DNA of 64,000 bases, taken from Eledone cirrhosa. Its lineage: Eukaryota. Of this stretch, positions 1 through 64,000 are shown piece by piece. Position 1 is the first letter of the stretch; each line of letters opens with the position of its first letter. Under the pieces are notes generated by a model that had not been told where the DNA came from, made no database searches, and saw only the letters and a program-made list of their open reading frames with translations. Both the position numbers and the translations under genes were made by a program. The stretch is taken from the NCBI GenBank assembly GCA_964016885.1, contig OZ024761.1, positions 1,364,001 to 1,428,000 of the forward strand. The letters are read 5' to 3'.

Positions 1-504
1 TGGAATTCACCGCCAAAGCGGGGGTTACCTCCCTTGGAGAAAACCACGTGTCTATAGCGAAATTTAATGCTACAGCATACCCGCAGAGGCTAAAGAACAC
101 AAGACTTGCTGAAGAAGGAAATCCTTTGTTCTGTCGTAAAAAACCATTAACTTGCAGACTCCTGCAAGCGGAATTTGTCGATCTTGGATTTGCAGAAACC
201 TAGCGCTGATGTTGTGTGCTGTATGTGATGTGTATCGTGTGCTATACGATGCGCATTATATATTTTGCATTCAGTCTCACCGTTTTGTTCAGGTCAGTCT
301 AAAATCTTTTCCTGAGTCCTGTATTTTCGTTGCTCTGGTGATGCGGCTGGACTGCCGATCGCTATATTTGATTTGCTAAGCTGTCTAAACGTATTGTTAT
401 TACTCTGGGGTACTTTTCCCCATCCGAGTGCTAAAGCTACATACCGAATTTGCATTCGTTAGCTTGGCCGCGAACTAAAGCTTCGTTAATGTTGTACTAA
501 CATT

Positions 505-505
<1 letters not shown>
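1..505. repeat. Dispersed repeat of unknown class (diverged copy of 20460-20966)
   Basis: Colinear similarity with 20460-20966 (GGGGTTACC, AAAACCACGTGTCTATAGCGAAA, TTGCAGAC-CCTGCAAGCGGAATT, CATCGAGTGCTAA). Both copies end at the same point in a TA tract. Confidence 0.85.
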
Positions 506-543
<38 letters not shown>

Positions 544-586
544 CTGTGTGTGTGTTAGGTAATTCCGAAGGAAAAGCAAAGGATAA

Positions 587-650
587 CATCTCTGATGATC
601 GATCCAGACGTAAATTAATATTGTCTGGGAACCAGAAACCTTTGGTAATG
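587..650 (+). ncRNA. Type I hammerhead ribozyme-like motif (imperfect stem I)
   Basis: CTGATGA 592-598; stem II TCCAGAC/GTCTGGG; GAAA 635-638; stem III CC-TTT-GG; GTA site; stem I CAT/ATG with an extra CT. Confidence 0.55.
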
Positions 651-680
651 GAGTAGTTATATTTTGTGTTGTTCACTTTC

Positions 681-745
<65 letters not shown>

Positions 746-1254
746 ACGTATGTATGTATGTATGTATATATGTACGTATGTATGTGTGTGTGTGTGTGTT
801 TGTGCTTGTGTCTACATGTGTGTGTGTGTATATATATATATATATTCTCGTAATGGCACAAGTGTCTGTCGTCCCCTCCTCCACCCACCCACCCCTCACC
901 ATTTATAGCAGCCATCGTAAAGTTTCTCGTTTTCCAACACATAAAACTTCCCCAGATTACTATCGTTATTATTATTAGGAGTATTTTTGTTGTGATTGTG
1001 GTTGGTCTTCTTCTTCTTCTTCTTCTTCTTCTTCTTCTTCTTCTATTCCCTATCTACCAGCCCTCCATTATACTCTGCCCCCGACGCGAGGTCGTTACCT
1101 ACAGTTATTACCTCGGTTAACGTGTTTACTCGTCTCCGCCTCGTAACCAGGTGAAATCCATTATTTTGTTTCGGTCTACAGGTTCATTACACGTACAAAT
1201 TATGTGTGTATGTATGTATTTATGTATGTGTGCGTTTATATTTATATGTTGGTA

Positions 1255-1286
<32 letters not shown>

Positions 1287-1447
1287 ACTGCTCTGTATAA
1301 CAACTGATGTTATTACATTGAGCTATTTATCTTACTGGTAATAGGATAGTAATTAAAGACTATCTCTCACTATTTAGGTTTTGTGTATATATAATATATT
1401 ACCATCAAAGGTTTTATTGCATACATAACCATAAATAGTACCCTTAA

Positions 1448-1717
<270 letters not shown>

Positions 1718-1718
1718 T

Positions 1719-1935
1719 GTGAAGGCGCGTGGCTGAGTGGTTAGGGAATTGGATTCGCAATCGTAAGGTTGTGAGTTCGATTCCTGGACCAGGCGATGCG
1801 TTATGTCCTTGAGCAAGACACTTTATTTCACGTTGCTCCTTCTACCTGGAGTTGCGACCGATAGATAGTATTAGCAATTGGAAAGACCAACGGAAACATT
1901 GTTCCGTCGGTCCGATTTGACGAAAGTCGATCGTA
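1719..1935 (+). mobile_element. tRNA-derived CORE-type SINE (octopus OR2-like)
   Basis: A box TGGCTGAGTGG, B box GAGTTCGATTC, then CORE-like TGTCCTTGAGCAAGACACTTT. Related copies at 29806 and 31151 (+), 25290-25760 and 18780-19015 (-). Confidence 0.8.
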
Positions 1936-2192
1936 AAAAAAATATATATTCTATATATATATGTAAAAGGTAAACAAAAATAACAACACAATCGGTACAG
2001 TATTTGGAAGGATTATATTAGGTTAACTCTTGAAATAGCTGGAAGAGGGTCTTAAAATTTCGGACGCTAGTCCTTCATCAAAAGAAAGAATGAAAAATAA
2101 GTAGATTGAAGGGACGGGCGGGGTGGAATTGGAAAAAATGTCTTTAGATAAAAATAACAGGTCCATTCATGTTGACATCTCTTGGAAAACTG

Positions 2193-2251
<59 letters not shown>

Positions 2252-2254
<3 letters not shown>

Positions 2255-2412
2255 ACGAAGGAGTTGTGGTAAGTACTCAATACTTAGGGTAGTAGAGTGG
2301 GTAATAGGAAAATGTATGACCCTCGACGACAGAGCTCAAGCTGTTTCGACGGTCCAGAAATACCCGTCGAAATGGCTTGAGCTCTGCCGTCGGGGTCATA
2401 CATTTTCCTATA
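2252..2412. mobile_element. Short fold-back element (family I) carrying the 3' half of a hammerhead
   Basis: Inverted arms TAGGAAAATGTATGACCC.../...GGGGTCATACATTTTCCTA, flanked by TA tracts. Eight copies in the window. Confidence 0.75.
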
Positions 2413-2689
2413 TATGTATAATATATATATATATATATAGTATGAAGTTAACCGAACAGGGATGTTTTGGCCACATTATGGTCTGTCGGTTGTGAAACAG
2501 ATAAAATGAAGCTCTCAACGACCTGTATAAATGGTGCAAGCCGGAACATTACATATCAATAAAAGATCTGAGGCCATATCCAGTTGGCTGGCGTTCCATT
2601 TGTTACGCTGTATGTGAGTGTATGAGTATGAGTGTGTTTGTGTGAATGTATGTCAGTAAGTGTGTGTTTTTATAAGTGTGTCTGTTTGC

Positions 2690-2721
<32 letters not shown>

Positions 2722-2722
<1 letters not shown>

Positions 2723-3029
2723 ATGTAGGAGGTGAGTTTTATTGTAGTACAATAAAGCAATGCAGATATCGGATAAGAAGCACTCTACAGTTTGTGGGAC
2801 TGGAGTATGCATAATATAAGATCAAAAGATGGTTAAAGGAGTTCCATATATTTTATTATGCGCATTTCAATGTTGATTTAAAACTGCACTATCAACAAGT
2901 GTTTTTTAGCCTTCATATCATGTTCTCCTGTTTTATCTGATGAAAACACAAATATTATTGCTTGATGATGTTTGTTTTTGAAATGCGCATAATAAAATAT
3001 ATGGAACTCCTTTAACCATCTTTTGATCT

Positions 3030-3036
<7 letters not shown>
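2722..3036. mobile_element. Fold-back fragment of PLE pseudo-LTR (family A)
   Basis: 2722-2870 is the reverse complement of the terminus at about 45250-45400; 2870-3036 matches 45145-45310 directly; TA flanks. Confidence 0.85.
2931..2997 (+). ncRNA. Type I hammerhead ribozyme (family A)
   Basis: TTTTAT-CTGATGA-long stem II-GAAA-TGCGCA (palindromic stem III)-TA-ATAAAA; stem I TTTTAT/ATAAAA. Confidence 0.8.
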
Positions 3037-3080
<44 letters not shown>

Positions 3081-3569
3081 TACATATAAATGTATGCATA
3101 TCCACATACACACATATAGACATACACGTACATACACGTACACAACACACATACACACATATACACATACACGTACACACATATACACATACACCTACAG
3201 ATATATACACACACGCGTACACACATATACACACACGTAGACACATACACGTCAGTGTGTTGAAAAAAATCCTAGTGTACATATAAAACTGCATCAAATT
3301 TGGGAGAAAAGTGGGTCATCTTGGAATACAGAATAGAATTAAGGAGAGAATAGCACCAGAATTGGTAAAATTTTAGGGAATGAGCGGCGATGGAGGTCTG
3401 TAATGGTGGTTTTAACGAACGTGACTTTCTTTTGGCAGGTGAAAAACACGAGACAGCTGCTTAACTAGCGTTCTAATTACGTTACATACATATACACATA
3501 CATACATACACATACATGCATACATGCATACCAAGACACGTACATATATCCCCACACATGTACACACAT

Positions 3570-3602
<33 letters not shown>

Positions 3603-3629
3603 CATATATACACACGCATTCATACACAC

Positions 3630-3667
<38 letters not shown>

Positions 3668-3673
3668 GCATAT

Positions 3674-3748
<75 letters not shown>

Positions 3749-3883
3749 TATATACACACGCATATATACACACACACACACATATATGCATACCAATACA
3801 CATACATATATCCCCATACATATGAACACATACACACACTTACATGCCTACCAATACACATACATATATCCCGACACACATGA

Positions 3884-3914
<31 letters not shown>

Positions 3915-4734
3915 TATATATATATACTTAGATTCATATGGTGGTTGAGATCTTAGAGATAATAATGATGGTTGTTGCGCTGGTGATGATAGTGATTTTG
4001 GTGGTGGTGGTGGTGGTGATGGAAGTGGTAGGGGATGAAATTAGTGGCGTTGACGATGATGATGATGATGATGATGATATTGTTGATGACAATAATGATG
4101 ATGATGATGAAAACCGTGACGATGACGATAATGGCAATGTTTACAATGAAGAGTGCAAGAGGTAAAATACAAAGTCATCACTGTTGAATGCAAGAGAATG
4201 TTAATGGCTATGTAGAAACCATGATAGTGAGTAATAACACACCACCACACACACACACACACACACACAGAGAGAGACATAGCCAGTTTGTGGCAGGGTT
4301 TATTTTAAGGAAATTTTTGAACTGCACAAATCTAAGAAGCAGGTGCCATAACCCATGTTTGATATTGTCTGAGCCTGCGAAGCATTTGTAAAGTAATATA
4401 ATGGCGCATTTTAAAACAATTTAAGTCTTTTAACCACCATTTACGATGTAAGCATCACCTATAGTATTTGATACAAAATGTAAACTTTTGTAGATTTAGA
4501 GTTGCACTTTAAATTAATTACTGGTTTGTTGTTGAGGTTGATGCAGTAGCTTGTTGTTCTAGTGCTTTTCTTGTAGAGAGACAAATATATAGATAGAGAT
4601 ATAGACAGTCAGATAGATATATAGATAGACATTATAGATAGACATATAGACAGACAGACAGACAGATAGATATATAGATAGGCATATAGGCAGTCAAACA
4701 GACAGACAGATAGATATATAGATAGACATATATG

Positions 4735-5777
4735 TTTCTTTTATTTGCCACCAGGGCATCAAAAGTGGGACAAGTACAATGGGGGGATTTTACAAAACAA
4801 GGCGTCCTCAATAAGGAGGAGGCAATAACAATATATAAAAATAAAATAAAATATAACAAAAAATAAAATCTATAACAAAGTCCTCAATAGAGAGGAGGCG
4901 CCTTGGGGGGTCGCACACACCCCCGAAAAAAGTGTGCAACCCTGCTCCTCAGGAGCACAGAGAAGGGGTGCTCCCTTGGTCTTTCATCTTCCTCACCTAT
5001 AGTCTGATGTAGAGTGAAGGCCCATACACACGGGCCATTCTCGCCACTTTCACCCATCTTTCATAGAAACGGCTGGGGTGCAGCACCTCTCTCTCCATCC
5101 TGATCCTTCTTCCGAAATGATATCGGAAGAAACGGACCAGTTGTTGGCCAGAGAGAAAGGTGTCTGACCTCAGTCCTTTCAGACGCGTCCACCATACAAC
5201 CTCTTTCGCCATGGCTATTACGCACAGAAACACCGCCTCTCCTTCGTTTTTGAAGAGGGGAGGCGGCTTGATCGTTACAATAGACTCGGTGGTCAACCGG
5301 ATCGGTCCCACCCTTGACAGCAGTTGTTCGACATAGCCCCACAGATCGGCAATGCCCGAGCAGTGTACCAATGCGTGTGCAACGGTTTCCTCGTCGCACA
5401 CGCATCTGGGACAGATCTTTTTCGATGGGTCCCTACCCGGGCGCCCGTGTCTGTAGAGCCTTTCTCGAACGGGCAGAGCCCTTCTGTAGCATTGCCAGGC
5501 CAGGGACCTCTGGAAGTTATCCATGGGTCCCGGGCTGAATGTCCTACCGAACAGGTTGGCCAGTTCGTCTTCCTCCATGCCTAGGGCTTCTCCGAGGGCG
5601 TCGTCGTACCTGCTAACCACCAGCCCTCTATAGAATGACGAGGTGGATTCTCCACTGACAGCCGGGTCCGCCTGCCAGAGAGCCGTGAGCGCCTGGGCAC
5701 ACTCGGTGTGCCAGGCGCCCAGTTTTCTCGGTCTTTGCTTGACCCAGGATTGCAGCTCGGTGAGTGAGACGAGTCTG
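4735..5777 (-). mobile_element. 5'-truncated Tx1-type L1 LINE (ORF2 C-terminus with zinc-binding domain, plus 3' UTR)
   Basis: CPRCVCDEETVAHALVHC motif; near-identical to 12824-13867; AATAAA at the 3' end; candidate TSD TAGACATATA (4723-4732 / 5778-5787). Confidence 0.9.
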
Positions 5778-6113
5778 TAGACATATAGGCAGTCAGATAG
5801 ACAGACAGAAAGATAGATGATAATCGACAACTGTCTGAGGAAGCTGCATCACTTGGGTGGGAAGGAAACTCCGAATTAACAGGCTACTGGATCAACCTTG
5901 ATAAATGACTAATTAATATCTCTACTATGGTATTGAGTACTCATTCTCGCGATAACTTTGTCTCTCTCTCTCTTCTCGATTTTGATGAAAGTCTATTTAT
6001 ATTTCCCTCCTTCCAGTGTTGCCATTTGCACATATATTTCTTCACCGTATCCTGTCCTCTCTACAGTCGTAAGATGACTTTTTATTGTCATTTAATTACA
6101 TGATCGCATTGCA

Positions 6114-6465
6114 GTCTTAGTCGAGACATTGGCGTCTTAGTCGAGACATTACTGTCTTAGTCGAGACATTGGCGTCTTAGTCGAGACATTACTGTCTTAG
6201 TCGAGACATTGGCGTCTTAGTCGAGACATTACTGTCTTAGTCGAGACATTACTGTCTTAGTCGAGACATTGGCGTCTTAGTCGAGACATTACTGTCTTAG
6301 TCGAGACATTGGCGTCTTAGTCGAGACATTGTCAGCTTAGTCGAGACATTGGCGTCTTAGTCGAGACATTGTTGTCTTAGTCGAGACATTGTCAGCTTAG
6401 TCGAGACATTGGCGTCCTGGTCGAGACATTGCAGTCTTAGTCGAAACATTGCTGTCCTAGTCGAA
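6114..6465. repeat. 20-bp minisatellite GTCTTAGTCGAGACATT+NNN, about 17 units
   Basis: Seen directly; the variable triplet is mostly GGC or ACT. Confidence 0.95.
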
Positions 6466-6871
6466 TCACAATCACTTGTCACCAGTTTCTATCTTGTTCT
6501 GTTATCTCATATGTATCTTCTCGGCGGCTTGTCATAAGCCGTCATGCAGCTCAATATCACACAATACCAAACATGTGCACGAAATTGCATTGGCCGAGAA
6601 GTGGCTGGTGAGACAGTTGGATGCTTTTGTTCATTTATTCCTTCCTTCCACGCATTTCGTTTTTTTAAAATGCCTATACACGTCTATAGATGCCTATTGT
6701 ATATGTTGTATATGGCATGGATGGTCCCGTAATTCCTGATGGAGTCATAGAGACGCATTAGTGGCATACGGCGTTTCTAGGTCATTTAAAGCCTGGTGGG
6801 GTCCATCCCTTTCCATATATAAGTGTATATTTATATATGTGTATGTATATGTGTGTATATACAAGGTTTTG

Positions 6872-6906
<35 letters not shown>

Positions 6907-7192
6907 CTATGTATAATGTGAAATGAAATACAAGCCATACCATGTGCCATTTCACCACCAACTCTAACCTCATTAGTTCGTCTCCCTTTCCTCTTCCCTC
7001 TTCCCTGTCCCTATTTCTGTTTACCTCCTGTTCCCTACCTTCCCCCACTCCATATATCGGCCCTCCATCCTCCCACCTTTCTCCTGCCAAATACAACTGA
7101 CTTCTTCCGGGATATCTTTTTTTTTTCTTGATGGGCTAAAACCAAATATACCGACCTATCCATCTGTTTGTCATCACCTCCTCGCCTTTTCA

Positions 7193-7262
<70 letters not shown>

Positions 7263-7263
<1 letters not shown>

Positions 7264-7603
7264 TCAGGGTGGAGAGAGAGGCACTGCACCCCAGTAAATT
7301 TACTGAAAGGTGGGTGAATGAAGCGAAAATGGCCCGAGTGATTGGGCCTTCTCTGTTAATAAGCCTGTAGGTTGAGGAAGAGAGCAAAAGGAAGAAAGGA
7401 GCACTTGCACAACACGCTCCCCGAGTTGAGGGTTGTTCTATCGACGGGGTATTAAACAACCCATTTGTGGCGCCTCCCCCCTATTGGGGATTTCGATTGT
7501 TGAAATTGTTTGTTTTTATATTTTTACACGACTGTATGTAAAATCCCCGGCATGTCTTTGTATTGTCCCCTTTCTTGTTGCGCCCTTGTGGCTAATAAAG
7601 AAA
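7263..7603 (+). mobile_element. Tx1-type LINE 3' fragment, subfamily 2
   Basis: Encodes ..VEREALHPSKFTERWV..; reverse-complement homologue of 12226-12570; ends AATAAAGAAA then (TCTA)n. Confidence 0.85.
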
Positions 7604-7654
7604 TCTATCTATCTATCTATCTTCTTATCTCTCTCTCTTACGCTCTCTCTTACG

Positions 7655-7711
<57 letters not shown>

Positions 7712-8050
7712 GATAAATCTACCAAGAGTTTACGGTAGTGTCCAATCCGTATGAAGAACTCAATGTATTTCGGATATCATGGAAAGAAGAGATGTAATGA
7801 AAAATCACTTTCGGTGAAAGATAAACGGTATACAGAGTCAAGATAAAATATTAAACAAATAATGAATAAAACAATGAAACAGTTCCTTATATTAAACAAA
7901 AAAAGTTCATTATTTAACGATCGTTTCTAGGATATATATGTGTTAGAATTGGCATGCATATTCAACAGATCTATGTACAAAATTATACAAAATTATACAA
8001 ACTATCAAGATTAAATATACATACCAACACATATATACGCCGTCTTCAGA

Positions 8051-8099
<49 letters not shown>

Positions 8100-8108
<9 letters not shown>

Positions 8109-8566
8109 GTACATACATATATGTATACAGATGTACAGTAGTATGTATATATATATACATACATGGACACATATATGTATGTACGTATGGATTCACCGAA
8201 CATTTATTATAATGCTCGATGTGTTTGTAAACAAACATCCCGTATTAAGGTAAGTATATACGTTCAACAATCTGGCAGGATGGTATACGTTGCTGACGAT
8301 AGCTAATAAGCTTGAAACTAATACAGCGTTCCTTTGTCAGTGTTGAGCAAACGAGCAACGATGGTTGCTAGACACTACGCTTAATACGGGATGTTTGTTT
8401 ACAAACACATCGAGCATTATAATAAATGTTCCAGGAATCCATACGTACATATATATATGTGTGCATGTATGTATATATATATACATACTACTGTACGTCT
8501 GTATACATATATGTATGTACGTGTACATACTTATATTTAAGTAACAGCCGTTTCATTTTTTTCGTT

Positions 8567-8570
<4 letters not shown>
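8100..8570 (+). mobile_element. Hammerhead element family B with inverted 5' arm
   Basis: 8100-8248 is the inverse of about 8380-8530; the body matches the 420-bp tandem unit at 23249-24130. Confidence 0.8.
8288..8328 (+). ncRNA. Type I hammerhead ribozyme (family B, one stem III mismatch)
   Basis: CGTTG-CTGACGA-TAGCTAATAAGCTT-GAAA-CTAA-TA-CAGCG. Confidence 0.75.
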
Positions 8571-8615
<45 letters not shown>

Positions 8616-8621
<6 letters not shown>

Positions 8622-9001
8622 ATACTTGGGGATGGTCATATTTGTGTAATAATATTGCCAGAATTAATAACTGAACACACTCACTATTTGGTTGGTTTTC
8701 GCTTCTGTGTCTTTTATATCGGTTAATTTAATTTAATTTATTCGGTCCTCAATGTTACCATTGACTGACCAACGGTAAAAAATACAGATATAATATAGAC
8801 ACAAACACATATATATATATTCTAACAAAGTTCTTTCGTTGCACATCTGCAACATCGTCACAACTGATAGAAGCGAAAACTAACCAAACAGTGAGTGTGT
8901 TCTGTTATTAATTCTGGCAATATTATTACACAAATATGACCGTCCCCAAGTATAACAAAATTTGTTTCGACACACGATTTCATATCAAAAACCTCGCAAA
9001 A

Positions 9002-9004
<3 letters not shown>
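8616..9004. mobile_element. Fold-back pseudo-LTR fragment of the Naiad-like PLE (family C)
   Basis: Matches 55700-55998; inverted arms 8616-8708 and 8868-8958. Confidence 0.8.
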
Positions 9005-9081
<77 letters not shown>

Positions 9082-9277
9082 CATATATATAGAGAGAGAG
9101 CGTCAGAGAGAGAGATAGGAAGATATATATATATATATATATATATACATATTATATATATATATATGTTTAATTCTTTCCCCATCTCTCTATTTATCTC
9201 TATCTCCCTGTCTAACTATTCTTTTATCGATCTCTTTCTCTACATATATAGCTGTCAACCAATCAATCTATCTATAT

Positions 9278-9320
<43 letters not shown>

Positions 9321-9321
<1 letters not shown>

Positions 9322-9827
9322 TAGCCGAATTACCCGCACCTTGCTGCGTTTCACACATTTTTTTTCTGTAAGAAAATGATGATTGATTTTAAATCAGTTA
9401 TATAATTTATGGAGAAAAACTCTACATTTCAATATTACTCATGTAAAATGTAATGCATGCAAAATTGGAAAACATTTTTTGTAATATATCAAATCAAAAA
9501 CACATTATTAAATCTTATTCTTATTTTGTTTCTTGTAAATAATTTTTTTCAAAATATCAATTCAAAATTTTTGTGAATATGCATCATATCTTGTCATTTA
9601 CCTATGGTTTAAATTTCATATAGATGGAATGGAAAACATTTTCAGCGGGGGTTTGTGTCCCCGGGGAACCCTTTGATTAAAATGAAATATACTTATCCAA
9701 GTACCCTGGGCAATGTAGTTTCAGATTATATATGGTTATGGTGGTCTATCTCCAAAACCATAGGAGTAGTTCGTGAACAAACAAACAAACAAACAAACAG
9801 ACAGGAATACAACTTTATATATATAGA
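9321..9827 (-). mobile_element. Complete non-autonomous Helitron
   Basis: Minus strand starts A|TCTATATATATAAAG and ends with hairpin CGCAGCAAGGTGCG plus CTAG|T; inserted in an AT dinucleotide. Confidence 0.8.
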
Positions 9828-10174
9828 TATATATATGTTGCATGCAAGTCTTCTCCCAGCTTAGCACCAGTCAACGAAACTGGTACTAAACTGGGTGAAG
9901 ACTTGCATGCAGGAGTGAAACCTCTTGATCAGGCTCCTGGTTTGAATATTAGAGAGGAACTTCTTTCTCACGAGGCACTTTCAAGATGCCTTGGACTGTG
10001 AGGAGTCATACGGCGTTTCTTATGCCTTTTTTAAAAAAAGAAAAATGACAAAGCCCATCTCCCCTCTATGTCTGAACACATTCCATTTCTGGCAGAGAAT
10101 AAGAGGTGGCGATAAAGAAGAAATTAGAAAGAAAATAGATGGAGAATCGACCTCTAGTATTTGATCGGCATTTT

Positions 10175-10275
10175 TTTTTTTTTTTACCTCGAAAGGAGGA
10201 AAAGTAAAGTTGAGCTCGGCTGGATTTGAACTCAGAGAGCCGGAACGAATAGTGCAAAGCGTTCTATCTGCCATT
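10175..10275 (-). mobile_element. Meta-domain SINE fragment
   Basis: Minus strand GAGTTCAAATCCAGCCGAGCTCAACTTTACTTTTCCTCCTTTCGAGG. Confidence 0.6.
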
Positions 10276-10473
10276 TCGTCGCTTCATCAATCATCATGTT
10301 ATGTAAATTAGTTAGTTGTATGTCTAGATACAGTATCATCTACATCAGAGGTTCTCAAAGTGGGCGCTACTGCCTCCCCCCCCCCCCGGGGGGGAGGGCC
10401 GTTGTGAAGATCCAGGTCGACGCCGGGGCCTAAGGGGTGGTAGAGAGGATATAATAGTATATTAAATATTAAA

Positions 10474-10511
<38 letters not shown>

Positions 10512-10523
10512 GAGTGTGTGTGG

Positions 10524-10619
<96 letters not shown>

Positions 10620-10668
10620 GAGTGTGTGTGGGTGTATATATATATATATATATAAATATATATATATG

Positions 10669-10714
<46 letters not shown>

Positions 10715-10727
10715 CATACATTCATAT

Positions 10728-10804
<77 letters not shown>

Positions 10805-10810
<6 letters not shown>

Positions 10811-10921
10811 TGAAATAAAATGAAAACGAAATTTCGTTTCTCACTCTTAGTACGGCACTTACTTAAATGTAAGTATGCATGTATACGTACATACATATAT
10901 GTATACAGACGTACAGTAGCA

Positions 10922-10979
<58 letters not shown>

Positions 10980-11215
10980 TACATACAGGTACACATACAT
11001 ATATGCACGTATCAGTTTAGCGAACGCTTATTATAACGCCGCTTTGTTCGTTTGTAAACAAACTGAACAGCCTGAATTTTTATGCCGTACGGTGTTAAGG
11101 CAACCACGTCACCTTTTTGTTCAACACTGACACAGGAACGATGTACTAGTTTCAAGCTTGTTAGCTATCATCAGCACCGTATACCCATCTGCCAGATAGT
11201 TGAACGTTCGAAAGT
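10805..11215 (-). mobile_element. Hammerhead element family B, diverged copy
   Basis: Reverse-complement homologue of 23435-23760. Confidence 0.8.
11139..11179 (-). ncRNA. Type I hammerhead ribozyme (family B)
   Basis: Minus strand CGGTG-CTGATGA-TAGCTAACAAGCTT-GAAA-CTAG-TA-CATCG. Confidence 0.85.
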
Positions 11216-11378
11216 ATATACATCATTCTGATGATTGAAAGCAATTTTTTTTTGCTTTCAAGAAACCACTGGTAAATGAAATAATTGCCTTATGTTGTTT
11301 ATTACATAACTATTAAGCTCTGTTACCTACATAGAGCACTCTTTTTTCCTGGACTTTTCCGACGGAATTACTTCATTC

Positions 11379-11462
<84 letters not shown>

Positions 11463-11468
<6 letters not shown>

Positions 11469-11820
11469 ATACTTGGGGAGGGTCATATTGTAATAATATT
11501 GCCAGAATTAATAACAGAACACACTCACTGTTTGGTTGGTTTTCGCTTTTGCATCTTTTATATCAGTTAATTCGTTCGGTCCTCGACGTTTACCATTGAT
11601 TGATATAGGTATAAACAGATATAATATAGGTATAAACACATGTATATAGTCAAACAAAGTTCTTACGCCATCTTTTGGTAAAGATGGCGTAAATATGCAA
11701 TACAACAGGAGGAACATAATAGCACAACTGACGATGTTGTAGATGTGCAACGAAAGAACTTTGTTAGACTATATATTATTTTGGCAATATTATTATAACA
11801 ATATAACCTTCCCCAAGTAT

Positions 11821-11826
<6 letters not shown>
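11463..11826. mobile_element. Fold-back pseudo-LTR fragment family C, with hammerhead-like motif at 11719-11772 (+)
   Basis: CTGACGA-TGTTGTAGATGTGCAAC-GAAA-GAAC-TT; homology to 55660-55950. Confidence 0.75.
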
Positions 11827-11864
<38 letters not shown>

Positions 11865-11868
<4 letters not shown>

Positions 11869-12100
11869 CGAAGGAAATGTGGTAAGGAACCAGGTGGACC
11901 ATAACGCACCAAAGTACTCAATACTTGAGGTAGTAGAGTGGGTAATAGGAACCAGTAAGACCCCGACAGCTGAGCTCAAGCCGTTTCGACGGCTAATTCT
12001 GGACTAAAAAAAAAAAAAAAAAAAAAAAAAATTTTTTTTAGTCCAGAATTAGCCGTCGAAACGGCTTGTGCTCAGCTGTCGGGGTCTTACTGGTTCCTAT
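11865..12100. mobile_element. Fold-back element family I
   Basis: Near-perfect inverted arms about 11946-12015 / 12032-12099 around an A/T run. Confidence 0.8.
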
Positions 12101-12225
12101 ATATATATATATATATATACACATATATATATATATATATACACAGAGAAAAATGGTAATAGATATATAGAAGGCATGCACATATATATACATGAAGCAG
12201 ATTGATAGATAGATAGGAAGATATA

Positions 12226-12800
12226 TTTCTTTATTTGCCACAAGGGCGCACAAGAAAAGGGGACAAAACAAGGACACATGCCGGGGATTTTACATACAGT
12301 CATGTAAAAATATTGAAACAAACAAATTTAACAATCGGAATCCCCAATAGGGGGGAAGCGCCACAATGGGTTGTTTAATACCCCGTAGATAGAACAACCC
12401 TCAACTTCAGGAGCGTGTTGTGCAAGTGCTCCTTTCTTCACTTTGCTCTCTCCTCTAACCTACAGGCTTATTAACAGAGAAGGCCCAATCACTTGGGCCA
12501 TTTTTGCCACTTTCACCCACCTTTCAGTAAATTTACTGGGGTGCAGTGCCTCTCTCTCCACCCTGATTCTCCTTCTAAAGTGATACTTAAAGAAGGGAAT
12601 CAATTGTTGTCCGGAGAGAAAGGCATCTGTCCTAAGTCCTCTCAACCTCGTCCACCATATAACTTCTTTCACCATAGCCACCGTACAGAGGAAAACCGCT
12701 TCTCTTTCGTTTTTGAAAGAGGCTGGCGGTTTGATCCTTACTATGGACTCGGCAGTCAATTGGATTTGTCCCATTCGCGACAGCTGTTGCTCTGCATAGT
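12226..12800 (-). mobile_element. Tx1-type LINE 3' fragment, subfamily 2
   Basis: ORF 12460-12774 is homologous to the C-terminus of 13087-13896; GATA repeats on both sides. Confidence 0.88.
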
Positions 12801-12823
12801 TAGATAGATAGATAGATAGATAA

Positions 12824-15180
12824 TTTTCTTTTTATTTGCCACCAGGGCATCAAAAAGTGGGACAAGTACAATGGGGGGAGTTTACATAACAAGGCGTCCT
12901 CAATAAGGAGGAGGCAATAACAAAATATAAAAATAAAATAAAATATAACAAAATAAAATTTATAACAAAATCCTCAATAGAGAGGAGGCACCTTGGGGGT
13001 CGCACACACCCCCGAAAAAAAGTGTGCAACCCTTCTCCTCAGAAGCACAGAGAGGGAGTGCTCCTTTGGTCTTTCATCTTCCTCACCTATAGTCTGATGT
13101 GGAGTGAAGGCCCATTCACACGGGCCATTCTCACCACTTTCACCCATCTTTCATAAAAACGGCTGGGGTGCAGCACCTCTCTCTCCATCCTGATCCTTCT
13201 TCCGAAATGATATCGGAAGAAACGGACCAGTTGTTGGCCAGAGAGAAAGGTGTCTGACCTCAGTCCTTTCAGACGCGTCCACCATACAACCTCTTTCGCC
13301 ATGGCTATTACGCACAGAAACACCGCCTCTCCTTCGTTTTTGAAGAGGGGAGGCGGCTTGATCGTTACAATAGACTCGGTGGTCAACCGGATCGGTCCCA
13401 CCCTTGACAGCAGTTGTTCGACATAGCCCCACAGATCGGCAATGCCCGAGCAGTGTACCAATGCGTGTGCAACTGTTTCCTCGTCGCACACGCATCTGGG
13501 ACAGATCTTTTTCGATGGGTCCCTACCCGGGCGCCCGTGTCTGTAGAGCCTTTCTCGAACGGGCAGAGCCCTTCTGTAGCATTGCCAGGCCAGGGACCTC
13601 TGGAAGTTATCCATGGGTCCCGGGCTGAATGTCCTACCGAACAGGTTGGCCAGTTCGTCTTCCTCCATGCCTAGGGCTTCTCCGAGGGCGTCGTCGCACC
13701 TGCTAACCACCAGCCCTCTATAGAATGACGAGGTGGATTCTCCACTGACAGCCGGGTCCGCCTGCCAGAGAGCCGTGAGCGCCTGGGCACACTCGGTGTG
13801 CCAGGCGCCCAGTTTTCTCGGTCTTTGCTTGACCCAGGATTGCAGCTCGGTGAGTGACACGAGTCTGGGAAAGGCTCGCCTCACCAACGGGCCCACACCG
13901 GTTGACCGGTGAGGAATACCTGGAGGTGCCGTAGCCTTAATGCGTGTTTACGCATCATTAGCCACGGCATCCCCAGCCCTCCTTTCGAAGGGTGTTGACA
14001 GCAGATAGATCTCCTCACCATAGGAGCACGCTTCTTCCAGAGGAATTGGAAGAGTGCGCGTTCCATTTTGGCGAGCGTTTCCCTTGGGCAAGGCACGACG
14101 GTCAGGCGGTAGTAGATGACGGACGCTATATAAGTGTTCGCCACCTCCGCCCGACCTTTCAGAGACAGTTTGCACTCGGCCCACTTCTGGGTCAGTGCAA
14201 ACACCCTGTTCGTTACCTCACCCCAGTTCTTCTCCACCTGGAGGTCTGGTCCGAACCAGACTCCGAGCAACTTAACCGGGCCTTCCGTCCAGCGCCCGAC
14301 GACGCCATCGGAGGGCATCGATCTGCCCCTCCACGTGCCGAGTTGCAGACCGATCGACTTGTCCCGGTTCAGCTTAGCCCCTGTAAACCCTTCGTACTCC
14401 TCCAGTAAGGTGCCGATCGCCCCGATTTCCGAGGCCGTCGACACCATTACTGTTACGTCGTCGGCGTAGGCCGACACCGCTTTCCGCAATCCCGGTTCCA
14501 ACGGGATGCCCTCCAACAACTCCAACTTCCGCAGCAGTGGCTTTAGAGTCATTACATACAGAAGGGAGGAAAGAGGGCACCCTTGTCGGATGGACCGCGC
14601 GATTTCGAACGGCTCCGAGAGGTAGCCGTTCACCTTGACCTTAGAGCAGATGCGGCTGCTGTGCATGGCATTGATCCAGCCCCTGAAAACGGGTCCGAAG
14701 CCTGCCGCCGCTAGCACCGCATCCAGGTAACCATGGTCGACCCTATCGAACGCCTTAGATTGATCCAAGTTGATCAGGGCCCCACCAAAGCCGGGTTCGT
14801 TCCCAACCCTCTCTATGATGTATAGCATTAGGTGGATGTTGTCGTGGATGGACCTGGACGGGATAGCACATGTCTGCGCATCTCCCACCAGGTTGCCCAC
14901 GACAAGCGCCAACCTCTTTGCTAGCACCTTGGCCAAAATCTGTAACTCTGTATTTAGCAGAGTTATGGGCCTGAAATTATTTATATCGTCCCCCTTGTTC
15001 TCGTCCTTCCTCACTAGCGTGACTACGCCCTTGGTCACAGCACAGGGAACTCTCCCGTTCTGTTGCCAGTTGCAGTAGACCGCCTCGAGGAGATCGGGGA
15101 ACAAGTCCGGCATAGCTAGATACAGTTCGTATGGAAGACCATCGAGACCCGGGGATTTGCGTTTGCCGCATTGGCTCAGC

Positions 15181-15183
<3 letters not shown>
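12824..15183 (-). mobile_element. 5'-truncated Tx1-type L1 LINE, ORF2 RT plus zinc-binding domain, frameshifted near 13890
   Basis: KSPGLDGL, NFRPITLLN, LDQSKAFDRV, RQGCPLS and YADD motifs in 13881-15182; CCHC-like domain in 13087-13896; (GATA)n at both ends. Confidence 0.95.
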
Positions 15184-15212
<29 letters not shown>

Positions 15213-15567
15213 CGAGAGAGATCTAGACGTTACACATTATAAAGGGTGTAAGAGTGAGAAATACGGTGAGGGTCATTGCAAAGATATGACGACAGGCCCT
15301 ATCTGAATTTATCGGTCCATGTGAGAAAAAAGGATGTGGTTTAGGGGTGGGGTGAGAAGAAGCAGACCAAAACAAAATAAAGCTAAATAAAATGATGACA
15401 GTATAGTTTTTTTTGTTTTTTTTACTAGTGTTTGTTTTTTATTCTGTATGCGTTGCTTCTGATAGTTTTTTCCTTTCTTTTTTTTCGTTTTTCAGGATTG
15501 GGGTGGGGGAAATGTGTTTTTTTTTTTTCGGAAATTTCTTTTGGAACTGTTTTAAATAAATAACTAC

Positions 15568-15647
<80 letters not shown>

Positions 15648-15751
15648 ACAGACACACACACACACACACATGTATCTATGTATATGTATATATATATATG
15701 TATGTATGTATATGTATATATATATGTATGATATGTATGTATGTGCATATG

Positions 15752-15794
<43 letters not shown>

Positions 15795-15851
15795 TTATAT
15801 ATGTATATATATGTGTGTGTGTGTATTTATATATATATATATATGTGTATA

Positions 15852-15882
<31 letters not shown>

Positions 15883-16202
15883 TTAATATTCTTTTTCACA
15901 GAAGCGTTTTAATCTGTAATGGAAGACAGTGAAGAGATGGTGGTGCTGGTAGTGATGGTGGTGGTGCTGGTAGTGGTGGTAGTGGTGGTGGTGGTGGTAA
16001 TGGGGAAGAATGGTGTTGTGACTCCCCACCCTCATAAAAATGTTTATAAAGCGGCACTAATCTAAACAAACGCCAGGGTTACAAATTGTTGTTGTTATGG
16101 TTGTGGTTGTGGCCATTTCTGGATTATATATACATATAACAAGTATGTATATATGTGCATACACACACACACACATATATGTATATATGCATCTACTTAT
16201 GT

Positions 16203-16238
<36 letters not shown>

Positions 16239-16380
16239 TGGATCGCCAAGAATGAAATTTGTAGAAATTTGTTTTTCTTTTTACAAATTTCTACAAATTT
16301 CATACTTGACGATCCAATATATATATACAAGTATATACAAGTCAACACTTTTCCACCCCCAATATACACATACAAGCTCA

Positions 16381-16495
<115 letters not shown>

Positions 16496-16498
16496 GGT

Positions 16499-17113
16499 GG
16501 TGGCTGCCAACTCGTTTTCGAGTACGGCCACTACTTTATATCCATGTAGGAGAACCCCTACCGATGCGCTGAACGAGTGTGACTTTTTAGTCCAGCCAGC
16601 GACTTGAAAACTCTGGTACAAACACTACACTTGTGACAATTATTGACACACAGTGCTGGACCCATGGTACCATGTGACGACAAGTGCAGAGAGATCAGAG
16701 ATCTCCAGATATAAAGCAATGCCTGTGCCGTGAAGCTTTTATAGTGAGCAAAGGCACTGCACAAAGCCAGTCCCACTCTCTTAACCAAGATAATATTTAC
16801 CAAAAAGAAGAACAAGTCAACATCATTGGATACCATCAGGGTTGCAGGTGTTATATCAGAGTTTTCCTTCTCCTAGAATTCTGCCTTTACAAAGGCTAAG
16901 GGGTCATCTCTCCCAGTGATTTGGGATGGCCATTGACTCTAAAGAGCTCCTTTTCCCTTTGACAGGTTTTGTTTTTAGTCCTGCAGGATGTCCAAAGTCA
17001 CCCTCCTCACCAAGAAACCTTGGTGGGGTTGCCAGTTTAGTCGCCAACGACCCGACCATGAGACAGGTTGTACTGGGATACATGTTACCAGTAGCACCAA
17101 CTGGTGACCTGAC
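16499..17113 (-). mobile_element. Non-autonomous ~615-bp RTE-derived retroelement (5' UTR-like part joined to the ORF 3' end)
   Basis: The 3' part encodes [23 protein letters not shown], an RTE-type terminal C2H2 finger. Same ends as 53683-54283; five copies in the window. Confidence 0.7.
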
Positions 17114-17482
17114 ATAAATATATATATATATGCACATACACACACACATGCACAAGCACAGGCACATACATACGTGTATATAGATATATAGATATTTATA
17201 TATATATGTACTCAAATACTCACATACACATACATTGATTCACACATACATACATTTTCAAACACATAAACATATATATACACAGATACGTACTACAGAC
17301 AGACAGACAAGGAGACTGGGAAGAAAGTTCCAGAACCAGGTTCCTTAAAAAATAGCCAATAAAACAGCCATCACACATTTACCCCAGTTTACCTTTCATT
17401 TGTGTCTTCTTTGTTTCTTCAACCGGGCCCCTAATAATAATAATGATAATAATAATAACAATAATAATAATAATAATAATAA

Positions 17483-17640
17483 TGGTTTCTTATATAGGCA
17501 CAAGGCCAGCACTTTTGGGGGAAGGGGAAAGTCGATTAAATGGACCCCAGTGCATTACTGGTACTTTATTTTATCGACCCCCATATGGATGGAAGGCAAA
17601 GCTGACCTCGGCAGGATTTGAACTCAGAACATAAAGGGCT
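17483..17640 (-). mobile_element. Meta-domain SINE fragment
   Basis: Reverse complement of 18470-18590. Confidence 0.75.
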
Positions 17641-17665
17641 GTCACACACTGACACACACACACAC

Positions 17666-17749
<84 letters not shown>

Positions 17750-18045
17750 GAACATATATATAAATATATATATGCACATATATATAAATATATATATGTA
17801 TATATATACATATATATGTATGTATATACCTATGTATGTATGTATATATGTATATATATGTATGTATATATATATATATATATATGTATATGTGTATATA
17901 TATATATATATATGTGTATATGTGTGTGTGTGTACGTTTACATATATATATATATATACATATAATGGATAAAATGACCCTACACTTTCATGCCTGCCAG
18001 GCAGAAATACTGCCATTACACCAAAGTGCCTTTCACATATGGTAA

Positions 18046-18085
<40 letters not shown>

Positions 18086-18217
18086 TGAGAGATAGAGAGA
18101 GAGAGAGAGATAGAGAGAGAGAAGGAGAGAGAGACTGTTATGATACGAACAAGGCAGTTATTTTCTCATTATTTTGGCATTGCAGTTATTCTGTGATATG
18201 GGTTAGGAAACATTATT

Positions 18218-18590
18218 TCGGTAGAGGGTCGGACGCCATGCTTTCCAGCATAGTTACGTCCCTTTGCGGTCTGAGTTCAAATCCCGCCGAGGTTAACTTT
18301 GCCTTTCATCCTTACGGGGTCGATAAAATAAAGTACCAGTAATGTACTGAGTAATTGATGGCCTTGTGCCAAAAGTGGAAACAATTATTATACATGTTGG
18401 GCGGTGGATTGGCAGTATCGGTAGAGGGTTGGACGCCATGCTTTCCAGCATAGTTACGTCCCTTTACGATCTGAGTTCAAATCCCGCTGAGGTTGACTTT
18501 GCCTTTCATCCTTACGGGGTCGATAAAATAAAGTACCAGCAATGCACTGGGTAATTGCTGGCCTTGTACCTAAAGTAGAACCAATTATTA
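18218..18590 (+). mobile_element. Two tandem tRNA-derived Meta-domain SINEs (octopus OR1-like)
   Basis: B box GAGTTCAAATCCC followed by GGTTGACTTTGCCTTTCATCCTTACGGGGTCGATAAAATAAAGTACCAG. Confidence 0.8.
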
Positions 18591-18624
18591 TACATACACA
18601 AGCCGTTATCACTATAGTTATATA

Positions 18625-18726
18625 CAGGGTCTCTGCTAAAAAATGTATACACACTTCAACAGCATTCTAATAAATATTGCCTGTACAGGTAATCAAAGTG
18701 TGTATGCATTTTTGAGGGACACCCTG
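18625..18726. mobile_element. Tc1/mariner-type MITE, about 100 bp
   Basis: TA|CAGGGT...ACCCTG|TA with ~30-bp imperfect TIRs; second copy at 32314-32411. Confidence 0.8.
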
Positions 18727-18779
18727 TATATAACTGGTATTCCGTCAGTTAAGACGATGAATGTTGCAGTTGATACGAT

Positions 18780-19015
18780 CAACGGACAGCCTGCTCGAGA
18801 AATTAACGTGAAATTTAGAGCCTCAACATTCCACAGACACGAGTACCCTGACGTACTTCTCAGGGAGATTCATGGTGACACATAATGTAACAAGGTTGGT
18901 CCTTTGAATAACAGATACAACTCATTTTTGCCAGCCGAGGTGACTGGGGTAACGTGAAATAAAGTGTCATGCTCAAGGACACAATTGAATTCATGACCTT
19001 ACGATCATGAACCGA
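18780..19015 (-). mobile_element. Degenerate CORE-type SINE
   Basis: GTGAAATAAAGTGTCATGCTCAAGGACAC is the reverse complement of the CORE-like segment. Confidence 0.55.
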
Positions 19016-19020
19016 TTCAA

Positions 19021-19091
<71 letters not shown>

Positions 19092-19473
19092 TTGCTTTTG
19101 AATTTCAAGATTTCTTATCTGAAAACGTCTGTTGAAACATATTGTTATACTTTGGGAGGGTCATGCTGCCAATAAAAACACACGCACCTGGCGATTTTCA
19201 CTCCAATTTATTACAAATTTCAAGTTGGTTGGTTCAATAACCGGAAGGTTGTTTATACATTGTCAAAGCTCTTTCGTCACACATTCTGTGACCTCCTCAC
19301 TGACTGATTTTTTAAATTTTGTGTCTCTCGTTTGTTCTATCCCACACCATCTTATTTTTCTGTGTTGTATGTGTTATATCTGGGTGTGTGTGATTAAAAA
19401 CAAATAAAATAGGACGGCGTCTCAAGTGGCTACCAAACAAGGGAAATAAAACACACACACAGACGCACACTGC

Positions 19474-19507
<34 letters not shown>

Positions 19508-19989
19508 TAACACTTCCACACATACTGCCACACACACACACTGTCACACACTGCCACACACACACACATACACACACACTGCCACACATACACACACTGC
19601 CACACACACGCACTGCCTCACACACACACACACACACTGCCAGAGACACACAGCTACACAAACGTCATGGCGCTTGTGTGTCTGTCACTTTTTTTATGGA
19701 AGGTCTCGCCGCTTGTGAAATGAGACAGTTTTTGATGTTGCTTAAATATGTAAAACAGATTTCAAATGCAAAAAAATTATTGTTAAACACTGAAAGACTA
19801 AAAGAGGATAGACGTGGTCCATTGTTGAAGCAAGGGTTGTAGAGGGACCCCAGAATTTCTATGAATCTACATATAAAAACCTGGTTCTTGTGTGTTATTG
19901 TCTCAGGAGGGTTTAGTGTTGAGGATGTTTTAGTGGTTATTTTGTGAATTTACATACCCACACTCACACAATATACACATATATATATA

Positions 19990-20036
<47 letters not shown>

Positions 20037-20108
20037 CGGGTAAAATTCCCGAGATATATATTTATATATATGTGTGTGTGTGTAAATATGTGTATATATA
20101 TAAATATA

Positions 20109-20966
20109 TCTTTTCCTGAGTTCAGTTTTTTTCGTTGCTATGGCAATGCCGCCAGACTGTCGGTCGCTATATTTGATTTGCAAAGCTGTCAAAACGTATT
20201 GTTATATAACTCGGGGATAATATTCTCCATCGAGTGCTAAGCTGCATTCCGAATCTGCAATCGTTAGATTGGCCGCAGCCAAAAGCTTCGTTGATGCTGT
20301 ACTAAAATTTGTATTTTTAACTCTTAGAATTAACGATTAACTGATTAATTTAATTAGACAATTCTATTGATTGACTAATTGTTTATGTTTATTTGATAAC
20401 TTCTGGTTGAATGCTTAATTCGGTTTGTCTAAGGGAATTTCATTCCTTTGTCTCAAATTTCGAATTGACCGCCAAAACGGGGGTTACCTACCTTTGGGAA
20501 AACCACGTGTCTATAGCGAAAATTACTGCTAGAAAATACACCCGTTGAGGCTATAGAACGCAAGACTTGTTGACGAAGTCAATCCTTTGTTCTGTCGTCA
20601 AAGGCCATTAATTTGCAGACCCCTGCAAGCGGAATTAGTCGATCTCGGATTTACAGAAACCTAGCGTGGATGGTGTTTGTTATATGTGATGTATATTGTA
20701 TGCTATTCGTTATACGTTATGTGTTGCATTCGATATCCACGTGATGGTCCAGGTCAGTCAAAATCTTTTCCTGAGTTCAGATTTTTTCGTTGCTATGGCA
20801 ATGCGGACAGACTGTCGGTCGCTATATTTGATTTGCAAAGCTGTCTAAACGTATTGTTATAACTGTGGGGTAATATTCTCCATCGAGTGCTAAGCTGCAT
20901 TCCAAATTTGCATTCGTTAGCTTGGCCGCAGCCAAAAGCTTCGTTGATGCTATACTAAATTTTGTA
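20109..20966. repeat. 1.3-mer direct tandem (period about 655 bp) of an unclassified repeat
   Basis: 20109-20313 is repeated at 20764-20966; homologous to 1-505. Confidence 0.85.
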
Positions 20967-20991
20967 TATATATATATATATATATATATAA

Positions 20992-21023
<32 letters not shown>

Positions 21024-21166
21024 ATTATATATGTACATGTGTATGTATATGTATATATAAGTAAATATGTATGTATGTGTATGTATATATATATATATGT
21101 GTGTGTATGTGTGTATATATTTGTATGTACATATGTACATATATATATGTATATAGCTTTGTATTT

Positions 21167-21241
<75 letters not shown>

Positions 21242-21343
21242 TATATATACAAACACCCATATATATATGTATATAAAATATATACAAACACCCATATATA
21301 TATGTATATAAATATATATACAAACACCCATATATATACATAT

Positions 21344-21392
<49 letters not shown>

Positions 21393-21725
21393 GGTTAACA
21401 TGTGCTTTTAAAGACAATGGAGTTTAAACATTTTTTTTATTATTGTTAGATCTGGAAACTTCCGTGTTTTATGGAATTGAGTCATGGTTTTCAAAATATA
21501 TTTGAACCTTCCATTGCCCGCCCCCCCCCCCCCTTTCCTACCCCAACTCATCACCATTTCTCCCTTAAAACTAAAACTAAAACTAAAACTAAAAATACAT
21601 AACTAAACTAAAATTACATTACCCGAGACTGTTGAAACTATTTTTGTGCTCTCCCTTGCTTTTATAGCTAGTGTCGTTATTTAGTGGTTCTTTCGGTCTC
21701 TCATTCTCTCTCTCTTTTTCCTTTC

Positions 21726-21784
<59 letters not shown>

Positions 21785-21927
21785 TCTCACTTTCTCTCTC
21801 TGCCCCCCACCCCACCCTTTCTCGCCCTCTGCCCCTCTCTCTGTACGTCTGCATATATGTTTGTATGTCTATGTATATATATATATATGTATGTGTGTGC
21901 GTGCGTACGTCTGAGTATACGTTTACA

Positions 21928-21965
<38 letters not shown>

Positions 21966-22221
21966 TGTGTGTACCTCTGCCTATATGTTTGCATGTATAT
22001 ATATATATATGTGTGTGCATGTGCGTATGTATGGATATATACATGTGTGTTCATAAAGAAAAGTGCCCCGCCCCCCACAACATAAAGGATGTTGTGTATT
22101 TCAAATCTGGGTATTTTATATTTCCATTGCTACAGTTTCCGATTTCCAAACTGTTTCTGTATACATGACATCATCAGAATGTGTTTTTTGTGTGTTTCTA
22201 TGGTGTTGGTGTCTCTGGTAC

Positions 22222-22269
<48 letters not shown>

Positions 22270-22309
22270 ATATGTGTGTGCGTGTGTGTGTGTGTACATA
22301 TAATTGAAT

Positions 22310-22537
22310 ATAAAAGAGAGATAAACACAGATATAAACATACATGTGTTCAAATCGTAAGGAACCAAGTTTTTCAACCCAGCGAACTTGGTCCCTTACGA
22401 TTTGAACACATGTATGTTTATATCTGTGTTTATCTCTCTTGTATATTCAATTATATTACACGGCTCAGAAAAGCCTCTTTCTTTGAGCTATTTAATTGTA
22501 AGAGACTATTTTGAGTTTCTAACTCAATATATACCTT

Positions 22538-22540
<3 letters not shown>
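22310..22540. mobile_element. Fold-back element (family shared with 31822-32260)
   Basis: Inverted arms around 22375; shared GTTCAAATCGTAAGG and AACTCAATATATACCTTTG. Confidence 0.75.
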
Positions 22541-22590
<50 letters not shown>

Positions 22591-22874
22591 TGAAACAGGA
22601 ATGTCCGTCATCAGTAATCTGCTGTTTATCATTGGTATTTCTTCGCATTAAAGACTAGATACCTAAAATCAGTGCGAGCGATAACTAAATAATGTTATCG
22701 GGACAGAGCGAATTGGAAGGGGAAAGTGAACAAACAACATGGTAGTAATGCAACGTAAAGAGAGGAAAAGAGAGACAAGTCAATGACTCTTGTGGGCTTA
22801 AGTCCGAACGAATAAAATGACTAGAAGAGGCAGACACATCCGAGCCACGCGAAAAGTGAGAGAGAAAAGAATTT

Positions 22875-22906
<32 letters not shown>

Positions 22907-22907
<1 letters not shown>

Positions 22908-23247
22908 TTGTTTTGCGAGGTTTTTGATATGAAATCGTGTGTCGAAACAAATATTGTTATACTTGGGGAGGGTCAGATTGTTGTAATAATATTGCCAGAA
23001 TTAATAAGAAAGATGGCGTAGATATACAATACAACAGGAAGAACATAGTAGCACAACTGACGATGTTGCAGATGTGCAACGAAAGAACTTTCTTAGACTA
23101 GATATATGTGTTTTATAGCTATATTATATCTGTATTTTTGACCGTTGGTCAGTCAATGGTAAACATTGAGGACCGAATGAATTAACTGATATAAAAGATA
23201 CAGAAGCGAAAATCAACCAGACAGTGAGTGTGTTCTGTTATTAATTC
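22907..23247. mobile_element. Fold-back pseudo-LTR fragment family C, with hammerhead-like motif at 23049-23100 (+)
   Basis: CTGACGA-T-GTTGCA-GATG-TGCAAC-GAAA; homology to 55660-55998. Confidence 0.78.
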
Positions 23248-23463
23248 ACTGTCGCCTGTATACAAATATGTATGTACGTGTACATACTTATATTTAAGTA
23301 ACAGCCGTACTAAGAGTGGGAAATGAAATATCGTTTCATTTTTTCCGTTTATCGTTTTCGGTGCACCCGGCCGATTAACCCACTCGATATGCAAATTGGG
23401 CTACTCAGCCGTTAATATGCATAAGGTAAGTATATACGTTCAACAATCTGGCAGGAAGGTATA

Positions 23464-23504
23464 CGTTGCTGACGATAGCTAACAAGCTTGAAACTAGTAC
23501 AGCG
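23464..23504 (+). ncRNA. Type I hammerhead ribozyme (family B), predicted cleavage after 23499
   Basis: CGTTG-CTGACGA-TAGC-TAACAA-GCTT-GAAA-CTAG-TA-CAGCG. Confidence 0.88.
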
Positions 23505-23883
23505 TTCCTTTGTCAGTGTTGAACAAACGAGCAACGGTGGTTGCTAGACACTACGGCTTAATACGGGATGTTTGTTTACAAACACACCGAGCATTATAAT
23601 AAATGTTCGGTGAATCCATACGTGCATATATATATGTGTGCATGTATGTATATATATATACATACTACTGTACGTCTGTATACATATATGTATGCACGTG
23701 TACATACTTATATTTAAGTAACAGCCGTACTAAGAGTGGGAAATGAAATATCCTTTCATTTTTTCCGTTTATCGTTTTCGGTGCACCCGGCCGATTAACC
23801 CACTCAATATGCAAATTGGGCTACTCAGCCGTTAATATGCATAAGGTAAGTATATACGTTCAACAATCTGGCAGGAAGGTATA

Positions 23884-23924
23884 CGTTGCTGACGATAGCT
23901 AACAAGCTTGAAACTAGTACAGCG
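23884..23924 (+). ncRNA. Type I hammerhead ribozyme (family B), predicted cleavage after 23919
   Basis: Identical to 23464-23504. Confidence 0.88.
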
Positions 23925-24130
23925 TTCCTTTGCCAGTGTTGAACAAACGAGCAACGGTGGTTGCTGGACACTACGGCTTAATACGGGATGTTTGTTTACA
24001 AACACACCGAGCATTATAATAAATGTTCGGTGAATCCATACGTACATATATTTATGTGTGCATGTATGTATATATATATATACATACTACTGTACGTCTG
24101 TATACATATATGTATGTACGTGTACATACT

Positions 24131-24212
<82 letters not shown>

Positions 24213-25289
24213 ACATTATTATCTAAAACATCACAATCCAGAAGAGTGGGAATAACGTTTATTACATAACACTTACACGTGTTTCATCAGATGTATTATA
24301 TATTAATCTTGGACCGCTAATATTTGACTATTCCAATCGAATTAAATCGAATCCAACTATTAAAATAATCATATGTAGCCACAACAAATTTGCAAAATTG
24401 TTGTGACTACATATGCTTGTCTCTACATCGGTATTGTGTTATCTGATCCAGAAAGGGTGAAAATAAGGCATCACTAACCTCGGCGGGATTTAACTTCAGG
24501 GCAGAGAAGACTTGGAACAAATACCGCAAGGTATTCTATCGGACGCTCTCATGACTTTGTCCAAATTTTGCCGCCTATAACTTTAATGACTATAATTTAA
24601 TTTAATCTATCTATATATATAAATTCCTTAATTAATTTAAGTTATCTGCGTTCGTTAGATATATCAAATGACTGAGTTTACTGAGGTTCGTGTTTCTTGT
24701 TATATTAGATTTTTTTTCAACATATGTGTATATATGTGTGCGTGTGTGTATGTGCATATACATACATTTATATGTATGAGTATATAAAAATAAACGCGCA
24801 AACACAGACACACTTACAAAAATACACACTCACACACACATACATTTACACAAACACACACATACACGTACTATGACGGACGGAAGTCACTTAAATATAT
24901 GTATACATTTAGTCAAACATCAAAATTTGAGAAGTCAGCTATTATTATTTTTTTCTTGTGAAAACTAACAAGAGAAAAATAATGAACAAATTAAAATGCT
25001 TTCGCCCCCACCCTCACCTTCTTAATGCTTAATAAATTTACAATTCCAGCAATCTCTCTACACCAAAGTTTTCAAAATTGTGTACTACGATACTTTAAGA
25101 GATTATCAGAAAGACATTACTGTGGTTCGAAATTAAGTGACATGTGATTTTTTTTTTTAATGTTTTTTTTACAAATCGGCGCAAACATGCCTGCGTAGTT
25201 AAGAGATTTGCTTTGCAATCATGTAGACTAGGGTTCAGTCACACTGCGTGGTACCTGAAGGAGGTAGCGTGCAGAGAGCTGGGGGAAGA

Positions 25290-25760
25290 GAATCCTATGA
25301 CCCCCTCGGGCATCCATATCGGGGCAGGTGGTAAAGGCATCTAAACAAGGTGTTACACAAGCAGTGCTTGCCCCAAACCTGTGCCCGGTTGTCCTTCCAA
25401 ATCAAAAAGGCTATAGACTTGAGTTTTAGGGACGTACAATCAAGAAGTTTGGCCTGGGTATCACAAAACCTCTGCATGTCACTACCTTCTACTATACAGC
25501 CTCAAATTAGGCCGGTGCTTATCCCCGTTTCATGGCATGAAGCGACTGAGAGTACAAGACTTTCCCCATGGACAGGACGCCAGTCCATCGCAGGATGAAC
25601 CCCTCAGCTTTTGCCGGTACTCATTTACAGCTGAGTATACTAGAGAAACGTAAAATGAAGTATTTTGTTCAAGAATGCAACACACAACCCAGCCCAGGAA
25701 TCGAACCCACGACATTATGATCGTAAATCCAACACCCTTACCACTAGGCTACGCGATTCC
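25290..25760 (-). mobile_element. tRNA-derived CORE-type SINE with long tail
   Basis: Minus strand TAGCCTAGTGG (A box), GGGTTCGATTCC (B box), CORE-like TTCTTGAACAAAATACTT. Confidence 0.7.
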
Positions 25761-25784
25761 ACTAACCAAATCTGTCCAGTAAAG

Positions 25785-25978
25785 AATTACTGGACAGATT
25801 CTACGGGCAAAACCACGAGCAAAATGGTTGGATAACCTTCATGAACTCGGCTGGTTTCGCTTGGGGATCCAACTAGATCAATTGGAGATGGTTGCTTCTG
25901 GCAGGCCTGCCTGAGGATTCTGACCCATCGCCCTCCCCCACCAGCAACAGGAATAAGTGGGCGAAGAGGAAGAAGAAA
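25785..25978 (+). mobile_element. RTE LINE extreme 3' fragment
   Basis: Translates ..KWLDNLHELGWFRLGIQLDQLEMVASGR..; homologous to the reverse complement of 52100-52200. Confidence 0.6.
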
Positions 25979-26143
25979 AATGAATCATTACCTACAATTA
26001 GACAGGTGACTGGTGACATCATATGATGTAGTACTTAATTCTTCGATTTCGAGTCGCTAACAACATTTCATTGATGTACAAAGAAAGGATTTAATTTTTA
26101 AAAAGTGTGTCACCTTTGTGAAAAGTTTGGGAGGCTCAGTTCT

Positions 26144-26255
<112 letters not shown>

Positions 26256-26749
26256 AATGTATAAGAAAAACAAACCACGAGGCGTGAAGTATAGATGAGA
26301 AGTGAAGAATGTTTGTTCTATATATTGCGTCTCATGGATTATGTGAGTGGTGGTGTGAGCGAAGACAGTGGTACGGCTTTGCCTACGATACAATAAGGTT
26401 TATAGTATGTTGAAAGTTTCTGATATTTTGGTGTTTCCCTGCATCCGAGACTGTATATCATACAGATGTATGAGAATAAATGACTTAATAATTCAGCCCA
26501 CATAATAAGATCGATTGCCTGCTTCAACTGCCTGACTCTGCAAATATCATTCTGACGCACTCTAATCATGTATAAATAAGACACGCGTGCATGCTACACG
26601 TGAGATTGTTTCATGCACTGACTACTCTAAGTTTTCCTCTTGCTTTATCTTCATAGACTGCCAACGCTTCATGTTTATCTTTATTTTCATTCTTGCTTTT
26701 ATTTTTATTTTTATTTTTATTTTTATTTTTATCCTGTAACCTTTACATG

Positions 26750-26951
26750 TAAATTGCCATGCTATATCATTTGATGAGTGTCACCCCACTGTTGATCAAT
26801 ATGCGCATATGTTTTATGTGTCTCTTGGGTTGAAAAGGAGGTCAAGTATGTTATAGATCAGTAAATAGTTGCTCCGAAGAATCCAAACCTCGGTTTGGAG
26901 GAAACAATTGTAAGCAAATAAATGACTTAAACTGAACTTTGATTATTGTAA

Positions 26952-26955
<4 letters not shown>
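26750..26955 (+). repeat. Dispersed repeat (copy at 56250-56460) with a hammerhead-like variant fold
   Basis: Shared TTGAAAAGGAGGTCAAGTATG...TTGCTCCGAAGA..CCAAACCTCGGTTTGG. Confidence 0.7.
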
Positions 26956-27029
<74 letters not shown>

Positions 27030-27809
27030 GGAAGAATTTTTAACTGAAATGTCGAGACTGACACCCAGTATTTATTCAGCAGAAACTCTAATTAAAACGT
27101 CAATTTAATGTAAGTTGTAATGTGTTATATATTTTCGTTAAGGTTGAGATTCTTAACCAAGTGTGATATGTAGCAAATTTGTTTCGCTTCCCCTCACACC
27201 CAACAGCACAGAAAAAAACCCTGATTACTTGTAAAGTTACGGTAAAAATGTCACTGACGCCATTTTAAACAAACGGCGTGAAAAGTCTCTACACAGCGTT
27301 AATGGCAGTCGTGAGGAGAAGATGTAAGAAGGAGAGGGGAGTAGAAAGGAGATAACTTTAAATATAGAAAAATGCTTCAACGGACTAGAATAATGGACTT
27401 CAAAGGGAATACATATTCCGACCAGTAATGCTAACTGCACCATAAGACACACGTAAACACATACATGCACATACAGACACACACATACCTATGAATACAC
27501 ACAGACACACACATACAGGCACATGATACACTACACGCACGTACTCACACATGCATACACAATCAGGTAAATACGCACACACATACATACATACATAGAC
27601 CTACAAATGCGAATACACACAGACACACGATACACACACGTACACACACATATTCACAATCACGTAAATACGCGCACACATACATGCACACACGTATACA
27701 CACACACACACACATGCATAGACTCACAAATGCGAATACACACACACACACTTCCACACACACATGCAAATACACAGACATATGGTGCTGTGTATTGGTA
27801 GGAGGCGGG

Positions 27810-28098
27810 AAGGAAAGGGTGTTGTGTGGGGGTAGGAGTGAGAGGAATGGTGTTGTGTGGTGGTGGGTATAAGGGTGAGGGTGTTGTGTGGGGGTAGGGG
27901 TGGGAGAAAGGGTGCTGTGTGGGGGTAGGGGTGAGGGGAAGGGTGTTGTGTGGTGGTAGGGGTGAGGGGAAGGGTGTTGTGTGGGTAGGGGTGGGAGAAA
28001 GGGTGCTGTGTGGGGGTAGGGGTGAGGGGAAGGGTGTTGTGTGGTGGTAGGGGTGAGGGGAAGGGTGTTGTGTGGGGTAGGGGTGGGAGAAAGGGTGT
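27810..28098. repeat. G-rich ~31-bp minisatellite
   Basis: Repeats of AGGGTGTTGTGTGGGGGTAGGGGTGAGGGGA. Confidence 0.9.
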
Positions 28099-28228
28099 GA
28101 TATCTCGTTAGTGTTAAATAGACAATACCTACCTACACCTATACCAGTAATACCTTTACCTACCAGGTAGATATTCAGCCTGGTTATTTCAAACAAAACA
28201 AATAAATGGGACATTAAACACCAGATAT

Positions 28229-28322
<94 letters not shown>

Positions 28323-28460
28323 CATATTCACACATACACATATATATATACACACACACATTCACACGTATATATATATATACATACACACACACACACA
28401 TATATATATATATACAAATACACACATACACATATATATATATACACACACACATTCACA

Positions 28461-28521
<61 letters not shown>

Positions 28522-28688
28522 TACATACACATATATATATATACATACATACACACACATATATACATACATACACATACATATGTATATATATATATAC
28601 ATACACACATACACATATATATATACATACACACATATATATATATATACATACACACACATATATATTTACATACGTGCATACACAC

Positions 28689-28720
<32 letters not shown>

Positions 28721-29805
28721 ACATACATACACATACATATATATATATATATACAAACACACATAAACACACACTTACACACACCCACACATATATATAT
28801 ATACATACCCACAAACGTGTGTGTGTGTATGAGAGAGGGAGAGAGAGAGAAAGAGAGCGAGGGAGAGAGAATCATGCTTCATAAAGATAAGTTGGTTAAA
28901 TAACTGTCGACTGACGAAGCACGTTGTTCGCTCAGGAAAGCAGAAACTATGTGTAAAATTCTGACTAATTTCACCATTTTGATATGAACTGCCTGATTCC
29001 TTCCTGAGTTTATGATACAAACGCTGTTTGTTTACTGCCATACAGCCGCCAGTCACTATTGAGTGGGACTTGGTAATATGTACCATGTTTTTGCTAAGGG
29101 ATTTTAGGTGCCCATGCTGTCGAGGGCAGACACTGGCACTGACACGCTCTCCATCTTCTCTTCTCGTCTATCCTTTGACACAACTGAACATCCAGGATGT
29201 GATTGCTGGAAGGAGAAAGAGCGCTGCACCCAACATCACTGGATTGGTCCTTTCTTTGAAATTTCAATATATGATGCCCTCTAGCAGTGGAGACTTCTGG
29301 TGTCCAAGGGCCACCTCCCTCCTCACCACCATAGGTGCAGAGCTGGCTAGCCGCAGGCAGGTGAGCCTCGCAAGCTGGAATGGCTCTTCCAGCGCATCTC
29401 TCTCACCCATCCTCCGGGGAAACGTCTTCTCTATTCTATCTGCCGGGGCCAGCGAGTGGGACTTCATTTGCTCATAATAGTGAGAGCAGGGAAGGGCGGG
29501 AGAGACGGAGGCAGTGACAGTGGGAGTTTGGATTGATACTTGTAGAATAATAAAAAAAAAAGTGAAAGATTATTAGTTATATTTAGAATTGTAACTCATA
29601 TGATTACAGGTCTAACAAATATAAACAAAATCTTTGAAGCTACGAAAAGATTCAACAACAGAAACTTCTAGGTGTTTTACAGCTTCCCTTGTTTCCGCTT
29701 TTCTTTTTCGTTTTCTTAGGCATATATTTGGAATATTTGGAATTATATTTTATTCCCTCCCACCCTTTAAAAAATGTTTAATACTTGTTTCACTAGCTCT
29801 TTTTT

Positions 29806-30006
29806 GTGAAGGTGCGTGGCTGATTCGTTAGAGAACTGGTTGTGAGTTCGATTCCTGAACCGGGCGATGCGTTATGTCCTTGAGGAAGACACTTTATTTT
29901 ACCTTCCTCCTTCTACCTGGAGTTGCGACCGGTAGATAGTATTAGCAATAAGAAAGACCAATGGAAACATTGTTTCCTCGGTCCGATTTGACGAAAGTCG
30001 ATCGAC
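29806..30006 (+). mobile_element. CORE-type SINE, same subfamily as 1719-1935
   Basis: Colinear similarity including the tail GGTCCGATTTGACGAAAGTCGATCG. Confidence 0.8.
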
Positions 30007-30652
30007 AAATTTTCCACTAGCTCTTTTTGATTACCAACTATAAGGAGTACTCGATACTTCCCACAGTGTGTCATGGCTTACTAGCTCTATACGGACGTTT
30101 AAATTGAATAAATAAATAAATAAAATATCGTTCTTATATCTCAAAAACCTTCAATCAATTTTATACAGGAATGACCCTCTTCCCATTCGAGGGAGACAAA
30201 TCTTGGACACGAAGTGTTGCCGCTCGTTGTCTATCGCTAGCCTTGTCGCTTGTTGAATTGTGGTGTGGATGTTGGTGATGTTGGTGGTGGTGGCGATGTC
30301 AGTGGTGGTGGTGGTGATGTTGATGGTGGTGGTGGTGTTGGTGGTGGTGGTGGCGGTGTTGATGGTGGTGGCGATGTTGGTGGTGGTGGTGGTGGCGATG
30401 TTGGTGGTGGTGGCGATGATGTTGGTGGTGTTAGCGTTAGTTGTATTGTTGTTTGTTAAACGTGAAGATGTTAAGTCGTTACATGCTATGATATGCCTTC
30501 ATCTTTCAAGCTTCATCCATCATCACAGGCAACCTAACGTAACTTAAGGTAACGTGTAAAACTAGACGGTGTTGCTACGGCTGGGAAATACTATCGGAAT
30601 TTCTCCATTTACAACATCACTCAACACCATGTGTGTGTGTGCATGCGCCCGC

Positions 30653-30728
<76 letters not shown>

Positions 30729-30795
30729 ATGAATGTATGTATGTATGTATTATGTATGTATGTATGTATGTAAATATCTTTTTAGTAAATATCAT

Positions 30796-31097
30796 CTTTT
30801 GGTAAATATCATCTTGGTTAAGAGAGTGGGACTGGCTTTGTGCAGTGCCTTTGCTCACTATAAAAGCTTCACGGCACAGGCATTGCTTTATATCTGGAGA
30901 TATCTCTGCACTTGTCATCACATGGTACCATGGGCCCAGCACTATGTGTCAATAATTGTCACACGTGTAGTGTTTGTACCAGAGTTGTCAAGTCGCTGGC
31001 CGGACTAAAAGTCACACTCGTTCAGCGCATCGGTGGGGGTTCTCCTACATGGATATAAAGTAGTGGCCGTACTCGAAAACGAGTTGGCAGCCACCAT
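30796..31097 (+). mobile_element. 5'-truncated copy of the RTE-derived non-autonomous element
   Basis: Reverse complement of 16499-16806. Confidence 0.8.
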
Positions 31098-31119
31098 GTA
31101 TGTATGTATGTATGCGCGC

Positions 31120-31150
<31 letters not shown>

Positions 31151-31154
<4 letters not shown>

Positions 31155-31412
31155 GGCGCATGGCTTAGTGGTTAGAGCATTGGGCTTGCAATCGAAAGGT
31201 TGTGAGTTCAATTCTCGGACCGAGTGATGTGTTGTTTCCTTGAGCAAGACACTTTATTTCACGTTGCTCCAGTTTACTCAGCTGTAGAAATGAGTACCAG
31301 CCTGCCCGCCCAGCCAGTGGGATGGCGTTATCTTATGGTTAAAACAGCACGACGTGCTGTGACCAGCAGCGCTGATTGGCGCCCTACAGACTGGTCGGTC
31401 AAGGTGATCACG

Positions 31413-31415
<3 letters not shown>
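31151..31415 (+). mobile_element. CORE-type tRNA SINE
   Basis: TGGCTTAGTGG, GAGTTCAATTC, TTCCTTGAGCAAGACACTTT. Confidence 0.8.
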
Positions 31416-31448
<33 letters not shown>

Positions 31449-31465
31449 TGTTTTTAATATAGAAA

Positions 31466-31512
31466 AGCTTCTACAGGACTAGAACTGTTTCATTCGTGAG
31501 AAATCATCAGGA
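31466..31512 (-). ncRNA. Hammerhead ribozyme family D, 5' strand of stem I truncated
   Basis: Minus strand TC-CTGATGA-TTTCTCACGAAT-GAAA-CAG-TTCTAGTC-CTG-TA-GAAGCT. Confidence 0.7.
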
Positions 31513-31540
31513 TATATATATATATATATACGTATATATT

Positions 31541-31597
<57 letters not shown>

Positions 31598-31683
31598 GTA
31601 GGTCCCGGGTTGAGTCAGGGATAACCACAGTAAGTAAGGTACTCAATATATGGCAGAGTAAAATTTTTTTATTTTATAGAAGA

Positions 31684-31734
31684 AGCTTCTACAGGACTAG
31701 TACTGTTTCATTCAGATGAAATCTTCAGGAAGCT
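31684..31734 (-). ncRNA. Type I hammerhead ribozyme (family D), intact
   Basis: Minus strand AGCTTC-CTGAAGA-TTTCATCTGAAT-GAAA-CAG-TACTAGTC-CTG-TA-GAAGCT. Confidence 0.88.
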
Positions 31735-31735
31735 C

Positions 31736-31811
<76 letters not shown>

Positions 31812-31821
31812 AATTGTATAT

Positions 31822-32260
31822 AAAAGAAAAACGAATACAGACATATACATATATGTGTTCAAATCGTAAGGGACCAGATTCGCTAAGGTGATAAGAATAC
31901 TAACTATAGACAATAGGGTTTGCCAGACTCAATTTAATAATAAATCAAGAAAATAAATACAAACCGGAATTGTGGTAACTACCACTCACCCAGACAGCTC
32001 TTGGTGCCGTTACCACAATTCCGGTTTGTATTTATTTTCTTGATTTTTTCTTAAATTTAGACAAGCAAACCCAATTGTCTATAGTTAGTATTCTTTTCAC
32101 CTTAGCGAATCTGGTCCCTTACGATTTGAACACATATATCTATATATCCGTGTTCGTTTTTCTTTTATATTATAATATACGGCTCAGAAATATCTCTTTC
32201 TTAGAGCTATTTTATTGTAAGAGACTATTTTGAGTTCCTAACTCAATATATACCTTTGAT
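31822..32260. mobile_element. Fold-back element with ~160-bp inverted arms
   Basis: 31820-31979 versus 32009-32170 inverted; TA flanks; related to 22310-22540. Confidence 0.8.
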
Positions 32261-32313
32261 ATATATATATATTTATTTATTTATTTACGTATACACACAC
32301 ACATATATATTTA

Positions 32314-32411
32314 CAGGTTGTCCCAAAAAATGTATACACACTTTGATTACCTGTACAGGCAATATTTATTAGAATGGTGTTGAAGTGTGTATACATTTTT
32401 GGGACACCCTG
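32314..32411. mobile_element. Tc1/mariner-type MITE
   Basis: CAGGTTGTCCCAAAAAATGTATACACACTT ... AAGTGTGTATACATTTTTGGGACACCCTG. Confidence 0.8.
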
Positions 32412-32939
32412 TGTATATATTATACTGTTGGGTTAGTTCGGATCTAGCTGTCAAAATGGCTGGAGCTCAGCCGTCGGGGTCCTGACTTTTTTCCTATATA
32501 TATATATATATGTATATACACACATGTACACAAGCACGCAAACCACGACCACCACGTCCCAATGCTACATTCCTGTTTCTCGTTCCTGCTCATCCCCAAC
32601 CTCTACTAACAAAACACTCCCAACAAAACACCCCACCACCTCAGTATACCCCCAAGTCTTATCCCCTCACCCAACCTCACCCAGTTCTGCTTTGTTTACC
32701 TTTATGTCTTCTTAACACACTGACAACACTCAGCACCCGACACCTGGTTGTTACTTATTTGTTACTTCAAGCATTGTTTTACATTTTTACATTTCATTCT
32801 ACCTAACCCACCCTCCCAATCTCTTCTTCCTTTTGCATTTTACCCCGAAATATCTTCCCATGCTTCTTCTTTAACTCTTTAGTACCAACTCGCAGACCTG
32901 CCAACCTCTAAAAACCCAAACGGGGAGAAATGATTTTAC

Positions 32940-33125
32940 ATAATTGTTTCTACTTTAGGCACCAGGCCAGCAAATACCCCAGTGCATTACTGGTACTTTA
33001 TTTTATCGACCCCTTAAGGATGAAAGGCAAAGTCAACCTCGGCGAGATTTGAACTCAGATCGTAAAGGGACGTAACTATGCTGGAAAGCATGGCGTCCGA
33101 CCCTCTACCGATACTGCCAATCCAC
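32940..33125 (-). mobile_element. Meta-domain SINE
   Basis: Reverse complement of 18405-18590; a further fragment lies at 33382-33485 (+). Confidence 0.8.
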
Positions 33126-34321
33126 CGAAAGCTGTACCCATTTTCACAAGAGAAGACATCCCTCACCCACCCCAAAGTGGGTGAGAAATCTCCCCCTCGG
33201 ACGGGGAGAGTTAACAGGTCTGACTGAACCCGTCCAAAACCGGTTTTGGTTCTATAATACAAAACCAACCCAATTTTAAATGGGGTTAAACTTTTTGATA
33301 TCTGCCCGGCCAAAATCGGCTCTGGTTCTACAAAATACAACCAATCAAATTCTAAATGGGTTCCTATTTAAATCTTCCAGCCGCCGAGGTTAACTTTGCC
33401 TTTCATCCTTAAGGGATCGATAAAATAAAGTACCACTAATGCACTGGGATAATTGCTGGCCTTGTACCAAAATTAGAAACAATTATTTTATATATGAACA
33501 AGAGGTTAACCTTTTTACATGAGCCCGGCCAAAACTAGCTCTGATTCTATGAAACAAACCCACCCTGTTTAAATGGTCCCTGTTTAAATTTAAATTTTCT
33601 AATAAAATTCTATTCAAGAATCTTATGTTAACCTTTTTGATACCAAATCAACCCAAACAAAATCCCTTCTGGTCCTATTTTAAAAGAGTTCTTATTCAAA
33701 CTAAAATCCAGCCCCAGAGAAGGTGTTTCCCCGGAGGATGGTAAGAGAGATGCGCTGGAAGAGCCATTCCAACTCGCGAGGCTCAAACCTGCGGCTATCT
33801 AATATAAATGGTGAGAGAGCAGAGAGTCAGAATGAATACTTTAAAGCATTCTATCTGACGTTCTAACGACTCTGCCAACTCGTCGCCTTAAATTGGTATT
33901 AAAAGGGTTAAAAAAAACACCACAAAAGAAATAAACTTAACAGTTTCAAGATGGCGGCTATTCGGTTCGGATGTTTTTATACAGAAGACTGAAATAAACT
34001 ATGGCAAGATGGACGAACAATTTGAAACCACAAAACATTATTAAAAATAGACTTTATACATTGTTATACTAAACACAAACAGAAATGTGTGTAAATAGAA
34101 AACGACATCAAAAGACCTGTCTTGAAATAACTGCACCCCGCTCCACGGTAGTGTGGGTGTATGAGTATATATATATGTGTGTGTGTGTGTATGTATGTAT
34201 ATATATATATGTGTGTGGGTGTGTAATGTGTATGAGTATTTGCATATTGGTATATATATATATATATATATATACATATATGTATGCATATATATATATA
34301 CATACATACATATATGTATGT

Positions 34322-34494
<173 letters not shown>

Positions 34495-34497
34495 CAT

Positions 34498-34531
<34 letters not shown>

Positions 34532-36136
34532 GTCACGTGTATGTGTGTATATGTCTTTGCTGCTGAATATATGTTTGTGTGTACCCCAATTCAAATATGT
34601 CCCGTAAACAATCAACGATCCCACATCCACCCGGAGACTCTTCTCCGACATCCCTCACACACCAATATACCTCCTCCACCACCACCCCGTCACTACGTCT
34701 CCTCTCCATCACCCTCCTCCACCATCCCTCACATGCCAATTTACTTCTCCACCATCAGCATTCGTCTCCCGTCACCCATAAACCACATAAATACCTTACA
34801 CACACACACACAGACACACACACACACAGACACACACACATTTCCCCCATCACTCCCACACCTATTACATCTCCTCCATTACCCCTTACACACAAAAATG
34901 CCCATCGCACCCCACCTTACACACAAATGCCCCTTCCCCCACCTTACACACAAATGCCCCCTCCCCCACCTTACACACAAGTGCCTCCATCTTACACACA
35001 CATGCCCCACCCCACCTCTACCTTACACACAACTGTCCTTATTTACTAATTAACAATTAAGAAACACAATCAGCAAGACACCCCGCTGTTAATTTTCACT
35101 TGTCGTTAATCCTCCATCTACCCCGAATTATCTCCCGTTTTCCCCGATTTATTTTCACCCCCTATTCTTTATTCACATGTCCATTCATATAATCAATCAT
35201 ATGTCCACACATATGCTAAATCAATTAGGGACCAAGCCCTAAAAAGACTCCACTGTCCCTATTACCAGACCCCGACATTTATCTTCAGTTCAGTGCCCAG
35301 TTTTCTATTTCCTTATTTGATCACTCCCGCTGATTTGGGGAGAAGGGGTCGTATTTTTTTGTCTTTTCATTTTTTTAAAAAACCCCAACCCAAACATTTA
35401 AACCTAAATCTAAACCCAAATGCTTATTTATCAAAAACACCTGTTATACACCCACGACAAACAACCTCGCCAGACATACACTGACACACCACAAAACCAA
35501 GACAATCATATACTCACCCCAACCCCATCTACACACACACACACACGCTAGCTACACACACTCACACATACCAGTTATACACACACAAACAAATACTCAC
35601 TCCAGCTACACACACATTCTCACTCCAACTACACACACACGTACCCCCAACTACTCATTTACACAATCTAGTTACACACACACACATACACTCACTCCAA
35701 TTACACACATACACACATACACCCCAGTTACACACATAGACACTCACCCCTGCTACACACACACACACACACACACACTCACCCTAGTTTCACACAAACA
35801 CTGAAGCTACACACCACTAAATTACACAACAGCTTTACACACTTTCACTCAAATTGTTCCTGTCTATTCTTTGTTATTTGTTATCTTCACATACATCACA
35901 TTGTTGCACAAACTAGCATTATAGGTGCAGTGCCACCTTAATGTGGGAAACTGCACTGACTGTCAGGTGGCTGACGAGGTATCGATGCATTTGACAGTAT
36001 GTGTTATGTGACTGCATGCATTTTTCTGCTGATACGCAGGCTGTCCCCGAATCGAATCGGTCTCTATTTTCTATTTGCTATTCTCTATTTCTGTTGACGT
36101 AATCCTGATATCTTATGAAACTTATTCTGCAATTAA

Positions 36137-36208
36137 CACCTGATGAAATCATCTAAGTCTTCCATCTTGATCGGATAATAAGGCTGGACCATCGAAATAT
36201 GTATAGTG
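36137..36208 (+). ncRNA. Degenerate type I hammerhead motif with long stem II region
   Basis: CAC-CTGATGA-(47 nt)-GAAA-TATGTA-TA-GTG. Confidence 0.55.
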
Positions 36209-36326
36209 CTTCCGTGGAGTTAAAATTCTAAAGTGAATTTCCAGTTCACCCTTCTGTTGTTTTTAATGAATACTTAACTCCATTCCATGTACTGTACCGT
36301 TTGTTTTGTTATTTCTGTTTACCTTT

Positions 36327-36387
<61 letters not shown>

Positions 36388-36738
36388 ATGTGTGTGTGTG
36401 TGAATACATACATCACAACACATATTTGTGTGTGTGTGTGTGAGTGTACATACATCACACCAGACTTTTTCGGGTATTATATCCGATCTTTCACCACATA
36501 TCACCAGACTGTATTTTGTCTGCCATCCAATTCAGTATTTCTTTCTGTAAGCCACACCAATACCTTCTTCCTTTAACAGCTTTTTATTACTTAAGAAGAT
36601 TTCGACTTTTTTTTTCTCTCTCTCCTTTCTAAGATTTTGTTACAACATAATACTTCATATATGCGTGTATATGCATGTAGGCATCCCTCCCCATATATAT
36701 GTATATATATGTGTATATATATTTGTATTTAAATATAC

Positions 36739-36769
<31 letters not shown>

Positions 36770-36770
36770 C

Positions 36771-36835
<65 letters not shown>

Positions 36836-36873
36836 CATATATTTATATGCATATATATACACATATATATACA

Positions 36874-36911
<38 letters not shown>

Positions 36912-36922
36912 CATATATATAC

Positions 36923-36971
<49 letters not shown>

Positions 36972-37073
36972 CATATATATACATATATATACATATATAT
37001 ATACATATATATATATATACATATATACATATATATATATACATATATATATATATACATATATACATATATA

Positions 37074-37464
<391 letters not shown>

Positions 37465-37563
37465 AATTTGAAGACTAAAATCCAAAGAGGGCTCGATAAG
37501 GATAAATATATATCAAATATATAAGAACCGTAGAGCAAATATTTATTAAAATAACAGATTAAA

Positions 37564-37608
37564 GTTTAAGCAAAGAATCGCTGCTTTCACCCTTAACGGG
37601 ATCTTCAG
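37564..37608 (-). ncRNA. Hammerhead core (family H), stem I interrupted by an inversion
   Basis: Minus strand CTGAAGA-TCCC-GTTAA-GGGT-GAAA-GCA-(9 nt)-TGC-TT; host element 37460-37620, with a related copy at 59460-59570. Confidence 0.65.
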
Positions 37609-37789
37609 AAGATCCCGTTACGGCTATTTCTGGACTAAAATGGTTTTAGTCCAGAAATAGCCGTCGAAACGGTTTGAGTTCTACCGTCGGGGTCATACTT
37701 GTTCCTATTACCCACTCTACTACCCTAAGTATTCAGTTGAGTACTTTGGTTCGTTATGGTCCATCTGGTTCCTTACCACAATTCCTTCG

Positions 37790-37829
<40 letters not shown>

Positions 37830-38028
37830 CCTGTTAGTTCTATCGTTACTTTGGTATATTATTGTATGTTAGATTTTGCCTACCACAATGTTCGATTTGT
37901 CAAGCTATTTAAACGTATGTTATTACTCTAAGGACCTACCTTATCGAGTGCTTTGCTAACTCATCATTTCATATAAGTAGGCCGAATTTGCTTGCAAACC
38001 GCCAGAGATTCGATTTTATTAAATTTCC

Positions 38029-38075
<47 letters not shown>

Positions 38076-38257
38076 AACCAGTAAGACCCCGACGGGTGAG
38101 CTCAAGCCGTTTCGACGGCTTGAGCTCAGCCGTCGGGGTCTTACTGGTTCCTATTACCCACTCTACTACCCTAAGTATTGAGTACTTTGGTGCGTTATGG
38201 TCCACCTGGTTCCTTACCACATTTCCTTCGTTATATATATATATATATATATATATT

Positions 38258-38349
<92 letters not shown>

Positions 38350-38350
<1 letters not shown>

Positions 38351-41266
38351 TACCAGATTTATCCGGCGTTGCTCGGGGTTTGAAATTATGCTAAGAATAT
38401 ACAGCTAGGAAGTAAAAGAAGAACATTATTTGTCCCCAACCTGTCAAAATAACCAGAAGTTTTCAATAATTAATGCAAACGAATATTTAGTGCAATCTTT
38501 GTACACACAAAACTATGCTGATAATGAAGGAAAACACTGAACAGGATGTAGTTATACAAATGATTAAAGACAATACACGTTGCAAATCTGTAAACAAACA
38601 GGCAGTTTTGCTAAAGTACAAAAAGTTGTAATGAAAGCAGAGTTGTATACAAACCAAAAAACAATGAGAGTAGAATAAGAGAAAATCTATTCTTTGAGAG
38701 CATCCTTTGCTGTGTATGGTTAAATTTTTAACTTATAATCCAAAATATCCTACATCACATATTCATTGGTATGTTTTGTAATGAGTAAGGTGAAGTCAAG
38801 GCAGAGCTGTAATAAGTTTTTTTGTTAACACTAAAGCACTTGAGGATAGACGATATTCTTTGCTTTTCTTTTCGGAAGAAACACAAAGAGATTATCTCGA
38901 CTGCCAACTCGTGAGCAGGCAACGTAGAATTGTCCTTGCGAAAAGCAAGGTTCATCCATGTGAATTCCAGAGACGGACGACTTGTTTATGGACATCGCAA
39001 AGGCAACACGAAGGGGAAATTGGGTTCGGCGAAAGGAGAAGGGAGTATCCACGCCTGATGTAGTCAGGCTAATTTTTGTTATTATCACATCCTCGCCTTT
39101 TCTACGTTCGGATAGAATGGCAGAGTCAATACTAAGTGGAGACAGTTTTTTAACCACAAGGCGTGTACCGTTGCATAGTTTTGTAGGAGTGATATTTCTC
39201 AGCAAAATAACTGGTGTTCCCGCTTTCAGAACCAATGTATTAGGAGGTAAACCAGGAGGATTTAAAGAATTTAGAAATTCAACTGGATAATTGATCGCAT
39301 CCTGTGGATCACATACAGTATCAATAGATTTATATATCCGTGGACATCCAGGAAGAAGCTGAAGAAGCTGATCGTTAATACAGCTAACCGTGATATTTTT
39401 GGGTGCAAGAATGGCTCTTTCGCATAGCCAATCAAGATTCGTATAGTTATCACGCAAGTTCGGGAATACACTCGCCTTCAGATCATCGACAGTTTCAACT
39501 ACATTGCAGATGTGATCAATTGCTATGTCTCCATCTGTATCCGGAGGTAGGTTACCATCTCCTATTGTAAGAATGTCTCCAGAAAATGTTGATGACAGAG
39601 GGTCCCCATGCAACCTTGCACGCATGTTGGTAGTTAGTCTTAATGATGTCACTTGTCGCCACAATGGTGAAGACTCAATACATGCATTTACCGCATCTGC
39701 TCTTGTTCCTTTCAGTATTATAGGAAGAGTCTGTCTGAAGTCTCCTTATAGCAGAAGGGTGACACCCCCCATAACATCACTGCAATCCCGTATGTCTTGC
39801 AAAAACCTGTCTAGTGCCTCAAGAGCACCTTTGTGCGCCATTGTGCACTCATCCCAAACAATAAGGTGACACCTTCGCAGCAGATGAGCCCTTTCGGAGT
39901 CTTTGGTGATATGACAAGTAGGAGTTTCCAATTTTGCCAAATTAAGGGGCAATTTAAAAACTGAATGTGCCGTCCTTCCACCAGGGAGCAAAGTTGCTGT
40001 GATTCCAGAGGACGTAACTGCTATTGCTATGTCCTTATTCTGTCTAACCTTTGCAAGAAGAAGTTTAGTAACGAAAGTTTTTCCTGTCCCCCCTGGAGCA
40101 TCGAGGAAAAATATGCCACCTCTTCTTTGAAATACCAATTCAGTAATGGTGGTATAAGCCAGTCGCTGATCAGCTAGAAGTTTTGGCTCATTATCTGTGA
40201 CGTAGAGGCCGAGATCATGGATGTCATAAGAAGTCTCCTGTATGATATCTGTGGGAAGTTTGTTTGAGTCTGTGCGATGAGTTTCTGGTAAACCGTAGTA
40301 ACGTAAAACCTTTCCTCCAATCAGAGCTAACTTGTCCTCAATATCAATGAGAGCTCTGTTGTATAATTCATTAATAAAGCCGACCTCTATTTCTGAAAGC
40401 AGCAAATGTGCTTGGTGTCTGTAGTCGTCTGGTAGTTCATCCCTATATTTCATTCACAAGAACAGAGGATCAGATAAGTTGCACGAGTGCAAAAGTACCG
40501 CAAATAAATTTCTTAGGCTGGCAGGTGAATGTGAAAGAGCAACTTCCGCCATCGTTGCATCCCACTGCGAACCATCTTCCAGCAATCCACGCCTCAAACA
40601 TGCCTTTGTGTATGTTGGAAGAATTTGTCCGTCTAACGTTCGGAGATTATCAAAGCAGGTAGGTCCTCTGACCTCATGTAGTAGCATGCGAAGATGGAAG
40701 CACTCGTGTTGGTTTGGGGGCACAGTATAAACTCTGCCCAAGCACTCGTTGAACTTGATGCCTGGATAACCTTCGACACACTGCCCTGTTTTTCTTCGCC
40801 TCCATGTATTTTTGTCCCAGGTATAGTAAGATGGGACTTGTGGATATAGTAAGGTTTTAGCAAATGGATCTTCTTGACATAGTTTAAAGAAAGCGGTAAG
40901 AGTAGTATCCTTTGGTTCTTGTGCTAACTGAGCAGCTGATGCATTCGTAAAATATACTCTCTGACCGTTCTCCAGGTGCACTTGGAGTTTTGGAACAGCA
41001 GGATGCCGTTGATGTATAGAAAATCCGAAAATCCGCCAGAACGCTTCATTAGAGCTAATGTATCTTCCAGTTTGGTACTGGGCCACTTCATCTCGGCTGT
41101 TTTCCCGAAGTAATCCAAACTTAGCAGCATCAGAGCCTTTATTAATGTACTTACAAATGTATTTTATAGATTTAATCGAATTACAGTATTCTACGTTGAT
41201 GTGTGCATCAAAAATCTTTATAAGGAGTGGATTATATGGAACAACCCATCTGTTGTCAACCTCATG
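38350..41266 (-). mobile_element. 5'-truncated Helitron with intact 3' terminus
   Basis: 3' end CCGAGCAACGCCGG hairpin then CTGGTAG|T at 38350; Rep/helicase coding remnant upstream. Confidence 0.9.
38831..41266 (-). pseudogene. Helitron Rep/PIF1-family helicase, broken by stops and frameshifts
   Basis: DNRWVVPYNP, KYICKYINKG, GRYISSNEA, LDAPGGTGKTF (Walker A), IVWDECTM, LCNGTRL, QFPLRVAFAMSINKS, FYVACSRV. Confidence 0.95.
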
Positions 41267-41409
41267 AATTTAATCTAAATCAAAATTATGGGTGTCATGC
41301 CAGAAAGACATGTACCATATCACCCGCAAAATAAGCTCTAAGATTCTAACGAGTAGGTCCGAGCATTTTATAATAACTAGAAATTGATTAACATATAAAT
41401 AATCATGAA

Positions 41410-41670
41410 TAATCACAGGAGATAATTTTTACAAGTGTGTAAGCACACATAGCTAGGTAGGTAACTAAATAAAGTTGACCAGAACTTCAAAAATAGATAC
41501 CTTATAATATGATTAATCTTCCCTGTATATATTCCATTAAAGAAATATATTTCACCAATTAATCGGATGGTAAACTACGGAAGTGGATACTTGGAGTTCT
41601 GGTCATCTTTATTTAGTTACCTGCCTAGCTATGTGTGGTTACACACTTGTAAATTATCTCCTGTGATTAT
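41410..41670. mobile_element. Fold-back element in TA context
   Basis: 41408-41490 inverted at 41590-41670; a 3' hammerhead-like half (CCGATTAATTGG-T-GAAA-TATA-TT) on the minus strand near 41540-41567. Confidence 0.65.
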
Positions 41671-41718
41671 TCTAGTTATTATATTTGTATATATATATAT
41701 ATTATATATATATATATT

Positions 41719-41804
<86 letters not shown>

Positions 41805-41984
41805 TTATATATATAATATATATATAATATATATATAATATATATATATATTTGTATATATATATATATATATATATATTTGTATAATATAAAATCAAAA
41901 GTTGGTTAAAAGAGTTCCATGTATTTTATTATGCGCATTTCAAAAACAAATATCATCATGGGATGATATTTGCGTTCTCATCAA

Positions 41985-42748
41985 TTAAATTCTCTTATTC
42001 CACCACTTCCAACATCTCTAACATTATCTCTAAACATAATAATAAAATATTAAGTAATAAATTATATCCATTCAACACTGAGCGTCATAATAATAGCAAT
42101 AGTAAACCCGACGTCAATGTTAACTCTAGGCTAGATTCTGTAAATTTAAATACGACGTCAAACGTAAGTTTGTCGAATGTTCATAACACCAATCTAAATC
42201 AGGAAACTTTAGCACCTATCGTAAATAACTTCTCCAATCCAATTCCTTCTATAAATAATACCAGGTCACTTGTTAATAACTCTGGTAATTTCTCTAATCG
42301 TAATTACAATTGCCCTGTTAGAACTAAATGTCCTCTTAGTAACCAATGTCTTGATAAAAATTTAGTGTATGAATGTAAGGTTATAACTGGTACTAATTCT
42401 TTTACCTATTTTGGTTCCACTTCCACTTCCTTTAAAGCAAGATTTTATAATCACAATTCTTCTTTTAAATACCAACTTAAAAGAACTAACACGTCACTCT
42501 CAGAACTCATATGGTCCTTAAAGGACAAAACTATTAACTACATTTCTTGGAGGAAGGTTTGCAACGCCTCTCCTTACCTGAATTCTTCCCTATCCAGAAC
42601 ATGTAATCTCTGCCTAGCGGAGAAATTTACCATTATCTCTAATTTTAATTCTATAATAAATAGACGTACGGATTTATTTTCGCTCTGCTTGCATAAATCC
42701 CATGAACTTTCCATGAAGTATACAGCTAATATCTTACTACCTAATTAG
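41985..42748 (+). pseudogene. PLE C-terminal linker plus GIY-YIG endonuclease (Nematis/Neptune-like)
   Basis: KFSYSTTSNISNIISKHNNKIL, CPVRTKCPLSNQCL, LVYECKV..YFGST..FKARFYNH, LSELIWSLK, CNLCLAEK, INRRTDL. Confidence 0.88.
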
Positions 42749-43022
42749 TTTAAAATCTTCTTTTCTCAAACGCTTTTATATCTTTTGCAAATATACCCAT
42801 CTTTCTACCTTATTTCAGTATATTATAGAATTTACTCATACTATGTCGTTAGCGGTCCCCTGTTTTTCTTCTTTTTTATCCTTTTTTCTTTTTTAATTTC
42901 TAATCTTTAATCTGGAACTTTTACTTCTCAATTACTTCTTAATTCATATTATAACTCACTATAGCATTTTCCTTATATTCTCGGCCATACAAATTTTTAT
43001 TTTTAATATATACTAATATTAC

Positions 43023-44084
43023 CACCAGATAGAAAAATGCGTACAGCAAAAAAAAGTAATATTGTTTGGAATATAAACCTTTAAAAATACAGGACAAGAA
43101 ACTAAAATAAAACTTTAAAAGAATAGGACAAGAAACTAAGATAAAACTTTAAAGAATTGGACAAGAAATAAAAAAATTTACAATAATATTAGTGGCAAAA
43201 TTTTTATTGGTAAAAAATCGAGTTCCACATTCATAGGCTCTGGGTTCCACATTCAGAGGTCGTCGTCAGACCGGGGGATCATTTGATCCTGGTTTGAACA
43301 CCAATTGGGCCATAACCATACCCCTATTTCATCATTCGGCGACACGTCTCATGTGTCATGCATAATGTGAATGGACCCATGGGCCCATGAGCACAGATCT
43401 TGAGCAGCAGCGGACGGTCTTGTCGTCCCGCTCATCCTTGATCTTGACCAACCCGTCCATGTTCTCCTTGCATTTTGTCCTTGAGTTCAAGTCCGGCAGT
43501 CCAGATGAATGCGTGCCACAGCTTTCTGGTACAGGAAGGGGGAGCAGGAGGACTGGAGGGATGACGGGACAGAGGGAGGGAGGACCGGTGGTTGAGGGAG
43601 GTGCCATAGTCGGTGGTCAGAGTCGACATCTTGTCCCGGTCGTCTTCTCCATCTTCGTCTGGTGTTGCGGGACCAGAAGTGTATTCTTGGAGGAGACCTG
43701 CAGCTGCATCGGCCAATTCTTCTTGCAATGGTCATTCTGACGGAGCATAACTGCTCAGCCAACCAACCCAACCAGAACCAACCACTCATGGGCAACGCAC
43801 AATGAGAGCATGAGAATTATTATGCACTAATCAAGAAGATACTGGGGCATAGCACAGGAAACGAATAAAAAAAATTTGCCACTAATATTATTGTAAATTT
43901 TTTTATTTCTTGTCCAATCCTTTAAAGTTTTATCTTAGTTTCTTGTCCTATTCTTTTAAAGTTTTATCTTAGTTTCTTGTCCTATTCTTTTCAAGTTTTA
44001 TTTTAGTTTCTTGCCCTGTATTTTTAAAGGTTTATATTCCAACAATATTACTTTTTTTTGCTGTACGCATTTTTCTATCTGGTC
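43023..44084. mobile_element. Non-autonomous CACTA/EnSpm-like element with ~185-220-bp TIRs
   Basis: CACCAGATAG... / ...CTATCTGGTC; TAC duplicated at 43020-43022 and 44085-44087; ~34-bp subterminal tandem repeats within the TIRs. Confidence 0.75.
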
Positions 44085-45203
44085 TACTATTTTTTAAGGC
44101 AATGCAAGCAACAACTATCTAATAATTAAATGATCATAGTGAATTACTGACAAGTGATTGACATTTTAAAGTTCTTTTGAGTATAATTGCAATCTAGTTG
44201 AGGCAACTGGCTTAATGACAAAGCTACGTCATTTCTGGATTACCTCCCCTAGCGTCACGCTTACTACTCACTCACTTGAACACAAGATTTATCAGCAAAC
44301 TTTGATTATAAACTTTTTCCCGCTGGACCAAATTTCTAGATTTTTAAGCCAAAAGATGCGTAATGATCTACTGTTCATGCTCATATAAGTTTTATCTCAG
44401 TTAAATAAAGTAGAGCCGCGCTGTACTGTCGTAAACAGACGATTGCCAACGAAAACACGACCACAACAATATTACTAAACGGACTAACGTCCGTTTAGGA
44501 TTAGTCAATTTTGTAAACGTATATATATTTTTTTGACGTTATATATTTGTTCTTCCTTGAATTTTCTTCTTTCTTCTCTCCTTCCGTGCTCGTATTAAGC
44601 CTATTATTTACTTTTTCCTATTACAATATATAGAAACAAACTTGGACCCTAACTAATTCCTCTAAGTTCATAATTCATTTAACCTTTTCTTCATTCACCT
44701 TATTTCCTTAATATTTTTTTATTTTAATAATACATTTTAATAAATTCCCTTTCACACATATTATTAAACCCTTCAATATATAAACCTTAAATAAATAGTA
44801 TTCTTAATTCCTTTTTCGTTAATCATAAGCATCACCATTCATAAACCTCATTAACTTTTAATTTCTAAATTTTTTTAAAATTATGTATTATCTTTCAACG
44901 GTTTTTTTAAATTTCTCTCTGTGAGACAGTGTTTCTCAGTAGTAAAGGTTATCTCTCTCTCTCTCTCACTCATTTTCTCCTCCTCTCTCATCCTTCCTTC
45001 TTATACTCCACCTCCGTCATCCTTTCCTTATTATTATTTTTTTATTATTATTATATTCTTTCTTCCTCTTCCTTACCTTTTCCTTCCCCCCTTCCTTTCC
45101 TTTTTTTCCCAATCTCATATATCCATCTTATTTTATTTTTCATATGTTGATTTAACACTTCACTGCTCGCAAGTGTTTTTTAAGCTTCATATCATGTCTC
45201 CCT

Positions 45204-45272
45204 ATTTTATCTGATGAGAACGCAAATATCATCCTATGATGATATTTGTTTTTGAAATGCGCATAATAAAAT
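45204..45272 (+). ncRNA. Type I hammerhead ribozyme (family A), intact
   Basis: ATTTTAT-CTGATGA-GAACGCAAATATCATC-CTAT-GATGATATTTGTTTTT-GAAA-TGCGCA-TA-ATAAAAT. Confidence 0.88.
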
Positions 45273-45404
45273 ACATGGAACTCTTTTAACCATCTTTTGA
45301 TTTTATATTATTTATACTCCAGTCCTATAAACTGTTGAGTGCTACTTATCCGATATTTGCATTGCTTTATTGTGCAACAATAAAACTCACCTCCTACATA
45401 TATT

Positions 45405-45469
<65 letters not shown>

Positions 45470-45810
45470 ATATATACAAATATAAATTAGTGAGAATCGC
45501 ATTTAGGCTATTGAAAATTAGCGAAAAATAACTTCCGAGATGTGTGACAAGCGCTCCATAGAAGCTAGTGAACTAGAGCAACAACGTACGTTAAAAGGCC
45601 AAACACACTGAGACAATGGTTAAACCATTATCCGCAAAGCCATAGAAACGACCAAGCTATTCGGGTCAAACAAATAATTAAATCTGATTGAAAATTATAC
45701 CCGGACCGATATATATATATATATATACGTTATTCCGGGTTGAATCGGAGGTAACCACAGTAAGTAAGGTACTCAATACATAGCAGCGTATAAAAGTTTT
45801 AATATAGATG

Positions 45811-45860
45811 AGATTCTATAGGACTAGAACTGTTTCATTCTTTAGAAATCATCAGGAATC
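45811..45860 (-). ncRNA. Hammerhead family D, inverted twin of 45866-45916
   Basis: Minus strand GATTC-CTGATGA-TTTCTAAAGAAT-GAAA-CAG..CTA-TA-GAATCT (one stem III mismatch). Confidence 0.75.
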
Positions 45861-45865
45861 ATCAG

Positions 45866-45916
45866 AGATTCCTGATGATTTCTAAAGAATGAAACAGTTC
45901 TAGTCCTGTAGAATCT
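45866..45916 (+). ncRNA. Type I hammerhead ribozyme (family D), intact
   Basis: AGATTC-CTGATGA-TTTCTAAAGAAT-GAAA-CAG-TTCTAGTC-CTG-TA-GAATCT. Confidence 0.88.
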
Positions 45917-46195
45917 CATCTATATTAAAACTTTTATACTCTACTATATATATATATATATAGATAGATAGATAGGTAAATATACACGGGTGTGTATGAT
46001 TGTGTATAGAAGATTATATTAATAAGAGGAATTCCAACTTTGTCTCGTTTTATTTACAATCCTTTAAAATATATAATGGTATTATAATGAAATAGTATGA
46101 TAGAATATTAAATTCTAAGTGTTAATTGAACTTGACAGTCAAATTTGCAATTTTCAACTGTTGAAAATTGCAAACTTGACTGTCACCATATATTA

Positions 46196-46234
46196 TGAAC
46201 CTGAAGATTGCGAAAGCATGAAAGTACTTGTTCA
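46196..46234 (+). ncRNA. Minimal type I hammerhead ribozyme (family E), predicted cleavage after 46229
   Basis: TGAAC-CTGAAGA-TTGC-GAAA-GCAT-GAAA-GTAC-TT-GTTCA, inside fold-back element 46014-46352. Confidence 0.88.
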
Positions 46235-46346
46235 ATTAACACTTAGAATTTAATATTCTATCATACTATTTCATTATAATACCATTATATATTTTAAAGG
46301 ATTGTAAATAAAACGAGTAAATCAGACAAAGTTGGAATTCCTCTTA

Positions 46347-46384
<38 letters not shown>

Positions 46385-46389
<5 letters not shown>

Positions 46390-46753
46390 CGTTTCTGAAT
46401 TTGTTTAGCAAGATTCTTTATCTGAAATCGTGTGTTGAAACCGATATTGTTATACTTTGGGAGGGTCATGTTGCCAATAAGAAACACACGCACCAGTTGC
46501 TTTCACTTCAATTTATTATATATTTATAAATTTATGAATTTACAAACTTATAAATTTCTGGTTGGTTGGTTGGTTCCACAACCAGATAGTTGTTTATATA
46601 AATATATATAAACAACTATCTGGTTGTGGAACCAACCAACCAACCAGAAATTTATAAGTTTGTAAATTCATAAATTTATAAATATATAATAAATTGAAGT
46701 GAAAGCAACTGGTGCGTGTGTTTCTTATTGGCAACATGACCCTCCCAAAGTAT

Positions 46754-46760
<7 letters not shown>
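46385..46760. mobile_element. Palindromic pLTR-like element related to family C
   Basis: Near-perfect inverted arms 46444-46595 / 46609-46760; copies at 53107-53357 and 19095-19245. Confidence 0.78.
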
Positions 46761-46819
<59 letters not shown>

Positions 46820-47028
46820 CGAAATGACAGGAGGCGGAGGCCAAATATGTTGAATTTCCTTAATTGTTTTATTTCTGCAGACACTGTGCACATTTCAGTG
46901 GCCAGGTTGCGTGAGAACCCGGTGACCTTATCAGGTGTAAATTGCGTAATAGATGTATACCAACGGAATGTTGGTAAACTTTAAGGAAACAAGCATCATT
47001 CCGTTGGTATACATCTATTACGCAATTT

Positions 47029-47084
47029 ACACCTGATGAGGTCACCGGGTTCTTACGGAATCCGGCCACTGAAATGTGTAGTGT
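47029..47084 (+). ncRNA. Type I hammerhead ribozyme (family F) in fold-back element 46820-47138
   Basis: ACAC-CTGATGA-stem II CCGGGTTC/GAATCCGG-GAAA-TGTG-TA-GTGT; decayed inverted twin at 46881-46938. Confidence 0.75.
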
Positions 47085-47213
47085 CTGCAGAAATAAAAAA
47101 TTAAGGAAATTCAACATATTTAACCTCCTGTCATTTCACTTTATACATTTACTCCGTTCCCGCACCACCAACATGATTCAACATTGAAGATGGATGAGTT
47201 GCATAACATCGAG

Positions 47214-47352
47214 TAGTGCCGGATTTTCCATTGTGCTTAGGTGTGTTTAAGCACAGGGCCTCGTTGGCCAGGGTGGGGGCATCTTCCTGCCAAGTAGGGA
47301 GGCCTCATAACTTAACGAGCACAGGGCCTCATTTGTCCTAAATCCGGCAGTG
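47214..47352. mobile_element. Short hAT-like MITE
   Basis: Imperfect TIRs TAGTGCCGGATTT / AAATCCGGCAGTG; no clear TSD. Confidence 0.45.
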
Positions 47353-47442
47353 TATGTGTGTATGAATGTGTAAGTGACTGAGTGTATGTGTGCGTGTATT
47401 AATAAGCGTGTATGTGTCAATGAATGTGTGTGTGTAAGACAG

Positions 47443-47578
47443 AGAAGACGAAGAAGACGAAGAAGAAGAAGAAGAAGAAGAAGAAGAAGAAGAAGAAGAA
47501 GAAGAAGAAGAAGAAGAAGAAGAAGAAGAAGAAGAAGAAGAAGAAGAAGAAGAAGAAGAAGAAGAAGAAGAAGAAGAA
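47443..47578. repeat. (GAA)n microsatellite
   Basis: Seen directly. Confidence 0.98.
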
Positions 47579-47760
47579 TCAAAGTAGTCTTAGATATGAC
47601 CTTAGATATGACCGATGTTTGATTTGATCCCTAAACTGGGTCATATCTCGCATTTACTGGTGGACAGCAGCTACATTTTAACTCACGGAATTAAAGTTAA
47701 TATTTTATTTATATATTTATTTCGTTATTTATTTATATATTTATTTATTTATTTATTTGT

Positions 47761-47795
<35 letters not shown>

Positions 47796-48058
47796 TTCGT
47801 CCTTTTTTCTTATTATTTTCGTTTTAAAGCCAGGCTGCGTTTAACTCCTCTCTATTTAACTTCCAACATGTGTATAATCTTATCAAGTGTAAACTGTTTA
47901 TAAACTTCACTGCGGTATATATATGTGTGTATATATATGTGTGTGTGTGTATTAATGTAATCTCTGTGTGTGTATGCAAATATGTATATATAAATATATA
48001 TATATATATACTGTAATCTTTGTGTGTGTATATGCAAATATATGTATATTAGTATGTT

Positions 48059-48107
<49 letters not shown>

Positions 48108-48339
48108 GTATACAAATGTATATGTATATGCATATAATATATATATATGTATACAAATGTATATGTATATGCATATAATATATATATGTTTGTGTGTGTG
48201 TGTATATATATATGTATACAAATATATATGTATATGCATATAATATGCATATAATAATATGCATATATATATGTATATGCATATAATATATATATATATA
48301 CGTTTCTGTATGTGTGTGTATATATATATATTATATGTA

Positions 48340-48404
<65 letters not shown>

Positions 48405-49079
48405 TTATGATATATGTATACCGTTGAATCTTAAACACATTCCTTCAACACCCTTCCTCATCTCCCCCTCCTCTCTCTCTATCCGTTTCTCTCCCCTTTA
48501 TCCCTCCCCTTCACCCTCTCACCCCCATCTCCACTCTCTTTCTCTACGTGCATATCTTTTAATGAATGTTTGGAACGCCTATCTCAATATGTCCATCATT
48601 CTCTCTCTCTCTCTCTCTCTCTTAGTGCTTTTGTAGGATTTTTTCCTACATTTCCTTCCGCCTCTCTCTCAGATATGATGAAGTACGTAGCCCGAAACGT
48701 TGCATAACATATTGTCAACTCTCTTTCTCTCCACAGTTTTCTTTTGTTTTCCTCTACATTCCTTTCTTACTCCCTTATTTATTTGACAAACGACGTGGTC
48801 CGAAACGTCATCGTACTGACATTTTTCTTCCACTTCTGAGCATTAAATTAGTATCCTGAAATATGTAAATATACAGTTCTATTGATAAATATACACCACT
48901 AGGGAAAATAAAAAAGAATGAGAAGAAATGATTTTTCTTTTTTTTTTAAGGAGCAGATATTTCGTGAAAGAATGTGTAAATAGGATAGATTTTCAGGGAA
49001 AACAACCCAGGTTGTGTAGAGAATTGTAAACAGCTTTACGAATGCACACACATATATATATACATACACAGGCACACAC

Positions 49080-49116
<37 letters not shown>

Positions 49117-49174
49117 CATATATATATACACACACACACATACACATATATACGCACACATATATACATACACA

Positions 49175-49216
<42 letters not shown>

Positions 49217-49294
49217 TATACACACACACATATACATACACATACACATATATACATACACATATATATATAGATACACATATATACATACACA

Positions 49295-49334
<40 letters not shown>

Positions 49335-49944
49335 TATACACACACACATATACATACACATACACATATATACATACACATATATATATAGATACACATA
49401 TATACATACACAGACATATATATGTATATATATGATAGTGATGTTGGTGGTGATAATATGATGGTGGTGGTGATGATAGTGATGGTGTTGGTGATGATAG
49501 TGATGGTGTTGGTGGTGTTAGTGGTAATGGTGGTGATGATAGTGATGATGATAGTGGCGGTGATGATAGTGATAGTGATGGTGATGGTGTTGGTAGTGAT
49601 AGTGATGGTGATGGTGTTGGTGGTATTAGTGATGATGAAAGTAATATTGATGCTGCTGGCAATGATAGTGATAATGTTAGACGATCGACTGCAGTGAGAG
49701 AGATATCTGTGTAATGGCTTGCACAGATGTAAAAGTTATGTTAAAATCCCAGATCAATTAGACATCACAGCTGATAGTCTTGAAATAGAGAAAAATAGGA
49801 GGAGAGGAGGGGTTTCGCTGTTGTAGTGGAGGGGGAAAAAAAGGTTTATTTTCCCTCCAAATTTTTACTTTTTCTTTTCTTGCTCTGTATCTCTTACTTT
49901 CTCACATACACCGCAATAACAACAACAACAACAGTAACAATAAT

Positions 49945-50345
49945 AGTTTCTTCTTTTGGCACAAGACCAGCCATTATCCCAGTGTATTACTGGTACTTTA
50001 TTTTATCGACCCCGTAAGGATGAAAGGCAAAGTCAACCTTGTTTCTACTTTTGGCACAAGGCCAGCCCTTACCCAGTGCATTACTGGTACTTTATTTTAT
50101 CGACCCCGTAAGGATGAAAGGCAAAGTCAACCTTGTTTCTACTTTTGGCACAAGGCCAGCAATTATTCAGTGAATTACTGGTACTTTATTTTATCGACCC
50201 CTTAAGGAGGAAAGGCAAAGTTAACCTCGGCGGGATTTGAACTCAGACCACAAAGGGCCGTAACTCTTTGCTGAAAAGCATGGTGTCAGACCCTCTACCG
50301 ATACTGCCAATCCATGGTTTCTGATTTAGGCACAAGGCCAGCAAT
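49945..50345 (-). mobile_element. Meta-domain SINE with its 3' ~95 bp present three times in tandem
   Basis: GTTTCTACTTTTGGCACAAGGCCAG...AAAGTCAACCT repeated at about 49945, 50041 and 50135. Confidence 0.8.
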
Positions 50346-50513
50346 TTTGGAGGAGGATAACGTGATGTTAATATGGCTGAATTGTCTCTTTTTCACTTAT
50401 GTCATGTCGTCTGCTACGAGTGAAACAGACAACTTATTACTCTGGTATACTTCACCTTTCACTGTCTGTTTGTTTGTACGTATGCATGTATATATATATG
50501 TATGTACGTATGT

Positions 50514-50950
50514 TGAGTCAATGGCCATCCAAAATCACCGGGAGAGATGACCCCTTAGCCTTTGTCAAGGCAGAATTCTAGGAGAAGGAAAACTCTGATA
50601 TAACACCTGCAACTCTGATGGTATCCAATGATGTTGACTTGTTCTTCTTTTTGGTAAATATCATCTTGGTTAAGAGAGTGGGACTGGCTTTGTGCAGTGC
50701 CTTTGATCACTATAAAAGCTTCACGGCACAGGCATTGCTTTGTATCTGGAGATCTCTCTGCACTTGTCGTCACATGGTACCAAAGGTAAAGCACTATGTG
50801 TCAATAATTGTCACAAGTGTAGTGTTTGTACCAGAGTTTTCAAGTCGCTGGCTGGACTAAAACGTCACACTCGTTCAGCGCATCGGTAGGGGTTCTCCTA
50901 CATGGATATAAAGTAGTGGCCGTACTCGAAAACGAGTTGGCAGCCACCAT
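50514..50950 (+). mobile_element. Truncated copy of the RTE-derived non-autonomous element
   Basis: Reverse complement of 16499-16938. Confidence 0.8.
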
Positions 50951-51037
50951 ATATATATGTATGTACATATGTATATATATATATATGTACGTATGCATGT
51001 ATATATATATGTATATATACACATATATATATATACA

Positions 51038-51212
51038 CATCCAGAGTTGACATTGCACTCAGTGCTCCTTTGGGAGCCCCTACATGGACACACTAGAAGA
51101 GGAAGACCAAGGTTAACATATGTTGATGCCCTAAGGACAGACACTAGTCTGTTGGAGATGCAGGATATGGCAGCGATAATGAGGGACAGAGACCGCTGGA
51201 GAGAACTCGTCT
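51038..51212 (+). mobile_element. RTE LINE C-terminal coding fragment
   Basis: [47 protein letters not shown]. Confidence 0.75.
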
Positions 51213-51419
51213 TTCACTGTCTGTCTGTCTGTTTCATTCTCGTCTTTCTCTCCCCTCTCTTCCCTTCTCCTTACTCTGTAGGTGTATGTATGTATGTATA
51301 TATGTATGTACGTTTGTTTGTACGTATGCATGTATATATATATGTATATATACACATATGCATATATATATATATATACACATATATATATATATGTATA
51401 TATATGTATATATATATAT

Positions 51420-51599
51420 GATGGACCATAACGCACCAGAGTACTAAATACTTAGGGTAGTAGAGTTGGTAATCGGAAAAAGTATGACCCCGACGGCAGA
51501 GCTCAGCTCAAGCCGTTTCGACGGCTATTTCTGGACGCAATAGTCCAGAAATAGCCGTCGAAACGGCTTGAGCTCTGCCGTCGGGGTCATACTTTTTCC

Positions 51600-51601
<2 letters not shown>
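51420..51601. mobile_element. Fold-back element family I
   Basis: Inverted arms around 51538; GAAA-CGGC..GCCG-TC-GGGGTC. Confidence 0.8.
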
Positions 51602-51631
<30 letters not shown>

Positions 51632-52094
51632 GTTGTTCTCTGAGATGGTTTGTCTGTTATTACAGCTGTCGTTGTTGTTATTGTTGTTACATAGCTGTAG
51701 GTAAGAATTTTTCTTGTTAGAAAACAAGAATCTTTCACTTACGGGTGGTGGTAGTGGTAGGGGTGTGGTGGTTGTAGTGGTGGTGGTGTGGGGATGGATG
51801 GGTTGGGGTACCTTTGTTTCTTGTTAAAGAGGATCAGGGTAGAGCTAATGTCTTCCTGTTGATGTTGTTCTAGTTGTCGTCGTTTTGGTAGTAGTAGTAG
51901 TAATAGTAGTAAGTGTTGTTGCTGTTTTAGTGGTCGTTCTCGTTGTGCTGGTTGTTGTGTTTGTTGTAGCTGTGGTTGTAGTTATTGTCGTTGTAGTTGT
52001 GGTTATTGTGGTGGTTGTTGTTGCTGTAGTGGTAGTTGTGATGGTCGTTTTTATGATTTTTGTGGTGATTTGTAAGTACTCAAACACTTTTTCA

Positions 52095-52461
52095 GTGGGT
52101 CCTGTCAGAAGCAACCGTCTCCAATTGATCCCGACTGGATCTCCAAGCGTTACCAGCCAAGCTCATGTATATTATCCAACCATCATGTTCTGGATTCTAA
52201 CCCTGGGTTTCTTAGCGGTTGGTTTTGCCCATAAAATCTCTCCAGTGATGCTTTACTGAGACATTCTAAACGCATGCCCATAGTATTGGAGCTGTGATCT
52301 CTCAGTTCAGAGAAGTAGCTGTTCTACCTGGAGTAACTCTCTGATCTCCGAGTTACGCATTTTATCAAGTAACGTTACTCCAAAGACCCTTCGAAGAACA
52401 CCATTTTGGCCGCTTGTATTCGCGATCTTATTCTTTCGGTCATTACCCAAGATTTATGGCA
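52095..52461 (-). mobile_element. RTE LINE 3' coding fragment (second piece at 54544-54712)
   Basis: [46 protein letters not shown]. Confidence 0.75.
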
Positions 52462-52965
52462 CGAAAACCGAACTGAAGATAGGGAGTTTGGCTTTTACGC
52501 CTACCTTCTTCTGATTACTGTGGTGAAAATTATCATCCTCAAACCTAGTAATTTTCCCCTCGCGGCTTCCATACTCTTACAGCAGTATTAAATTTGACAC
52601 GCCAATCTAATGCAAATATTTAAATAAATAAATATTTAGATAAATAAAAAACATCCTATCATCTGTATTGCAGATTAACGTTCTAACTGGTGAGAACCAC
52701 GCGGGAACACGACAGTTCAATGGCGGAAACATCATAGTTTAACGTCTGATATATTTAATAGAAAATGATTCACAGCGTTTTACAGGGGCAGTGGGACCGG
52801 GGGTATATTTTCTCCCCAAACAACCAAAACACATATCTATTTATCTATATGTATGCATGTTATCTTTATTGCATATCGAAGTCTTTTATATTTTGGTTGA
52901 TATTTGATAACAGCTAAATTAATCACCACTACAACTAAATTGAGAACAAAAATGATTCCACCACC

Positions 52966-53111
<146 letters not shown>

Positions 53112-53353
53112 CGTTTCTGAATTTGTTTAGCAAGATTCTTTATCTGAAATCGTGTGTTGAAACCGATATTGTTATACTTTGGGAGGGTCAGGTTGCCAAT
53201 AAGAAACACACGCACCAGTTGATTTCACTTCAATTTATTATAATAAATTTATAATAAATTTATAAATTTATTATAAATTTATTATAATAAATTGAAGGGA
53301 AAGCAACTGGTGCGTGTGTTTCTTATTGGCAACATGACCCTCCCAAAGTATAG

Positions 53354-53448
<95 letters not shown>

Positions 53449-53497
53449 TATATATATATATGCATATATATATATATATATATGCATATATATATAT

Positions 53498-53546
<49 letters not shown>

Positions 53547-53626
53547 CATACATATATATGTGTGTGTGTGTATATATATATATGCATATATACACATATA
53601 TATATATATGTGTGTGTGTGTATATG

Positions 53627-53671
<45 letters not shown>

Positions 53672-53682
53672 ATACATATATA

Positions 53683-54283
53683 TGGTGGCTGCCAACTCGT
53701 TTTCGAGTACGGCCACCACTTTATATCCATGTAGGAGAACCCCTACCGTTGCGCTGAACGAGTGTGACTTTTTAGTCCAGCCAGCGACTTGAAAACTCTG
53801 GTACAAACAATACACTTGTGACAATTATTGACACAGTGCTGGGCCCATGGTACCATGTGACAACAAGTGCAGAGAGATCTCCAGATATAAAGCAATGCCT
53901 GTGCCGTGGAACTTTTATAGTGAGCAAAGGCACTGCACAAAGCCAGTCTCACTCTCTTAACCAAGATGATATTTACGAAAAAGAAGAACAAGTCAACATC
54001 ATTGGATACCATCAGAGTTGCAGGTGTTATATCAGAGTTTTCCTTCTCCTAGAATTCTGCCTTAACAAAGGCTAAGGGGTCATCTCTCCCGGTGATTTTG
54101 GATGGCTATTGGCTCTTAAGAGCTCCTTTGATAGGTTTTGTTTTTAGTCCTACAGGATGTCCAAAGTCACCCTCCTCACCAAGAAACCTTGGTGGGGTTG
54201 CCAGTTTAGTCGCCAATGACCCGACCATGAGACAGGTTGTACTGGGATACATGTTACCAGTAGCACCAACTGGTGACCTGACA
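53683..54283 (-). mobile_element. Full-length copy of the RTE-derived non-autonomous element
   Basis: Colinear with 16499-17113, same termini, TA flanks. Confidence 0.8.
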
Positions 54284-54302
54284 TATATATATATACATAT
54301 AT

Positions 54303-54336
<34 letters not shown>

Positions 54337-54471
54337 GTATATATATGTATGTATATATATGTATATATATGTATATGTATATATATATGTATATATATGT
54401 ATATATATGTATATATATGTATATATATGTATATATATGCATATATAGATATAGATATATAAATATATACG

Positions 54472-54535
<64 letters not shown>

Positions 54536-54711
54536 CACACACATAGTATTGGAGCTGTGATCTCTCAGTTCAGAGAAGTAGCTGTTCTACCTGGAGTGAC
54601 TCTCTGATCTCCGAGTTACGCATTTTATCAAGTAACGTTACTCCAAAGACCCTTCGAAGAATACCATTTTGGCCGCTTGTATTCGCGATCTTATTCTTTC
54701 GGTCATTACCC

Positions 54712-55452
54712 AAGAACCAAAGAGACAGAGTCAGAGTACACGAAGGAGCCATGGAGAAATATAAGACCCTCATAGAACTGGACATGAAAGGAATTTGCCC
54801 ATTATACAGGAGCAAATCATGGAATAGCTTAGATAGGGTTAGACATAAGATAGGGAAAGCCAACTCATAGTACGACAACCAGAGATACCAGAGTGTCATG
54901 TTTGTGGACGCTACCCCTGGAGGGAAATTAGCTAACCAGTGTAGAAAGGCCCTGAGAAAGACCCACTTAAAAATTAAGGTGGTAGAAAAGGCAGGAACCA
55001 CCATAAAATCCCTGATCAGCAAAACCTACCCTTTTAAGAAAACCCACTGTACCAATAGGAAATGTATCATATGTAAGGTAAACCCCCGGATAAACTGTAA
55101 AACTAGAAACGTAGTCTATAGCATAAGATGTACAGAGGGTACTTGCAGAAACATGACAACAACATACATAGGTGAGACAACTCGTAGCATAGGTGAAAGG
55201 ATAGACCAACACAGGGGGGAACTAAAAGGACGAAAAAACGGGTCAGTACTATACGAACATCCCAGACAACAACATGACGGTAACATAGACAACATAGAAA
55301 TTAGAATAATATCTAAACATAGAAATGACCCAGCAGATAGGCAAATCAGAGAGGCCAGTGAAATAGAACTTAGAAGACCAAGACTAAACAGAAAGAATGA
55401 ATGGAATAACAACAACACCCAAACAAACAACACTGACCTAAGAGAAGTATAA
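54712..55452 (+). pseudogene. PLE RT-thumb/linker plus GIY-YIG endonuclease, one in-frame TAG at about 54868
   Basis: GICPLYRSKSW, VMFVDATPGGKLA, KVVEKAG, CxxxxCxxC, NVVYSIRC..YIGETTRSIGERIDQH, RQIREASEI, LNRKNEW. Confidence 0.88.
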
Positions 55453-55471
55453 ATAAGTAAATAAAATAAAA

Positions 55472-55502
<31 letters not shown>

Positions 55503-55701
55503 ATACATACACAAGCACATAAACACACACTAGTAACCCAATCATGAACACACATCACACATCAAACAAAACACTATACACACACGCAAACGCATGCGAA
55601 AAGAAGACAAAATAAAATAAACAAACAAGCAAATAGATAAATAAATATATAGGCAGACTGAATAAAAATGGCGTAGACATACAATACAACGGGAGGAAAT
55701 A

Positions 55702-55754
55702 ATAGCACCACTGACGATGTTGCAGATGTGCAACGAAAGATTTATGATAAACTA
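55702..55754 (+). ncRNA. Type I hammerhead motif (family C)
   Basis: ATAG-CAC-CA-CTGACGA-T-GTTGCA-GATG-TGCAAC-GAAA-GATT-TA-TG-ATAA-CTAT; stem I has an internal loop. Confidence 0.7.
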
Positions 55755-56042
55755 TATATATGTGTTTGTGTCCATATTGTATCTGTATTATTTTTGACCG
55801 TCGGTCAGTCAATGGCAACATTGACGACCGAATAAATTAGGTTACCGATAAATTAGGACACAGAAGCGAAAAGCGAAAACCAACCAAACAGTGAGTGTGT
55901 TCTGTTATTAATTCTGGCAATATTACACAAATATGACCCTCCCAAGTATAACAATATATGTTTCGACACACGATTTCATATAAAAAACCTCGCAAAACTA
56001 ATTCATCGCCGTTATGCATATATATATATATATATGTATATA

Positions 56043-56102
<60 letters not shown>

Positions 56103-56572
56103 AAATATGTATTTCTCAAACGGTATATGGCTCTTTCTCTCTATTTATTTATCTTTTAATTTCGAAGTAAACTGCCAATGTTTTATTTTAATTTTAATTT
56201 TAATTTTAACTTTAATTTTGTCCTTTAATATGACTATAATCTTTGTATGTAAATTACCATGCTATATTATTATGATGGATGTCAACCCACTGTGGGTCAA
56301 TATATACATATGTTTCGATATGTCTCTTGTGTTGAAAAGGAGGTCAAGTATGTTAAAAGTCACTGAATAATTGCTCCGAAGACTCCAAACCTCGGTTTGG
56401 AAGAAACAATTGTAAGCAAATAAATGATTTAAACAGAACTTTGATTCATGTAATCTCTCTATATATATATACATATATATACTTATATATACATATATAT
56501 ATATACTTACATATACATATATATATATGTATATATATATACAAACATATATATATATTATATATAAATACA

Positions 56573-56657
<85 letters not shown>

Positions 56658-56667
56658 TTATATATAC

Positions 56668-56701
<34 letters not shown>

Positions 56702-56778
56702 GTATATATATATATACAAACATATATATATAAATACATATATATATATACATATATATATGTACACATATATATATG

Positions 56779-56867
<89 letters not shown>

Positions 56868-56908
56868 ATATATGTACATATATGTATATGTATATATGTA
56901 TATATATC

Positions 56909-57013
<105 letters not shown>

Positions 57014-57054
57014 GATATATATACATATATACATATACATATATGTACATATAT

Positions 57055-57203
<149 letters not shown>

Positions 57204-57252
57204 TATATATATATATATATATACATATATATATAAATGTACATATGTACAT

Positions 57253-57322
<70 letters not shown>

Positions 57323-57520
57323 TCAGGTTTGAGGTTCACCACTGTATAGAGCTGGTCTATTCCGTATGGTCAATCGTAATGTAATAATATAGAGAGTACT
57401 CAACGTAAAGCAGTTCAACCGTCTTTGTTTTTGTAGAGGGTGCAAGATAGCGGTCGCCCTCGGGTCCTCGATTTTCAGCCCCATGGATTTTATCTATTAC
57501 ATTCACCTATTATATTTCGA

Positions 57521-57578
57521 ATACCTGATGATATCACCGGATTCATACAGAACCCGGTCATTGAAATGATCATAGTAT
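57521..57578 (+). ncRNA. Type I hammerhead ribozyme (family F)
   Basis: ATAC-CTGATGA-stem II CCGGATTC/GAACCCGG-GAAA-TGATCA-TA-GTAT. Confidence 0.82.
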
Positions 57579-57657
57579 AATAAACCTTTCAAGGATTTAC
57601 ACAAATCCAGCCTCCTGTCATTTCATTATAATATATATATATATATATATGTACATA

Positions 57658-57766
<109 letters not shown>

Positions 57767-57781
57767 GTACATATATCTATG

Positions 57782-57835
<54 letters not shown>

Positions 57836-58223
57836 TACACCGTGCACCCACCACTGCTCAAATACAGCTACAAACTCCGGGTACACCACCCTTTCCAACC
57901 GCCCGAACAGCAAAGCGGATCCATATGATGTAACAATAGATTCCTACCCCCTTCTCCCTCTCTCTGCCCCCACCCCTCTCGTTTACATCCATGTTTAATG
58001 AGATTACCAAATCCACTTGAACACCTCCCTAGTGGCCTGTTCAGAAACGTTGCAGAGGGGGTGGCTTGGAAGCAGGGGGTTTGGGTAACTTTAGTTGACT
58101 TCAATAGGCGAGCATATCATGAATAGAATATATATGAATAGAATATATATATACACACACATGTATATGTATATATATATATATATAAATATATATATGA
58201 ATATATATATATATATATATATA

Positions 58224-58341
<118 letters not shown>

Positions 58342-58414
58342 AAAAAGTATGATCCCGACGGCAGAGCTCAAGCCGTCTCGACGGCTATTTCTATATATAT
58401 ACAGACATGCTACA

Positions 58415-58502
<88 letters not shown>

Positions 58503-58653
58503 GTGAGTTTTGTTTTTGTTTTTTTTTGTTTTTTTAACAAAATGAAAAATAACCGAGGTGTCCTACACGAGTGAAAATATTAAGAAAAAAAAGATGAAAT
58601 CGAAAATGCAACTGGAGTCTTATTTAAAAAAAATATATATATTTATTTGGTTC

Positions 58654-58689
58654 CTTTACCGGTTTCGCAGTTCTTCTGCTTTTCAAAAG
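58654..58689 (-). ncRNA. Hammerhead-shaped motif with non-canonical UUGAAAA core
   Basis: Minus strand CTT-TTGAAAA-GCAG-AAGAA-CTGC-GAAA-CCGG-TA-AAG, inside fold-back 58584-58770. Confidence 0.6.
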
Positions 58690-59581
58690 TAGAGTTGAGA
58701 TGTGGTTTTTCTCACATATTTTTTAAAAATAAGACTCCAGTTGCATTTTCGATTTCATCTTTTTTTCTATATATATATATATATATATAAATATATAAAT
58801 AAATATTAATACAATAACAGAGATAGTTTAAAGCTAATCTCTGACTGGTAACCATCTCACTCAACAAACATTAGGTTATATTTTAATATAAACCCAATTT
58901 AAGTGTTTGGGGTGCTAACAATATGTATTATGTGGAAAAGCCAGTTGTATTATTTTATGAGATATAATTAAAGTTAAAATATATCTCTCTTTCCAAACAA
59001 TTGTTTCATTATAAGTTTTCTACAAATTCGGAGAATATTTCCAGTTTATGTAGAAGCCTAATATACATTCATGTAAGAATATATTTAGGTGGGCGCTTAT
59101 AAATCATCACTGGAAGCCCAATAAACTTTGATATAAGAAAAACATTTCTTACCACAGTTAAAAATCGTGTCCGTTAAGTTACTCACTCCCGCATCGAATG
59201 ACCGGAAAATTTGAAATTCCAGCAGTTTTTGACTGAGGAAGTATTATATCGTCACTAAGCGGGAAGGGGAGACAACCACGATCCACGAAAGAAGGAAAAA
59301 AAATAATATACACGCGGGTTAATCAGTTTTTTCGAAAACATTATCAATCCAACGTGTTAAGAACTTAATTGAAATTAAAAAAATAAATATATGCGTGTAT
59401 AAATTACACACGCATATAGATATTTTCTTAGGCTAAAAACATATATATATATATATATTTATTAAAATAACAGATTATTTTAATAAATATTTGCTCTACG
59501 GTTCTTATATATTTGATATATATTTATCCTTATCGAGCCCTCTTTGGATTTTAGTCTTCAAATTTATTATTATTACTATTA

Positions 59582-59756
59582 TTTGGCAGTATCAGTAGAG
59601 GGTCGGACGCCATGCTTTCCAGCATAGTTACGTCCCTTTACGATCTGAGTTCAAATCCCGCCGAGGTTGACTTTGCCTTTCATCCTTACGGGGTCGATAA
59701 AATAAAGTACCAGTAATACACTGGTGAATTGCTGGCCTTGTGCCTAAAGTAGAAAC

Positions 59757-59760
<4 letters not shown>
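59582..59760 (+). mobile_element. Meta-domain SINE
   Basis: Colinear with 18408-18590. Confidence 0.82.
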
Positions 59761-59807
<47 letters not shown>

Positions 59808-59955
59808 AAAGAATAGAGGTGTAACTCACGAGTTGTGATATATTAGTAAAAGGAAAAGAAAATGCTGACAAATTTTTCCCAGTGAAAAATAGTTTAATTA
59901 GGAATAAGTAAAAATTAGCAATAAGTATTGGTTAGTATTCAATTTTAGTTTTGTG

Positions 59956-59992
59956 TTTTTACCGGTTGCGCATTTCTAATGCTTTTCAAAAA
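59956..59992 (-). ncRNA. Hammerhead-shaped motif with non-canonical UUGAAAA core
   Basis: Minus strand TTT-TTGAAAA-GCAT-TAGAA-ATGC-GCAA-CCGG-TA-AAA, inside fold-back 59838-60110. Confidence 0.5.
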
Positions 59993-60102
59993 TAATTTTG
60001 AGATAGAGCGCCCGTGATGTTTGCTCTAATCTGCAAAAATGACGGGCGCTCTATCTCAAAATTATTTTGGGGAAAATTTGTCAGCATTTTCTTTTCCTTT
60101 TA

Positions 60103-60164
<62 letters not shown>

Positions 60165-60194
60165 CATATATATTTGAATATACAAACAGATATA

Positions 60195-62765
60195 TCATCA
60201 TCATCATCATCATCGTTTAACGTCCATATTCCACGCTTGCATGGGTTTGGACGGGAGTTTTCTCATTTGAGGCAAGAGTGGTTGTCTTACTCGTATAGGA
60301 CTGTCTGGCGGGTTTTCTACGGCTGGATGCCCTTCCTAACACCAACCACATTTACAGTGTGGAACTGGGAGGTTTTTACCGTGTTACCAACACGGCCACA
60401 TTACAGCGTGGACTGTGTGTTTTTTTGTCGTGACACCTACACGACCTCATTTGTTTCGGGCTGGATGTTGTGACACCAACATAACTTTACATTGAAAGGG
60501 GTGGTGAGGATGGGGTGGGGGTAGTGGGACGGGGGTGTATTTTGTTAGAGGTGCCTACTGACTGTAGTAGGTTTCACTTTATACTTAGGTAAGGCGGGTC
60601 TTCTCTATTACTGTGTAGCGCCAAAGCTCTCGGTCCAGTGACATTGTCTTGGAGAGGTGTAAGTGTGTGAGGTCGGAATTTATCAAGTCGTCCCAGATTT
60701 TTCTGGGTCTGCCTACTCCGTGGCTACGTCTATTTTTATTGCCCTGCACTTTTTTATACAGCTGTCGTCTTTCATGCGCATCACGTGACCATACCAACCA
60801 GGTCTTCTCTCGAGTAAACAACATCTGATCCCTCTTATTTCTAATTTCTCCCTTAGTTCGTTTATGCTTTGCCGTTCACGTATATTACTATTACACATCC
60901 AGCAGAGCATGCAAGCTTCGTTTCTCTCCAGTCTGCGTATATCCTCTGCACACAATGCCCAGGTCTCACTTCCATGTAACATTGCTGTTCGTATGTAGGC
61001 ATCATACAGCCTGGCTTTCATTTTTAGAGAGAACCCTTTAGTGGCCAATAGTGGTATAAGCTCTCTGAACTTTTTCCATCCCGTTCTGACTCTAGCTACA
61101 GTACTTTCAGAGCACCCTCCGCCCACTGCTGATTTTATCACCCAGGTAACGGAAGCTGTCCACAATTTCTATAGAACCATCTGTGCAATGGAATGAGTTA
61201 GTATTCTGTGGGCACTTGCTGCTACTTATTGCACCAGAGCACCGGCCACATATAAAATCTATATTCTTAGTTAGCTTACCTGTGATCCCACTACATCTTT
61301 TATGCACCCATACTTTGCATTTGGGACATAAAATGGAGTTTTTACCTACTCCTTTCCTACACACTGAGCATGGCCATTTCCCAGATGGGACCGGTGTCCT
61401 ATTTTCCTTCCTACAAACTAGAACTTTAGTCTTAGACAAGTTAACTTTAAGGCCTTTTGAATCTAGGCCATGCTTCCATGTTTGGAATTTCTTCTCTAGT
61501 TCAGCCATTGATTCAGCTATGAGCGTTAGATCATCTGCATATAGGAATTCCCATGGGCAGCCGGTCTTGAACTCCTGAAGGGCAATAATAAATAGTAGGA
61601 CGGAGCCCTGATGAACACCAACTTTTACGCTAAACTCTTCACTATATTCGTTGTTAATTCTAACCTTGCTGACTGTTTCTTTATACATGGCTTGTATAGC
61701 TCTCACAAGCCATTCATCAACACCTAGTTTTCTAAGGGCCCACCAGATAATCGAGCGGGGTACTCTGTCAAAGGCTTTCTCCAAGTCAACAAAAGCTAAG
61801 TATAGGGGTTTACTTTTAGCTAGGTACTTCTCCTGTAGTTGTCGTGCAAGGAAAAGAGCGTCTGTTGTACTTTTACCTGACACAAACCCGAACTGCATTT
61901 CGTCTAGATCAATTCGCTCTCTGATTAGTTGCGCTATTACTTTTTCTGTGACCTTCATGACCTGGTCAATTAATTTAATGCCTCTATCTAGGGCATCACC
62001 TTTACCCTTGTAGCAGTTAATGATGATGCTGCTGCGCCATTCCTTCGGAACGACCCCATTCTGTATGACTTGGTTTACTATCCGGGTGACCATAGTGTGT
62101 CCCACCGTTCCAGATGCTTTCAGCATTTCGGCAACTATATGCGAAGGCCCGGCCGCCTTGCCCGTCTTCATGTCTTTGATCGCCTTACTTATTATACTAC
62201 CTTCAACTTGCACTGCTGGTCCCTATATTGGGTCAATGTGGGGGAGACTGTCTTTCTCCCATTTATTCTCCTCATTTAGTAGCCTTTCGTAGTGATACTT
62301 CCAAGCTACCTTCTTATCAGCGTCAGTGATGGCAAGTACACCATCATCATTTAGGACACACTTCTCCCCGACAATATCACTGTTTTCCTTGACACATTGC
62401 CTAGCAATCCTGAACACCTCACGTTTTTGGTCCTCGCGTTGGAGAACATGCTTGAACTTTCTTTCTTCTGCTTCCCTTCTTGCGAAGTACACTTGTCTCC
62501 TAGCTTCCCTCCTGGCCACTTGATAGTCTTCTCTACTTCCCCCATCTCGCCATGCTTTCCAAGCCTGCTTTTTGGCCTTGATTGACCTCTCCACCTTACT
62601 GTTCCACCACCAAGTTACTCTCCTCCTGCCTATAGGCCTGCTCCAGCCACAGGTTTCATCTGTCGCCTTCAGCAGGTTAGCTTTCAGGAATTCCCACTGT
62701 TCCTCTATAGTGTACGACTCTAATTGCTCTTCCTTACTGTCAAAAGCATCAAGTAATATGCTTTT
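60195..62765 (-). mobile_element. 5'-truncated, frameshifted RTE-clade LINE (RT with embedded PHD-type finger)
   Basis: MKTGKAAGP, QFGF, FVDLEKAFDRV, GVHQGS, LYADD, CSVCRKGV..CPKCKVWVHKRC..CGRC, GRPRKIW; (GAT)n tail at 60195-60214. Confidence 0.93.
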
Positions 62766-62809
62766 AAATATATATATGTATATATATATATATACATATA
62801 TATATCTGT

Positions 62810-63070
62810 GTGTGTGTATATATATATATATGAGTGTATATACATATATATATATATGAGTGTATATACATATATATATATATATATATATGAGTGTATA
62901 TACATGTATATGAGTGTATATACATATATATATGAGTGTATATACATATATATATATATGAGAGTATATACATATATATATATATGAGTGTATATACATA
63001 TATATATATGAGTGTATATACATATATATATATGAGTGTATATACATATATATATGAGTGTATATACATA
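62810..63070. repeat. TATGAGTGTATATACATATA minisatellite derived from a TA tract
   Basis: Seen directly, about 10 units. Confidence 0.85.
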
Positions 63071-63162
63071 TATATATACATATATATATACATATATATA
63101 TACATATATATATACATATATATATACATATATATATACATTACATAGATATATATATATAC

Positions 63163-63214
<52 letters not shown>

Positions 63215-63216
63215 GT

Positions 63217-63701
63217 ATTTACCAAAAAGAGGAACAAATCAACAACATTGGATACCATCAGGGTTGCAGGTGTTATATCAGAGTTTTTCTTCTCCTAGAA
63301 TTCTGCCTTGACAAAGGCTAAGGGGTCATCTCTCCCGGTGATTTTGGATGGCCATTGACTCTTAAGAGCCCCTTTGCCCTTTGACAGGTTTTGTTTTTAG
63401 TCCGGCAGGATGTCCTCACCAAGAAACCTTGGTGGGGTTGCCAGTTTAGTCGCCAACGACCCGACCATACATACATACATACATACATAATACATACACA
63501 CACATGAAAACTCTGGTACAAACACTACGCTTGTGACAATTATTGACACATAGTGCTGGGCCCATGGTACCATGTGACGACAAGTAAAGGGAGATCTCCA
63601 GATATAAAGAAATGCCTGTGCCATGAAGCTTTTATAGTGAGCAAAGGCACTGCACAAAGCCAGTCCCACTCTCTTAACCAAGATGATATTTACCAAAAAG
63701 A

Positions 63702-63704
<3 letters not shown>
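63217..63704 (-). mobile_element. Rearranged (permuted) copy of the RTE-derived element
   Basis: 63217-63468 matches about 16795-17058; 63506-63704 matches about 16606-16811. Confidence 0.75.
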
Positions 63705-63745
<41 letters not shown>

Positions 63746-63753
63746 ATATGTAT

Positions 63754-63825
<72 letters not shown>

Positions 63826-63866
63826 GTATGTGTGTATATTTATATATACATATATATACATATATA

Positions 63867-63901
<35 letters not shown>

Positions 63902-63930
63902 ATATATATATATATATACATATATATATG

Positions 63931-64000
<70 letters not shown>

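What the first reader, a model, noticed from the sequence alone, without database searches (positions are those of the whole stretch)
23249..24130. 420-bp tandem with one intact hammerhead per unit: candidate cephalopod retrozyme / circular RNA
Seen: two near-identical units offset by exactly 420 bp, each with CGTTG-CTGACGA-TAGCTAACAAGCTT-GAAA-CTAG-TA-CAGCG and no credible ORF. Dispersed copies lie at 8100-8570 and 10805-11215; in the latter stem I reads CGGTG/CATCG (a U-G pair swapped to G-U) and only the free N of the core changes. Established: tandem hammerhead repeats (newt satellite 2, schistosome Sm-alpha, non-LTR retrozymes) self-process into monomers that circularise. Inference: read-through would release a 420-nt RNA (23500-23919), with the two palindromic CTAG stems allowing dimeric folding, probably mobilised in trans by a PLE reverse transcriptase.
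Basis: partly seen in the sequence, partly recalled or inferred. Interest (0 to 1): 0.87.

Follow-up and report, generated by a model that had tools for sequence, protein, structure and literature searches.

The report
Penelope-spread hammerhead retrozyme, 24,000 copies
This is one truncated copy of a 420-base non-coding repeat with a predicted self-cutting RNA motif that occurs about 24,000 times in this animal genome; its insertions carry the end marks of Penelope-type jumping genes, whose enzyme likely copies it from an RNA circle, a step proposed in print but untested.

Summary
Window 23248-24138 is 2.1 copies of a 420-bp unit with two type I hammerhead motifs exactly 420 bp apart; predicted monomer 23500-23919. 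It is one 5'-truncated copy of a family whose 31-nt ribozyme core occurs 24,001 times genome-wide, with 2,534 adjacent pairs and arrays of 44 and 29 units. The insertions bear Penelope-like element (PLE) marks: (TA)n targets, scattered 5' ends, and 3' ends at two fixed sites 56 nt apart, half a unit from the cleavage site. In 34 of 37 two-armed insertions, one arm ends at each site. One young insertion carries a variant in all 9 pieces of both arms, and no other array has it, as expected from repeated copying of one RNA circle. Other arrays, this one included, are mosaic, so uncut multimer templates remain possible. No ORF-bearing parent was found; cleavage, expression and circles are untested. 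Verdict: a new member of the metazoan non-LTR retrozymes, with unusually direct genomic evidence for PLE mobilisation. The scan found this family before on other DNA of this genome (e1-8665316).

The parts
23248..24138 (+). Single-armed retrozyme array: unit positions 168-420, 1-420, 1-217 (unit position 1 = 23500). 5' end truncated; 3' end at the family's short end site.
23438..23524 (+). Hammerhead 1 (type I). Extended stem I 23438-23468 / 23500-23524, core CUGACGA 23469-23475, U.U at the base of stem II (AGCU-AACA-AGCU), GAAA, palindrome ACUAGU 23493-23498; predicted cut after 23499.
23858..23944 (+). Hammerhead 2, same core; predicted cut after 23919
23500..23919 (+). Predicted 420-nt monomer or circle, 38% GC, about 70% paired (circular MFE -141.8 kcal/mol)
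23618..23702 (+). Long AT-rich hairpin just upstream of the short end site; its TA-run length accounts for much of the size range among units
23717..23772 (+). 56-nt PLE-type tail (unit 218-273) between the family's two fixed 3' end sites; the same segment lies at 23297-23352
   Evidence: contigs leave the unit at 23352 into TA repeats
24139..24210 (.). (TA)n target microsatellite at the 3' end
22906..23247 (.). Two-armed pLTR fragment of an autonomous PLE (family B, with its own hammerhead at 23057). Its + arm is cut about 45 nt short of its usual end and joined in sense to the array's 5' end.
8090..8560 (.). Dispersed two-armed copy: - arm 8090-8249 (short end), + arm from 8246 (tail partly deleted); hammerhead at 8293 with a broken palindrome
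10804..11221 (-). Dispersed single-armed copy of the longer subfamily, with tail; hammerhead core at 11174

Best explanation
It is a copy of a non-coding, hammerhead-bearing repeat (a non-LTR retrozyme) whose insertions show Penelope-type ends, and it is likely spread by a Penelope-like element's enzyme reverse-transcribing an RNA circle round and round. Steps: (1) read-through transcription of arrays of two or more units gives multimers (inferred). (2) Two hammerheads pair through ACUAGU and cut after GUA, releasing 420-nt monomers that a host ligase would close (predicted; shown for axolotl and mussel retrozymes in PMC7229834). (3) A PLE protein supplied in trans would nick (TA)n and start cDNA at unit position 217 or 273 (end sites shown; enzyme inferred; two-site internal initiation shown in vitro for an anole PLE, PMC11167929). 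(4) Often both ends of the break are extended, one from each site, which gives back-to-back arms with a tail on one side (structure shown; two-enzyme reading inferred). (5) Synthesis passes the cleavage site repeatedly and stops at scattered points (shown). This window's array is a single-armed product, about 2.1 rounds long.
For: 24,001 exact core copies, reversed-pattern control 0. 2,534 adjacent pairs at 415-440 nt. Of 162 arms in 92 loci, 140 end at one of two sites; 114 of those 140 run into TA repeats, against 3 of 22 other ends. Of 50 two-armed insertions, 37 have both outer ends at these sites: 34 have one short and one long end, 3 two long, 0 two short (p=1e-7 against 50:50). This matches the published PLE layout of an inverted 5'-truncated copy with a tail on one end (Craig et al. 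2021, passages). In L120, A97G and A342T are in 9 of 9 covering pieces in both arms. The 41-mer with A342T occurs 13 times genome-wide, 8 of them in L120; the other 5 are lone units without the haplotype. Variants are also shared across both arms in L175 and L198. Stem I is kept by compensating changes: pair 33/69 is U-G in 21, G-U in 11 and A-U in 4 of 39 rows, and 95% of cells pair. The monomer folds at z=-7.6, and at -6.1 without the AT hairpin.
Against: No cleavage, expression or circle was observed. The hammerhead combines two weakening features, a one-pair stem III and a U.U pair. Each alone gave 6% and 22% monomer cleavage in axolotl, and only 1 of 9 Xenopus dimers cleaved in vitro. In the anole PLE, hammerhead cleavage was not needed and uncut RNA was the main substrate. 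Several arrays are not uniform. In L031, G282C is in 6 of the 8 right-arm pieces that cover it and absent from the left arm. L202 and L170 are mixed, and this window's last partial unit carries two alleles of another sub-lineage. L033 and L191 show ABAB patterns best explained by local DNA duplication. 5' ends do not pile up at the cleavage site (1 of 127 within 5 nt, 3 expected). The partner PLE is unidentified. Invariance of the core and stem II in the alignment is partly built in, because loci were picked by that pattern. Loci come mostly from the first 125 Mb of one contig.
Confidence: 0.62

Rival explanations
1. Non-autonomous PLE derivative copied from uncut linear multimer transcripts. 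The hammerhead is a weak or protein-assisted pLTR relic, and circles, if any, are by-products.
For: The anole PLE initiates internally and uses uncut RNA. The ribozyme architecture is weak. Mosaic arrays (L031, L170, L202, this window) fit mixed multimer templates. Long arrays that could be sources exist.
Against: Truncation plus internal initiation can only shorten arrays, yet young insertions hold 9-10 near-identical units (L120, L166). The L120 haplotype has no multimer source in the assembly. The long arrays examined belong to an older 427-430 nt subfamily.
Confidence: 0.25
2. The unit is just the pLTR of an autonomous PLE, and these copies are its 5'-truncated ends.
For: The end structure is that of PLEs. 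Xenopus retrozymes resemble pLTRs. The search for a parent was a sample, not exhaustive.
Against: Units follow each other directly, with no ORF between, in 2,534 adjacent pairs. In none of 92 loci does an arm continue in sense into a PLE ORF. None of 90 endonuclease loci from three searches has this unit as its pLTR. A rare ancestral parent is compatible with the best explanation.
Confidence: 0.08
3. Satellite DNA expanded at the DNA level (unequal crossing-over or slippage) from a dead hammerhead-bearing fragment.
For: Arrays of 44 and 29 units with decayed cores (35 and 13 strict), and ABAB duplications.
Against: It cannot explain dispersal to thousands of sites, two fixed 3' ends in TA repeats, the one-short-one-long rule, or variants shared across an inversion. 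It does explain secondary growth of some arrays.
Confidence: 0.05

Closest known systems
Metazoan non-LTR retrozymes (coral, mussel, axolotl; Cervera and de la Pena 2020, PMC7229834, parts 2-4 of 6 read; Li, Clavereau and Pollet 2026, 10.64898/2026.07.22.740005, parts 1-3 of 5 read)
   Same: Non-coding tandem unit of a few hundred bases, GC under 50%, one type I hammerhead per unit, highly self-paired predicted circle, coexistence with PLEs
   Different: The parts read name no cephalopod family and do not describe two fixed internal 3' end sites, two-armed insertions or insertion-specific variants. Expression and circles are shown there and not here. No homologous PLE was found here, whereas 24 of 57 Xenopus families matched a known element.
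Axolotl HHR_Amex1 and HHR_Amex2 / newt satellite 2 hammerheads (PMC7229834)
   Same: One-pair stem III with a palindromic tetraloop (as Amex1); U.U at the base of stem II (as Amex2); dimer cleavage expected
   Different: Both weakening features occur in one ribozyme; the cleavage triplet is GUA; stem I extends to about 24 pairs
Endonuclease-bearing Penelope-like elements (Craig et al. 2021, passages read; anole Poseidon, Frangieh et al. 2024, PMC11167929, parts 1-2 of 4 read)
   Same: 5' truncation, inverted 5' copy, tail on one end, two end sites bounding the tail, AT-rich targets, type I hammerhead
   Different: No RT or GIY-YIG ORF; tail is 56 nt rather than 30-40; multimers of the short unit itself

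Membership tests
Metazoan non-LTR retrozyme | Type I hammerhead in each of at least two consecutive tandem units, motif fold below -5 kcal/mol | tested here: met
   2 of 2 cores intact; -8.2 and -13.4 kcal/mol; stem I covariation
Metazoan non-LTR retrozyme | Short non-coding unit, GC under 50% | tested here: met
   420 nt, 38% GC, stops in all six circular frames
Metazoan non-LTR retrozyme | Highly self-paired predicted circle with the hammerhead stems formed | tested here: met
   70% paired; stem II pair probabilities 0.90-1.0, stem I 0.45-0.94
Metazoan non-LTR retrozyme | Self-cleavage in vitro | not testable with these tools
   Needs a transcription assay
Metazoan non-LTR retrozyme | Accumulation as linear and circular monomer RNA | not testable with these tools
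   Needs RNA data or a Northern blot
Metazoan non-LTR retrozyme | No LTR, primer binding site or polypurine tract; target-site duplication when present | not tested
   No PBS or PPT search was run; duplications cannot be read in TA repeats
Rfam hammerhead families | Covariance-model match | tested here: not met
   No hammerhead family at gathering score or among 65 matches at E<=10
Autonomous Penelope-like element | RT plus GIY-YIG ORF within or joined to the repeat | tested here: not met
   None in the unit, in 92 loci or at 90 endonuclease loci; not exhaustive genome-wide
PLE-mobilised insertion | Variable 5' truncation, inverted 5' copy, tail at one end only | tested here: met
   34 of 37 two-armed insertions with both ends at the fixed sites
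PLE-mobilised insertion | AT-rich or microsatellite target | tested here: met
   114 of 140 fixed-site ends run into TA repeats
PLE-mobilised insertion | Sequence homology to the pLTR of an identified autonomous partner | tested here: inconclusive
   No homology to families B, C or the Pfam GIY-YIG hits; most PLE families in this genome were not sampled

The most novel reading that the evidence does not exclude
A Penelope RT-endonuclease dimer loads on one ribozyme-made 420-nt RNA circle, starts at two fixed sites from the two ends of a break in (TA)n, and rolls round it several times in both arms. The genome would then record rolling-circle reverse transcription of a viroid-sized circular RNA and explain the PLE inverted-arm-plus-tail structure in general. 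In this window the enzyme may also have jumped from the retrozyme to the RNA of PLE family B, which would name the partner.
Probability: 0.45. Interest if true: 0.75.

Novelty: new member of a known kind. Interest (0 to 1): 0.5.

Why it matters
The papers read propose that animal retrozymes are copied from circles by PLE enzymes, but they show only co-occurrence and pLTR likeness, and they state that the mechanism is open. This family gives a defined substrate: two exact start sites, a (TA)n target, a 420-nt template, thousands of young copies, and an insertion whose private variant is fixed in every unit. That makes circle versus uncut multimer directly testable in vitro and by genome census. 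It also points to a large hammerhead-bearing repeat family in a likely octopod genome; a 2026 Octopus vulgaris repeat annotation does not mention ribozymes in its main text.

Tried and rejected
Own-genome DNA search with the unit found nothing because common words are skipped; uninformative. No RNA holder listed among sequencing runs. The laid runs were contigs of unrecorded kind and say nothing on expression. A 68-codon frame through the hammerhead in two loci (L039, L042), considered as a leftover PLE N-terminus: no longer homolog, and one marginal repetitive hit at E=9e-4; rejected. A 30-codon ATG frame (23323, 23743) is broken in other subfamilies; rejected as functional. Octamer ATGCAAAT at 23389 and 23809 as an snRNA-type promoter element (link to newt satellite 2 recalled, not checked): mutated (A315T) in several young, multi-unit insertions, so not required. 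RNA-editing scars: A>G versus T>C on the sense strand was 21 versus 10 in 33 young loci (p=0.07) and 18 versus 11 in an overlapping set; suggestive, not significant. A pile-up of 5' ends at the cleavage site was not found. Partner hunt: families B and C and the top Pfam GIY-YIG hits share no sequence with the unit. In L040 the unit lies antisense inside a family C copy, read as a passenger. A genome-wide test of endonuclease motif plus this hammerhead was not obtained, so a rare parent stays open. The Rfam mir-283 hit at 31937 and miRNA-like hits on the AT hairpin are generic hairpins. The sequence look-up in earlier findings was empty.

Full report
Observation. Tandem Repeats Finder gives period 420, 2.1 copies and 97% matches at 23248-24135. 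Hammerhead cores lie at 23469 and 23889. Counting from the predicted cut (position 1 = 23500), the array is units 168-420, 1-420 and 1-217, followed by a TA run. It therefore holds two ribozymes and one full monomer, 23500-23919. All six circular frames are closed. The copies at 8090-8560 and 10804-11221 are real; the first is two-armed with a damaged stem III, and the second belongs to a longer subfamily.

The ribozyme. It is type I: six proximal stem I pairs, a bulge, then a long distal stem that would close the monomer. Stem II has four pairs on a U.U mismatch. Stem III is one pair with the loop CUAG, and the cut follows GUA. In 39 distinct copies, 95% of cells pair, against 32-45% when partners are slid. 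One stem I pair switches among U-G, G-U and A-U. These copies are related, and they were picked by the core pattern, so the invariance of the core is not independent evidence. The monomeric stem III costs 5.4 kcal/mol, while ACUAGU pairs with itself at -6.8. This fits the dimer mode described for metazoan hammerheads (PMC4209133, passages). Axolotl ribozymes with either weakness cut poorly alone and better as dimers (PMC7229834). Rfam does not recognise the motif, and the motif alone folds no better than shuffles. Activity is predicted, not shown.

The family. The window lies in a 3.0-Gb genome. The 31-nt core occurs 24,001 times, with a reversed control of 0. There are 2,534 adjacent pairs at 415-440 nt. 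Units fall into subfamilies of about 420-426, 427-433 and 466-516 nt. A young sub-lineage marker occurs 1,852 times; this window's copy lacks it. Two long arrays hold 44 and 29 units with partly decayed cores.

Insertion anatomy. I mapped 162 arms in 92 loci, after dropping arms at locus edges, the two long arrays and the duplicated copies in L038. The loci were chosen by pattern, mostly from the first 125 Mb of contig C1. Seventy-eight arms end near unit 273, 62 near 217 and 22 elsewhere. I set the class windows by hand, including three extra positions for the long subfamily. Of the 140 fixed-site ends, 114 run into TA repeats, against 3 of the 22 others. Fifty insertions have two arms back to back. 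In the 37 with both ends at a fixed site, 34 have one of each, 3 have two long ends and none has two short ends (p=1e-7). The 5' ends are spread over the unit, with 1 of 127 near the cleavage site where 3 are expected. This is the layout described for PLEs: 5' truncation, an inverted 5' copy and a tail on one end (Craig et al. 2021). For an anole PLE the tail was shown to be the stretch between two internal RT start sites, with both DNA strands cut and extended and a dimer predicted (PMC11167929). PLE mobilisation is therefore strongly supported (about 0.9).

Circle or multimer. The start sites lie half a unit from the cut, and arms run through it, so the template was a circle or an uncut multimer. 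In favour of a circle: in L120 all 9 covering pieces in both arms carry A97G and A342T. The A342T 41-mer occurs 13 times in the genome, 8 of them there; the 5 others are lone units without the haplotype. No multimer source is seen, although it could be missing from the assembly. L175 and L198 also share variants across arms. Against: L031, L170, L202 and this window's array are mosaic; L033 and L191 show local duplication; the anole enzyme did not need cleavage; and 8 of 9 Xenopus dimers did not cleave. A fold-back origin of the second arm is not excluded, though it explains the one-short-one-long rule less simply. I put the circle at about 0.6.

Partner. The genome has large autonomous PLE families. 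Family B has a 1213-aa frame with its own hammerhead, and family C is another. Neither shares sequence with the unit, nor do the top 30 Pfam GIY-YIG loci. No arm in 92 loci continues into a PLE ORF. In this window the array's 5' end joins in sense to a family B pLTR cut about 45 nt short, and the composite has one tailed and one short end. That could be a template switch or an independent insertion with deletion. It is 1 of 65 single arms, and many others also abut unique sequence, so it is a lead only.

Comparison with what is known. It meets the sequence criteria for a non-LTR retrozyme (PMC7229834; bioRxiv 10.64898/2026.07.22.740005); cleavage and circles are untested. Those papers propose PLE mobilisation from co-occurrence and pLTR likeness. 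Five literature searches listed no paper on a cephalopod retrozyme or on these end marks in retrozymes; the library lacks most subscription papers, and supplements were not read. The giant squid genome paper lists 235 Hammerhead_1 hits without analysis in the passage seen. A family B homolog in Octopus vulgaris at 68% identity makes an octopod host likely.

Verdict. A real, new member of a known class. The locus itself is an ordinary truncated copy. The family supplies good genomic evidence for a proposed but unproven mechanism. This scan reported the same family and similar ones on other DNA of this genome. I had noted the inverted arm and tail before that look-up, took the two-enzyme reading from it, and tested the counts myself. 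Interest 0.5.

Noticed in passing
window 54871-55998 (+): 3' end of an autonomous PLE (family B): GIY-YIG-type frame, hammerhead at 55711, tail of about 39 nt. In full-length L111 the ATG lies about 25 nt inside the pLTR end, so the tail is N-terminal coding sequence; the 1213-aa frame had no Pfam hit.
   Followed up: partly
window 41710-43020: Second PLE family (C): endonuclease frame 41888-42748 (+), preceded by an inverted pLTR fragment; related hammerhead-like motifs at 2937 and 45211
   Followed up: partly
window 31488-31728, 37585-37608, 45833-45894, 46201, 47033, 57525: At least four further hammerhead-like families, several also with U.U at the base of stem II, often in inverted pairs
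   Followed up: no
window 8612-9018, 11421-11867, 22906-23247: Short ORF-less two-armed family B pLTR insertions in TA runs, each close to a copy of the retrozyme; probably a shared target
   Followed up: partly
L040:4966-7704: Retrozyme array inserted antisense inside a family C ORF without TA flanks, with the same junction repeated in the inverted arm; the autonomous element may have carried it as a passenger
   Followed up: partly
L115-L117 and L118-L119 (G000:C1 51.77-51.79 Mb and 53.35-53.37 Mb): Satellite-like arrays of 44 and 29 retrozyme units with higher-order repeats and decaying cores
   Followed up: partly
window 38831-41269 (-): Broken frames resembling a Helitron Rep and PIF1 helicase (motifs recalled, not scanned)
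   Followed up: no
window 13087-15236 (-), 4997-5848 (-), 60713-63140: LINE-type reverse transcriptase fragments, with a 97% identical 1.07-kb duplicate between 4708-5777 and 12798-13867
   Followed up: no
window 31818-32170, 52968-53549, 46444-46761: Long near-perfect palindromes, probably two-armed PLE ends; the first gives the Rfam mir-283 hit at threshold
   Followed up: no
mapped arms: Six of 127 5' ends fall at unit 393-395, inside the catalytic core; possibly an RT pause, not significant after allowing for many windows
   Followed up: no
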